Shown piece after piece: positions 1 through 64,000 of a stretch of 64,000 nt of DNA. The notes under the pieces are model-generated. The model had not been told where the DNA came from. It was given only the letters and a program-made list of their open reading frames with translations, and did not search any database. Position 1 is the stretch's first letter. Each line of letters opens with the position of its first letter. This stretch comes from Epiperipatus broadwayi (lineage: Eukaryota > Animalia > Onychophora): the NCBI GenBank assembly GCA_028023455.1, contig JAQFVV010000002.1, positions 26,846,001 to 26,910,000 of the forward strand. Reading direction: 5' to 3'. Both the position numbers and the translations under genes were made by a program.

Positions 1-875
1 AAAAATTATAATTTCATAATAAGATTTGAAAATAAAAAATATACCCTCTAACACATGAATTTTACATTTAAATATCATGTAATTGTCTAATATATAAAAA
101 AATTTAAGTATTGGCTTTTTAATTAAATATAAGTTAAATGAATGATAAAATTTTATTCTACAAATATAATGTTGCCATCAGATATATATTTCTTTATTTT
201 AATTAATTAAGTGTTACTTAAAAACAAAACATTAATCTACAAATGTTATATTTCTATTAGCAGTTGTTAAGGAGTTCTCTTGGGAAGCGTAAGGATGTGA
301 ATGTGTACATACAGACAGAAACCTACACAGACATGGCAAGTTAATATAAAGTGTTTAATAATTTATGAAGAGTGCATATTAAATCCAATTGCACAAACAT
401 ACGGTTTTTATTTTAAATCATAAAATGATTAAAATTACGTTTCACTGTGCTTTATCTTTATGCATAATTATTTAATAACTTGGATGTTATTTGAAAATGT
501 TTAATTAAAGTTTAAGTCTTTAAAAAACTGGATTTAAGAATCAGAAGTATTCAGAAAGTTTTTAGCTATTAGATGTGAATTTCTTATATTAATGCTCTTG
601 TATAAAATCTCTTTAAATCTTGAAATTTACATATATTTTCAAATGAAACAATAAAAATACTACTAGCATAGGATTTTTAAGCAGGCAATAAAATAGCACA
701 AAAATAATATCAACAATGATATTTCAACCAAAAAAGTGGACATCAGAATTTCCAAGAATTAAAAAAAAAAAGGGTAATCAGAGCTGCCTTTGTGTTGTTT
801 TATTACACATTTACAAATATGAGATAAAATCAAATGACGGCTGTCAAAAGAATAGAATTGCATTTGGCAGATTAA

Positions 876-1045
876 ATATATATATATGTATTGTTCTGAG
901 ATTACTGGATAGTGCCTAAATGAATCAATCTGCTTATATAAATAATTCCCTTTATAGTTTCCACGCTAATATATATGTATTGTTCTGAGATTACTGAATG
1001 ATTCCTAGATGAATCAATCTGCATATATAAACAATTCCCTTTATG
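876..1045. repeat. Two-copy tandem duplication, period 89 bp
   Basis: GTATTGTTCTGAGATTACTG...GAATCAATCTGC...AATTCCCTTTAT starts at 888 and again at 977. Confidence 0.85.
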
Positions 1046-1582
1046 TAAATATAATGAGCCATTCATTTCCATGCTAAATTTTTTATCGTTTAAAAAATAT
1101 ATATATAACAATAAAAATTTAAGTTTTTTAATTAAATCTAATTAACATTGAAATTGATGATGATGATCAAACCATGTGTGACTTATATAATTTTTATTCT
1201 CTAAGATCCCTTGGAGGATTGTAATCATCTCTCATTTATAAATATTTTTGGGGCATGAACTATGTCATTTCTTAATTTTTTAGAATGCCGCTTTCATTTA
1301 AAAAGAACATCTATGAATACATTATACCTTCAAATAATACTATTCTAATTTGATGCCATTAACAACATTCTAGCACTTCTCCCGTTCAGAACATGATTTC
1401 TCATGATTAAGAGTGATCTGTTCAGGTACACATTTGGAATGATATCAATGAAAGAAGAATGGCATGGTTTCTAATATTCTGCATTAGATTAGCAAAATCA
1501 ATAAATAATAATTTTAAAAATTTAACTCTGAATTTCTGATATTTGTTTTCTAATAATGAACTACTTATTAAAAAATAAGTTC

Positions 1583-2131
1583 ATATATATTACTTTTTAT
1601 AAATCACATATTCACTCTAATGTAAATTTTTTTATATTATTCCTTTAATTTTCTAACACTTTCGACTGTCCTCATCAGAGCTACATTTAAACATATAATC
1701 ATATAACCATTATTCTATATATATATATAAAAATACCTATTTTACATTATAATTCATAATCATATTTTATTTTTAATCCTATACCTTTACTTCCCTTTTT
1801 TTCCTAATTATTATTTCCTCATTATTTCTTTACTATTTCTATTTTCTTTTTTAGCTTTTCTTCCTATCTATCATTCTACATTACTCTCTAATATATTTTT
1901 ATCACCTATTTATTTTACTTTTAAAATATGTATTTTTACATGTATATAGGATAATGGTTATATGATTATATGTTAAATGTTGTAGCTCTGATGAAGACTG
2001 CAGGACAGCCGAAACTGTTAGGAAATTAAAGGAATTATATTAAAAAATTTGCATTAGAGTGTATATGTGGAGATTTATAACAAGTAATATATATGAATAT
2101 ATGAAGGAATACAAAAAAAGTGAAGGAGATA
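1583..2131. mobile_element. Family B head-to-head (palindromic) insertion with HHR-like motif, 14-bp TSD
   Basis: Arms about 1583-1745 and 1920-2100 are inverted copies. Right arm contains CTGATGA-A-GACTG-CAGGA-CAGCC-GAAAC (1988-2015). TAAAAAATAAGTTC is duplicated at 1569-1582 and 2132-2145. Confidence 0.75.
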
Positions 2132-3735
2132 TAAAAAATAAGTTCTTTACATTTATTAAAATATAACCTTTAAATAAGATAAATACAAAGTTATAATAGT
2201 TGAATTTCATAATTTTATTGAGACATTTATTCTTAAATTTTTTAATTAAAAATTCTGATCCTATTGTGCTTTTCATGTTAGATATTCTCCAATGAGACTA
2301 TATCATAGTCAGGTGTATTAGATTCAGGCCATTTTGTTCTATAAATCCAACTTACTTGCCAAACTGTATCCTATACTTGTTTGAATCTTGGGGTTACATG
2401 TCCAAAACTATGTCTTTAATGAACATAGTGCAATATATAAAATCATCTATTATAATTTTTAAATCCATCTTAATCTTAACGTAAAAATTTTGAGGACAAT
2501 TTAATGATTCATTACAAACTGAAAGCAGTGCATTTGTAAAACTTATTCTATATGACTATAGTCTTGGTGAATCTCTTTTAAATATATGTGTCAGAAATAT
2601 GAATAGCATGTCAAGAACAACCAGTTATGTTTTCTTAGGCATGCAATAAATACAACTATTTTTGTGACTACTCCGGTTTTAAATATGACCAAAAAAAAAA
2701 ACCCTCTGGGTAAAAGTAATGAAATAGCTTTAATAATTTTAATACGATCATTCTCATTCAGTAACTTCTGATATATCATGAGTAATTATATCAAAAGCAC
2801 ATTTTTGTATGTTTTCACCAGCATAAATAAAAATATTTTTGGTAGAACTTAAAGAGAAGAAAAGCTAATTTGATTTATTATCAACTTGTTTAGTGAATTG
2901 GCAAAGAAAAAAAATTATTAGAAAATAAAACCGTTTTCCATTATTTTGCTATCTTGGAAAAAAGATAACATAAAAGGGTGAAAGTTTTCTAATAAGCTAT
3001 TGAAATTGTCTGATATAAGAAATCCAGATTTTTCAATTGACTAATTTGTATAGTTACTTGATTAAAATATTATTAATTAAATAAAAGAATATTCTAAGCC
3101 CAAGTATATATAAAAGGAAGTTGTTGGAAGTGTAAATACATAAAGAATGACTCCACTTGCAAGGTAGAAGTTTCAAAAAACGATGCAAACACTGGAAGAG
3201 AAATGATGTAAGATTTCCTTACTAATACCATATGAAATTTTGTTTTCATAGGAACTAATATTTAGATCAATAAAATACTATAATATAAACATAAAATAAT
3301 AATTTTTAAAAAAATAATGATAAAAAAAACCATTGTTCACAATGTATTAAGTTTCAGGGTGCCAACTTCTATTTTCTAGGCATGAATTTTGAAGTTATTT
3401 ATTGTGGTTGATAAATATATCTTCACAGAATAACCAAATCGGAAAACATTATGATAATCCACAAGTCAAATCAGAATCATTTAAATGAACTTGCAAATAA
3501 TATCCACCTTTTCATATATCAATGCTTATCTATTTGTCAGATAAAAAAAAAAGATCATTAATCACAAGTTCATTTAGACGATTCTTTGGGGATCTGACTT
3601 GTAAATTATCATAGTAATGATTTTGGATATGATTATTCTGTGAATAAGTTTATATATAATCCTTAAGTTATATATTGGCTTGTTAAAATTGTTGAATATA
3701 TATATATATAAAACATTTATTATTAAGCACTGAAA

Positions 3736-3866
3736 TAGTTGTAATTATAAAGAAGGAAATCAACCTCCAATCATATGCTGTTGCAAGTAAGTGCACGGAG
3801 ATTTTAATATACATTTATAAACAGTGCATGATTGGAGATTGATTTCCTTCTTTACGATTACAATTA
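3736..3866. repeat. Inverted repeat, arms about 45 bp
   Basis: TAGTTGTAATTATAAAGAAGGAAATCAACCTCCAATCAT is mirrored by ATGATTGGAGATTGATTTCCTTCTTTACGATTACAATTA. Confidence 0.75.
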
Positions 3867-4116
3867 AAATATTTATTACTAAATTTTATTGTCTATCAAT
3901 AGTTTTATATTTTTTATTAAAAGATTAGAAAAAAGTTGAATATGGTATAATCTTTAACATTGTATCAAATAAATTAATAAAAATTAATACATTCTACTAA
4001 TTCTAACAGGAATAACAAATTTAAAATATATCTGTGGGTTGCCATAAAGTTTATTTTGGAAACTGGCAGCAAAGATTATCAAAAAAAAAAGCTAGGGAAA
4101 TATATAAATCTTCATT

Positions 4117-4320
4117 GTATTTATATACTGGACTATTTTGCTCATTTAATATAAGTGTTGAATGTCTTTAGAAGAATTTAACTTTATTTAAATATTCCAA
4201 ATACATTAAACTGTTAGTAATAGCAGTTGAATGTATTTGGAATATTTAAATAAAGTTAAATTTTTCTAAAGACATTCAATACTTATATTAGAAGACGGAA
4301 ATAGTCCAACAAATAAATAC
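4117..4320. repeat. Near-perfect hairpin, arms about 90 bp
   Basis: GAATGTCTTTAGAAGAATTTAACTTTATTTAAATATTCCAAATACATT is mirrored by AATGTATTTGGAATATTTAAATAAAGTTAAATTTTTCTAAAGACATTC across a spacer of about 22 nt. Confidence 0.8.
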
Positions 4321-4431
4321 AACTAAAATACCATCATCACAAACCTTCAGGAAAATATAAATCTTGAATTTTAAATAAAACACAAACATGAAAAAAATAA
4401 AATTAATTTGAGAACGAGAATAAAAACTTAC

Positions 4432-4548
4432 TGTCAATTACATCATCGTCATCTTCATAAAAATGTGATTTCTTAGTTTTACTCTCATCTTTATCTGCTA
4501 TATTAAATTTAACTTTCCTTGATTGATCACGATTCTCATTTACTTTAT
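4432..4548 (-). CDS. RPAP1: Probable second coding exon of RPAP1 (DKVNENRDQSRKVKFNIADKDESKTKKSHFYEDDDDVID)
   Basis: TTTTGACAG acceptor and GTAAGT donor; 117 nt, open frame. Phase 1 start matches the phase 1 end of exon 14494-14344. Assignment to RPAP1 rests on phase and position; homology is weak. Confidence 0.6.
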
Positions 4549-6024
4549 CTGTCAAAAGTATAAGATTTTAAATTTATTTATATAATTTATATTTTTAGGA
4601 AAATACATACATATTAATTTCTCTTCCTGAAAGCAGATTGAGATAAAGAGGCAAGTGACACCAACCAAATGATAACTCTTGATCATCAATGTTGGAAGTG
4701 TACTATTTTTTGCCCCTCCTAGATCAAAAATTAATCCAAAATATGGATATAATAGCACTACAATTTAGTGTCCATTGATTACTCACACTTACAATAGATG
4801 GATCTGAAGGGGGTGAAGAAAACTGCTCTTGAAACACTATTTGTTATAGTATTTAAAACATAAGACTATATTCACAAAATAATCAAGTCTCTAGGAGCTT
4901 TAAAATATACTGATCTACTCGTAAATATATAGATCATTTTTAAAAAATCTAATTTAGCTTTCATGCCAATATAATGTTATAAAAACTTATTTAGGTTGCA
5001 CTTTAATAAATAATGCACCAAGGGAATCATTACGGCTTCAAAATTATAAACAAGTAACATAAGCAGCTAAATGTGCACTGCCTATTATTTTAATTACTTA
5101 GATAGCTTTGAATCAATGGATTCCCTCTACTTTTTCTATACAGCAAATAGAATAATCTCAATACAATATTTTATTATTATGTTTAAAATAAATAAATAAA
5201 AACATACAAACTTGGTATAAAAAAGGAAAGAGTTGCAACAATTATGGATAAAGGAAGTTTAAATAAGAGGGAGCTAGAATATAAGATAACTAAATTTAAA
5301 AAAAAATGTTTTTTTTTTTTTTGTAAACTTTTAGAAAACAAATAGTAGTGAATAAGTTATAAAAGGTTTACAATATTTATGACTTTTAGCTGGAAAAATA
5401 AAAAGATAAATATAAAAAAATTATTAATATAAGTAAGAAAATAATAGATATTATATATGATTTAAAAATTAAAAAGCATAGTTTTAATAATGAATAAATG
5501 TTAAAAAGAGAAATATATAAAGATAAAATCATAAGTATTGGGTTTATTAAAAAATAATAAAAGAAATAATGCACTTAAGTTAATGGTTACATGTGTAATC
5601 CATATTTCTTTTAAATTTCAATTAAATGTTGTATATTTTACTTTATATTATCAGGATTATTTTATTCTTTTGACTTTAATTCTATTATATCATATTTAAT
5701 TTATTTTAGTTTTATTATATTTTGTTAAACTTTTTGTTATTTTTCTTCATTTTTTATTATATTATTTATATATTTGTCATTATGTTATAGCTCTAAAAAA
5801 GACCGAAGGACAGTCAAAACATTAGATTGTGTGTGTGTATATTTGCAATAAAATTTTTTTTGCTATAATTATTTGAAATAAGGTGCACAAATTGTATTTA
5901 GTAAAAAATCCTGTTTAGGTTCAAGAAGATTTTCTCAAAAAATATATAGAATGGAAAAGAATATTGATACAACCAAATACAATTTTTTTTAAACTTTATA
6001 TATCTAAAGTAATCTTATTATATA

Positions 6025-6509
6025 CAGTGTATCTCATTGAAAAGTGTGACAAGTTTCTTTTTTCCAAAGTCCAAAAATGTCATTTATGAATCAATGTGTG
6101 TGTTATGTACTAACATAATTTAGTTATTCACCCCAAAAATTTTTAAGTATTAGCTTGTCTGGATACCGCAGTCCATGATAGAACTACATGCTAAAATTAA
6201 ATTTTGTTCTAAACTGGGTAAAATTGTTATTGAAATATTTGAAATGATTCAAACTGTATATTGCAGTGAAGTAACGAATCGCAAGAATGTTTTCAAATGC
6301 TTTATACAAGATTTTATGATGGCAGAAAGAATAGTGAAGAGAATCTATGCTCATACAAAATACAATATCACATTTCATGCTATAATTTATGAACCAGACA
6401 CATTAGTGCCATAAAATTTTCGTAGTAAATACTTACACATATTAATTCAGAGATGGCGCTGCAGACAGCTTGGAGAAAGAACCAATCATCTTTTCACTAA
6501 GTCACACTG
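6025..6509 (+). mobile_element. Internally deleted mariner element with transposase N-terminal HTH remnant
   Basis: Imperfect TIRs CAGTGTATCTCATTGAAAA / TTTTCACTAAGTCACACTG flanked by TA on both sides. ORF 6175-6414 (AKIKFCSKLGK...EIFEMIQTVY...RKNVFK) resembles the mariner N-terminal HTH. Confidence 0.85.
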
Positions 6510-7699
6510 TATATTTTTATCAAAAAAAAATAAAGAAAAAAGTTTAAAACAAAAAATGCTCCTTTAGTATAGTCAAGGAGGAAGCCCAAGATTGTCAGAT
6601 TGCATATTAATTTTTAATTTCCATAAAGATATTAATTACTGCAATTATTTCATCTTTTGAAGAGTAAAAATTGTAAAATACTTTATTTAAGCCACTGTAG
6701 CTTATGCTTTAAAATTTCAATTTATCAGATTTAAAGAAATCAAACTTATACTGGAATAAAGTCATAATTCAGAAAACCCTGTTTTACAAATTTTGCATGA
6801 ATTCAATTTTTTTTAAAACACTGTTTAATGCTGAATTTACAACAAAAAATAATAATAATATGAACAGCATATAAACTACTTACATCATTTTGATAATAGA
6901 TATCGAAAATAATTTTCAAATTTCTAAAAGTGCATTATAATATCCAATAAAAAACAAAAAAAAAATTGGTGGGATGAGAATATCTTAATTAAAAATAATT
7001 CATGTAAACTGATTATAGTCAAAATCAGACTCAGAAACAAAACTTGAAATTAAGAAAATGGGTAGAAAATGTCAATGTTAGTTAAATTATAAGAACTCAA
7101 TTAATCACTTGCAATTGATATTTGCACATCTCCATTTTAGACAGTATAGGTATTCTTATGTGATTGCCTTTTGAAACGTTAACCTCCAAAAAACCATCAC
7201 CTTTGAGAGATTCAAAATAATAAACAAATTATTACAGTAACTTTTTGGAATATGTATGCTTAAATATTTCATGTTGAGATAGAATGCTTACATACTTTAA
7301 AATGAAATGAACTCCATAGTAAATTATCCTTATTTCTAATTAAATAATTTATTCACATTGTTTAGATAGATATATTTTTGCGTAACATTTTTTTTGTTAT
7401 TAAAAAATAATTCAGATTTTAATAAAAAAAAAAGTTATGCTTTATGTGATGAAATTTTTACAATTAGAAAAACTTATATAGAAGTTAAGCTTAATTATTC
7501 CTTTTTAAACTTAGTATTAATTTTTTCTTTCTAATAGTAATTATAGTAATAATAAAAAGTCAGAGTCACATGACTTATATATAGCTTGCATTTACCAATA
7601 TGTAAAACTAAGAGCATGCTAATGAGCTCTAAACAAGCTTTTTTTTTTTTTTAATATTTTTTCTTATTATTATGATAAATGCTACTACAAGAGAAGGCA

Positions 7700-8300
7700 T
7701 TCAAATCAACTTTATCTTAGATTGTCCCCATCCCCAGACCGGTTTCGACCTATGGGTCTCTTCAGTAAGGAGTTGGGACACTAGATTCAAAAACCAACTC
7801 AAGCTAAGCATTTATCTAAAAGTTAATTGTCAAGAAGAAGATCTGAAACTTTTAGACATCTGCATTTATTAATGAAGTGAGACGTATTTTTTCTTACTTT
7901 AATATTGTGATCATTTCAGATAATATTATTTCTTTAAAGATATTCTTAATTTTGATAAAGTCTCTGTTTAAAAGATAGTATAGTAACACTACTCTGACTA
8001 AGTTATATACTGAGAGTATAAGCTGACATTAGCATCGTCTTCATCTGACAGTTTTATATTTGGGACTAATCATTCTTAATTTGTTTTTCTCTACTCCAAG
8101 TATGTTTACTCATGTATCATTATAGCTTTATTTTAAATATGGAAGACTCAATAGTTCGATCTATGGTATTCAAACATCTCATGATCTTTGGAATAAGTGA
8201 TAGTTGAAGAAATAAATTTATTTTAATCCCAGATTTCTTCAAAATTTTATCAATCCTATGCTTTTATAAGTACGTCATATCATCAGAAAATCATTTATTT
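7700..8300 (-). mobile_element. Penelope-like element 3' end / pseudo-LTR remnant
   Basis: Decayed minus-strand coding remnants lead into an intact minimal HHR at 7780-7723, the arrangement known for PLE pLTRs. Boundaries are approximate. Confidence 0.5.
7723..7780 (-). ncRNA. Minimal type I hammerhead ribozyme, canonical core
   Basis: Minus strand reads UGUCCC-aac-UCCUUA CUGAAGA GACC-CAUA-GGUC GAA ACCGGU C / UGGGGA-u-g-GGGACA. All core nucleotides present, 4-bp stem II, palindromic stem III, GUC cleavage between 7737 and 7736, two-part stem I. Confidence 0.88.
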
Positions 8301-8972
8301 ATCATTTTTTTCTAAATAAATGTTTTAAAACTGCTTTCAACCATTAACTACATGTGTACATAAATTTGTTGAAGGTGAAATCTCTCCAACTCCTGCAAAA
8401 CAATGTTGAAATCTAGCGGAAGCTCATATGCCTAACTGGCAATCAAACAAAATGAGTTTTTCATTTTTTACGATGGCCCAAAAATTTGCATTTCTAATAT
8501 TACATATACATTTTCAAGTTTTTTTTTTTTTTTGGTTTTTACCAATGTATTCCTCCATTTCAATTCCACATATCATAAATATTCATTAATATCAAAGATC
8601 AGATGCATTTTATAAATAACCTTTGCTCATCAGATGAACTAGAGTTATTAAGCCACGGAATCCCCACAACCATATTAATAGCCTGATATTTTTTCCTTAC
8701 ACACTCTCTACTATGATAAGAATTGCTTTCTATTCACTTTTGACATCTTGTGGAAATATAATAATGAGAGAGAAAAGGTAGAACAGAGAAGTATACAATT
8801 GAGCCAAAACAGAAAAGATATGGAGATTGAAATAGCAAAAAGTGACATCATAAATTAAGAATAAAATAAAGATTGAATGATATAATCCAAAATGAAAATT
8901 GTATTATTAATAGGGAATTATCATTTAAAAAAAGTGCATGTATGTGAAAAAAATCATTTATATATGCTAAGT

Positions 8973-9340
8973 AAGGGGTCCCCAACCTTATGCCCGTGGG
9001 CACCATGGTGCCCGCAGACCATTTTATGTGTACTCGCCGCTATCCGAACACGATAAAAATAAAAAATTATTTATCTATATACAAATAAATTTATTTTTTA
9101 AAATTTCTTATAAATTATTGTATTATACTGTAATCAAATTGTAGGGCAGACTATCCTTTTACAGTGTAAAAATATAAACGTTAATTATATATTAAAATTT
9201 TATTTTTGAAATAAATATTTTTTTGTACATTATGTGTATTATTACCAATATCCAACTATAAATTTACATTGAAAAAATAAATGGTGTCCGCGACCTGGCC
9301 GGTATTATAGAATGTAGTGCAAAAAGGTTGGGGACCCCTG
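8973..9340. mobile_element. hAT-type MITE
   Basis: TIRs AAGGGGTCCCCAACCTT / AAGGTTGGGGACCCCTG; 8-bp TSD TGCTAAGT at 8965-8972 and 9341-9348. Confidence 0.92.
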
Positions 9341-9625
9341 TGCTAAGTTATAAAGAAATATCTTAATACTTAAACAGCTTTTCCAAAAATTTTGTATCAT
9401 TTGAACAATTTCAAGGATTTAAATGAAATTTTCTCTTAAAGTTAAGATTTAGAAAGATGAAGAAAATATTACAAAGCAATTTTGATTTAAATTAATATTT
9501 CTTGGGAAATACGCAAAAAAAAAGGGCATAGTATAGGTTCATAGTGGGCTAAAATTATCAATGAGAAAATAAAGATTATTGTTTATATGTATCTCAAATA
9601 CTTATTTTATGTAAATAAAAATAAA

Positions 9626-10266
9626 CCATTAAGCATCACATGATCACATTTCCTATACTAGCACATTAATTGTTGATAAACAGAGCAAAACTCTCCATAC
9701 AGTATTGCCACCTGTGCTAAACAGAGTAATCAATGGATGCCAGAAGGTTTGTGCATAAAATCCCTATCTAATGCCTACTCATCCAATATCCCCAGACTAG
9801 TTTCTGGCTTGTGGCCTTCGTCAGTGAGGAGCTTTGGATATGAGAGCACTGCATCTAGATCTTAGGATCTAATGCAACCCTCTAGCAACCACCTTTTATC
9901 TCTACTTAACTATAAAACTATGAGAATGAAATTGAAAACAAAAAATATTTTCAATCTAAGCTCAATAGCTTATATAGTCATATGGGTCTGAACTCAGTTC
10001 AGCACCCATACATTTTGGTGTCTTTGGCTCTTTTACAACCATAGCCACCACTATCCTATTAGGCAGGATTGGTGTTACACCATTAAGCATCACATGATCA
10101 CATTTCCTATACTAGCACATTAATTGTTGATAAACAGAGCAAAACTCTCCATACAGTATTGCCACCTGTGCTAAACAGAGTAATCAATGGATGCCAGAAG
10201 GTTTGTGCATAAAATCCCTATCTAATGCCTACTCATCCAATATCCCCAGACTAGTTTCTGGCTTGT
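9626..10266 (-). mobile_element. Family A retrozyme-like element, about 1.4 tandem units (period 454 bp)
   Basis: CATTAAGCATCACATGATCAC occurs at 9627 and 10081. Clearly homologous to the 465-bp unit at 25.3-27.6 kb and carries an HHR on the minus strand. Confidence 0.88.
9789..9830 (-). ncRNA. Family A minimal hammerhead (CUGACGA variant)
   Basis: UCCUCA CUGACGA a-GGC-CACAA-GCC-a GAA ACUAGU C / UGGGGA. It differs from the 25 kb copies only at the unconstrained core position N7. Confidence 0.78.
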
Positions 10267-10440
10267 ATATAGATTCAAAAGTGAATATTATGAAATGAAT
10301 CATTTGATTGTTTATAAAGTAAATAAGTACTATTATTATTTTAATCATTAATTTATGTACAGGTGATTTTGAGATTTAAGAAACAATTGTAAATTTCAAT
10401 TTTTATAAAATCCAAATGTTCAAAATCAAAAGCAAAATAT

Positions 10441-10702
10441 AATTATAATTAATCATCTTTTTTTTTTTTACTTTATACAATGCAAATATATTATTTTCTT
10501 CAAATAATTTCATTTCCTTACAGTTTTGATTGTCCAGCAATCTTCTTCAGAGCCTTTATTACCTCAGCTAACAAAAAAGTTCTGAAGAAGATTACTACAT
10601 AGTCAAAACTGTAAGGAAAATAAAATTATTTGAAAAAAACAAAAAACAAAACATATTTGCATTGTATAAAGTGAAAAAAGGAAGATATTACTAATTATAA
10701 TT
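10441..10702. mobile_element. Family B head-to-head insertion, degenerate HHR motifs
   Basis: Inverted arms 10441-10553 and 10580-10702, each with a CTGAAGA-A-GATT..ATC/GTC-AAAACTGTAAGG motif. Confidence 0.7.
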
Positions 10703-11865
10703 ATATATGTTTAAAATCAATGCATAAATAATAAAGGATAAAGAATAATAATAATTTTAAAAAAAAAAAAATGTAAATATAATTATTTTTTTTTGTATTC
10801 AATTTATTAATTGAATCATTAACAAAAGATGTACTAAAATAATCATGTTAATCATTAATCAAGTCAATATATTTTTCAAACAAATAGTGTTATTTGACAT
10901 TTCAGGGGAAAAAATTATCATGTGGAAGGACAGGAAAAAAACAAAGCAAAATGAAAAACAATTCCAGTTAGTTCCTTTAATTCTAGACAGTTGCAGTTTG
11001 TGATAATGGTAATAAAATTTAATGCAAATTGCCAGGGTTTGAAAATATTAAATATATAACTTCCAAGAATTAGCAGAAATCATGGTTAAAAAAAAATTAA
11101 TATTTGAGTTGATGGTGAACAAAATTACATTAGTATTTAAAACAGTAATTTATCATTTTCAATTGCAGCTATAAAAAAATTTATTCACCTTTGTATTTCT
11201 TATAAAATGGTTTGGTGATAGCAACTTTTAATTGAATCAATGCTACTACACATCACTGTCGCTATCTGGAAATGTAATCTCTGGTAGAATAATAGATATG
11301 CAACCTAAAAATGTTTTATAAGAAGCCTGTGTCCTTGAGTCAATAGCCTGTTTACCAAGACATCAGCAAATAGATTAATACCAATGTGATGTCATAAAAA
11401 AAAAATTAAACCAATAAAAGATAAAATTCACCAAAGCTACAAATATAGGAGTACAGTTGTAAGAAAAAAACTACATTAAAAAAAACACTAGCAAATTAAA
11501 AAGTTTGACCAATAAAGAAGAGTATGTTGAATACGGTCAAGAATAAGTTTATCAAAATTAGATTGTGCACTATAAATCTATAATAAATAAATATGAAAAG
11601 TATAAGAGACAATACCAAAAAGGATTACAGAAATAATAGAAATTAATGACAACTTAATTTAAATCATATTATAGTTAACTAAAATATTTTAATGGGCTAG
11701 CATTTAATTGACAACAGATGATTTAGTTGGACACTTTTCATCATCAATTTTTTAGTTCTAGTAAGATTTTATATTTTCATTTTAATCTTTAATTTTTGTT
11801 TTGGAGATACTAAACAATATGATCTTTTATTTTAAGAAGATATCTCATAAACCATTGGAATATAA

Positions 11866-12771
11866 TAAACAAGAGATTTTATGTAGTATATACATAAATC
11901 AACATTGAGAAGGGTGTAAGGCATAGTTACTCTATATCTCCAAAACTTTTTACAGCAGTGCTGCAAGAAGTATTTTGTGGATTAAAATGGGATTCTAAAG
12001 GAGTGAAAGTAAATGGAGATTATTTAAATCATTTAGATTTTGCAGATGATATAGTTGTTTTTGCAACTAATGCTTTAGAGCTGCAGGAAATGTTGCAGGA
12101 GTTATCAGATAAAAGTAGGACTAACGATAAATGTTAAAAAGACTAAAGTAATGTTCAATGGATTTTCTCAACATATGAAAATAAAGATTGATTATGATGA
12201 GTTAGAAGAAGTTAACAGCTACAAATATCTTAGTCAGATTATTAATACAGATGGAAACATAATGGATGAAATTAATCGTAGAATTAAACTTGGTTGGAGT
12301 GTTTTTGGTAGAAATAACTTGATATTAAAAGGAAATATGCCTATATGTTTGAAAAGAAAGGTTTTTAATAAATGTGTTTTACCAGTTCTTACTTATGGAT
12401 TTGAGACTTGGACACTTAATAGAAGAGCAATATAGAGACTTCAGATCACCCAAAGAAGTACGGAGAGATGCATGTTAGGAGAAACAAAAAGAGACCAAAA
12501 ATGCAATAAATGGATAAGAGAACAAGACTGAAGTGGAGTTGGGCTGGATACATTGCTAGAATAGATGATAATAGATGGACAATTGAAATCTTAAACTGGA
12601 TTCCAAGAGATTATAAAAGACCCAGAAACAGACCACACGTGAGATGAATGGATGAAATAAGAAAGTATGCAGGGGTGATGTGGAGAAGAGAAGCTAAAGA
12701 TCGGAGAAGATGGCTTGAACTTGGAGAGACCATCCTGCAGTGGATTGATAATGGTTGATGATGATAATGAT
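11866..12771 (+). mobile_element. RTE-clade LINE, 3' RT fragment, pseudogenised
   Basis: IEKGVR...SPKLFTAVLQEVF...LNHLDFADDIVVFA, then YKYLSQ and VLPVLTYGFETWTL; ends in a (GAT)n-type tail. Confidence 0.9.
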
Positions 12772-14343
12772 ATATATATATCCTTGAAGGCATTAAGAGG
12801 AGGGGGGGGGGATTAAATAAGATATCAAACTCAACCAGAGATATACGTAGACAGTATACTACACAAGGATAATTGGTGTTGTAGATATACCCATCATATA
12901 AGGGTAATTCAATGTATTTGTATGAGAATACAATGCTATTTCGAATAGGTTTCAAATTTCTTGGTCATTTTTATAATTATTTAATTAAATTATTTTAAAA
13001 TTAAATAACATTGGTTATGTCCATTCTTTATCCAATCCTTAAATTGATTACACAGCAGTTCACGTACACATATAACTGTGGGTTTAGATATAATGTTACA
13101 AAAGAGTTCAAAGTTGCTTTCAAATTGAGCATGACTGTGGATGACTGATTAGGAGGGAATACATATTTAAAGAGTAATAAGAATAGGTAAATCAATCCTT
13201 GAATTCCAAAAGCTGATACTAAAAAAATAAAGTATTCTTACTTCAAAACAAATGGAGTTGATTTTTGCTAGTCAAATTATTTAGGTCACCCAGAAGAATA
13301 AGAAAGAGTGATTATTACTAAGGAAATATAATTAATTCATCAGTATTACTTCACTGAGATCAAAACTTGAGTAATCCAACTATGTTAATTGATGAAGTTG
13401 AGTGATTCTCCCAATGATTCACTCAATCAACAATCTTGTGTTGGATAAATTTTTGTTATGTTTAAATAGGAAGATGTCAGCAGAGCTTGTCATTAAATTC
13501 CATCATATACATAATGGTATATCAGGGTGTGATACTGTGCAATGAACACTATTATTTATATCCACTGATTCTTTAATTTTAGTCATCGCAGTAGAATATA
13601 TATATATATATTATTTAATGTTTTCACAATTATATGATGTAAATAAAATAGTTTTTCGTCGGGAATTAATCAAAATTAACATATGGTTTAACCTAAAACC
13701 TATTTTGTTTATATATATATATATAATTCACAGTACAATATCCAAAGCTTATTAACGCATTACAATATTCACAATTTATTGCCAAGATAATCTCCATCTT
13801 TTATTTGTAGAGGATGCCTTGATAACAGATTGTAGACATTCTACTAATTTATTAAGCTTTGGTGGTTATTTTGTGAATTATTTGAAAATCAATTAGATAT
13901 TGGCAATTTATGATTTAATAAAAATATAAACCATTATAAACAGAGCAAAACTCTCCGAACAGTATGATTTAATGGTTTTATAAACCATTATAGTGCTAAA
14001 TATTTAATTTTCTTGAAGTCATCGATGCTACAAATAAATGATTTGTTCTCTAGTCATTGCAACAACATATAAATCCATTCTATACTTCTATAAATACATA
14101 TCTTCTAATCTATTCTTTTTCAAAGTATATTAGAGAATTATAAAACATAAATTTATAGATAAAGAGGTGGGGGAAGGGGGGAAGTGCAAAAAAAAAAAAT
14201 TATAAAGATTTAAAAAAACAAATTGAAAAAAAAAAAAAAGCATCTAATTTCTAATATAATTTTACATTATTAAAATACACTATAAAAGAAGAACATTAAC
14301 ATGGATTTAAAAAATGAATTCTTAAAAATTCATTATACAATAC

Positions 14344-14494
14344 CATTTATAGAAACAACATCTCTGTCGACAATCGCTTTATCTTTGTTAACTCTGATAA
14401 CTTTCGCTGAAGGTTTAGCTTGGTTAATCAGAAACTGTTGTTGAAAGTTAAAAAGATCGTCTTCATTTTCGCTTTGTTTTGGTCTTTGGAACAT
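14344..14494 (-). CDS. RPAP1: RPAP1 first coding exon (MFQRPKQSENEDDLFNFQQQFLINQAKPSAKVIRVNKDKAIVDRDVVSIN)
   Basis: Resembles the human RPAP1 N-terminus as I recall it ([22 protein letters not shown]...HRDVV). A polypyrimidine-CAG acceptor precedes exon start 14521, ATG at 14494, GT donor at 14343. Confidence 0.88.
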
Positions 14495-15129
14495 TATATT
14501 AAATCTGGTAAGTTAAAGAGTCTGAAAGAAAGAAAACAAAAATAGCTAAAATAAAACTAAAATAACAAATTTTGTTCAAAAATTTTTTTTTACAACTAAA
14601 TAAATTTTTCTCATTCATAAAACATTAGGTCTTCATCAATTACATATCAGAAAAATGAACTTGTTGAGAGAGTACATGAAGATCTTGTTACTATAGGCAG
14701 GGTTAATCTGTAATATCTACTTAACATAAATTTTAAATAGAATATTTTATTTCCAGAATTATTTTCTTGCTAGTTATTAGAAAATTAATGTAAATAATTA
14801 TAAAGAATTCTATAATGTAATAAATTATGCGCAATTATAAAAATACTTCTTAAATGAAAAAAAAAAACCCAAAAAAACATTCAATATTAAATGTAAAAAC
14901 CTTAAAGCGTTGTCATTGAAAGCATTTTTTTCAAAAGTGAGTGATAACAATATAACATTTGCCTTTGAAAGGTACTTTACATCGGAAATACATTAGGATT
15001 ATATACCTGATATTACTTTACAAGATAACAGCTAAACTTAATATAACACAGAATATCCACAATTTGCGGTCAAGGAAACTTCTATAGATAAATGATTAAT
15101 TCAATCTTTTAGCCTGGTCTAAGATCTTT

Positions 15130-16250
15130 AAATAGAGAGAATTGGGCGCATAACTGTAAGAAATTGAGATTTTAATCTGTTTAGAAGTTTTAAATAAACT
15201 GAATTCAACAAGTTAAGATAAGCTTCTTGAAGGTAGATTAGCAACATTTCAAATATATTCCTATTACATAATAAATAAATAATATAGTGTAAATAATATA
15301 ATAAACCATAAATTGCCAATAATTTTTTACTTGGTTCTCAATTGTAAATCACATGATAATAATCAAAGCTTAGTAAATCAATTAAGAAAACTCACATCTG
15401 TAGTAAAGGCCATCTATAGACAAAAAGTAGATTTCACTATATTACCATTGTCTAGATATCTAAATAGACAGAGAGCTGACACATGATTGTAACAGATATT
15501 ACACTGGGATAAAAGATGAAATTTATCTTTCAATTCAGAGGTTGCCTTAACAATAGATTGTGGATATTTGATTTGTTTTTAAGTTTTTGGCTATTATTGT
15601 GTGAATTACAATTGGAAATCAGTTAGTTATTGGCAATTTATGGTTTAACAGTTTATTCTCTGTTTAAGAAGCATTTTTAGAAGACTGATAATAAATATAA
15701 GGTCAAGTCTAAAATTTTACTGATGTCAGTGCACTTTCTATAGATAAATTTACAGATCAGTTTTGGCTACTTTCCTAGTAGTAATTGATGTTTTTTTTAG
15801 AGGACTGCATTATGGTGACAATATACAACTATAAATTCTTTGCAATATTTATTTCTTCCTATTCAAAATTACTTTAACAATCTTGGAAGTGTTGGCTAAT
15901 TGAGCATCTGATAGCTTCAAATGAAATCTATCTTGCAAGTTTCAAGCTTGATCAGCTTCTTAATGAAGACTTATGGAATAATTTTTGAGCAGATATTTGT
16001 CTCTGTCTATAGTAATGGGGTCTTCTGCACAATAGTCTTATTGATATCTCTACAGAAATCTATTTCATCCCAAATGAAATTTCAGAAATGTGAATTAGGT
16101 TTTCTAATTCTTCATACTTTTATCCAATTTTTATAACTACTAAGACTGCTCATTTTCTATGCTAAAGCAGAATCAATTTTCATGAAACAGTACAGAGCTA
16201 AGATATTACATGAATTTATAAAATACAATTAACATTCTCAAGGTACATGA
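15130..16250 (-). mobile_element. Highly decayed Penelope-like RT/linker remnant
   Basis: Minus-strand YRKCTDISKIL near 15740 resembles the PLE YRKPT motif; otherwise heavily disrupted. Confidence 0.35.
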
Positions 16251-16399
16251 CCCTAGTGAAGAAAAGATTATAAGATTTTATTTTTCAAAATAGACTTATC
16301 ATTGACTTTATAATGTTGAATACATAATTTGTACATATGTTAAAGCACTATAAATAAGGGAACTAGAGGTGCATTTTAAATCTACTTTTTTTCGAAACG

Positions 16400-18330
16400 T
16401 AAATATGTGAAATGTCTAAACTTTACTTGATACAAACACTTCAGGATTTGAATGGAGAACATCATTTGTAGTTAAGGAGCTGACAAAATTTAAGAGAACT
16501 AATAGGTGGCTACAAATGCATTTGGTAGGGCAGGTAAACAAATGCAAGAAGAGTGCATACTGCTGAATTTGCTTTGTTCTATTCTTAGAATTCCTTGAAG
16601 TATGAATGAAAAGCTAATGGTATTAAAATTAGACTTGCACGATAATACCAATGTTCACTTTATTAAGGGTTATGTTCAAGATTATATTCAGATATTTTGG
16701 AGAAGATCTCTTGCTGGATAGTATTATTCCATCAATAACATTAAAAGCTTAAATTGTTCAATTTGGAGACATTAATGCATATCAAATTATAAATTTTGCT
16801 CAAAAATTGAAATCCTTGGTACTAGTGCTATAATCTTGAAGGATCTGCTGGTATTGACTTTTATCACAAACATAATTTAGAGAAAAAATCACTATAAAAG
16901 AATATGGAGGCATCAAATATACAAACAATGGCATCTATTAAGAGTCAGAATACAAGAAAAGTTCTTATTATATAAGTACTTACAAGTACAGATTGTTGGA
17001 AAGATCATAGTCTAATAGGCTACAAAGTTGTAATGATAGTTGCATTAAAAATGAGGTAACTTTACAAGCATCTACAACCACTGCTAAATTTCAACAACTA
17101 TCAAATATTAAAATTGCTAACTTGGATTTTTAGGATTTTCAGGTTAGTGAGACATGCAATTCTAATAAAGAATGTATTATGGCTGCAAGGAAATATATCT
17201 ATTCTTAAGTTCACTAGAAAGAAGATATATCACTGATTTTTTAATAGTGATCCTATTATTAGTGGTTAATTAAAAAAGAAATTTTTTGCTATTTTTTTTT
17301 TTTTGCTTGATAGAATAACAACAAGAATGTAGAATTTTCAGAACTAATATAAAATCAGAAAGCTAATAACTGATAAGGCTTTAAAATAATTGATCATGAT
17401 CACTTCAGGTCTCATTGAAAATAATATATGGACGCAATACACAATATCATACTCCTATTAAATCGATCAATAGCATTCTTTTATATAACGACAGTGATAT
17501 TTCAAATAGGTGGAGCATTTTGATTATTTTGTGAATAATGATGCAAGAATGTGAAATTTATGATTTTTAATGATATACCTTTTCTGTCTACCACATTTAA
17601 ATATGGATAAGAATATCCTGCTTAGTGAAATTAAAACTGCTTTTACCAATCTTAAAAAACAGAAAGACTGCAATTTCTGATGAGATATTTGAAGAAGTTT
17701 TAAAATACGAGGGTAATATGATAGCTTCAATAATATTGGAATTTTGTAGAAATGTATTGACTCATGAAGTTGAGCAGTGCAATTTTAAGGATGCTTCTAT
17801 TATTCCAATCTTGAAAAAATAAGTGATAACAAGGTTGCAGTAATTATCGCAAAATACCATAGTTATTCCTATGGTAAAGATATTTTGAAAGAATTTATTG
17901 AATACTTTCCTTCTAGTAATAAACGTAATATGGTTTTAGAGAATCAAGAAATATTAGTGGCATGAATTATGTTGTCAGGAAAATGCAAGAAAAGTGTTAG
18001 AAGTAAAGTAGTGATTTATATTTTTGTTTTATTGATTTGATCAAAACATTTGATTCAATTTGTCTGTGACATTTTTTGAAATTAATTGTTTGACAAAAAA
18101 TTTAATCATATTAGATAGCTTCTACCTAATGGTATAAATAGAAGCACTATTACTACAGAAATAAAATCTGAGGCATTTGAAATAAATCTAGTGTTAAACA
18201 ATGATGTGCACAAACTCCCAACTTTGTTTCTACCTTCTATGATAATGAACTTTGGAAATATTTTTAGGTGACTTTATGAATTAAGGATCAAAATGTGAGA
18301 CAAGTTTGATGATAGAATTTTTAATTTGTA
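16400..18330 (+). mobile_element. Decayed LINE (APE endonuclease plus RT remnants, RTE-like)
   Basis: VQFGDINA-like endonuclease motif near 16760. KNRKTAISDEIFEEVLK...DASIIPILKK at 17625-17822, and IDL.KTFDS near 18030. Confidence 0.65.
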
Positions 18331-18499
18331 AGTGATTAAAAACAAAAGCAAAAAGTTTAACTTCTTGATTTCCAGATTAATTGTAAACTGATAATTGTGT
18401 AATTTTGTCTGAAATATGTAATAATAGAATGAATTTACAAAATTAGAATGTTTTCCAAACAGAATAATGAGTAATTTCCAAAGCTTAAGTATTCAAGCA

Positions 18500-19300
18500 C
18501 TAAATAAAAGTATGTAGACATTAAGTAAATTCTATCAAAGACTTAGTCAATGCAGGTTATGATCAAAATTGCTTAATAACATCCCTCAAAAATTTATATT
18601 CCATAATAAACACATGGCCTTCAGACCATATTAAAACTAATTCATGGATTAGCCTTCCTTTTATACCTGGTGTATCACAAAGATTAAAAACAATTTGTTT
18701 CAAGGCATTTAATGTTAGCTTTAGAACCTCTCCTAATCTAAATTAGTTATTAAACAATACTAAAGATAATTTGCCTCCAGATCAAGTCCTTCAGATAATC
18801 TACAAAATTGATTGCAACAAACCTATTTGCAATGCAATTTACTATGGTAAATCTCACACCAAGGTTAGCATAACATATGTATATATGTAATAGAACTAAA
18901 ACAGACTCCAACATAAAATCATTGTTCTTGTAACATGAAATTGATTCTGGTCACAACCTCGATCTGCTTAACATCAAAGTAATTTGCACAGAATGAAATT
19001 ATCGAAAAAGAAAATTTCAAGAGGTGTGGTTTATCACCAACACCTATGCAATAAATAAAAAAAATCACAAGTTGCTCTATCACGCAAGTGGAATATGTAA
19101 ATCTATAATTTACATATTAATTACTTTATATATTCAATCTCTATCTCCTCTCCCTCATTTACAAATCTGACTTCATCTGTGCTATGAATATCGCCTGTCT
19201 GGTCGAAAGCAGTGCTAAATTGTAATTAATTTGTAGTATTGTTAATCTTTCCTTTGCAGCGAACTACGTTCTGTATTGAAATAAAACTAATTAAATATTT
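18500..19300 (+). mobile_element. Penelope-like element GIY-YIG endonuclease remnant and 3' end
   Basis: LPFIPGVSQRLKTICFKAFNVSFRTS...IIYKIDCN...IYYGKSH. A decayed HHR-like GGTCGAAAGC lies near 19200. Confidence 0.75.
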
Positions 19301-22189
19301 CAAGAATGTAAATCTTCAAAAATAATTAAAATGTTTTGGAAAAATTATTTTCAAAATTAATTATATTTTAATCTAATTAGAAATGTAACTGGAACTTAAA
19401 ATATCATTTACACAGTTTTTCTTTTCAAAAATAGTTCATAATTTTCCATATAATATAAATGTAACAGGAGTAAATTCTGGGTCATTTATAATGGAAGAGG
19501 TTAGTTATAAAAAAAAAGTGTCACAAGACTGAAACATTCCTTTTTTTTTTGATTGCTAAAGTTCAAAACATATGATGAAGCAATGGAAAAAGCATCAATA
19601 GACATTGTGGTCCAGGGAATCTATTCCTGAAATTTAAAATAACAGAGTAAGGGAACTTGTCACAGATCTCATCAACTTTTCAGTATGCTGTAATGTCTGA
19701 ATATATAGGTATAAAGTTTTATAATCTTAACTGTCATAGTTAAATAATCTTTATTATAATTGTTAAAACATGATTAAAATATATATGTATTATAATTCAG
19801 ATATTGGAGATTAAATTAATTGTAAATATTATATCATCTATTTTGTGATTGTGAATTGAGTCAGGATAAAATAAATTGAATTAAGTTGAGAAATAGTAAT
19901 AAATTGAAAAGTTAATGCAAATTTAAATATATTCTTTCACATAGCCAAAGAAATTAATTAATAAATAAAAAGGTGAAAAAATAAATTGAATTTAAATAAT
20001 TAATAAAAAATATGAGTACCTAAACATATACATAAATATATTGGGCAGAGTTTAAATAGTCATTTATTTCAATAAAATGAACTAAGCAACAAATTATAAA
20101 AATCAATTATTGTAAAATACTTCGCAAGCCAATTTAAAGTAAAAGATCGATTCTTCTAACAGAAGGCAAAGGGGGAATCACTGTAAATACAAACAATTTC
20201 AATGTGTAGAACTAATTTGGGTCAATCTAAGTTATAAACATGAAATATATAGAAGTTTTGGATTTAATTATGTTAATACTAGTTTATAATAAAAAATTTG
20301 TAAAAGTTTATAGTTAAGATAGTTGACTTTACTATAAATTACATGAATATATATATATGGTATTACAATATGTATAATACTTTAATGTTCAAATTTTACT
20401 CTGAAACATTATTTAATGAAGTTATTTAAAAAAATGTCATAAAAAATTAAAATTGATCTCAGGATAAACTAAAACTAATTTAAAATTGTTTTTCAGTAAA
20501 TAAAAGAAAATAATAAAGCTAGAAATAGGTTAAAAGCTTTTCATATGTTTTGAAAAACATTCCTAGCAGATGATCGGATTAATATGCGAGTTAAAGAGAA
20601 CATGCTTTGCAAAAGTATTTTAGACAGAATGTTATAAAACTATAAAAGAGTTTGAAAAAACAAAACAAAAAAGGAAACAAATATAGATAGTGTCAGCATA
20701 ATGAATTATGGCAGAAGAAGCTGTAGCAGTTTGTTTTAAAAATCAAGCCTCAAGATATTCTAGTCAAATCAAAAGAATGATTCCCAAATCACCTATTAGC
20801 TATTTGACACTGAACTTATTTACATGTTAAACCAGTTTACTTAGGCATCAGAGCAGACAATAGTTTTAAATAATTCCATCAAAACAATGTTCGACTGAGT
20901 TTGTGGTTAAGGCATCCTAAATGTGCATCTTAGCTGGTCCTCACGCATCAACACGACAACCAGAATATTCAAAAATTATTTGCCTACGTGCAAAAATGTT
21001 GCCAAATTCAATGAAAATCAAAAGATGTTGTAAAATGCATAATTTCATCATCATCATTATTCAAACATTGAAGAAACCATCTATTGATTGTGTTTGAAAT
21101 TACAAATCAAAAAAACCATGGATTATACATGTGAAATCTGACAGAAGCTGCCACACCTCAGAATTGGAAGATATTTAATATTTGTCTATAAAGAAGTACC
21201 TGAGAATTTGGAGTTATTTATATGTGCATACAATAAGTATTATCTGTAAGAAATTTTTTCCCCCATTCAATTGTGTAAAAGACCTTAAATGTTTTTTTTC
21301 CCATTATTTATACCTATACATATTATTCTCTCTTATTTTTTAAATTTATTATTATATTTTTCATTTAATATGTAAATAATCATTCTTTCCATATATTAAA
21401 ATATATTTAAAAAAGGGAAAAAAAAACCCTAGATTTCACTAATTATTAGTATTTATGAGTTATAAGAAATATTAGGGTAGAACTATTGATCCCATGTAGT
21501 TCACAAAATATTAGTTCGGTATAATTCCATGATAAGAATGGAGAATAAAATTAATATTTTAGTATACTTATAAAGTACCTGACTGATATATTCCAATTGT
21601 CATTTATTTGATAATTATGGTTGCTATGGAAGAATTGTTAAGTTTAAACATGGCCTATTTTCATTTAATTTTTAGTTTTGTATTTGTTAAAATAGGTGAT
21701 AAAATAGTTTACCAAGTTTGTGCTTACTTGAATTGGAAATCAGTGCTAAATGGTGAAAATTTAATAAAAGCCTTGAGAGATTTAGATCTGGATATAAAGA
21801 ATAATCCTTTAACTGAAGAAGTGGCACACAATGTCATCATAGATTAAAATAAATAAAAGCTATTCTTAGTAGATTGTGTTCTTTCTCAATACTGGTATTA
21901 TTTCTTTTAATAATATAGCAATACTTTGGAAAAAAAACAACAACTTAACTACAAGTTATTTAAGTTTGAAAAGTACTTGGTTTGATAATAAATGCCAATG
22001 AGGGTTTGTATTAATAACATATTAATAATATGGCCAACATCACAGCATGCACCAACAAACTTACATATGGATATTATTATATTATTCATTATTATTTAAT
22101 GGTTTCTTTCCATTTTTAACATTTCAAATGATGTTAATGTGAAGTCAAGTACATTGTTATATTTAAAAGTATCTAAATTTAGAGAGGCT

Positions 22190-22327
22190 AAACTATCCAT
22201 ACAGTAGCATCACTCAGTGGAAGCCAGAGTAATCAATGGATGCAAGAAGGCTTGTGCATAAAATCCCTATCTAGTGCCTACTCATCCAATATCCCCAGAC
22301 TAGTTTCTAGCTTGTGTTTTCATCAGT
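22190..22327 (-). mobile_element. Family A fragment with damaged HHR stem II
   Basis: GAGTAATCAATGGATGC...CATAAAATCCCTATCTAGTGCCTACTCATCCAATATCCCCAGACTAGTTTCT matches the unit. Core CTGATGA is retained. Confidence 0.85.
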
Positions 22328-22899
22328 ATGGCTACTGTAAATGGAGAGTTTCACCTGTGTAAACAGCTTGAGTAAGCATAAAGAATGGTGATCATGGATA
22401 TCTAAATTTATCCTCAATCTATATTATTATTAAAATAATTGGGCTCTTTATCTCTTTTGTTTATTTAAATTTTCCTATTTACATTTATATTTTAATTTAA
22501 TTAACAAGTCTTATCCCTGGACATATAAAATCGATAAATAAATCTATTAAAAATGGCATTGTCAATTCAAAAGATAATCTGAAGAATGTAACTTCAGCAA
22601 TTTTTAGCTTGGATAATTTACAAACTAAAAAATAAAAGCCAATTTTCAATATTTTAATAACTTTTTAAATAACAACATGAACGTTATATATATAGAAAGC
22701 ATTATTTTATCTAATTTATTATATAAACAAATTATACCAAAATTCAGAATTAATAAAACTAGTCAAAATTAAAAATTCTCCACAATCAAGGTTTTTTACT
22801 GTCAAGGCAGACTCCTCAAGTGCCAAATTACACAAACCCAAAACAAATTTATATTAATTTACTATCCCATAATTCTAACATTCCAGTTGTTTAGTAAGC

Positions 22900-24010
22900 C
22901 AACAACTTAGATGAAGACCAAAGTTTCTAAGGATTGAAAAAAGAAACTTACAAATTCTTATTACTCAAATTAAACATTGCCTTCCTCTCATATGTTTGCA
23001 TTCTAATATTGGTATATCTATTTCTTTTCATCCATTACTATTTCCAATCTACATTAGCAAATCATTTTCCAGCATTGGCACTTTTTTTCTTCTATATTGA
23101 TAAAAGCTGTTTCATTACTTACAATATTCTATTTTCATATCCTTTACATCTTTCACTTCTCTCACGCTATTTCTCTTTCCCGCATAACATTTCTTTTTCA
23201 ACATTGCAAAAATAAATGATTTATATTCTCACTTCTATTTTTACATTAATTTTACAATCAAAAATTTTAATCCGATTTTTACCTCCTTTCCTTCTATCTA
23301 ATGATATCATATATTCTTTACTATTTTTATAAAACTCTATACTATATTTCTTATTCATATTTCATACAATTCCAACATTTTTTATTTTAATTAATTTATC
23401 TATTCTCTTTCCCCATGCTTTACAAATTATCGCATTTCTTAAATAATTTTATAGAAATAAATTCTCTACCTAATAATTTTGTATATTGTAAATTCTTTTC
23501 TACTATGATAGTTAACTTCTTTACATAATTTATTTTTATTATTAATTTTCGTTAACACATTGTCGCCTTAAATTTGCTTTTATTTTTCTTCATTAAGAAA
23601 TAAATCTACTCCATTCGCCTTGGAATAGCCTAGACTAGTGTTTGTAATACACTAACGAGTGCATACATTCCCATTTCTTTTAATTCTAAATATTTATTTG
23701 GCTGGTCAATACCAAGTACCTATTACAAACGTTAGATCTTCTCTTTCCTACCATTTTATGTGATTCACATTTATATTAAAAACAAGCTATATTTTTAATT
23801 ATTCCAATTTATTTTTTGCTTTATGTCTGCCTGTCAGTAGCCTGTATAATTCCTTTTATAACTTAGTGTAAGCTATACTATTTCACTTCACTAATATAAA
23901 TACAATTTCCTGCTTTTAGTCTCATCCTTTCCATTAATAACTATTATCTTAGACTTTGTCTCACTGAATTTAATTTATACTGCAACATCCTATAACTAGT
24001 ATTTCCAAAT
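22900..24010 (-). mobile_element. Decayed LINE endonuclease-region remnant
   Basis: Purine-rich minus strand with fragmentary APE-like motifs (NGVDLFL) and many stops. Confidence 0.4.
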
Positions 24011-24259
24011 GTTTATAGGGAAACAACGTAACTGGCAAACACATAAAAATGTTTATGAAGCATATTTCATCAACGAGTTATATTTTATGACGTTTAAAAA
24101 AATCCAAGCTTTAAAACGATATACAGATATTCTAGTCAAGTTTTACTAAACAATGAAACCTATGTGAATGAAATTTAAATTATAAATTTGTCAAAACACC
24201 ACAAAAAAATATGCATACCAGAGATATTAATTGAGTGCATTTAAAGAGCAATCACTTAT

Positions 24260-24345
24260 CCACACGTGAAGCTCGCCATATTTATTTTTAAAATGGAATA
24301 CCCGGATGTCAAAACTTCTTAGCTTGTAATATCCATGGTAACAAG
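24260..24345. promoter_or_regulatory. Candidate divergent promoter (E-box, YY1-like, ETS-like, RFX X-box-like)
   Basis: CACGTG 24263-68, CGCCATATTT 24274-83, CCGGATGT 24302-09 and ATATCCATGGTAAC 24329-42 cluster in a locally CpG-retaining zone between two divergently oriented genes. Confidence 0.45.
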
Positions 24346-25455
24346 CACATTTATTCTAGGAAAATCCTTATAAGATTTATTAAAATTGTTATAACTTATT
24401 TTTTAAGTGACACGAACTTCTTAAAAAGTTACTTTTATGATTTATTGTAAATAAATAACTATGTGATAGAAGCCCACTTACTATTTTGTCGAATAAAGGT
24501 AATTTATCTCCTTATATAATTAACGTTATGTGTGTTTAGCATGTGTTGTTTTTACTTTTAAAATATATTGTGTATATGAATAACAACATTCTGGGATATC
24601 AGTTCAATTTATAGAATATTTTTTCAATAATGGTATTACAATTTTACGTAAATTAAAGAAAAAAAAGTTTTTCAGTTCGTTTTTTAAAGCTTTTTCTGTT
24701 TTCTGAATATTATTATAGTAATTTTTATGTGTAAAAAAAAAAAAAAAATCTTTCAAATACGAGTAGTCTTTTATTTCTGGCTTTTATTGTATTATATTTG
24801 CATTAGCAATAAAACAATTGTAGTAAAGCCGTAGATTATTAGTCAGTACCATTAGGGTTTGGAGAGGGGCTGCAAGCGAGACTACATGAAAATGTTAGAA
24901 AGCGATCACTTGATGTATTCATGTAATGGAAATTTATATATAACCAGTGATATTATATTGTGAGGGGGAATTTAATAAATGAATTACAAATAGTTGTAAA
25001 AAATAAAACAATTAAGAAAAAAAAACTCATATAATACTCACTGGCAATGTTTAATTTTATCTGTCCTTGAAACCAATAGCATAGAATATTTGTTTTCTGT
25101 CTCTTGCTTGATTTTTAAAATTTTTTTTATCCTAGTCATTGTATCCAATTGCATTTCCATTTGAATCCTTTGAAAAAAAATTATTTGTGTAAAAAAGTCA
25201 CTGCATTTTAGATAATATTTTCTCAATCATGATCACTTTTAACCCTTGACATCAGACATTGAACATATATATCAGTAAACTATCACTAAACATCACATGA
25301 TCACTATCTCATACTAGCACAATAATTGTTATTAAACATTTCAAAATACAGCAAAACTCTCCATATAGTAGTGCCATCTTGTGCTAACAAGAGCAATCAA
25401 TGGATGCCAGAAGGCTTATGCATAAAATCCCTATCTAGTGCCTACTCATCCAATA

Positions 25456-25497
25456 TCCCCAGACTAGTTTCTGGCTTGTGGCCTTCATCAGTGAGGA
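25456..25497 (-). ncRNA. Family A minimal hammerhead (inverted unit)
   Basis: Reverse complement of UCCUCA CUGAUGA AGGCCACAAGCCA GAA ACUAGU C UGGGGA. Confidence 0.78.
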
Positions 25498-26091
25498 GCC
25501 TTGGATCTGAGAGCACTGCACCTAGATCTTAGGATCTAATGCAACCCTCCAGCACCCACCTTTTAACTCTATTTAACTACAAAACTATGAGAATGAAATT
25601 GAAAACACTATTAATATTTTCAATCCAAGCTCAATAGCTTATATAGTCATATGGGTCTGAACTCAATTCAGTACCCATACATTTTGGTGTCTTTGGCTCT
25701 TTAACAACCATAGCCACCACTATCCTATTAGGCAGGATTGGTGTTACCCAAACTCCTCTATATGGAGGTTTTGCTGTATTTTGAATGTTTAATAACAATT
25801 ATTGTGCTAGTATGAGATAGTGATCATGTGATGTTTAGTGGTTTAACACCAATCCTGCCTAATAGGATAGTAGTGGCTATGGTTGTTAAAGAGCCAAAGA
25901 CACCAAAATGTATGGGTACTGAATTGAGTTCAGACCCATATGACTATATAAGCTATTGAGCTTGGGTTGAAAATATTAATAGTGTTTTCAATTTCATTCT
26001 CATAGTTTTGTAGTTAAATAGAGTTAAAGGTGGGTGCTGGAGGGTTGCATTAGATCCTAAGATCTAGGTGCAGTGCTCTCAGATCCAAGGC

Positions 26092-26133
26092 TCCTCACTG
26101 ATGAAGGCCACAAGCCAGAAACTAGTCTGGGGA
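26092..26133 (+). ncRNA. Family A minimal hammerhead
   Basis: Stem I UCCUCA/UGGGGA, core CUGAUGA at 26098, stem II GGC/GCC, GAAA, palindromic stem III ACUAGU, GUC cleavage after 26127. Confidence 0.8.
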
Positions 26134-26556
26134 TATTGGATGAGTAGGCACTAGATAGGGATTTTATGCACAAGCCTTCTGGCATCCATTGATTGCTCTT
26201 GTTAGCACAAGATGGCACTACTATATGGAGAGTTTTGCTGTATTTTGAATTGTTTAATAACAATTATTGTGCTAGTATGAGATAGTGATCATGTGATGTT
26301 TAGTGGTTTAACACCAATCTGCCTAATAGGATAGTGGTGGCTATGGTTGTTAAAGAGCCAAAGACACCAAAATGTATGGGTACTGAATTGAGTTCAGACC
26401 CATATGACTATATAAGCTATTGAGCTTGGGTTGAAAATATTAATAGTGTTTTCAATTTCATTCTCATAGTTTTGTAGTTAAATAGAGTTAAAAGGTGGGT
26501 GCTGGAGGGTTGCATTAGATCCTAAGATCTAGGTGCAGTGCTCTCAGATCCAAGGC

Positions 26557-26598
26557 TCCTCACTGATGAAGGCCACAAGCCAGAAACTAGTCTGGGGA
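26557..26598 (+). ncRNA. Family A minimal hammerhead
   Basis: Identical motif 465 nt downstream of 26092. Confidence 0.8.
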
Positions 26599-27012
26599 TA
26601 TTGGATGAGTAGGCACTAGATAGGGATTTTATGCACAAGCCTTCTGGCATCCATTGATTGCTCTTGTTAGCACAAGATGGCACTACTATATGGAGAGTTT
26701 TGCTGTATTTTGAATTGTTTAATAACAATTATTGTGCTAGTATGAGATAGTGATCATGTGATGTTTAGTGGTTTAACACCAATCCTGCCTAATAGGATGG
26801 TGGTGGCTATGGTTGTTAAAGAGCCAAGAACCAAAATGTATGGGTACTGAATTGAGTTCAGACCCATATGACTATATAAGCTATTGAGCTTGGGTTGAAA
26901 ATATTAATAGTGTTTTCAATTTCATTCTCATAGTTTTGAGTTAAATAGGTTAAAAGGTGGGTGTGGAGGGTTGCATTAGATCCTAAGATCTAGGTGCAGT
27001 GCTCTCAGACAA

Positions 27013-27053
27013 GCCTCACTGATGAAGGCCACAAGCCAAAACTAGTCTGGGGA
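27013..27053 (+). ncRNA. Family A hammerhead, defective as written (core G12 missing)
   Basis: GCCAAAACTAGTC instead of GCCAGAAACTAGTC. This unit has many 1-nt deletions, possibly sequencing error. Confidence 0.55.
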
Positions 27054-27473
27054 TATTGGATGAGTAGGCACTAGATAGGGATTTTATGAAAGCCTTCTGG
27101 CATCCATTGATTGCTCTTGTTAGCACAAGATGGCCTACTATATGGAGAGTTTTGCTGTATTTTGAAATGTTTAATAACAATTATTGTGCTAGTATGAGAT
27201 AGTGATCATGTGATGTTTAGTGGTTTAACACCAATCCTGCCTAATAGGATAGTGGTGGCTATGGTTGTTAAAGAGCCAAAGACACAAAATGTATGGGTAC
27301 TGAATTGAGTTCAGACCCATATGACTATATAAGCTATTGAGCTTGGGTTGAAAATATTAATAGTGTTTTCAATTTCATTCTCATAGTTTTGTAGTTAAAT
27401 AGAGTTAAAAGGTGGGTGCTGGAGGGTTGCATTAGATCCTAAGATCTAGGTGCAGTGCTCTCAGATCCAAGGC

Positions 27474-27515
27474 TCCTCACTGATGAAGGCCACAAGCCAG
27501 AAACTAGTCTGGGGA
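27474..27515 (+). ncRNA. Family A minimal hammerhead
   Basis: Intact motif, CTGATGA at 27480. Confidence 0.8.
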
Positions 27516-27949
27516 TATTGGATGATTAGGCACTAGATAGGGATTTTATGCATAAGCCTTCTGGCATCCATTGATTGCTCTTGTTAGCACAAGATGGCAC
27601 TACTATATGGAGAGTTTTGCTGTATTTTGAAATGTTTAAAAACTATCACTAAGTTGGAATACACTGCTACATAAACAATAAATATAGAAAATCCATTGTA
27701 TTTGGATAGAACTCGAAGATCATATATATAAAATATTAAAATTTTTATTTTACTTAAAAAAATTCCCTCATAACAGTGTGAGTTCCTTTATTGGTAGCAA
27801 ATATTATGTTATACTAGAGACTTGCCATTCAACTTAAGAGATTAGCAGTGAATGTTTGGATCCTAATAGTTAAGATTCTTTTATCACTGAAATAATAATA
27901 AACATCAAAATGATTATGGCCAGAAAAAGAAAAGAAAGGGAAGTGAAAG

Positions 27950-30900
27950 AAAGTAAAGCTACTTTAAAATTAGTTTTGTGGAGACTATACAAATCAATTT
28001 ATTAACCACAAACACATCCATATATAGAACATGCTGGTCCAGTTTTCTGTTTATTTGATATTTTACAATTTTGTCTTTTAGTTTCTTTAGCAGCAAACTT
28101 TTCATTCTGAAATGTGTCAGCAACAAGTTTAATTGTAGCTCTCCATTGTATTCTATTCTCTGCCGTATCTTCCCAATGGAAACAATTGACATTGCATTTC
28201 TTTTAGAATGTCTTATAATATAGATGGGGTCTATCTCTTCTACAAAATTCATATTTAAGTTCATCATAAGACTCTTTTAAGAAATTATCCATTGTTCATT
28301 CCAATCCAACAATGATGTGAATTTATAGTAGTGTACTCAATAGTATTCATCTTGCAAACTGAAGAACATATTGATTGGTTTTACGATTTTGCCATTGTAT
28401 TTTTAAAATCTTACAGAATGCCCTTGAATGAAACTTTTCTAATGCTTTTATATTGTGCTGATAGTATCCAATTTTCACATCCATATAATAAATTAAGTAA
28501 AATAACAGCTTTATTTACAGCATAGTTGTAGTAGTTATTTCCCATATAGTCTGTCTTTTAATTTTTTAAAAGCAGCAGCAGCACATTGCAGTCTGTGTTG
28601 GATCTAAACATCAATCGAAACTGTAAAGTGCAGGAAAGGGTAGATAATAAAGCATTGTAAAAGTAGTAAAGTGTTTGGTCAATTGAATATTATATGATAT
28701 TTAAACTGGTTTACATTCTCAAGTTGATAACCAACATGCAGAGGATTTTTCTTCTGTCACTGAATGATATAGAACATGGAAGTTTTTTAAACATTAATTA
28801 ATAAAGTGAGATCTCGATAAGTTATTCAAAACTTTAAGATAATTCTGTGAATCATTTTTTAAACTAGGAAAAAATAACATAATCATTGGCATACTGTAAA
28901 TCTAGAATCCTAGATGATGTTCCTGTTTTTACTTTTAACCAGTTCAAATTAAAAATTTCATCATCAAATTTGTATTGTATCTTGATCTCTGTTCGATTAA
29001 ATTGTCTGTAAACAACTCCAAAGACAGCTATCATAAATATTAAAAACAATGTTGGAGCAAGTACACATCATTGTTTAACATCCATTTTCATTTCAAATTT
29101 CTCAGACTTTCCACCTGTAGTAATAACATTTTCTCTCATTCCATCATGTAGAAGCTGTACAATTTTGGTGACAACCAACACAATATAGCTGAATCAAATG
29201 CCTTGACCAAATCAATAAAAGTAATATATAAATCATTCTTTTGTTTCCACTACTTTTCTTGCATTTGTCTGACAACCAAAATCATATCTGTAGTGCTTCT
29301 TGATTCTCTAAAACCACATTACTGGAAGCAATCTATTCTACAAAATTCTTGAAAGTATTTTTTGCAATAATGGATAATAATGATATTCTATGATAATTAC
29401 CACAATCTTGTCTTCCTTATGTTTTTAAAAATGGAACAATAATTTTTTTAAGATCAGATGGCACAATTTTATGAGCCCAGATATTCCTAAAAAAATTTCA
29501 ATATTTTTGGAACGAACATATCACCATCATATTTTAAAACTGAAACCTTTTCAGTTTTAGGGTTATAAAGAGCTGTTTTAACTTCATTAAGCTGGATATC
29601 TTTGTCCAATTCTAAATGAGTAGACAAAATAGCTATATTATTAAAAGTCATCATGTCAGTTTTAGTATCATTATTCAAAGGATTATCAAAATATTCTTTT
29701 CACCTCTTCAAAATATCATTATCATCATATAAGAGGATGCAATTACTGGATTTAATAAGATTGTGACACCATTTCTCAGGAACACACGTTGCTTTCAATG
29801 CATCAAAAAAAAAAAGTCTAGAATGGCCATGATCAGCAAATGTCTAGCTTCTTTGCAGTTTTAACATACCAATTATGTTTGTCTTCTTATCAGTTGTTGA
29901 ACTTCTACCTTTAAATCTTTATATTTATTATAAAGTTTTATATTTGATCTATTATTTTACCAAGCAGAGAATGCCACATTTTTTTCAATTAAATCATTAA
30001 AAATATAATTGTCAGAAAACCATTCATGATAGGTTTTTTTTAGTAAACCCAAGAATAGATTTACTTGCATTCATAATGCACTCCTTAAGAGAATTCCATG
30101 CTTCAGTATATGACAATTTTAAAGATTCAAATTAACAATTTTAATGTTCAACAGCTGCTGAAATTTATTATAGATTCTTCTAGAGAACGAACATCAATTT
30201 TTTTGTGAATGTGATTGGAATAATATTTATTTTTTAATGCAATTATTATTTTAATCTTAGAGATTAATAATCTATGATCTGTCCATCATTCTGAGCTTAT
30301 AAGTATTTGAGCGATGTGAATTCTTAACAGTAATGTAATCTATTGAATGTCGTTGTTTTGATAATGGTTGAATCCATGTTCCTTTGTAGTGGTTTTTCTG
30401 CTCAACAAAGTGTCTATGATAGTCACTTCATGTGTTGTGCATTAATTCAATAATAATAAACCATTTGCATTTACAGCCCAATACTGTTATTGAAAACTTT
30501 TGGCCAAATGCTGCTTTTTGCACCAACACTTGCATTAAAATCTCCAAAAAGAAAAAAATCTATCTTTAATGGTATTTCTGTGTTAATGCTTTCCAGCAAG
30601 GAATGAAAACTTTTCTTCTCTGAATCTAAGGTTGTAGCATAAGCTCTGATAAAATTAGTCTAACACTATTAAGTAAGACAATTTTTAAAACCATTAATCT
30701 TCCAATAATAGAAAATAATAAATTAGATATTACAGCAAATCCACTAAACCATTTTTTTTTGCTAAGAAAAGCTATATTAATCTTAAATCTTTTGACAGTT
30801 TTAGTCACAAGTTCAGTCCTCCATTCTGGTTCTAAAGAGATTGTGTCAAGTAAAGGGTACATTCCACATACCTATATTTAGAAGAAAAAAAAGATTTATA

Positions 30901-31050
30901 TTTGTGATACTTATCTTTAGTATTACCATTGATCTCTTACTACACCATCACTACTGATATTATTCTTATTATTTCTGCTGGTAAAATGAGCAATCATCCA
31001 GGCATGACAACCTTTCCAGACTGTGTGAAATAGGCCATTTTTAGATCATA
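27950..31050 (-). mobile_element. Decayed RTE-clade LINE (endonuclease plus RT), interrupted
   Basis: Endonuclease motifs (IRAYA, FGDFNASVG) at 30.5-30.9 kb. RT motifs FIDLVKAFDS near 29200 and LQYANDYVIFS near 28870. C-terminal LLYG-like remnant near 28020. Confidence 0.8.
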
Positions 31051-33843
31051 TTTTCTAGTCTCTTCCATTTCTGTAATAAGCAGGGGATTCCTAAACATAC
31101 AATATTTTCCAGTCAAAACTCTTGTCTCACTTAAATCCAGTTACAAAATCACTCACTAGACATTGTATTACCACAAGCAAAAACTACAACTAAGAACTAT
31201 CTGTCTACTAAACCCCATCATTGCTTTCTTATTTCTTGAGGACTTTAGCTTTAAGAAAAAGGGAATATTGAAGTCAGAAATGCTATGGGTGTAGTTAAAG
31301 GATGGAAATATTGTTGCATAAACACATAATCTCATCGTCACAATTATTATAAGATGATGTCCAATAGCATGGGAGACTCACAATGACAGTGCTCTATATG
31401 ATCTTAAGTTACTGAAAAAAGAAAAGAGAAAGAAAAGATTATTTGTATTGGAAGTAGTACCTAGCCTTTGATGAACCAATATTCTGTCTTACAAGGCAGC
31501 AGGAGTTTTTGATCAAGCACTAGTTATTTGATATTCACAATTGGCCTTCATATCTAAAGGCCATTTCATTATCCACCACCTGGAAGCTTGTTTGTAGCCT
31601 GAGCTTAGCATCTGACTGATTTTTGAAATACATTTACTATTTTTTGTTTACTGAATATATTAATTATTGATTGTATAACATTATAAGTTTATTCATGATA
31701 GTTCAAACCATATATTTATTTTAAAATAGTTCCCTAAATCATACATCTAGATTTTAGGTGTTTGCCAAACTATATACCTAGTACTGTCTAGCTTTATATA
31801 TATATTTGCATCTATTGTTATTGAATCTTCTTACAGTTCCTTTAGCAGAGTGATTGCTTTGCTAAATTATATGTCTTTTATTTGTGAATATGGATTTAAG
31901 AAGAAATATAGATTGTGTTCACTTTGATTGATCTTTTGATATATTGATCTATTGGTTGTCAGTAGACTAATATTTGACTATTTTCATAAACTGCAGACTC
32001 TTTTGTTTTAAACATTTTGGGTGAGTTCATTTAAATTGTGTAATCTAATCTAGTTAGCTGAGTTTGCTATTCTCTTATAAGTATTCCATTTATATGTGCA
32101 ACTTATTTATTGACAAAAAAACAATTATCTTCATTTTAGAAACATAATAAAATTTAGTCTTTTTTTGATATTTGCTTCAATCCAATATGTGGAATTGGTG
32201 TTTCCATGATTTTTTCTTTATTTTCTCATTGTGACTTGTATCAGTAAATTTAATGATAATTTAAGTCAAATAAAACATTACCAATAGAGGGGACGGGAAA
32301 TCAATTGGAGATGGGGCTATTTTATTTTGATTGTGATAATGATTTTCTGATGGAGTTTAAAAATTATAAGCTAACTTCAGTTAAGTATTTTTTACTAGTA
32401 AGACTTCTTTTTATGTTTCCAAGTAAGTTCGTTAGATATTCAAGAAAATTTAACAAAATTTAATAGCAACAGAGTCATTAAAATGTTTTTGGAAAAGTAT
32501 AAGATTATTTTGTGTCTCTTTGAATTTATTATTTATAATTAGAGTTTCTGAAAATTTAATTATCAGAACATTATCAGAAACAAAAAAATCTACGTAGAAA
32601 ACTTTTTGCATCAGGACTGGGACTCAATAACAATATATGCAATAAAATGACTTTTCAAGAAACAATAGAGCTATGAAAAAATAGTAGGTACTCTATCTAT
32701 TTGTGTGTAACATCCATAAACCAGTGTAGCAAAGAAAGATAATTGATAAGCTTTATATTTTTCATAAAAATAAAATCCAAAAACTAAAAGATATTAAAAT
32801 AATATTCTATGTTTGAAAGATGAAATGAATATAATCTATTCATAAAACATCCCAAAATAATGTATTTAGTGAATAAGTAATGATTAAAGAGCAGATGTTT
32901 ATTAAGGTGTCATAAAAAATTCCAGGAAAATATTAAATTAGCATTTGCTATTGTCATTTAATTTCTTACAGACTGTTTGTGTTCATCTCACTTATTGAAA
33001 ACATTTACTTTTTAATCATTGTTTGATAGTTATTATTTTCAGATTAATTTTCTAAATAAATAAATTTTCTCATTTTCAGACATATTATTTATTATTATTT
33101 TATGGTTTTTGATTTTTATGCAAAGATAATGAAACTCATTGATAAGCTATTACATTGTTATGTGTATGGTATCCCCATTTTGGAGTTGTGTATACTTTCT
33201 GTAAAATGTTATTTTTGTCGCACTGGTTTTGACTCTAAAAAGAGCAGATAAAAAAATGAGAAAAAACAATAGAAAAGACAGTGACACAACATATATTATT
33301 TTATATATAGTATACGTTTAGACATTCACTTTATTCCCACATTTTGAGTGCTGTAACAAAATATTTCTGCTGTCTAATTACATTTGCATTCATTATTTAT
33401 ATCTGCTGGATGAATTCCCTGAAAGTTTGTACCAATTTTTCCTCATCTGCTTTGCATAGAAAATGAAAACAAATTGGATGTCATTCTCAAAATTTTTTTT
33501 TAAACATTTTAAAGTGTATTTAAAAGAAAATATTTATTCATTTAAATAATTCTAGAAATAATATACAGATTAAAATTGATGAAATTGAAGCTGAACAATA
33601 TGGCTTTATGAAGTTATTAAGACCAAACAGCTGAATAGCTGATAGTTATTGCTTTTATTAAATCATTGTTCTTGAATTTTTTTAAATATATATATATATG
33701 TATGAAATATTACCTGAGTACATCTGTATATAATTTATTAAACATCGGTTTATATACTTATATTTTAATAAAGTATACTCTGGATGTACCCGGATAATAT
33801 TTTATTTATATCTGTAGTCTGTGAAAATTTTCAATTTAATATA

Positions 33844-34338
33844 TAATAAAAATAATCAATTTAATGATAATAAACTATTATAAACAGTCTTTCAATCCAC
33901 AGAAGTACTTTTGGGTAATTTTTTAAACCTGCCTCAACTGCCATTAAATTAAAAAAATCAAAGCAGAAGCAAACGTCATCAATTCAAATTCCATGAATCC
34001 CATATTTTAATGTTAGCAGCTTGTCTAATTATTAAATGCATTTTATTCCTATTTATAAAAATTGCCTCCTTAATTTTTCTTAATTCAAGTCCCATGAATC
34101 CTGTATTTTAATGTTAGAAGCTTGTCTATTTATTAAATAAATAGGAATAAAATGCATTTAATAAATAGACAATAGGGGGTTCATGGGATTTGAATTGATG
34201 TCGTTTGCTTTTGCTTTATTTATTTATTTTTAATTTAATGGCAGTTGAGGCAGAATTAAGAAATTAACCAAAATACTTCTGCAGATTGAAAGACTGTTTA
34301 TAATAGTTTATTATCATTAAATTTATTATTTTTATTAT
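33844..34338. mobile_element. Family C head-to-head PLE 3'-end insertion
   Basis: Inverted arms ending in AT-rich termini. Homologous to 49516-50200 and to the termini of 39790-41180. Confidence 0.75.
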
Positions 34339-34639
34339 GATTACAATTTTATTTTAATTAATCGACATTTTATTTATATTATATGTATAACAAAATTGTT
34401 TTTAAAATAATTTAAAATTTATATCTTCCTTTTTTTTAAATATAGAATTTTAAATTTTAAAATGTTGTTTTAGGCTGAATATTCTAGAAATCAAAAAATA
34501 TGCAAGTAAAATGTACAGGGACAGGAATGATACTACTTCCATAACACGTGGTTTCTATTATAAACTAAATACTTGAAAAAGAATCACAACCAATAAGTTT
34601 ATATTTATATCAATCAATAATTTTCTGTCCTATGTACAG

Positions 34640-36660
34640 CCCAAAGAACAACCACACGGTTAATTCATCCATTTCCCCATTCTATTAATTCATTTCTCAG
34701 TCTTCTCTTCCCATCTCTTATATCATCCAACAAGGCAATTTTCCTCATTCTTTATTCTTGTTCCATTCCTATTTCTCTCCAAAACCTTCTTCAGTAAATT
34801 TTTTTTTCTTTTTTGTATATGTCCAATCCTATCTCGTTTCTCTTTCTATCTCTAATTTGCTCATCAATCTTTTTTATTTTATTTACTATTTCCAGAACTT
34901 CCTCATTTGTTATTTTATTCATCTAAATAATTTAATTCTTCTCCACCTCAGCATCTTAAATGATTCCAATCTATTCCTAATCCGTTTTTTTATTGCTCAC
35001 ATTTCACAACTGTACAACAATACACTTCACTCATAGCATTTCATTTAGCTTTTTCTTAATTCTCTTTTAAAATTGTGCAATGTTTTTTTTTTTTTATATT
35101 GAAATCGCAAAACTATAACATCACCATAATATGTGAAAAGTTAATGTTTTCTTCATTATAAATTTAAAAGCAATTTTTTTTTATCTCTTATAATCATATT
35201 TACCTCAAATACATTTTTAATGCTGCACACAATACTTTTATGTTGTTTCTATAATCCATACTGAATTCTAATCCAATTTCTATCTTTTCCATTCTTTTAA
35301 ATTATCATCCACCATAATTTCAAAAATTATTCTCTTAGATGCTCTAAATTCATATGTTATAATTATAATTTTTTTATTTTCAACCCTCATTTGGCATAAT
35401 CTTCCTTCCAAACATCTCTCTCAGTCTATTTATTAGTCTTAGAACACCTACAACATTTCACTATAACAACTAATCATAAATACATTCTTCATCAATAAAT
35501 TGCTTTCTGTTGTATGTTTATAATGTTTTTGTAACTATTTTCAGTCTTAATTCTATATTCTCTCATATATTTTACACTACTCATTAAATATAGAATTCTC
35601 TCATACCATATTTACACCAGGATATTGAAAGAAATTTTCTATTTCCCTTTTTTTCACATAAATTTTTTATTTTTGCATTTGCTTAATTTAACCTAAAACT
35701 ACCTTAATAATCCTGTTATCTCTCACAAATTGGAGTCTCACAAATATTTTCAGTTTACATGAAACTTCTTTATAATAAAAAAAAGAGACCATATTTTCTA
35801 AAGCATTCAGACTCAATCTCTTTAGTTTATTAAATATTTTTATCATACTTTTTATTTGTTAAAACATACAAAATAACACCTACAAATTAAAAATGGTATT
35901 GCCATCTCTTTCCAAAATATTTTTTTCAATTTAAGAATTATACTAGTTTATTTACTATCTCCTCTTTTGCTTTGCATTATTAAGCAGTATATTTTCCCAA
36001 TCCTTTATAGAATTATCTTTCTTTTTCACCGATATTTTCAAATATTCATGTTTATTTATTTTGTCCAAAAACATTTCATTGATCCAATCTAAGCTTATTT
36101 CCACATTTCATTAATTATCATCACCTTAGACGTCTCTTTATTAAACTTCATGCTTTTCCCATATCATTTTCTGTATCAAACTATCTTCTATTTTGATCCA
36201 AATATAGATATTTTATAAATACTATTTAAGTATTAATTAAATCATCTCTGTTTCATGAGATAACTCTATTTTAGATGAAACTTTTATGACATTGATTATA
36301 CATTTTCTATTCAACCATTTTATCAAACTCAGCTCTACTTTTCATTGTGTAATCTCTTTTTTACGATATTATGAAGTTTAACATCCAAATCCTTTAGAAA
36401 TTTTTTATTCAACTTGTAACTCATATCAATAATTTGATAGAGATAAATAATCTTATATTCTTTCTAAAAACTTCATTTTCTATATATACTTTTAATTTAA
36501 GAATACAGTATAAGCAAAACCATTATAAAATTATTGCTACTGGCTTTTTATTTACTTTTTATTTTTTATCTTTTTCTTTCAAAAGTCAATCTTATTTTTG
36601 TAATGTGGCAACTTTCAATTTTTTATTACTTCCACTTATATTTGTAAAACATTTCGACAA
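34640..36660 (-). mobile_element. Decayed LINE RT remnant (RTE-like)
   Basis: Minus-strand VLLYSCE.WAI motif near 35010; many stops. Confidence 0.55.
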
Positions 36661-37896
36661 TTAAACTCTTACATGGTTTTTATTATTATGTACCATCAAA
36701 TTTATATCAATTCCTAGTGATCACATGATTTACATTTCTCTGCAGTGACTCATCATTTGTTTGGATTTTCAGATTTTTCAGACACATTTTATATTGTTGT
36801 TAGAAACTACACCCTCATTTCTAATCACTTCTTTTACTTTGAATATTTACATATTATACACTTCTATAGTAAATTAGAACATCTCACATTATAATTAGAT
36901 TAGGTCAATTTCAGTTTGCTAATTTGCATTTCAAAATAAGAGTTCAGGTTCCAAAGTGATTAAGAGCTTATTTGCTTTTCTATCCTTGGAATTTTTAAAA
37001 GTATGGCTTCCTTTGTATCCTAATTGTTATTGGTACAAAATTATCAATATTTATATATGTGACCAAAATATTTTAAAACATGATTAAGATCCCAACTTAC
37101 CACTATTTTGTCTCATTATACAAGGCAATCTGTTCATATTTCTTTCTCATAAAATACATAACTTTTTACTATACTGTCTACCAGCTATATTAAGACATGC
37201 CCACTAAAATATCAATTTTAGGTATGTTCTGTGAAATAAATATGAAAATATTTAAAATCAAGAAATTCAAGAAGTAGTACACTTTGACTTTTACAAGTTA
37301 TTTCCTAATTTGCAGATATATGTCGTGAGAATAGGAATTTTGGTTTTGAATATAAGGAGTTCTTTGAAACAAAGAGTAGAGAATGTTTTAAAATAGGCAA
37401 ATATACAGAACTAATATATAAAATAGATCTTCACAAGGAGAATGGGACTACTTTATAGTTTAAAGGAAAAAAAAAATTTTTGTATCATACATTAATTCAA
37501 AACATTATTTAATTAATAAGAAACTGGAATATTTACTGAACTGGAAATAGATGCTAGTGATATTTATCTTCTGTGGAAGCCAGGTCTAGTCAATTTAAGT
37601 TCACAAAAGTTTTTTTATGTAGATGGTCATAGTTATTAATTCAGATTTTTTCCTCTTATAAATATTAAATAATTTTTTTAAAGATCATTAAAACAAAAAA
37701 GGAATACAGAAAAAAAGAAGAGTTGTAGTATTTTGATACTAATGTTATTTATCAAAAAAATTTTTTTATCAATTTGAAATTGCTAAATTTCTATATTTTT
37801 AAATTACCTTTAAAACATTTTTTCTCATAAATATTAAATAATAAAAATTTTTAAAGCTAAGTAAAAATATTTGTAAGTCTACAACAATTAAAAATA

Positions 37897-38462
37897 TAAT
37901 TCATAATTCCTTTAATTTACATTAATAATTCCTTTCATTTACACTTTATTCAATGCAGCATATTATTTATAGTTATTTTTATATATATATATATTTTAAA
38001 TAATTAAATTTTAATAATGAATAATTAAAAAATAAAAAATTGAATATAAAATTGATCATTAAATATAAATTACATGTAAAAGATTATAAGACAAAATTAA
38101 GGAAAAAATAAAAACATCGCGCTTAATAAGAATTAATATTTACAACTTTAAACATTTAATATAAATATAAAGGTATATGCAATATTTTGTAAAATTGTAA
38201 TTAAAATATGAATTATGTATGTTTTTAGATGTAATTAAAGTTTAATATATTATTTATGTGAAATTATATGTACAATATTTAAATAGTTTTATAGTTCTGA
38301 TGATGATTTCTGGGCAGTTGAAACTGTAAGAAAAGAAAAAATTAATTGTAAAAATAATATGTTGCATTGAATAAAGTATAAGTGAAATGAGCTATTAATT
38401 ATATTTATTAATAAAATCAATATATAGAAAATAAACAAGAAAGAATATTAATTAATATTATT
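37897..38462. mobile_element. Family B head-to-head insertion, old
   Basis: CACTTTATTCAATGCAGCATATTATTT is mirrored by AAATAATATGTTGCATTGAATAAAGT. Motif CTGATGATGATTTCTGGGCAGTTGAAAC near 38300. AACAATTAA(A/G)AATA at 37883-96 and 38463-76. Confidence 0.55.
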
Positions 38463-39789
38463 AACAATTAAGAATACTATATACGGGTCTCTAGTTATCC
38501 ATTAACTATCAATCCATTTTTAGCATTTGTCTATTGAGTAATCAGTTGTTGTTTTTTCAAAAAATAATCATTTCTATTTTTTTAAATCTTTTTTAATTAT
38601 CCAGTATTTCCTTACAAACCTTTTTTTTTTATCAACACATTTATTAATGATATAATACTGGGTATATTTATTTGTTAACATGTGATTTGAATTACAGATT
38701 CTGTGATATTTAATATATAGTATAACGATCCAGAAATAGCTACTTAACATAATCTGCACTACAGGGCCCCACTAGCATTTGAACCTAGAAAATTTATATA
38801 GTAGGCAGATACGTTAGTTAAAAAATTTTTTTTTTTATATTGGTTGATTCCGGTCGTTAGCCCATTAATCACTAGCTCAGTGGAATAGCAGAGATTTATA
38901 TTTTATAATAAATTCTTATCTAGGAATATATAAAAAAGAATAAAATAAGCCACTGCCAGTAATTATACACACAAACATTTATTTACGCACATATATATAT
39001 AATTTAGCATTATTATTTTAGTATGTTTACTTTAACATTTAACTACATTTTTAAATTTTATTTTAGATTTTAATTTACATTTTAATTTTTATAAGTTCGC
39101 ACAGATGGATTTATGAAAGTTTGTTTTATAATGTTGAGTATAGATCAGTTACAGATTACACGGTTAAAAACATTTCAAAATAAACATAACCGATCAAAAT
39201 ACAAAGTCATTGATAACGTCAATTGCAGAGGGAATACAAGAAACCCAATGGCATTTATCATAAGATGCAGCATTGACATCGATGACTTATATATTCCAAT
39301 CGAATATGAAAACCATAAACATAAATAACCGATAATGAATCCATGCAATGTCCATACCCAACTTAAATTTAATGCATTTTTATTTAGAGTGTCGAGTATG
39401 AATAGACTACATAGATTTGCATTTGAAAAGAAAATATTCTATCCTTATTTAACCTTAGGCCAAAAGTTCACAGTTAAACTAATGTCAATCCATCTGATAT
39501 ATCGATGCATTCAATGTAACACAAATACAGCAGCACAAAATAGGTTAAGAGAAGAAATTGCCTCTCGTCAGATAGGAATACTACATCTATATGACGATAA
39601 GAGCAATAAAAAAAAACTCCATAGGAAAGGACTGTGGTCATTTTTGCCAACTTACGATCGCATTCCAATAGGCAAAAAGGAAGTGTGCGTGGATTAATAC
39701 ATTTTATGCTTTGACTTACAGATTCTGTGGCATTTAATGTTGTATAGTAATTATAAGTTTTAATAGTGAATTAATAAATTTTATAAATA

Positions 39790-41180
39790 AATATTAAAAT
39801 ATGCAGAAGTACATTCAATTATTTTCTTAATCTTTAACTAGAAACTGTTAGAATTTAAATTTAGTGGAAGTAAACATTGTCATATTATATCCAAATATTC
39901 ATGAATTTTAATGTTTACACTTTGTCTATTCATTAAAGATTTTTTATTTCTATTTATCAAAATTGCCTCTTTGATTTTTCTTTTATTATGTTTTTTTTTT
40001 GCTTGAAGAATTGTAGAATTTTTCAGGTTGATATTGAAAGTAAATGTCCATGTTTTTTCACAATCAAAAAAAATGCAGTTATTAAATCATTATTTTTACT
40101 TTTTATGCACTATATAACAATTCACTCTTTTAATTTGTTCTCAATACTATATCTTGATTCACCTATGTATGAAGTCTTGCACTTACATGAAATTTGATAT
40201 ACAATACTACTTTTTTGTTTCATAGATATAATATTTTTTGAATTATTCATCAATTTTTTAATGCTTGAAGGAACACAAAATGAAATATTGTATAATTCTC
40301 TATATATTTTTAATAAATTTAGCTCAGACAATTGAAATGTATGGAATAGATATCCATTTTTTATCATAATGTTCTGCTCCTTTAAAGTCATATATTTAAA
40401 TTAATTTAAAGTGAGGCAAATCTTTGTTATTATTATGCCTAAATTCACTCAATGTTTTTGTAAAGTTTTCAATGTTTTGTTATTTATCACTTTCATAAAG
40501 ATCTGATATATCACAAAGTATTGGAAACTTTTCAAAATAAGAAAATTTGTTTAAATATACCACTTTAAAAGTATAGAAAGTTAATGATAAAAAATAGATA
40601 GCTACTCCATCTGTCTTAAATGCTCAAGCTAATTTTATTAAAAATATATATAAATAATTATATTATGTTTCATTTTGTGTTCAACCTAATATTAATAGAT
40701 GGGTAAATAATAATAAAAAATATATTTTTGAAACAAAAAATATTGTATATTAAATTTCATATAAATATAAGGTTTCATATATAAGTGAATTGAGGTGTAG
40801 CATTGAGAAACACTTAAAAGAGCATCGACTGTTTTATAAGTATATAAAAAATAAGAATAATGATGGTTTAATAACAGTATCTACTTTTTTGATCATGAAA
40901 AAATGTGAGTTTACTTTCAATTTTGATCTGGAAAATACTAAAATTCTTCATGAGGAAAGAAATCATACTAGAGAAAAAATTAAATTGGCAATTTTGAGAA
41001 TAAATAGAAATCTTTAATTAATGGACAGCATAACATAAAATTCATGAATCATGGGATATAATATGTTGACATTTACTTCTGCTATATTTAAATTCTATTT
41101 CTAGTTGAAAAACGCTGTGAAATAACTGAAAGTATTTCTATGTATTACAATATTTATTTGTAAAATTTGTTAATTCATCG
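39790..41180. mobile_element. Family C head-to-head PLE remnant with GIY-YIG coding fragments on both arms
   Basis: Left arm (minus): SSIVYQISCKCKTSYIGESRYSIENKLKE. Right arm (plus): SIEKHLKEHR...KILHEERNHTREKIKLAILRINRN. Confidence 0.75.
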
Positions 41181-41499
41181 TTATTATTTTATTATTGTTA
41201 CAATAATTTATCTATAACGGATATTTTATTTCTTTTAATTATAAGTTATATTTTTGAACTGATATATTGTCATTTATTTTTAATCTTTTTTTTTTTCTTT
41301 TTAGTTTTTTTCCTAAATAAAATACTTCATGGAATCTTTATCCTGTTTTATTCATGAAAAGACTGATTTTTATATTTTTGTTTTGATAAAATAATGGACA
41401 AACGGTAATTATATATTAATTTGTATTTTCTATGTGTGTATCTTATAAAAAAATTATTATTTTATTGAGATATTTTAATGATTAATACTTTAAACTGAT

Positions 41500-42138
41500 T
41501 TATCTTTCTTATTGCATTGCCAAATCCATATAATTTTAATATCATTTACGTTCTTTATTATTTTCTATAATGCTTTTTACAACACATTATTGACAGTTTC
41601 AATTGCTTCAGCTGTTTTCTTCAGAACTATAACAAACACAATACAAATGCATAAATACAAATATATAAACATATAATTTTACATTTTATATATATAACTT
41701 ATATTCTATCTGATTATATTCTTTCTTATAATCGTTATTTATATACCCACACATATACATGAATACAAATATACATAAACACATAATTTTATATTTTATA
41801 TATATAACATATTCTATCTTATAATCATTATTTATATATCTACATAATAAATAATGATTATAAGATAGAATATATGAATATATATATATAAAATGTAAAA
41901 TTATATATTTATATATATATTTGTATTCATGCATATATGTAGGTATACAAATAATGATTATAAAATAGAATATATGTTATATATATAAAATGTAAAATTA
42001 TATGTTCAAGTATATTTGTATTCATGTATTTGTATTGTGTTTGTTATAGTTCTGAAGAAAATTGCTGGTGCAATCGAACCATCAATAGTGAGTTGTGAAA
42101 AGCATTGTAAAAAGTAATAAAGAACATAAATGATATTA
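41500..42138. mobile_element. Family B-related head-to-head insertion with internal AT-rich tandem repeats
   Basis: TTCTTCAGAACTATAACAAACACAATACAAAT is mirrored by ATTTGTATTGTGTTTGTTATAGTTCTGAAGAA. ACTTTAAACT(G/C)AT at 41487-99 and 42139-51. Confidence 0.65.
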
Positions 42139-43290
42139 ACTTTAAACTCATATTGTAATAATATAAAGATTTTAATCTGAAACAAGCTGAACATTTAGCT
42201 ACCAAAAATTAGACATCATTTTAAACACTATAATTACTAATCACAGGGGATTATATATGTATGTGCTTTTGGACTTTCTATAAAACTTTTATTTTACAAA
42301 ACCTCTTACTTTAATTATTTCCATCAGGTAATGATAAATGCAGTAACAACCTGATTCAAATGAAAAGCAAAAGGATTCAAGAACATTTGAAAATAACTGT
42401 TTAACAGTTTTATTGCATGGAGATTATGAGTTGAATGAATTTTTATTGGCATAGTAGTAATGAGGTTGTGAATTTCGTTATCTTTACTCTTTATTTTAAA
42501 AAGTGTCTATGATTTTTTCAGTGTATTTGAGCACATTATTTGAGAAGCATGAATGGCTCTATGGTTTCACACAAGCATAAAAAAATTTATGAAAATAATT
42601 ACACACTGGATATTCATTATTTATGGTAATCTTTTACAAAGGGCATCTTTAGTAACACATGTATTCAAATACTATTACAAATTAGATGTATGGGTGAATT
42701 ATTTTGCTCCAATAACAAGATTAGAATTTTTTGATACAAATTATAGTTTTTGGACATATAGTCATAATATCTACATTCTGACCCAGTATAGTCTTGCAAC
42801 TACTACCAAAAACCCATGACAGGAGTAATAAAACAAAATCTTTAACAACTTTGAGAACAATTTTGGCAATAGCTTTCAGATAATTGACTTGCGGAAATTG
42901 ATATAAAGGAATTTATTTAGTTGACATCGTCAGAATGAGTTAATGAAATCCTTGTATAACTGATGGCTTCACTTCAGAATGAATTTATGTTAACAAATAT
43001 ATTTGAAGTTTTTTTTTTAAATTTGAACATTCCTTGTTTTATATTTTGTTAAAAGTTTTATATAATGTTTTTACTCTTGGATAAATTTTGTGAGATATTA
43101 AAATTGAGTTTTTTAATGAAAATTATGATCACTGATTAATAACTTGAAAAACCTTTCCTTATAATAGTTTTAAATTTAATATTATTTCTGAAAATAGTGA
43201 AATTATTCTTTTTATTTCATTAATTAAAAAAAAATTGGTTAATTAAAATAGATTGTTTTATTTTTTTAAATAAAAAGAATATCAATATTT

Positions 43291-43608
43291 ATATATATAT
43301 ATATTGCTTATAACACTTCTTTCTTATACACTTTAATGCAACAAATTTTCTTAAAAACTTCTTTATTCTCTTTACATTTTCGACTGTCCAGCAGTCTTCA
43401 TCAGAGCTCTATCCTCTTCTCTGCTTTAAAAATAGAGAAGAGGATAGAGCTCTGATGAAGACTACTGGACAGTCAAAACTGTAAGGAGAATAAAGAAGTT
43501 TTTAAGAAAATTTGTTGCATTAAAGTGTATAAGAAAGAAGTGTTATAAGCAATATATATGATTATATGAAGAAAGTGAAAGAGAAGAATAAGAGAATATA
43601 TTTCTGAT
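43291..43608. mobile_element. Family B young head-to-head insertion (near-perfect hairpin), 13-bp TSD
   Basis: Arms about 125 bp around an 11-nt loop, each with CTGATGA-A-GACT(G/A)-CTGGA-CAGTC-(G/A)AAA. AATATCAATATTT at 43278-90 and 43609-21. Confidence 0.88.
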
Positions 43609-44183
43609 AATATCAATATTTCTTAGGTGTTTTACTAGAAATTTCTGGAGTAGATTTGTTTCACAGCTTTTTTCCAGTTGCAATAGTCTATTGGAAAAAT
43701 ATTATTTTGTAAATTTTTAGTAATAGTATTTTATGAAACGTTCATAAGTAGATTTTTTTTTTTACAGGTTCGAATTCTTTTTCAACTCATAAAATAAATG
43801 GCCTGAATATTGAGAGAGTTGAAATATTATTTTTTAAGTTAAATAATATTGCAAAACTTCTTGATAGGCATCAGTTTTATTCAGAAATAAAAAGTTAATA
43901 ATTTGATATCATGATTTTATTTTATTTTCAGTTTTTGAATAAGAATAACCCTTTCCCTCCATGATGGGATTCAGATTATTAGCTGTGCTATAGATAAAAA
44001 AATAAATAAATTATAATTTCTTTTCATAAGATAAACTATGAAAAACTTCTTTATTAATAATTTTATAATTTTTTTAATAACATATATAAAATAATAAAAT
44101 AATTTATGTATTTTCAAAAATGAATAAAAATATTAATATAAACCAAGCATTGATTATATATATATATGTGTGTGTGTGTGTGG

Positions 44184-44345
44184 GAGATGATTATATGGAC
44201 CAACAGATGAGTGCCGGTTCAACATGAAATATGTATATTAGAGATCATTTATCTTTATTATACATGTGTGGACATGTGTATCAGTTGTATGAGATAGAAT
44301 GAATGGCTGAAGGGAGTTTGAAAGTCTGGGTTCAAATCCCCTATA
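44184..44345 (+). mobile_element. Family D single copy
   Basis: Homologous to the arms of 48995-49421; ends in GGTTCAAATCCC. Confidence 0.7.
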
Positions 44346-45256
44346 ATTAATAATGTTTGTATATAATATTGAGGGCCCCTATAAAAAAGTTGAAATTATT
44401 ACTTACTGGGAAAATTTCCAAGTAGAAATGAAAAAATCATAATAAAGCTCAATAATTTAGAACCCAGTCACTATTTTTGTAATTAAATTTTTATGCAAAT
44501 ATCACCGAGAAACCAAAATTCAATATACAATACAAATAATGAGATCTATTGCTGTAAAACTAATTGTACAGAGAGGTGCGTAAAACAGATAACAGGTTAA
44601 AATCGTTTGAAATGGGTTAGATGCTTATGAATTATATCTCTGTGTTCACCATTGATAAACAAAGCCATTTCACGTGAGCGCACACCATGTGTGGACATTC
44701 TCATATTGTAAACTTTTATGAACGAAACTTATACTATTGAGGCATAATCAGACTATATACATTTGCTTTATTTTCTCAATAATAAATGTGAATTTATTGC
44801 TACAATAATAAATACATGGAAATAAAAATATAATTAATAAAAGATGTAAGATTTGTTTGTTGTCTACTTCTATCTATCATGCACTATCAGGAGTATGATC
44901 ACAATTATTTTACCATTCACACGACATAAATCTGAACACTAAAATAATTATACACATGTTTCTGATAGTTTGTGATACTTTAGGAAACTTATTACAACAA
45001 TAATTTTATGAAATAATCGAGTAGACTCAATTGCAAATATTATTTTAACAGATTCGCTGAATTCAAAACTTTTAGCAAATAATTCTATCAAATTTGACAA
45101 AAACTGATTGAATCCCCAATCTCCTTTTCTCTCAATAATTTATTAATATTTGGTGACATGCAGATACCTTGACTTTATTAACAGTCAAGAAATCATTGCC
45201 ATTTTAAGAAGTATTTGTTTATATTTCTCCATTTCTGTAGTCTATTGTAAGAGTAA

Positions 45257-45365
45257 GTAATCACGGATGCTAGATGGCAGTACTTATTAAATCCCTATAC
45301 AAGTGTGTCCTATCCACATTCCCAAACTAATTTCTGGCTTATGGCTTCATAATCTGGATCTAATA
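45257..45365 (-). mobile_element. Very degenerate family A fragment
   Basis: GTAATCACGGATGC...AAATCCCTAT...ATTTCTGGCTTATGGCTTCAT aligns loosely to the unit. Confidence 0.5.
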
Positions 45366-46249
45366 CATCTGGATTTTTTTTTTATCCAACAGCTGGGTTT
45401 TTACCATTTTTAAAGGATTTCTTCAAATTTTATATGATGGCAGGTATATAATAAAAATTATTATTTGAGATGTATTCTTTAATATAATTGGACTGGTAAG
45501 TAGTAATTGCAGAAATAAATAAATATTGGATTGTTATCTGGTCTATAAAGAAAAGATGATATCAGTTTCAGCAAAGGCATGTCACCAGTATATTTAAAAT
45601 AACACATTAATGAAAATTTTATACATTATAAAAATAGACATTATTGTCAGATAGTTACATATTATTAATTGTCAATTAAATAATATTTTGAAATCTAGAT
45701 AAATGATGAATGAGTTTGGGAAAAGAAACAAAAGCATAGATAGAAACAATTAGTTTTTAAATTGTTGTATGTACCATAGAAACTTGCAAAATAGATTAAG
45801 ATTTAATAAGGAGAATGAGAGGCAATTGGAAGGTTTTTAAATGTGATTATAGAGATAAAATATAAAATTAGATTGAACAGCAAAAATTAAAAGTACTGAA
45901 ACCTTCACAAGAATAGAAAGGGGGATATATTATTGATTCAATTTATAATACGTACTTTTTTATATATGCTGTATTAATTTTCTATAGAGCCCATAATGAT
46001 TGAGTGGTTAAAGGTTTCTGATATCAGTTCTTGAATAAATATAGCCAACCTACCAGTTGGACATCACATGGCCTCTTGAGCAATTATTTATATGATTATT
46101 TATTTATTTTTCACATCTATTTAGTTTATTAAACTTTCAATTAATTCAATTAAAAAAATATTTTGCCAACTTTATTGTAACTCATTTAATTGGAATCTTC
46201 TGAATATTTTCAATCTAGTCAAAAAATTCTTCATAAAAAATAAAAACCA

Positions 46250-47130
46250 GACCTCATCAACATGCATTTTCTAATGTTTTTTTCTTTACCTCTCTTTACT
46301 CCTCACTTTATTCTATCATATTATTTAAGCTCTTAGCATTGATTTCATAAATTAAAGTGACAGTGCTACCTCTCTTTCCACTCTAGATATACGGGAATTC
46401 AAAATAATTATTTATAATTCTCTTTCTTTTGCTTTATTTTATTAAGCATTATATTTTTCCAATTTTTAATACAATCACCTTTCTTTCTAATTGATAATTC
46501 TGGATATATATATAGATATCCATTTCCTCTGGATTAACATTTACAATGACCCATTTTGAACTCATTCATTATTCTCTGTTAATATCACCATCATTCTTTG
46601 ATAATATTATCATCTTAGATTAACTATTGTCAGTTTGACTGATTCCTGTTCTCTTTCTTCCTTTACCATCCGCTTATGACAATAATTCATGTTTTTTCTT
46701 TCTTTTAAATCCTCTTCTAAAACAAACTGGAAGAATATAGCATTATTTTAACCTATCTACATGACTTTTATAACCGAAAACAAGCATTAAATATATATTT
46801 AAATAATGTAAATAAAAGTGGTAATAAGGAATAATCCTGTCGCAGATCTATTTTCTTCAAACTTTTATAGCATGCAATCATCATCATAATATCAGCTATT
46901 TCGATTGATTGCAGGCTGAAGGTCTAAGTTTAATCCAATTTCTTCAATACATAGCATCTCTTTTCTACCTCGTAGCAGAAAACTTCTTTATTTCATCCAT
47001 TCATTTTACAGTGGTCTCTTTCTATGCTTTTACATTCTCTTGGGATCCAATTTAAAACTTCAACTGTCCATCTATTATCATTATTTTAGCAATACGTCCA
47101 GCCCAGCTTCATTTCGTTTATACTTTATAG
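46250..47130 (-). mobile_element. LINE RT and 3'-end remnants (RTE-like)
   Basis: DLRQDYSLLP (GxRQG-like) near 46840 and an RTE-like 3' end with a GAT-rich tail near 46880. Confidence 0.5.
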
Positions 47131-47959
47131 TTTGCTGTATGTCCAAATAGACAAAATAATCACTTTATTCAAAGTAACCTCTTAATAATTCTCAACAAAT
47201 CACAGTCATTTTCTTTTCACTCTACTTATAAGCTTATTCAAAATTTTTAAAAAAAATCCTTAATTTTTTTAATAATAATAATTTAATAAATAAATAATAC
47301 ATGCTATTTTCCAATTCTTTTATTTTGTTCTAGGCCCTTCCCACCAAATTTTTTTCATCGTAATTTTACATTATTTCCTGAATTATGATTATTATTTTTT
47401 CAATAAAACTATATATATATATTTTTAATAAAAAAACAACAACAAACATTCATGTTATTGCCTAGAATCACTAAAAATGTTTATACAATTTGCCTTCAAA
47501 AATCAGTCTGGCAAATATCTCCCTCTAGTGGAATAAATTATAATCATTTTATTTAGTTTTATGCGATGGGAGAGCCAAATTGGAAAGTAATTAGGTGACG
47601 GAACAATAGAAAACGAGCAAGTAATTAGAATATTTTAAAATTATTATTGCGAAGAAAAATATGAAATTAAATTAGATTGAAAAGATTAAAAATATTAAAA
47701 AATTCTGCAGATTTAGAAATAGTGGAAGGTCATAGAAAAAAAAAGTGGAATTGGTCTGTGCATCTTTACAGTAATATGAAAAATGTAAAAGATTTTGTAA
47801 TAGTAATAAGAAGCAAAATGATTAATAATGTGATTTTTATTAATATTCGATTTTATCGGCAGTGTGTGAATAATTTTATGTCAGATAATGAGTCCCAGTA
47901 GCTTATATTCTATGACTTTTATATCATTATTTTTATTAAAATGTATATTCACACAAACC

Positions 47960-48965
47960 AAACCAGATCTTCCTCTTTGTGCTTTTTGTTCTTCTTTTAA
48001 GTATCTGTCTTCTTAAAATTGTCAAATAATTTCTATCTAATTTCTTTGTATCTTTTCTGATTCCATTTAGCATATTTCTCATCATTCATCCATCTTTAAG
48101 TATATATTTTATATAATTTCCTCTTTAAAATTTATTTAATAAACATTTTTCACTTATTTTTTTAAAGATTTCTACCTGATAGTATTATCTTTTAAACTCA
48201 TCTTTTATTTTTCTCCAAATTTATATCTCATCACTTTTTCTAATTCTCCACAGCTTTGCTCTTATAATGTTGGACTATAAACTGTTTATTAAGCCTTTTT
48301 CTTATATGTAATTTCAACTGGTCATAGAATAACCCTGTATCATTACTAAAAGTTTGTTTAGAAATTACAACTTTTACTGTAATTTTTTTATTATTGATAG
48401 CATCTTTTACTAGCCAACTTTTTGTTCACTATATATTCTTAACATTTCTTTTCATCACAATTATATTGATTTAATTTTATCCCAAACTTATATCAAAACT
48501 CTTTTAATTCTACATAACATTTTATTATTTTCAATACTCTCAAGTTTTCTTATATCAGAAAATCTAATACTCAATGACTCCCCCTATCCCAACCTAATTC
48601 CATTCTTAACAAAATAACAGTCATTTAACAACTTATTTAAATATCATCATCATTAATAGTATTCTATCCCCTGGAGATGTCCAGAGAATAGCAACATCAC
48701 AAGTTCATCCATTTTTTTCAGTCCCATCTCTTCATTGCCAAGATCTTCAATTCAACATATATCATTTAAATATAAATTAATTCAGGAGATAAACAATGTT
48801 TCTGATTTATATTTTTTTTTATATTTACTTTTTCTGTCAGAATGACATTTAATTTTATAAATATTTTTTACTTTAAATTTATAAACATCTTTCTATCACT
48901 ATTTATGATCAAAATAGTGGAATTCATTTTGTCAAATGCCTTTTCAAAATCAATATCATGAATGT
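47960..48965 (-). mobile_element. LINE RT remnant (RTE-like)
   Basis: IDFEKAFDK near 48940, followed by decayed downstream RT and C-terminal motifs. Confidence 0.55.
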
Positions 48966-48994
48966 TAATTTTTTTTCTTCCTGTTTATATATAT

Positions 48995-49421
48995 ATTAGA
49001 AGGGAATTTAACTCAGAATTTCATGCTTCCTACAGCCATCTACTCCATTCTATACAACTGATACACATGACCACATACATGTGAAAATGATAAAATGACC
49101 AATATATGTACTTCATGCTGAACCAGCACACATCAGTTTAGCCATATCATAATCTCCCTCCCCCCCACACACACACATATACATAATCAGTGCTCAGTTT
49201 ATATTAAGATAGCAAATCTACAAACTTTAATGGACACTGATTATATATACATGAGTGGAAGATTATGATTGGATCAATTGATGAGTGCTGGTTCAGCATG
49301 AAATATGTATATTGGAAATCATTTATCTCTTTCACATATCTGTAGTCATGTGTATCAATTGTATAGGATGGAGTGGATAGCTGTAGAGAGCTTGAAAGTC
49401 TGAGTTCAAATCCCTTCTAAT
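48995..49421. mobile_element. Family D head-to-head insertion with HHR-like core
   Basis: Arms 48995-49155 and 49260-49421 are inverted copies. Right arm has TTGATGA GTGCTG-GTT-CAGCAT GAAA (49278-49303). Confidence 0.75.
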
Positions 49422-49515
49422 TACATTAAATTCAGCATAGACAACATACCTATATTTAAAATATTATATATATAATACAAATAAAATATCCATTAATTAA
49501 AAACTATTGTAGTAT

Positions 49516-50200
49516 TAATAAAAATAATAAATATAATGGTAATTAACTATTGTGTATAGTCTTTTAATTTGCAGAAGTACTTTTGGTTAATTTCTTAACC
49601 CTTCTCAACTACTGTTAAATTCAAAAAATCAACTTATACCCTACGAATCCCAAATTTTAATGTTAGCAGCTTGTCTTTTAATTATATTCATTTTATTTCT
49701 ATTTATTAAAATTGCCTCCATATTTTTTCTTTTATTTTGGTTTCTCTCTTCATGAAGAATCTTAAAACTTTCAATAAAAAATTTAAATTTATATTTATAT
49801 GTTCTTTCATAATCCAAGAAAACTGAAACAGTCATTAAATCATTGTTATTTTTACTTTTCACCTGCTTGTATAACAATTTATGCTCCTTTCCATCAATCA
49901 TCAGATCATGTAAATATAAATTTAAGTTTGATATTGAAAGTGTTAAGAAATTTTTCATAAAGAGAGAAACCATAATAAAAGAAAAATTAAGGAGGCAATT
50001 TTAATAAATAGAAAGAAAACAAATATAATTAACAGACAGGCTGCTAATGTTAAATTTGGTATTCATTGGATTTGAGTTCTGTTATGTTTTTTGAATTTAA
50101 CGGCAGTTGAGGAGGATTAAGGAATTAACTGAAAATACTTCTGTAGATTGAAAGATTGTATATAATAGTTAATTATCTTTATATTTATTATTTTTATCAT
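49516..50200. mobile_element. Family C head-to-head PLE 3'-end insertion
   Basis: Inverted arms. The minus ORF 49641-49973 (KILHEERNQNKRKNMEAILINRNK) is a PLE endonuclease C-terminal remnant. Confidence 0.8.
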
Positions 50201-51690
50201 TATATATATTGTATTGAATGCCCAAGTGTTATAGTATTCAATACTGCTGCTTATAAGCAAATGCATATAGTAGTGTTTATTGACTTAGCCCACACATTGA
50301 TGTACCTCTTTGCACATAGTGAAAACTGATTATAAGATCTGCTGATAACTTTCTGTTTAAGCATAATAGCAAAAATTAAATTTATTTAGCATAATATTGA
50401 TCAGTAACTATATCACTGCCAGAATAGTATCATCATCAATTTACTTAACTTGATAACTCAAAGTATGATCTCAGTAAAATAATACTGATATATTTATTTC
50501 CCCAACAATTGTCACTCTTATGATTGACTATAAAAGTTACATTAGCTACCGCAAATCAATTTTATTTGAGGGTCAGAATTTTTCTACATCTTCTGATATC
50601 ATTTCTTCTATTTAAGGGTTGATTGTCTATTCTTATTATTCCTTGTTCTATCCTCATAAATTAGCCACAGCATAACACAAATCGGAAGCAGTTTGAATTC
50701 TTTTATTGCACTTTAGATGACCCCCAGTCACTTATAATTACAAACTGTATACTGTGCAACCAGATTGAGAAATAAGAATATAAATTGAAAATTACTGATA
50801 CTATCTAATTTTAAAATAATAATTAAATAAAATAACTTATTGTGGAAATGAAAAGAAATTTGAAGTATATACAAAATTATTTTGCATTCCCATTCAAATA
50901 CCTTAAATTACCCTTATGGACATGAGGTTTATCACCAAGCGCCCAAATTATTCTTATATACTTCTGGCCTTATTTACTGTCTTATTTAATACCTTTAACC
51001 ACTTCAAAGATATATTTGCTTCCTGCACAAAATCATTTGTTAATTATGTACAAACAATTTATTAGATATTTTCTTAAAATAAAAATGTATACATGGTTTA
51101 GTATCTTATAACGAAAAATACTAAAAAATATATATATATGAAAATATTGAAAAAGAATATGTACTTATATGTAACTTATGAAAATATTTTACTTAACTAT
51201 AGTTTCTGAAGATATTATTTTATAATAATTTTACTGTTCATTATCTTTTCTCCCCCATCTCCTATGCATTGTCTAATTCGGATAAACACACTTTTGACAG
51301 TGTTCAAAACAATCTTCTTCATAAGGTTGCTTTTTCTAATTTGAAAGTTTTTTTATTCTAAGTGTTAATTGTTCTATAATGGTTGGTTTTTATTCATATC
51401 ATTGTTGAAATTTATTTTTATAAATGTAATTTTTGCATCTTTATTTTTATGTAAATATAGTTGCTGAATTTCAGTTTTCCTTAGCTCTTTACTTGGTTGG
51501 CAAGCTATCAACTCAGGGATACATTTTATCTTGTAGGATAGATAGTAGGCAAGTTATAAGATAACTTTAGGTTCTAAATCTATTATTGCACCAGAGATTA
51601 CATTTTCATATAGCAAAGATCAACAAAAATTTGCAAATCACAAGAATTTTTTTTATTGCTATAAGAAAATTAAATAATAATAAAAAGGAT

Positions 51691-52111
51691 CACATGATCA
51701 CCATTTCTTATGTTAGCACATAACTCTTATTAACACAAGCAAAACTCTCCATTCAGTAGTGCCACTTAGTGCCAACCAGAGTAATCAATGGATGCCAGAA
51801 GGCTTGTGCATAAAATCCCTATCTAGTGCCTGCTCATCCAATATCTTCAGACTAGTTTCTGGCTTGTGGCCTTCATCAGTGAGGAGCTTTAGATCTGAGA
51901 ACCCTTCACCTAGATTTTAGGATCTAATGCAACCCTCCAGCAGCCATCTTTTATCTCTACTTAACTACAAAACTATGAAAATAAAATGGAAAACACAATA
52001 ATATTGGATGAGTAGGCACTAGATAGGGATTTTATGCACAAGCGTTCTGGCATACATTGGTTACTCTGCTTGCACTGAGTGGCACAACGGTATGGAGAGT
52101 TTTGCCTGTGT
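51691..52111. mobile_element. Family A head-to-head insertion, 13-bp TSD
   Basis: Antisense segment 51691-52000 (with HHR 51844-51885) plus sense segment 52001-52111. TAATAAAAAGGAT at 51678-90 and 52112-24. Confidence 0.88.
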
Positions 52112-54499
52112 TAATAAAAAGGATATTGTCACTGTGATAGGCCAGAAACACCTGAAGAAAAGTGGAGAATAATACTACATGAAATGTTGTGTAATTACTA
52201 ACCTGTGTTGTCTATTTGTGTGTTATTACTAACAAGTTTTTTACATTTGGAAAGTTTAAATAAAGTTTAAAATTTTTCTATACATTCAACATTCACTCAT
52301 AGATGATGGAAATAGTTCAACATATCACATCAAATAAAAAGAACTATGATAGTGTTGTACATGATATAAATGAGCATTTTTTTAAGTTAAATGATTAATA
52401 AATTTGTTGGCACTTGTCAACATTCATACTGAGAATGACAATACTAATTTTAAAGTAATATATATGATATATTATTAATATTTTTACATATAAATTCAAA
52501 TGAAAATCCTTACACCCTGTAAAAAGACAATATACTGACAGCAATTTTAGATATAGATGAACAAATAACGAATTACGATTAATCAATCATATCAATTTTT
52601 TTTCCCTCTCATTAAAGATTCATTCTATTAATGATAAGAAAAAAAAGATATTTCAAATATTCATAAAACATTGCATATCATGTAAGCAAACGTGTCTGAA
52701 GAAAAATATAGCTTTAAATACAGTTAAAGTTAATAGTGAAAAAGTTGTGAAATATTAAACAAAATAAATTGAATGTTCATATCTCTAATTCTAGCATTTA
52801 AGCTTTAGTTGTAACTTCATTGATTTGCTTGCAATTTTGAATTCACCAGATTGTTATAATAAGTGTGAACACATGATGGATTGTTTCTTGGGATTCAGTT
52901 CTTTACAGTTTTGTTTTCTTATGAGCATTTTCCTTTCTTTAATGAATTTCTTGTTATTCTTGCTTCTAGATTATTTCTCTTTTGAAGAGTAAGAGTTTTA
53001 TCTATTAATTGTCATCATTTCACATGGAGAATTTCAGTCCGCCATGTCGTAAGAGTTAAATGGCATGTTCAAACATCTGGAAACAAATTTTTGTAGGCCA
53101 AGCAGTTATTTCTTATCAGGATTTGTTATAATTGATGCATTTGGAATTATTCAGTCACATCTTCCAGTGTTTAATGATATGTAGTGGGTATTTTCTATAC
53201 TGCTATTAGTAAATCAACTTCAGCTTTTGCATGAATTTAAGTTTTTTTAGTTTATTGCACTATTAGCTAAATGTAGATTGGAATTTTACTCGACACTAAA
53301 TCTATTTATGGGCTCAATCAGTGTGAATCTAGTAGCTAATCACTGAAACATTAATTATATTTAATATTTGAATCAAGAGTTTTATATATTCATAACAAAT
53401 AGTATTTATATAAATAAATCAGTTATAAAGTACTTTTTAATGTTAACCATATTCCAGTTATTATGGATAAATTCTTCAAGATGATGATCTTCAACATTAT
53501 GTGCGGAGAGTTTTCTACTAGTGCACTGTTCACCACACTCAAAAGTGACTAGACACCACTCCATATTTTTACTTCTATTTTTATGCTTGATAATTTTTAA
53601 AATATTGTAGTAATATAATAAACTGTTCCTATTATTTTGGATAATTTTTATATACAGTATATGTATATAAATTCTAACAATTTTAATAACTCTATAAATA
53701 ATTATTGGCTATTAAATATGTAATTCTGAGAATACTTAACAATATGTAAATAAATAAACTCTCAATGCACTTACCATAATTATAATTCACAAGTCAGAAT
53801 TGACTAGATTCATTTTAAAATAAATGAAAGCACTGAAAAACCCCAATGAGCAGCTCACTCTACATTTTAGGTTTACTGGCAGTTAGTTTACATATAGATC
53901 GCATGGTGTTCTCAGTACTTTTGCATTATTTAATCTATATTCGAGCTGGTAAACAATTATATTTAGATTCATTTTAACAAACTTGGCAAAGTACAGTACA
54001 TCATTCTCATTCTGATAAACCAGCATTGATATGATTCTAATAAATCTGATCCAAGAATTATTATTATAATATGCACATTTGGAGTTCTCTTTTCCACAAA
54101 TATTATATATGTATAAATACATATTATGCTTAGTAGATATTCACAAACTATAGATGTAAATATTAAAATTATGGGAATTTTATATATTTATCTAGAATTA
54201 TTTCAACTATGGTTAACAACCAATTCATAACTGGTACTGCAGATTGAAACATCATCTAGAAATATATATATATATATATGTTTTATTCAATTCACCTTAA
54301 GCCATTCAATTCACCTTAAGCCAAAAATGGACCTGCTTTTAGTTTAATAGCCTAGATTACATAAGAGTTATAAGTCAAACATAAATACTTTATATGTATG
54401 AAAAAAGGAATAATGTCAACTTCTTACATATTTTCACAAATAAATAAACCCCTCTTAATAGATTTTCATAATCATTATAGGTATAAACATAGAAATCAC

Positions 54500-55050
54500 A
54501 ATGGAAATTTCCATATATTTATGAATATTTCAGCTGTGATATAACCAGACAAACAATGAATCCAAACTGGAATTGCAGGTTGAAATCATATTATCTAGAA
54601 ATACTACTTATTATCTGACTTATCTTAAAGCAAAGAAGACCTGCTTTTATCCAATCTGGATTATATGTTATATCTAAGAGATTGTAATTCTTGAAGTTTT
54701 TATATATTAAACAGTTTATTTCTGGCATATAACTTTAATATAATCTAAAGATATTTGCATTTATAAAGTCTATGAAAATTTGCTAATTATATATATTTAT
54801 TTACAGTAAAGGCTTATTAATTGTGAAAGAATCTAAAACATTGAGCTTCTTCCAGTTTTCACACATAAAATATTTATGTGTTACAACTTTTGTATAATTA
54901 AGTGTATATTATTAGTTTAAAGATGGATAAGACAAGAATATTGTTACTAAATAATTGAATTGCAGTGTGCAATACCAGATTTCAATTGACTGTTTTTCTG
55001 GTTACATCACAGCTGAAATATATTTAAATAAATGTCTGTAAATTCCTATT
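54500..55050. repeat. Degenerate inverted repeat
   Basis: TATTTCAGCTGTGATATAACCAGA is mirrored by TCTGGTTACATCACAGCTGAAATA. Confidence 0.55.
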
Positions 55051-55348
55051 AAAATTTCAATATTTACATCTGTAAAAACTGTGAAATTCTGCTAATTATT
55101 ACATATAATCTTTCATAGAAGAGGCTTGTTCACTTGTGAAGGTTTTTAATTTGATACTCTTTCGGTTTTCACACATTTAAAGCATTTTTGTGTGACTTAT
55201 AAATCTTATCTAATCTAGAGTATTTTCTTTATGAAGTATATTATCAACTCATCTTTCTTTATGCATTGATAAATTTATAAAACACTCAAACAAATCCATC
55301 TTTCCATTTACTTTTTCAATGCTTATTTTATTAAATTAAAATTAATCC

Positions 55349-55388
55349 ACCTGACAGTTTCGATTGCCCAGCAATCTTCCTCAGAGTT
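55349..55388 (-). ncRNA. Family B hammerhead-like motif, best-preserved copy
   Basis: AACU CUGAGGA a GAUUG-CUGGG-CAAUC GAAA C-U-GUC AGGU; core complete, stem I short. Confidence 0.55.
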
Positions 55389-58300
55389 ACAATATATATA
55401 TATATATGAATACACGGATACTTAATCATATAAACATTCACTATATCTATTTGTAAATGACTCATTTTTTTACATATATGTTATTATCTATATCTATATA
55501 TACATATATATGCATTCATACCAAATATATATATATATATATATTGTACCCTCACTTCTCGATATATGATATAATTTAAAATATGACTAGCTCAATCAAA
55601 TCATTATGCTCGGCTAAAATATGTACAACTATCTTTAATATATTTTTATAATATTATAACTTATCAGATTTATTACAAACTTATCAAAAATTAATATAGT
55701 TCAATATTATATACTAATTAAATAAATATTTACTAAAATCATGAGACTGTGAAGTGAAGTTACAATTGGTAATCAGATTTACATTGAGTCAATGTCTCTC
55801 CAAGACACTATCTCAATGGCATAAGAATACTATTACCTCTTTATTATCTTATTACTAACTCTACAGCACTCTTATGACTTTTATAAATGAATTATCTTTA
55901 ATAATAATAAATAAATAGATCTCAATTTTTTTTTGTTAAGGAAATATAATTAAAATGATCTCAGGTTCTTCTAATTATCTTAAAGTAATAATAATTCATG
56001 TAGATAGGAATGATAAGGGATTTAATATCAAACCTAAATACACCTAACTTATTCTAATAATAATCACTAACAATAATAATCTTTAGGGTATATCTTAATC
56101 TTATCTATTGGGTTATATTATCAATCATTAAGAAAATAAACAAATCATATGCATGTCTTTCATTTCCATATAGTATCTTAATTTTAAAATATACTAAAAT
56201 CTTATAATTTAACAATCTGTGGCAATAAATAATCTTATACTCTTATATTGTGCATTATAATTATTTTATGACCATTGTAATATCATATGTTAATGTCAAT
56301 CAATTTCTATAAATTATATTAAGAAAATATTGTGTTTCTTTCTCAAATAATAAAATAATAAATTCATATTGTGCAAATATTATGTTTATTCAAATTATCT
56401 GTTGTCAAATGCTGTGGTGTAAAATAATGAATTCAACACATCTTTTAAAAACAACTTAACAAATTTATTTACATTAACTTTAACAAATAATTTATTTACA
56501 CTATTTACATTTAAATGGAACTAAAGAAAATAAAAAAAAATAAGAAAAATAATAATACAAGATTTTTACACTGTTATTATTTCCATAACTATAAGTAGAT
56601 AATTTATACATTTCAGAGAATGTTTTATTAATAAAATTCAATTAAGTTTATGACTTTAATTTACATAAACATTACTTGTTATCAATTAATATAAGAAAAG
56701 TTTTTATGTAAGATATCATTCATGTAGCATGTATGTAAATAAACAAACTTTAATAATTTAAATGCTATTTCACTTAAGTCCTACTATTATTTATATTATA
56801 ATGTATAAGGTTGTGTTACATTTATTATCAGTATGACTCAAATATTAATTAATGTATCAACTGATATAACTTTGTAGTATAACAACAATTATTGACTATC
56901 ACTGTTTATTTCATTCCGATATAATGTCATACTACATGTCTTATTAGAATATGCAATACGTATATGTACTTTTAAAAAAAATAATATTTAAAATTATTCA
57001 ATAATTTCAACTTTTATAAAGTATTATGTTAAATAAAATTCTATGATTCTTTTCCATTTTAAATCATTACTTTTCTTTACTTATTATTCCTATTCCTTTA
57101 TAAAACTACTACCTACAAAAGTCATTTTAACCCTATTTAATTTCAGTAAAACAAATGACCAATTTTAAAAACAAAAAAATAATAACGATCCAAACTCTCC
57201 TATACCTCATCATCTATTTACAATAAGCCTTCAATCAAAAATATAAATTTCTATGTAAAATTAACGTAACTCATCTAATAAAAATAAAATTAAAATATAG
57301 ACCTTATATACTTCTTACTAACTTTAAAAGAAAAAAATAAATAACTTACACTAATATAATAAATCTAATTTCTAATATTGGAATAGAAACATTGAAATTC
57401 ATTCACGAAAGAATCATATAATTATTTCTAGGTTCTCATATTACGTTGTACTAAATTTACATCATCAATTTAAAATATGCATATTAAAATAAAACTGCTA
57501 TTATTACTGTTATGCGTGTATATTATTTAAACATTAATACATTCATTCAATAATCATATAACATTTGGTTGATCTAAAGAAAACATAGTAAATACATCAA
57601 ATTATTATTATTATTACACAATTTTTACCATAAATAACACTTCAATGTACAGTCCATCACGATGTCCTCCAGGATTCCAGTTTTACAAAATAATTTCACA
57701 TTTACACTCAACAATTATTCTTTAAAATATTACGTGTTGTATAATTATAAAATAAACTTTATGCAATAAAAAGTTATATTAGTATTTAGTTATTATTTTT
57801 TTAAAAAAAATATGTAAATGTACCTTTCCTATCTTTAATAAATTAATAATTACTGAAATATTTATGTTAGTTAATAAATAAAAATATTACATAACATCCA
57901 ACGGTGGCTTCATCCAGTTGTCATTGTTCTTTTTCCTAGGCACAAATTTTCACTAAACATTACTTCCTTTTCCGGTACATCACGTGTTCTTTAAAAGTTT
58001 TTATGACAAAAATGAAAACGTTTTTTTTAAAATAAAATAAAAATAAAAGTCAGAGTTAGTTCCACCATAAAATAAAATAAAATTAAAATAGTTTATAGGA
58101 TCCATATTCATCTCTTCTTAAGGAAAAAATATTATTTAAAAGTTATTATCTTTTAGCATTAGTTTATAATTTATAAGTTCTTGTTTAATTATTTTCTAAC
58201 TTTACTTGGATATCCACATGTAGATTTGATTTGCGCATTCCATAACAGATATTCAGGTAAGATTACTTTTAAAGTCTTTTATACGACCAGCGTTTAGACT

Positions 58301-61300
58301 CTAATAATATTATAATTTGACTTATAAGTATTTCTTTACTTATTACATCTCCAATTTATTTGCCTTTTAAAATTGTCAGAATTTAGTCTTTTATACCATA
58401 AAGACTTAACAAGGCAAATATTTATACAATTACTGTTATATATTATATCTTTACCAAGATATATATTTAAATTTAGAATTTACAAATACTTGCTTCATAA
58501 AGAAGTATTTCTCATTTTTTCAAACTTCTATTTTAAAAAAATTAACTATCATTAGCTTTTAAATTTATACAAAGTCCAACGTATTACTGTTAAGCATCTA
58601 ATAACTCTGCTAGTCAATCCAGCGTTTGTTAAATTTTCAGTATAAAGTCTCCAATACATTTTATCCTTATACGATGTCCTCATGATTATTTGATAGTAAA
58701 TTGAGCTTTAATAAGGAAACGATCAATAGGGAAATATAACAAATTAACACTGCATATTCATCGGTAACTTTTATAAATTATTTTTAAAAAACTACTCTCT
58801 TATAATTTTAAAAAACGATTTTAAGAGCGTCTATAATCACTTAGCTATTTTTAATAGCATACTATACTTTAAGAATTTCAATCACAAGTCACCTCCTAAC
58901 AATTGAACCTTGGTTTTATACCGGAAGAAAACTCCCACTTGATTGGTGAATTAAACAATTGACTTGCTAGCTTATTTACATATTTCACCAACAAGACAGA
59001 ATTAAAAATAAATAATGACTTATTTAATATTTATTATTTATCACATTATTAAATTCTTAAATTAATATTCATCGTTTATTTAAATCCATTAAACATTTTT
59101 TAAAATATACTTTCTTACTTAATTTCATTTTTAACTTTTATAAAATTATTTTTATAAACAAACTAAGTCTATTTTTATTCGTTATGTTTTTAAGCAGTAT
59201 TTTAAAATCAGATTTAATATTTCACATTAATTATCTTTATTTTTATTTCATGATAGCCAAAATAATATTTATAAATTTTATAATAGAATTTTTAGAATAG
59301 CTTTGCAACTTTACTAAAATACTCCCAAGCATGTGTGTACGTATTTTAATTAACATCTGTTTTTTTACAACAGAGCTACAGACGCTTGTAATAATCTAAA
59401 AATAAACTAACAATTCATTTTTTAAAAATAAATATTTTTAAAAATAAATAATATCTTATAACAACTTTAAAATAATAATTCGATATTATTAAAATCCAAC
59501 ATTAATCTTCTATTATGTAATACTAATGATTAAAATATTTATATTCATTTATTAAATATTAATTTTTATCAACAATAAATATATGCATTTAATTTTAACT
59601 TGTCTTTTAAAACTTTAACTTTAAACAGTTATTTATTAAATTTATTAATGCAGTATTGCTTATGGCCAGTTTTCCCAACCATATACTATTATCATTCCCA
59701 TTGAAATGTCTCTCTTAAACATCAGCACAATTTTCACATATCAAATACTCATGAATTACTTTAATTACATTTTTTAAAAAGATTGTTATAAACAAAATTA
59801 AAATCATATAGCTAAATATATCTTAAATTTAAAATTTTTTAAATAGATTGATACTACAATTTATGGAGACCCATACAAAAGGGCACAATATATATATATA
59901 TATTGTAACAGTATGGGCTCTCGGGGTAAACCTGGAGTGATGGCACTCATCATTACCACCCCCAAATCAGTACAAAATTTAAATATAAAATTTATGAGCA
60001 TGAGGAACTTGAGAGATTAACACAGAACTAACTATAAGTTTGATAGCATTTCAAAAAAGCAATAATCATTTATTTAGCCTTTGCCAGCTTGGGACAGATT
60101 ATTTAAACAATAATTTGGATGTGCAAACTTAAGTGCTAATCCATAAGAATATAACAAAAAATAATGCTGGGATACTAAAACATGCTGCTCATTGTCAATG
60201 ATCTGACCATTTAGTACCAAATGTACTAGGCAACTATAAACTTAATTTCTAAATAAATAATTAAAATGAAGTGTGGTGCATAGACTTTAAAGAATATCCC
60301 CTTTGCATCAACCAGGATCATCATCATCTGGGTGTCCATAAACACTACATATAACTCTTTTATATAACAGACCATTATGCATGGATCTAGGGATATAATC
60401 ATAACATATAATGTTTTAAATCTATTCTAGGATTAATTAAATTTACTGGAATAACCTTAATAATGAAATATTAATTTATTAATTAGAACCAATAAAATGA
60501 AATTAAGGCCTGCTTAGTATGTCATAAATATAAATTCAACATTGTGATTTTGATTAAAACAATAAGCTATCACATTGTGATTTACAAATACATCATAATA
60601 GGTTCACCTAAAACACATATAAGCACACAGACACGCCATATAATAATTTAGGAACATATTTGAATCATAAATCTATAAATGAAATTCATTTTATAATACA
60701 TGATTAATGACTGATGCAACATATATGTGTGTACATGGAAATGTGTGCACACATTGGCATTTATAAAAAAAATAAACCATATTATATTTTTTTCAATTAA
60801 TACCTTGTTGAAAATGTACATAAAATTCACATGTACATAAGCACTCAGGTGTCCTGTATAATAATTTAAAAATTAACATGTTCATATTATCATAGACTTA
60901 AACAAAAATTCACTTCATTTTCAATAATATGTAAATGCACATGTATATGTGCATATAGAAAAATATATAGATAGTATGAATCAAAGTTATTAATTCATTA
61001 TTTCTAATGGTAAAAAAAGTTTTTCTTTAACAAAAATGAAATCATGAGATTCAGTTTGGAAAGTTCTTTTCTCTTGATAATTATAGAAGTTTTTTTTTAA
61101 AAATATTACACCAAGTTCTTTTGTTTTTCAATCTAGAAGAATTTTTTTTGAGTTTTGCTTTTGTAATAAAATATACTGGAAATGCATATTACTTTTTATT
61201 GAATAAAGTTATTTATGTTAAAAAATTTTAAAATTTAAAAATTATAACTATCATTTTCAAGAAATTATTTAAAGTAATATTGTTCTCAAATATATAATGT

Positions 61301-62866
61301 ACTGTACTCACAAGCTATTCTTTATACATATATAACACAGTACATTTATCTGTCCTCTGCATTTGATAAAATTGTGTATAGTATGGTAAACTCTTGATAA
61401 GTGGGCCCTTCTAAAACTATAGACTGGCTTTTCATCTTCAGGAAAGGTATAATCTGGTAACTGTTGGCCTGCAGTGAGCTCCCTTCAATCTCTATGCTGT
61501 CTCATACACATATATGGGCTATGAACCACATAAAAGCTAGGTCTTGTTTCCATGTGAATCTAAACTCTACCATTGTGAACTAGTAGCAGCAGCTAGACTT
61601 GTACTGTCTTTCCTTCAGTTATATCTTCATAGTAATTCTACTATTGTAAAACTTTTAAAACTTTTCCTAATCTTTTTTACAACCTTTTTATAGTCAGGAT
61701 GGACTTTTTTTCAAAAAGTGCAATAATTAAAAGTAAGTTTTTTTTATCTCGATTGAAAAAAGTTAATGATTCTTTTCAATTCTACTTAATCCTTTCAAAA
61801 ATAACTTTGTATAATTTTTATCAAAATATGTTATATAAGCATAATTTAAAAATATGTGCTAATCAAAATAGATAGTGGAATTTCAATATATCTATTGTAA
61901 CATAAAATCATGCTTGTTTTAATTTCAAGATCAGAATTAATAAAATATTAATCAGACCTTTTTAAATGTTTAATTTATAATAATTTTTTTTTAAATTCAA
62001 ACTTATTTAATCCTTAACTTATTCCAGTGTAATATAGAAAATATCTACAAAAAATTGTGTTTATTTTTTCTTTTCCTTTCAATTTTATGCACATATACAT
62101 ACACATACACTACTATATGTCATGAGACACATAACTGTCTTAATATCAATATATATATATATATGTTTCTCATTTATGCTACACTTACATTTGATGTGTA
62201 TATATGGTATGTATGCATTTATACATAATATAGATATAAGTAATAAGATATATGTAAAAAATGGGTTATTTACAAGTAGATATTATGTAGTACATTTATA
62301 TGACTAAGTATTTGTATATTTTTGTGTTTATATATGTTTTGTATCTATGAGGAAGATTGCTGGCAAATTGAAACTATCAAATAAATTAATTTTAATATAA
62401 TTTAATAAAATAAGCATTGAAAAAGTAAAAAGAAAGATGGATTTGCTTGATTTTTTCTAATCTAGAATATAAGACTAAAAAGCAGATCCATTTTAAATTA
62501 GCTTAAGATGAGTCAAACAAAAAATATTATTTCTAGAAAAGTCTGAAAAGAACAGTTTTGATTGGTTGTGTTCCTGATTATATCATAACTGAAATATTTC
62601 TAGAGAAATAAATGCAAATTATACAAGCATAAATGCACTATTATTACTGATTGCTCTTAAGATTATAATTAACTTTAATTATATTTAATTACTTATCACT
62701 GATTTATGATTTTAGGACAAGTGCCACTGACCTTCATGAAATTATTTATACTTTTATATAAGAACCATTGTTTTAAAAGTTTATTAATGATAAATTTATT
62801 ATTCATATAGATTAAACTTACCACTATTTATCTAATAAATTGATTTTATATACTTTTTATATACAG

Positions 62867-63189
62867 AGATGCTTCACCTTCTCCAGATGATTCTAGATCT
62901 TCTTCCAGGCATATATCGCTAGATAGAAGAAAAATAGATTTTGGTAGTAAATGGTCAACAGTGAAAGATTTAGAGAATCAGTTGTTACATTTGACCTCTA
63001 ATCCCAAATCTCCTAGTCCTACTTCAAAGAAAACCATAACCAAAATAGCTTCCAGGAGTGCTTTATTTTTTGAACCGCCTGATGTATTGGCTGTCAGACG
63101 GACTATTGCGGAAGATCCAGCATGGTGTCTGGAAACAGTACCCATGCTTTCAGATATTTGCATACAGAATATGGTCAACAATTTTACAG
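62867..63189 (+). CDS. TCTE1: Internal coding exon of TCTE1/DRC5 homologue (nexin-dynein regulatory complex)
   Basis: RRTIAEDPAWCLETVPMLSDICIQNMVNNF resembles human TCTE1 as I recall it (RRIIAEDPEWSLAIVPLLTELCIQHIIRNF). Frame is open from the TACAG acceptor (62866) to the GT donor (63190). Confidence 0.87.
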
Positions 63190-64000
63190 GTAGAAATCTT
63201 ATATATATATATTTATGTAATATTCTATAACATTAAATTGCAGCATCTACAGAAATTTATCATCTTTTAAGTAGTAATCTTTGTGGAGAAAATCAACCAA
63301 TCTCTGGTAGTTTTTTGGTTCTTTTATGTCATTACTAATATCTGCAGTCGGGAAAACTAGTTGATATCCCATCAATTGTAGAAACATTTAAAAGATCATA
63401 ATTTTCTGTAAAAAGTGCAATTTAAGTTAATATTATTCAATATTATTACATATTTATATTGGTGCATAATTAATTGTTTATATATATTGTAACGAGCTTC
63501 AAGAAGAGCCTACAAATGGAAATTGATATTCATTAAATTTGCCTAATATATTCAGCATTAAATATAATGATAATAGATAAGTAAATGAAATATGTAGAAT
63601 GCTTATCTAACGTTTAGGTAGTTAATATAATAGTACATGAATATAAAAATAGGCTCTCAAGGTTTAGATTAATATGAAGTGAAATATAAGAAAATAAATC
63701 CTTTAGATTATTAAAATATAGTTTAAATTACAAAGAGATTTTATTGAATTCTAACCATTTTTTTTTAAAAAAGGTAATAAATATTTAAACATATCTACAT
63801 TATTAAAATTATTTATTCTACAAGTATCTTATAATCTATAATGTTATTTAACTTCTCAGGAATTCTGTTATAGGATTTATTACTAGTTATAATACATTAA
63901 TATGTGAATAAATGATAAATAAATGAGTGTATTGACCTATTATGAGTGGTTACAAAAACTAATTAAATTAAATTAAAATAATTAGAGGGATTTGAACTCA

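Follow-up and report, generated by a model that had tools for sequence, protein, structure and literature searches.

The window analysed here is a stretch of 64,000 nucleotides from the onychophoran Epiperipatus broadwayi (contig JAQFVV010000002.1, positions 26,846,001 to 26,910,000 of the forward strand), and at positions 25277-27652 it holds a young insertion, typical of its family, of a 465/466-nt repeat that is very abundant. The layout of the insertion is ordinary for this genome. The insertion is bounded by two identical copies of a 13-bp target-site duplication, AAACTATCACTAA, at 25277-25289 on the left and at 27640-27652 on the right, which enclose the whole 2.35 kb. Between them lie, from left to right, an antisense "tail" arm of 457 nt on the minus strand (25290-25746), with 99% complementarity to the sense units; a filler of 11 nt, CCCAAACTCCT, at the head-to-head junction (25747-25757); and a sense arm of 4.05 units on the plus strand (25758-27639), for which TRF gives a period of 465, 4.1 copies and 97% matches. 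A first-pass annotation of this DNA had described the arrangement in the same terms, as one antisense unit joined by about 11 filler nt to about four sense units within an exact 13-bp duplication, and the local hairpins that it named (TATGGGT/ACCCATA, TAGATC/GATCTA and TCTTGT/ACAAGA) are likewise found in the units.

The sense arm runs from about unit position 460 to unit position 31 (...GAAATGTTTAA), the usual fixed terminus of the family, which falls within a small hairpin loop. The antisense arm has its inner end at unit position 83 and its outer end at position 73, or as far as position 79 if microhomology is included, which places the outer end 42-48 nt past the sense-arm terminus. The left 13-mer ends in CACTAA, 6 nt that are at the same time unit positions 74-79 of the element, a match at the left junction that had already been pointed out and that we read as putative primer-template microhomology.

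Sense unit 3 (26692-27143, plus strand) is damaged, being 452 nt long and carrying 13 single-base deletions that represent either decay or assembly error. In a trimer of the unit the longest stop-free run in a sense frame is 39 aa, which bears out the earlier remark that all three sense frames contain stops. The GC content of the element is low (38.7%), and it has no LTR, PBS or PPT. The left flank is unique, as is the right flank over its first ~250 nt, and the assembly contains neither an allele without the insertion nor a haplotig lacking the element.

The hammerhead motif and its relatives

A hammerhead motif is intact in the antisense arm (25457-25496, minus strand) and in sense units 1, 2 and 4 (26093-26132, 26558-26597 and 27475-27514, plus strand), with predicted cuts in the three sense units after 26127, 26592 and 27509, respectively. 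In sense unit 1 it reads CCUCA / CUGAUGA / A-GGC-CACAA-GCC-A / GAAA / CUAG / UC / UGGGG, and the core boxes CUGAUGA, GAAA and GUC stand in the correct order and at the correct spacing, both there (26098-26127) and in three further units. In the hammerhead of the damaged unit (27014-27049) the deletions take G12 together with part of the 5' strand of helix I, so that there are four intact motifs and not five. The view that every unit has a minimal type I hammerhead can be kept in part: an intact motif is present in four of the five units, but it departs from a clean minimal type I in its A.A at positions 10.1/11.1 and in a stem III that can form only in a dimer.

The hammerhead pattern has six matches in the window compared with 0.03 expected, although these matches are copies of one repeat and are not independent. 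Across the genome the exact 35-nt motif occurs 17,497 times, compared with 0 for the reversed control, and related motifs occur a further 11,463 times, again with 0 in the control. Helix I consists of UCCUCA/UGGGGA followed by AUCCAA/UUGGAU, and helix II of GGC/GCC; in the sister families the core is kept, helix II is compensated (AGC/GCU, GACC/GGUC and GAGC/GCUC) and the distal part of helix I is GUCCC/GGGAC. Stem III, ACUAGU, is self-complementary, a palindromic hexamer is found in all seven of the variants compared, and the stem III cores of the sister families are palindromic as well (CUAG, CAUG and CCGG). Because stem III can form only between two copies, the predicted ribozyme could cut multimers into 465-nt monomers, and these monomers may be circularised.

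Hammerheads of Penelope-like elements (PLEs) and of metazoans have among their traits a short stem III with a palindromic loop and dimeric action (Cervera and de la Pena 2014, PMC4209133). The present motif resembles the dimeric type I hammerheads described in that work, and by Lunse, Weinberg and Breaker to the extent that they are relayed in PMC6765202, in its CUGANGA...GAAA...GUC core, in a 6-bp helix I followed by an internal loop, in a short helix II, in a 1-2 bp stem III whose loop is palindromic (ACUAGU), in an extra or unpaired A after position 9, and in the presence of many families with compensatory changes in one genome. It is unlike those of PMC4209133 in the A.A at 10.1/11.1, which results from another A before G12, and in having no Rfam match. 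The G10.1-C11.1 pair is highly conserved in hammerheads (PMC4209133), whereas the window family and one sister family have A.A at positions 10.1/11.1, two relatives have U-A and another two have G-C.

No Rfam hammerhead model matched at the gathering score over the whole window or at E <= 10 over 25200-27700; the sole Rfam match, which is miRNA-like and lies across the inversion hairpin, is spurious. In a thermodynamic prediction for a short isolated segment a competing hairpin, CCAGA/UCUGG, beats the catalytic fold, a result that we weigh neither for nor against activity. The predicted minimum free energy fold of the plus-strand monomer (-163.3 kcal/mol, z -7.8) contains helices I and II, and the minus-strand monomer folds at -106.2 kcal/mol (z -2.8).

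Recurrence of the layout across the genome

The window copy was compared with 33 other insertions from the same 5.6-Gb genome. Twin arms in the order minus then plus are found in 32 of these, and exact duplications of 9-16 bp stand directly at the ends in 28 of the 33, on many contigs. When the window copy is included, 24 of 29 duplications are 12-14 bp long and the mode is 13. Among the neighbouring opposite-strand hammerheads that were listed, 11 pairs of the 465-nt family are minus-then-plus and none is plus-then-minus, and the corresponding counts among the listed neighbours of the sister families are 15 and 0. The inverted arm is not a peculiarity of the window copy but the rule, in the sister families too.

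The ends recur in a similar manner. The termini are asymmetric, with one end at unit position 13-31 and the opposite end at 63-89, and a one-sided tail of 32-58 nt is present in every one of the 29 mapped insertions. At either end, the duplication edge and the continuing element share on average 1.8-1.9 nt of microhomology, compared with 0.40 expected, and the centre junctions mostly show an overlap of 1-5 nt. The target sites are AT-rich, with a weak excess of C, in this small sample, at the bases just before and just after the duplication.

Copies that are 97-100% identical are spread across many loci, and the window itself contains an older copy at 51678-52124 (85-90% identity) that shares this layout and likewise carries a 13-bp duplication. 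A conserved module of ~165 nt is common to the 465-nt family and the sister families, and in contig data this hammerhead module also occurs in far more abundant relatives from four organisms. It had been proposed that the element represents a distinct, large-unit, recently active family. The near-identical copies at many loci uphold recent activity; the 17,497 exact hammerheads and the shared module speak against a distinct family, and the unit is not exceptional in size, since 465 nt falls within the range of 51-972 bp given for retrozyme units in a recent survey (Li, Clavereau and Pollet 2026, bioRxiv 10.64898/2026.07.22.740005), although it is longer than the retrozyme RNAs of 170-400 nt reported previously (Cervera and de la Pena 2020, PMC7229834).

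The repeat, the motif and the duplications together support the original identification of a non-coding, hammerhead-bearing tandem retroelement of the metazoan non-LTR retrozyme kind, and the element is a clean example of this known kind rather than a new kind. Like the non-LTR retrozymes of PMC7229834 and bioRxiv 10.64898/2026.07.22.740005, it combines low GC, the lack of LTR, PBS and PPT, a duplication of more than 4 bp, a highly self-paired plus-strand RNA and co-occurring PLEs. Inverted arms, a one-sided tail and mapped termini are absent from both of these accounts, the word "inverted" appearing 0 times in one and in the reference list only in the other.

Hallmarks of PLEs are partial tandems, a neighbouring copy that is inverted and 5'-truncated, and a tail of 30-40 bp confined to one end (Craig et al. 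2021, PMC8557442). The 465-nt element likewise shows a partial tandem, next to which an inverted, 5'-truncated copy makes up inverted repeats, and a tail at one end; its twin-arm layout is also that of PLE remnants in this genome (L069). It differs from the PLEs of PMC8557442 in that it has no ORF and that its tail measures 32-58 nt rather than 30-40 bp; furthermore, its clear duplications of ~13 bp contrast with the Naiad and Chlamys PLEs, which are often inserted in microsatellites (PMC8557442).

The template and the joining of the arms

In the window insertion the private variants 24T>A and 410C>T are confined, in both arms, to the outermost units, and the units further in have 24T and 410C. 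The same outside-in mirroring is seen at two other loci, L033 (333C>T) and L044 (250A>G). Given that these rare variants are common to both outermost units, both arms appear to have been copied from the 3' region of one heterogeneous multimeric template. The variants support the view that the 2.35 kb represent one insertion event, and they fit a single template on which cDNA was started from both ends of the target. The first-pass annotation had suggested a single target-primed event that copied a circular or multimeric RNA from both target strands; the single event and the multimer agree with the shared outermost variants, but the ordered differences between units argue against a monomer circle.

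We conclude that this is probably an insertion of the high-copy, non-coding animal non-LTR retrozyme kind, placed by PLE-type machinery from multimeric RNA; the anatomy, its recurrence in the family, the microhomologies, the variants common to both arms and the abundance of PLEs in this genome are observed, and the RNA nature of the template, the PLE identity of the enzyme and the order of the steps are what we infer. First, an endonuclease would nick the target with a stagger of ~13 bp. Both exposed 3' ends would then anneal by a few nt to a single multimeric element RNA, in its 3' region, one at about unit position 31 and the other 32-58 nt further downstream, and each would prime the synthesis of cDNA inward. 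The two cDNAs would be joined head to head via short microhomology or filler, and gap repair would produce the 13-bp duplication. The template RNA of the window insertion would have escaped cutting at at least four sites.

Ostertag and Kazazian reportedly described twin priming of LINE-1, with 5' inversions, in 2001. In LINE-1 twin priming, cDNA is made from both nicked target strands, and the product is an inversion with a microhomology junction within one set of target-site duplications. This is a minority outcome for LINE-1, whereas twin arms are the rule in the 465-nt family. The family also differs from LINE-1 in that it has no poly(A), in that its template would be a tandem multimer, and in that priming would take place in two template zones ~42 nt apart.

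A circular RNA intermediate has been proposed in the literature (PMC7229834; PMC6765202), and rolling-circle reverse transcription of a ribozyme-cut, ligated 465-nt circular monomer could yield multimeric cDNA. The strongly structured plus-strand RNA would be in keeping with this, as would arms with up to nine or more near-identical units (L031). Nevertheless, we consider a circular template unlikely. A monomer circle would yield identical units, and thus the ordered, end-mirrored unit differences within insertions (the window copy, L033 and L044) count against it. Furthermore, the inner arm ends are not piled at the ribozyme cut, with 3 of 58 lying within 10 nt of it compared with 2.6 expected. 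Whereas the published retrozyme model takes a monomer circle as the template, the variant pattern found here argues for a linear multimer.

It seems very unlikely that the inverted arm arose from one cDNA, primed at only one end of the target, that folded back and copied itself. Private variants common to both arms are compatible with such a course, and many centre junctions fall in a region of local palindromes at unit positions 424-465. However, arm length varies widely (27 to 4296 nt), and so does the unit position of the inner ends. The outer termini, moreover, are systematically unlike (31 versus 63-89), and each is microhomologous to its own duplication edge, whereas a fold-back copy would be expected to reach the terminus of the first arm and to enter the flank.

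Foldback elements have inverted arms of tandem units that look similar, and this likeness, along with a ribozyme that Rfam does not recognise, is what favours an element spread at the DNA level, whether a DNA transposon of the foldback type or a satellite propagated through recombination or extrachromosomal circles, in which the hammerhead-like motif would be incidental; we regard this as extremely improbable in light of termini that are not fixed (13-31 and 63-89) and are microhomologous to the target, unequal arms, centre junctions that are random or filled in, dispersal on many contigs with ~13-bp duplications, helices that co-vary in sister families, 11,463 related motifs compared with 0 in the control, and a strand-asymmetric RNA fold. 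In particular, the fixed, transposase-recognised terminal inverted repeats of a foldback transposon are absent, and the ends instead vary over zones of ~20 nt, differ from one another and are microhomologous. Recurrence at independent loci with duplications leads us to reject the readings of a satellite only, a foldback DNA transposon and an assembly artefact.

Penelope-like elements and a possible integration record

The interest of the insertion lies not in the window locus, which is ordinary, but in the family, which is very young, short and extremely abundant, and in which each insertion records the start points of both cDNAs, their stop points and their joining. Animal non-LTR retrozymes are thought to be derived from the pseudo-LTR of PLEs, whose reverse transcriptase and GIY-YIG endonuclease would mobilise them in trans, and the link between retrozymes and PLEs rests mainly on their co-occurrence and on pLTR similarity. 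The full PLE footprint, the arm-mirrored variants and the lack of a pile-up of cDNA ends at the cut site bear on this link and on the PLE cycle in a manner that can be scaled to thousands of insertions, and these same three results question the assumption that a monomer circle serves as the template. The transposition cycle of PLEs is described as having "still undefined features" (PMC8557442).

Starting from the preferred reading, in which PLE-type machinery places the element from multimeric RNA, we tentatively advance a bolder proposal, of which we remain doubtful. The productive template may be a long linear multimer that escapes the ribozyme, with both target 3' ends priming on the same RNA at two sites ~42 nt apart, and cleavage and circles may be a side branch or a regulator. 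The A.A at positions 10.1/11.1, retained in sister families alongside compensated helix II changes, could represent a tuned-down ribozyme that lets multimers survive, and the thousands of fresh insertions might be readable as a record of Penelope integration.

Candidates with a GIY-YIG domain (PF01541) number 10,242 in the genome, with open frames of up to 901 aa and with many minus/plus pairs. A 538-aa ORF at L076 resembles HTH_animal/RVT_1/GIY-YIG clusters among atlas look-alikes, and Pfam gave no match for this 538-aa ORF fragment. When the unit was compared with 12 GIY-YIG loci, the only match was a weak one, consisting of a 16-nt identity and AT-rich similarity between unit positions 13-73 and the 3' UTR of L069, where it sits ~190 nt inside the L069 end and not at the terminus. 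L069 itself is a twin-arm, 5'-truncated copy with a GIY-YIG match in each arm.

Twin arms and their ends

The insertion at window positions 25277–27652 is real, young and typical, and the kind of element to which it belongs is known. Direct reading of 25100–27850 places the target-site duplication AAACTATCACTAA at 25277–25289 and 27640–27652, and between its copies an antisense arm (25290–25746, minus strand), 11 filler nucleotides (CCCAAACTCCT, 25747–25757) and a sense array (25758–27639, plus strand). Tandem Repeats Finder resolves the sense array into 4.1 copies of period 465 with 97% matches, and a repeat finder gives inverted arms of 452 nt with 99% complementarity. The longest stop-free run in the sense frames of a unit trimer is 39 aa. 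The layout reported in the first-pass annotation (13-bp duplication, antisense arm, 11-nt filler and sense units), together with its stops in all three sense frames, is thus confirmed as written. The third sense unit (26692–27143) carries 13 single-base deletions and its neighbors almost none; since one of these deletions removes hammerhead G12, four ribozyme motifs are intact rather than five. Being restricted to a single unit, the deletions look more like errors of the long-read assembly consensus than biology. No empty allele of the insertion is found in the assembly (5.6 Gb, 18,588 contigs).

A single-unit query of the assembly gave 1142 first-look candidates and no fewer than 200 matches of 97–100% identity, spread over many contigs; 33 other insertions were retrieved and each mapped onto the unit. 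In 32 of these 33, a minus arm precedes a plus arm, and the units of the two arms point their 5′ ends at one another. The 5′ inversion first noted in the window copy is therefore present but is a rule of the family rather than a peculiarity of that copy. Among the exact hammerhead matches listed, opposite-strand neighbors are arranged minus-then-plus in 11 pairs and plus-then-minus in none, and among the matches listed for sister families the corresponding counts are 15 and 0.

The outer ends follow a pattern as well. An exact direct repeat of 9–16 bp lies precisely at both ends in 28/33 other insertions, and with the window copy included the duplication measures 12–14 bp in 24 of 29, with a mode of 13. 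One arm ends at unit position (coordinate within the 465-nt repeat) 13–31, most commonly 28–31, inside ...GAATTGTTTAA, and the other at 63–89, leaving a one-sided extension of 32–58 nt. In the window insertion this extension belongs to the short left arm, whose outer end is at 73 (79 with the CACTAA overlap), and the long right arm stops at 31. Microhomology between the duplication edge and the element averages 1.8–1.9 nt at each end, compared with 0.40 expected; the CACTAA overlap previously described at the left junction stands, its 6 nt being the extreme of this distribution. Most center junctions overlap by 1–5 nt, and a few, including that of the window insertion, contain 1–11 nt of filler. 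An older family copy (51678–52124, 85–90% identity) has twin arms with one long and one short end and is flanked by an exact 13-bp duplication, TAATAAAAAGGAT, which indicates that the integration mechanism has long been in operation.

The template of the two arms

Variant calling across all 186 unit copies from the window and the other insertions suggests that both arms were copied from one template, and that this template was a multimer. In particular, 24T>A and 410C>T are private to the window insertion within this sample and are confined there to the outermost units of the two arms; further in, the sense units have 24T and 410C. Similarly, in each arm of insertion L033 the outer two units carry 333C>T and the inner ones lack it, 250A>G is mirrored between the arms of L044, and four shorter insertions (L042, L048, L057 and L059) have private variants common to both arms at the same index from the outside. 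The register of mirrored variants thus runs from the outer ends and not from the center, as expected if two cDNAs had begun in the same 3′ region of one heterogeneous multimeric template.

The first-pass annotation had proposed a single event that copied a circular or multimeric RNA. One multimeric template agrees with these data, whereas a monomer circle would yield identical units and is not expected to give a pattern mirrored from the outer ends. Nor is this register expected from gene conversion aligned on the center.

Inner arm ends, where the cDNAs would have stopped, show no excess at the predicted ribozyme cut (3/58 within 10 nt, 2.6 expected). An excess is seen at unit positions 424–465, a zone set post hoc (17/58 compared with 5.2 expected, P ~1e-5), which surrounds the TCTTGT/ACAAGA hairpin (for example, window 26650–26691). 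Because the pseudo-LTRs of Penelope-like elements (PLEs) carry the promoter (PMC6765202), this zone could be a transcription start; alternatively, it could be where reverse transcriptase stops at the foot of a long stem. Separately, 204G>A (GGG to GGA) occurs in five insertions (the window, in the 25635 region, L031, L032, L053 and L060), in four of which it lies in an arm's innermost unit, the last-copied part.

The hammerhead motif

Each unit contains the elements CCUCA, CUGAUGA, A-GGC-CACAA-GCC-A, GAAA, CUAG, UC and UGGGG. As a monomer, stem III amounts to 2 bp and a 2-nt loop, and since ACUAGU is self-complementary the stem can form only between two copies. Metazoan and PLE hammerheads have a 6-bp helix I, a short helix II, a palindromic stem III/loop 3 and an extra nucleotide past position 9, and act as dimers with low in vitro activity (PMC4209133; PMC6765202). 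The family motif shares this architecture in its helices, palindromic stem III and extra nucleotide, but its 10.1/11.1 pair is A.A where theirs is a highly conserved G-C, and Rfam hammerhead models do not match it even at E<=10. The minimal type I hammerhead proposed earlier therefore holds for core and helices and departs from type in these two respects.

The exact 35-mer occurs 17,497 times genome-wide and its reversed control not at all; a looser pattern excluding the 465-nt family finds 11,463 additional motifs, again with 0 in the control. Sister families keep the core with compensated helix II pairs (GGC/GCC, AGC/GCU, GACC/GGUC and GAGC/GCUC), position 10.1/11.1 is A.A, U-A or G-C across families, and stem III remains a palindrome although its letters differ (CUAG, CAUG, CCGG). 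At 7737–7765 (minus strand) lies a hammerhead from another family, itself very abundant, with CUGAAGA, helix II GACC/GGUC and stem III ACCGGU; its proximal helix I is that of the 465-nt family and the distal part is compensated (AUCCAA/UUGGAU to GUCCC/GGGAC). These counts and compensatory changes argue against a chance or dead motif, with catalysis as a prediction. Furthermore, the identical 35-mer is spaced by 427, 433, 454–456 or 466 nt among the matches listed, and thus several subfamilies of differing unit length share one ribozyme.

Opened at the predicted cut, the plus-strand monomer has a predicted folding energy of –163.3 kcal/mol (z –7.8) and the minus-strand monomer –106.2 kcal/mol (z –2.8). 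Both helix I, with a long extension, and helix II are present in the predicted plus-strand fold. This long stem, at about unit positions 274–438, has 80–90% identity with contigs of four organisms at a depth far above the rest of the unit, and is a module conserved between families and between related species.

Penelope-like elements and known retrozymes

PLEs are marked by 5′ truncation, partial tandems, an adjacent inverted 5′-truncated copy and a 30–40 bp tail at one end only, features whose underlying cycle is called undefined (PMC8557442, Craig et al.). All of them are present in the 465-nt family. Animal non-LTR retrozymes are tandem hammerhead repeats that give rise to circles of 170–400 nt, with PLEs "a strong candidate" mobilizer (PMC7229834), and a preprint from 2026 gives a consensus length range of 51–972 bp and describes pseudo-LTR homology (bioRxiv 10.64898/2026.07.22.740005). 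The published range spans 465 nt and the element kind is already known; the earlier suggestion of a distinct, large-unit family is thus not upheld. Neither description includes inverted arms, tails or mapped termini, all mapped here, and the twin-arm footprint therefore provides direct structural support for PLE mobilization. We consider this family good material for the study of PLE integration.

PLEs abound in the genome: a search found 10,242 GIY-YIG candidates, whose open frames reach 901 aa and among which minus/plus pairs are common. One locus from this search, L069, holds a twin-arm pair of 5′-truncated Penelope-like copies at 934–3021, with arms 100% identical and a GIY-YIG match in each. 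In another, L076, a 538-aa ORF fragment resembles HTH_animal/RVT_1/GIY-YIG clusters and has no Pfam match. The 3′ UTR of L069 shares a 16-nt identity with unit positions 13–28, followed by AT-rich similarity, about 190 nt inside the PLE end; among the 12 GIY-YIG loci compared, no other PLE 3′ UTR similarity to the unit was found.

The 64-kb window has no ORF of at least 130 aa, a GC content of 25.8% and a CpG observed/expected ratio of 0.27; CpG is absent from the 465-nt unit. The family is also represented by decayed antisense copies or fragments at 9622–10266 (91% identity, no duplication found around it), 22199–22327 (86%) and 45256–45350 (76%). A different high-copy repeat (27890–28139; 2820 first-look candidates, 76–82% identity) lies a short way to the right of the insertion.
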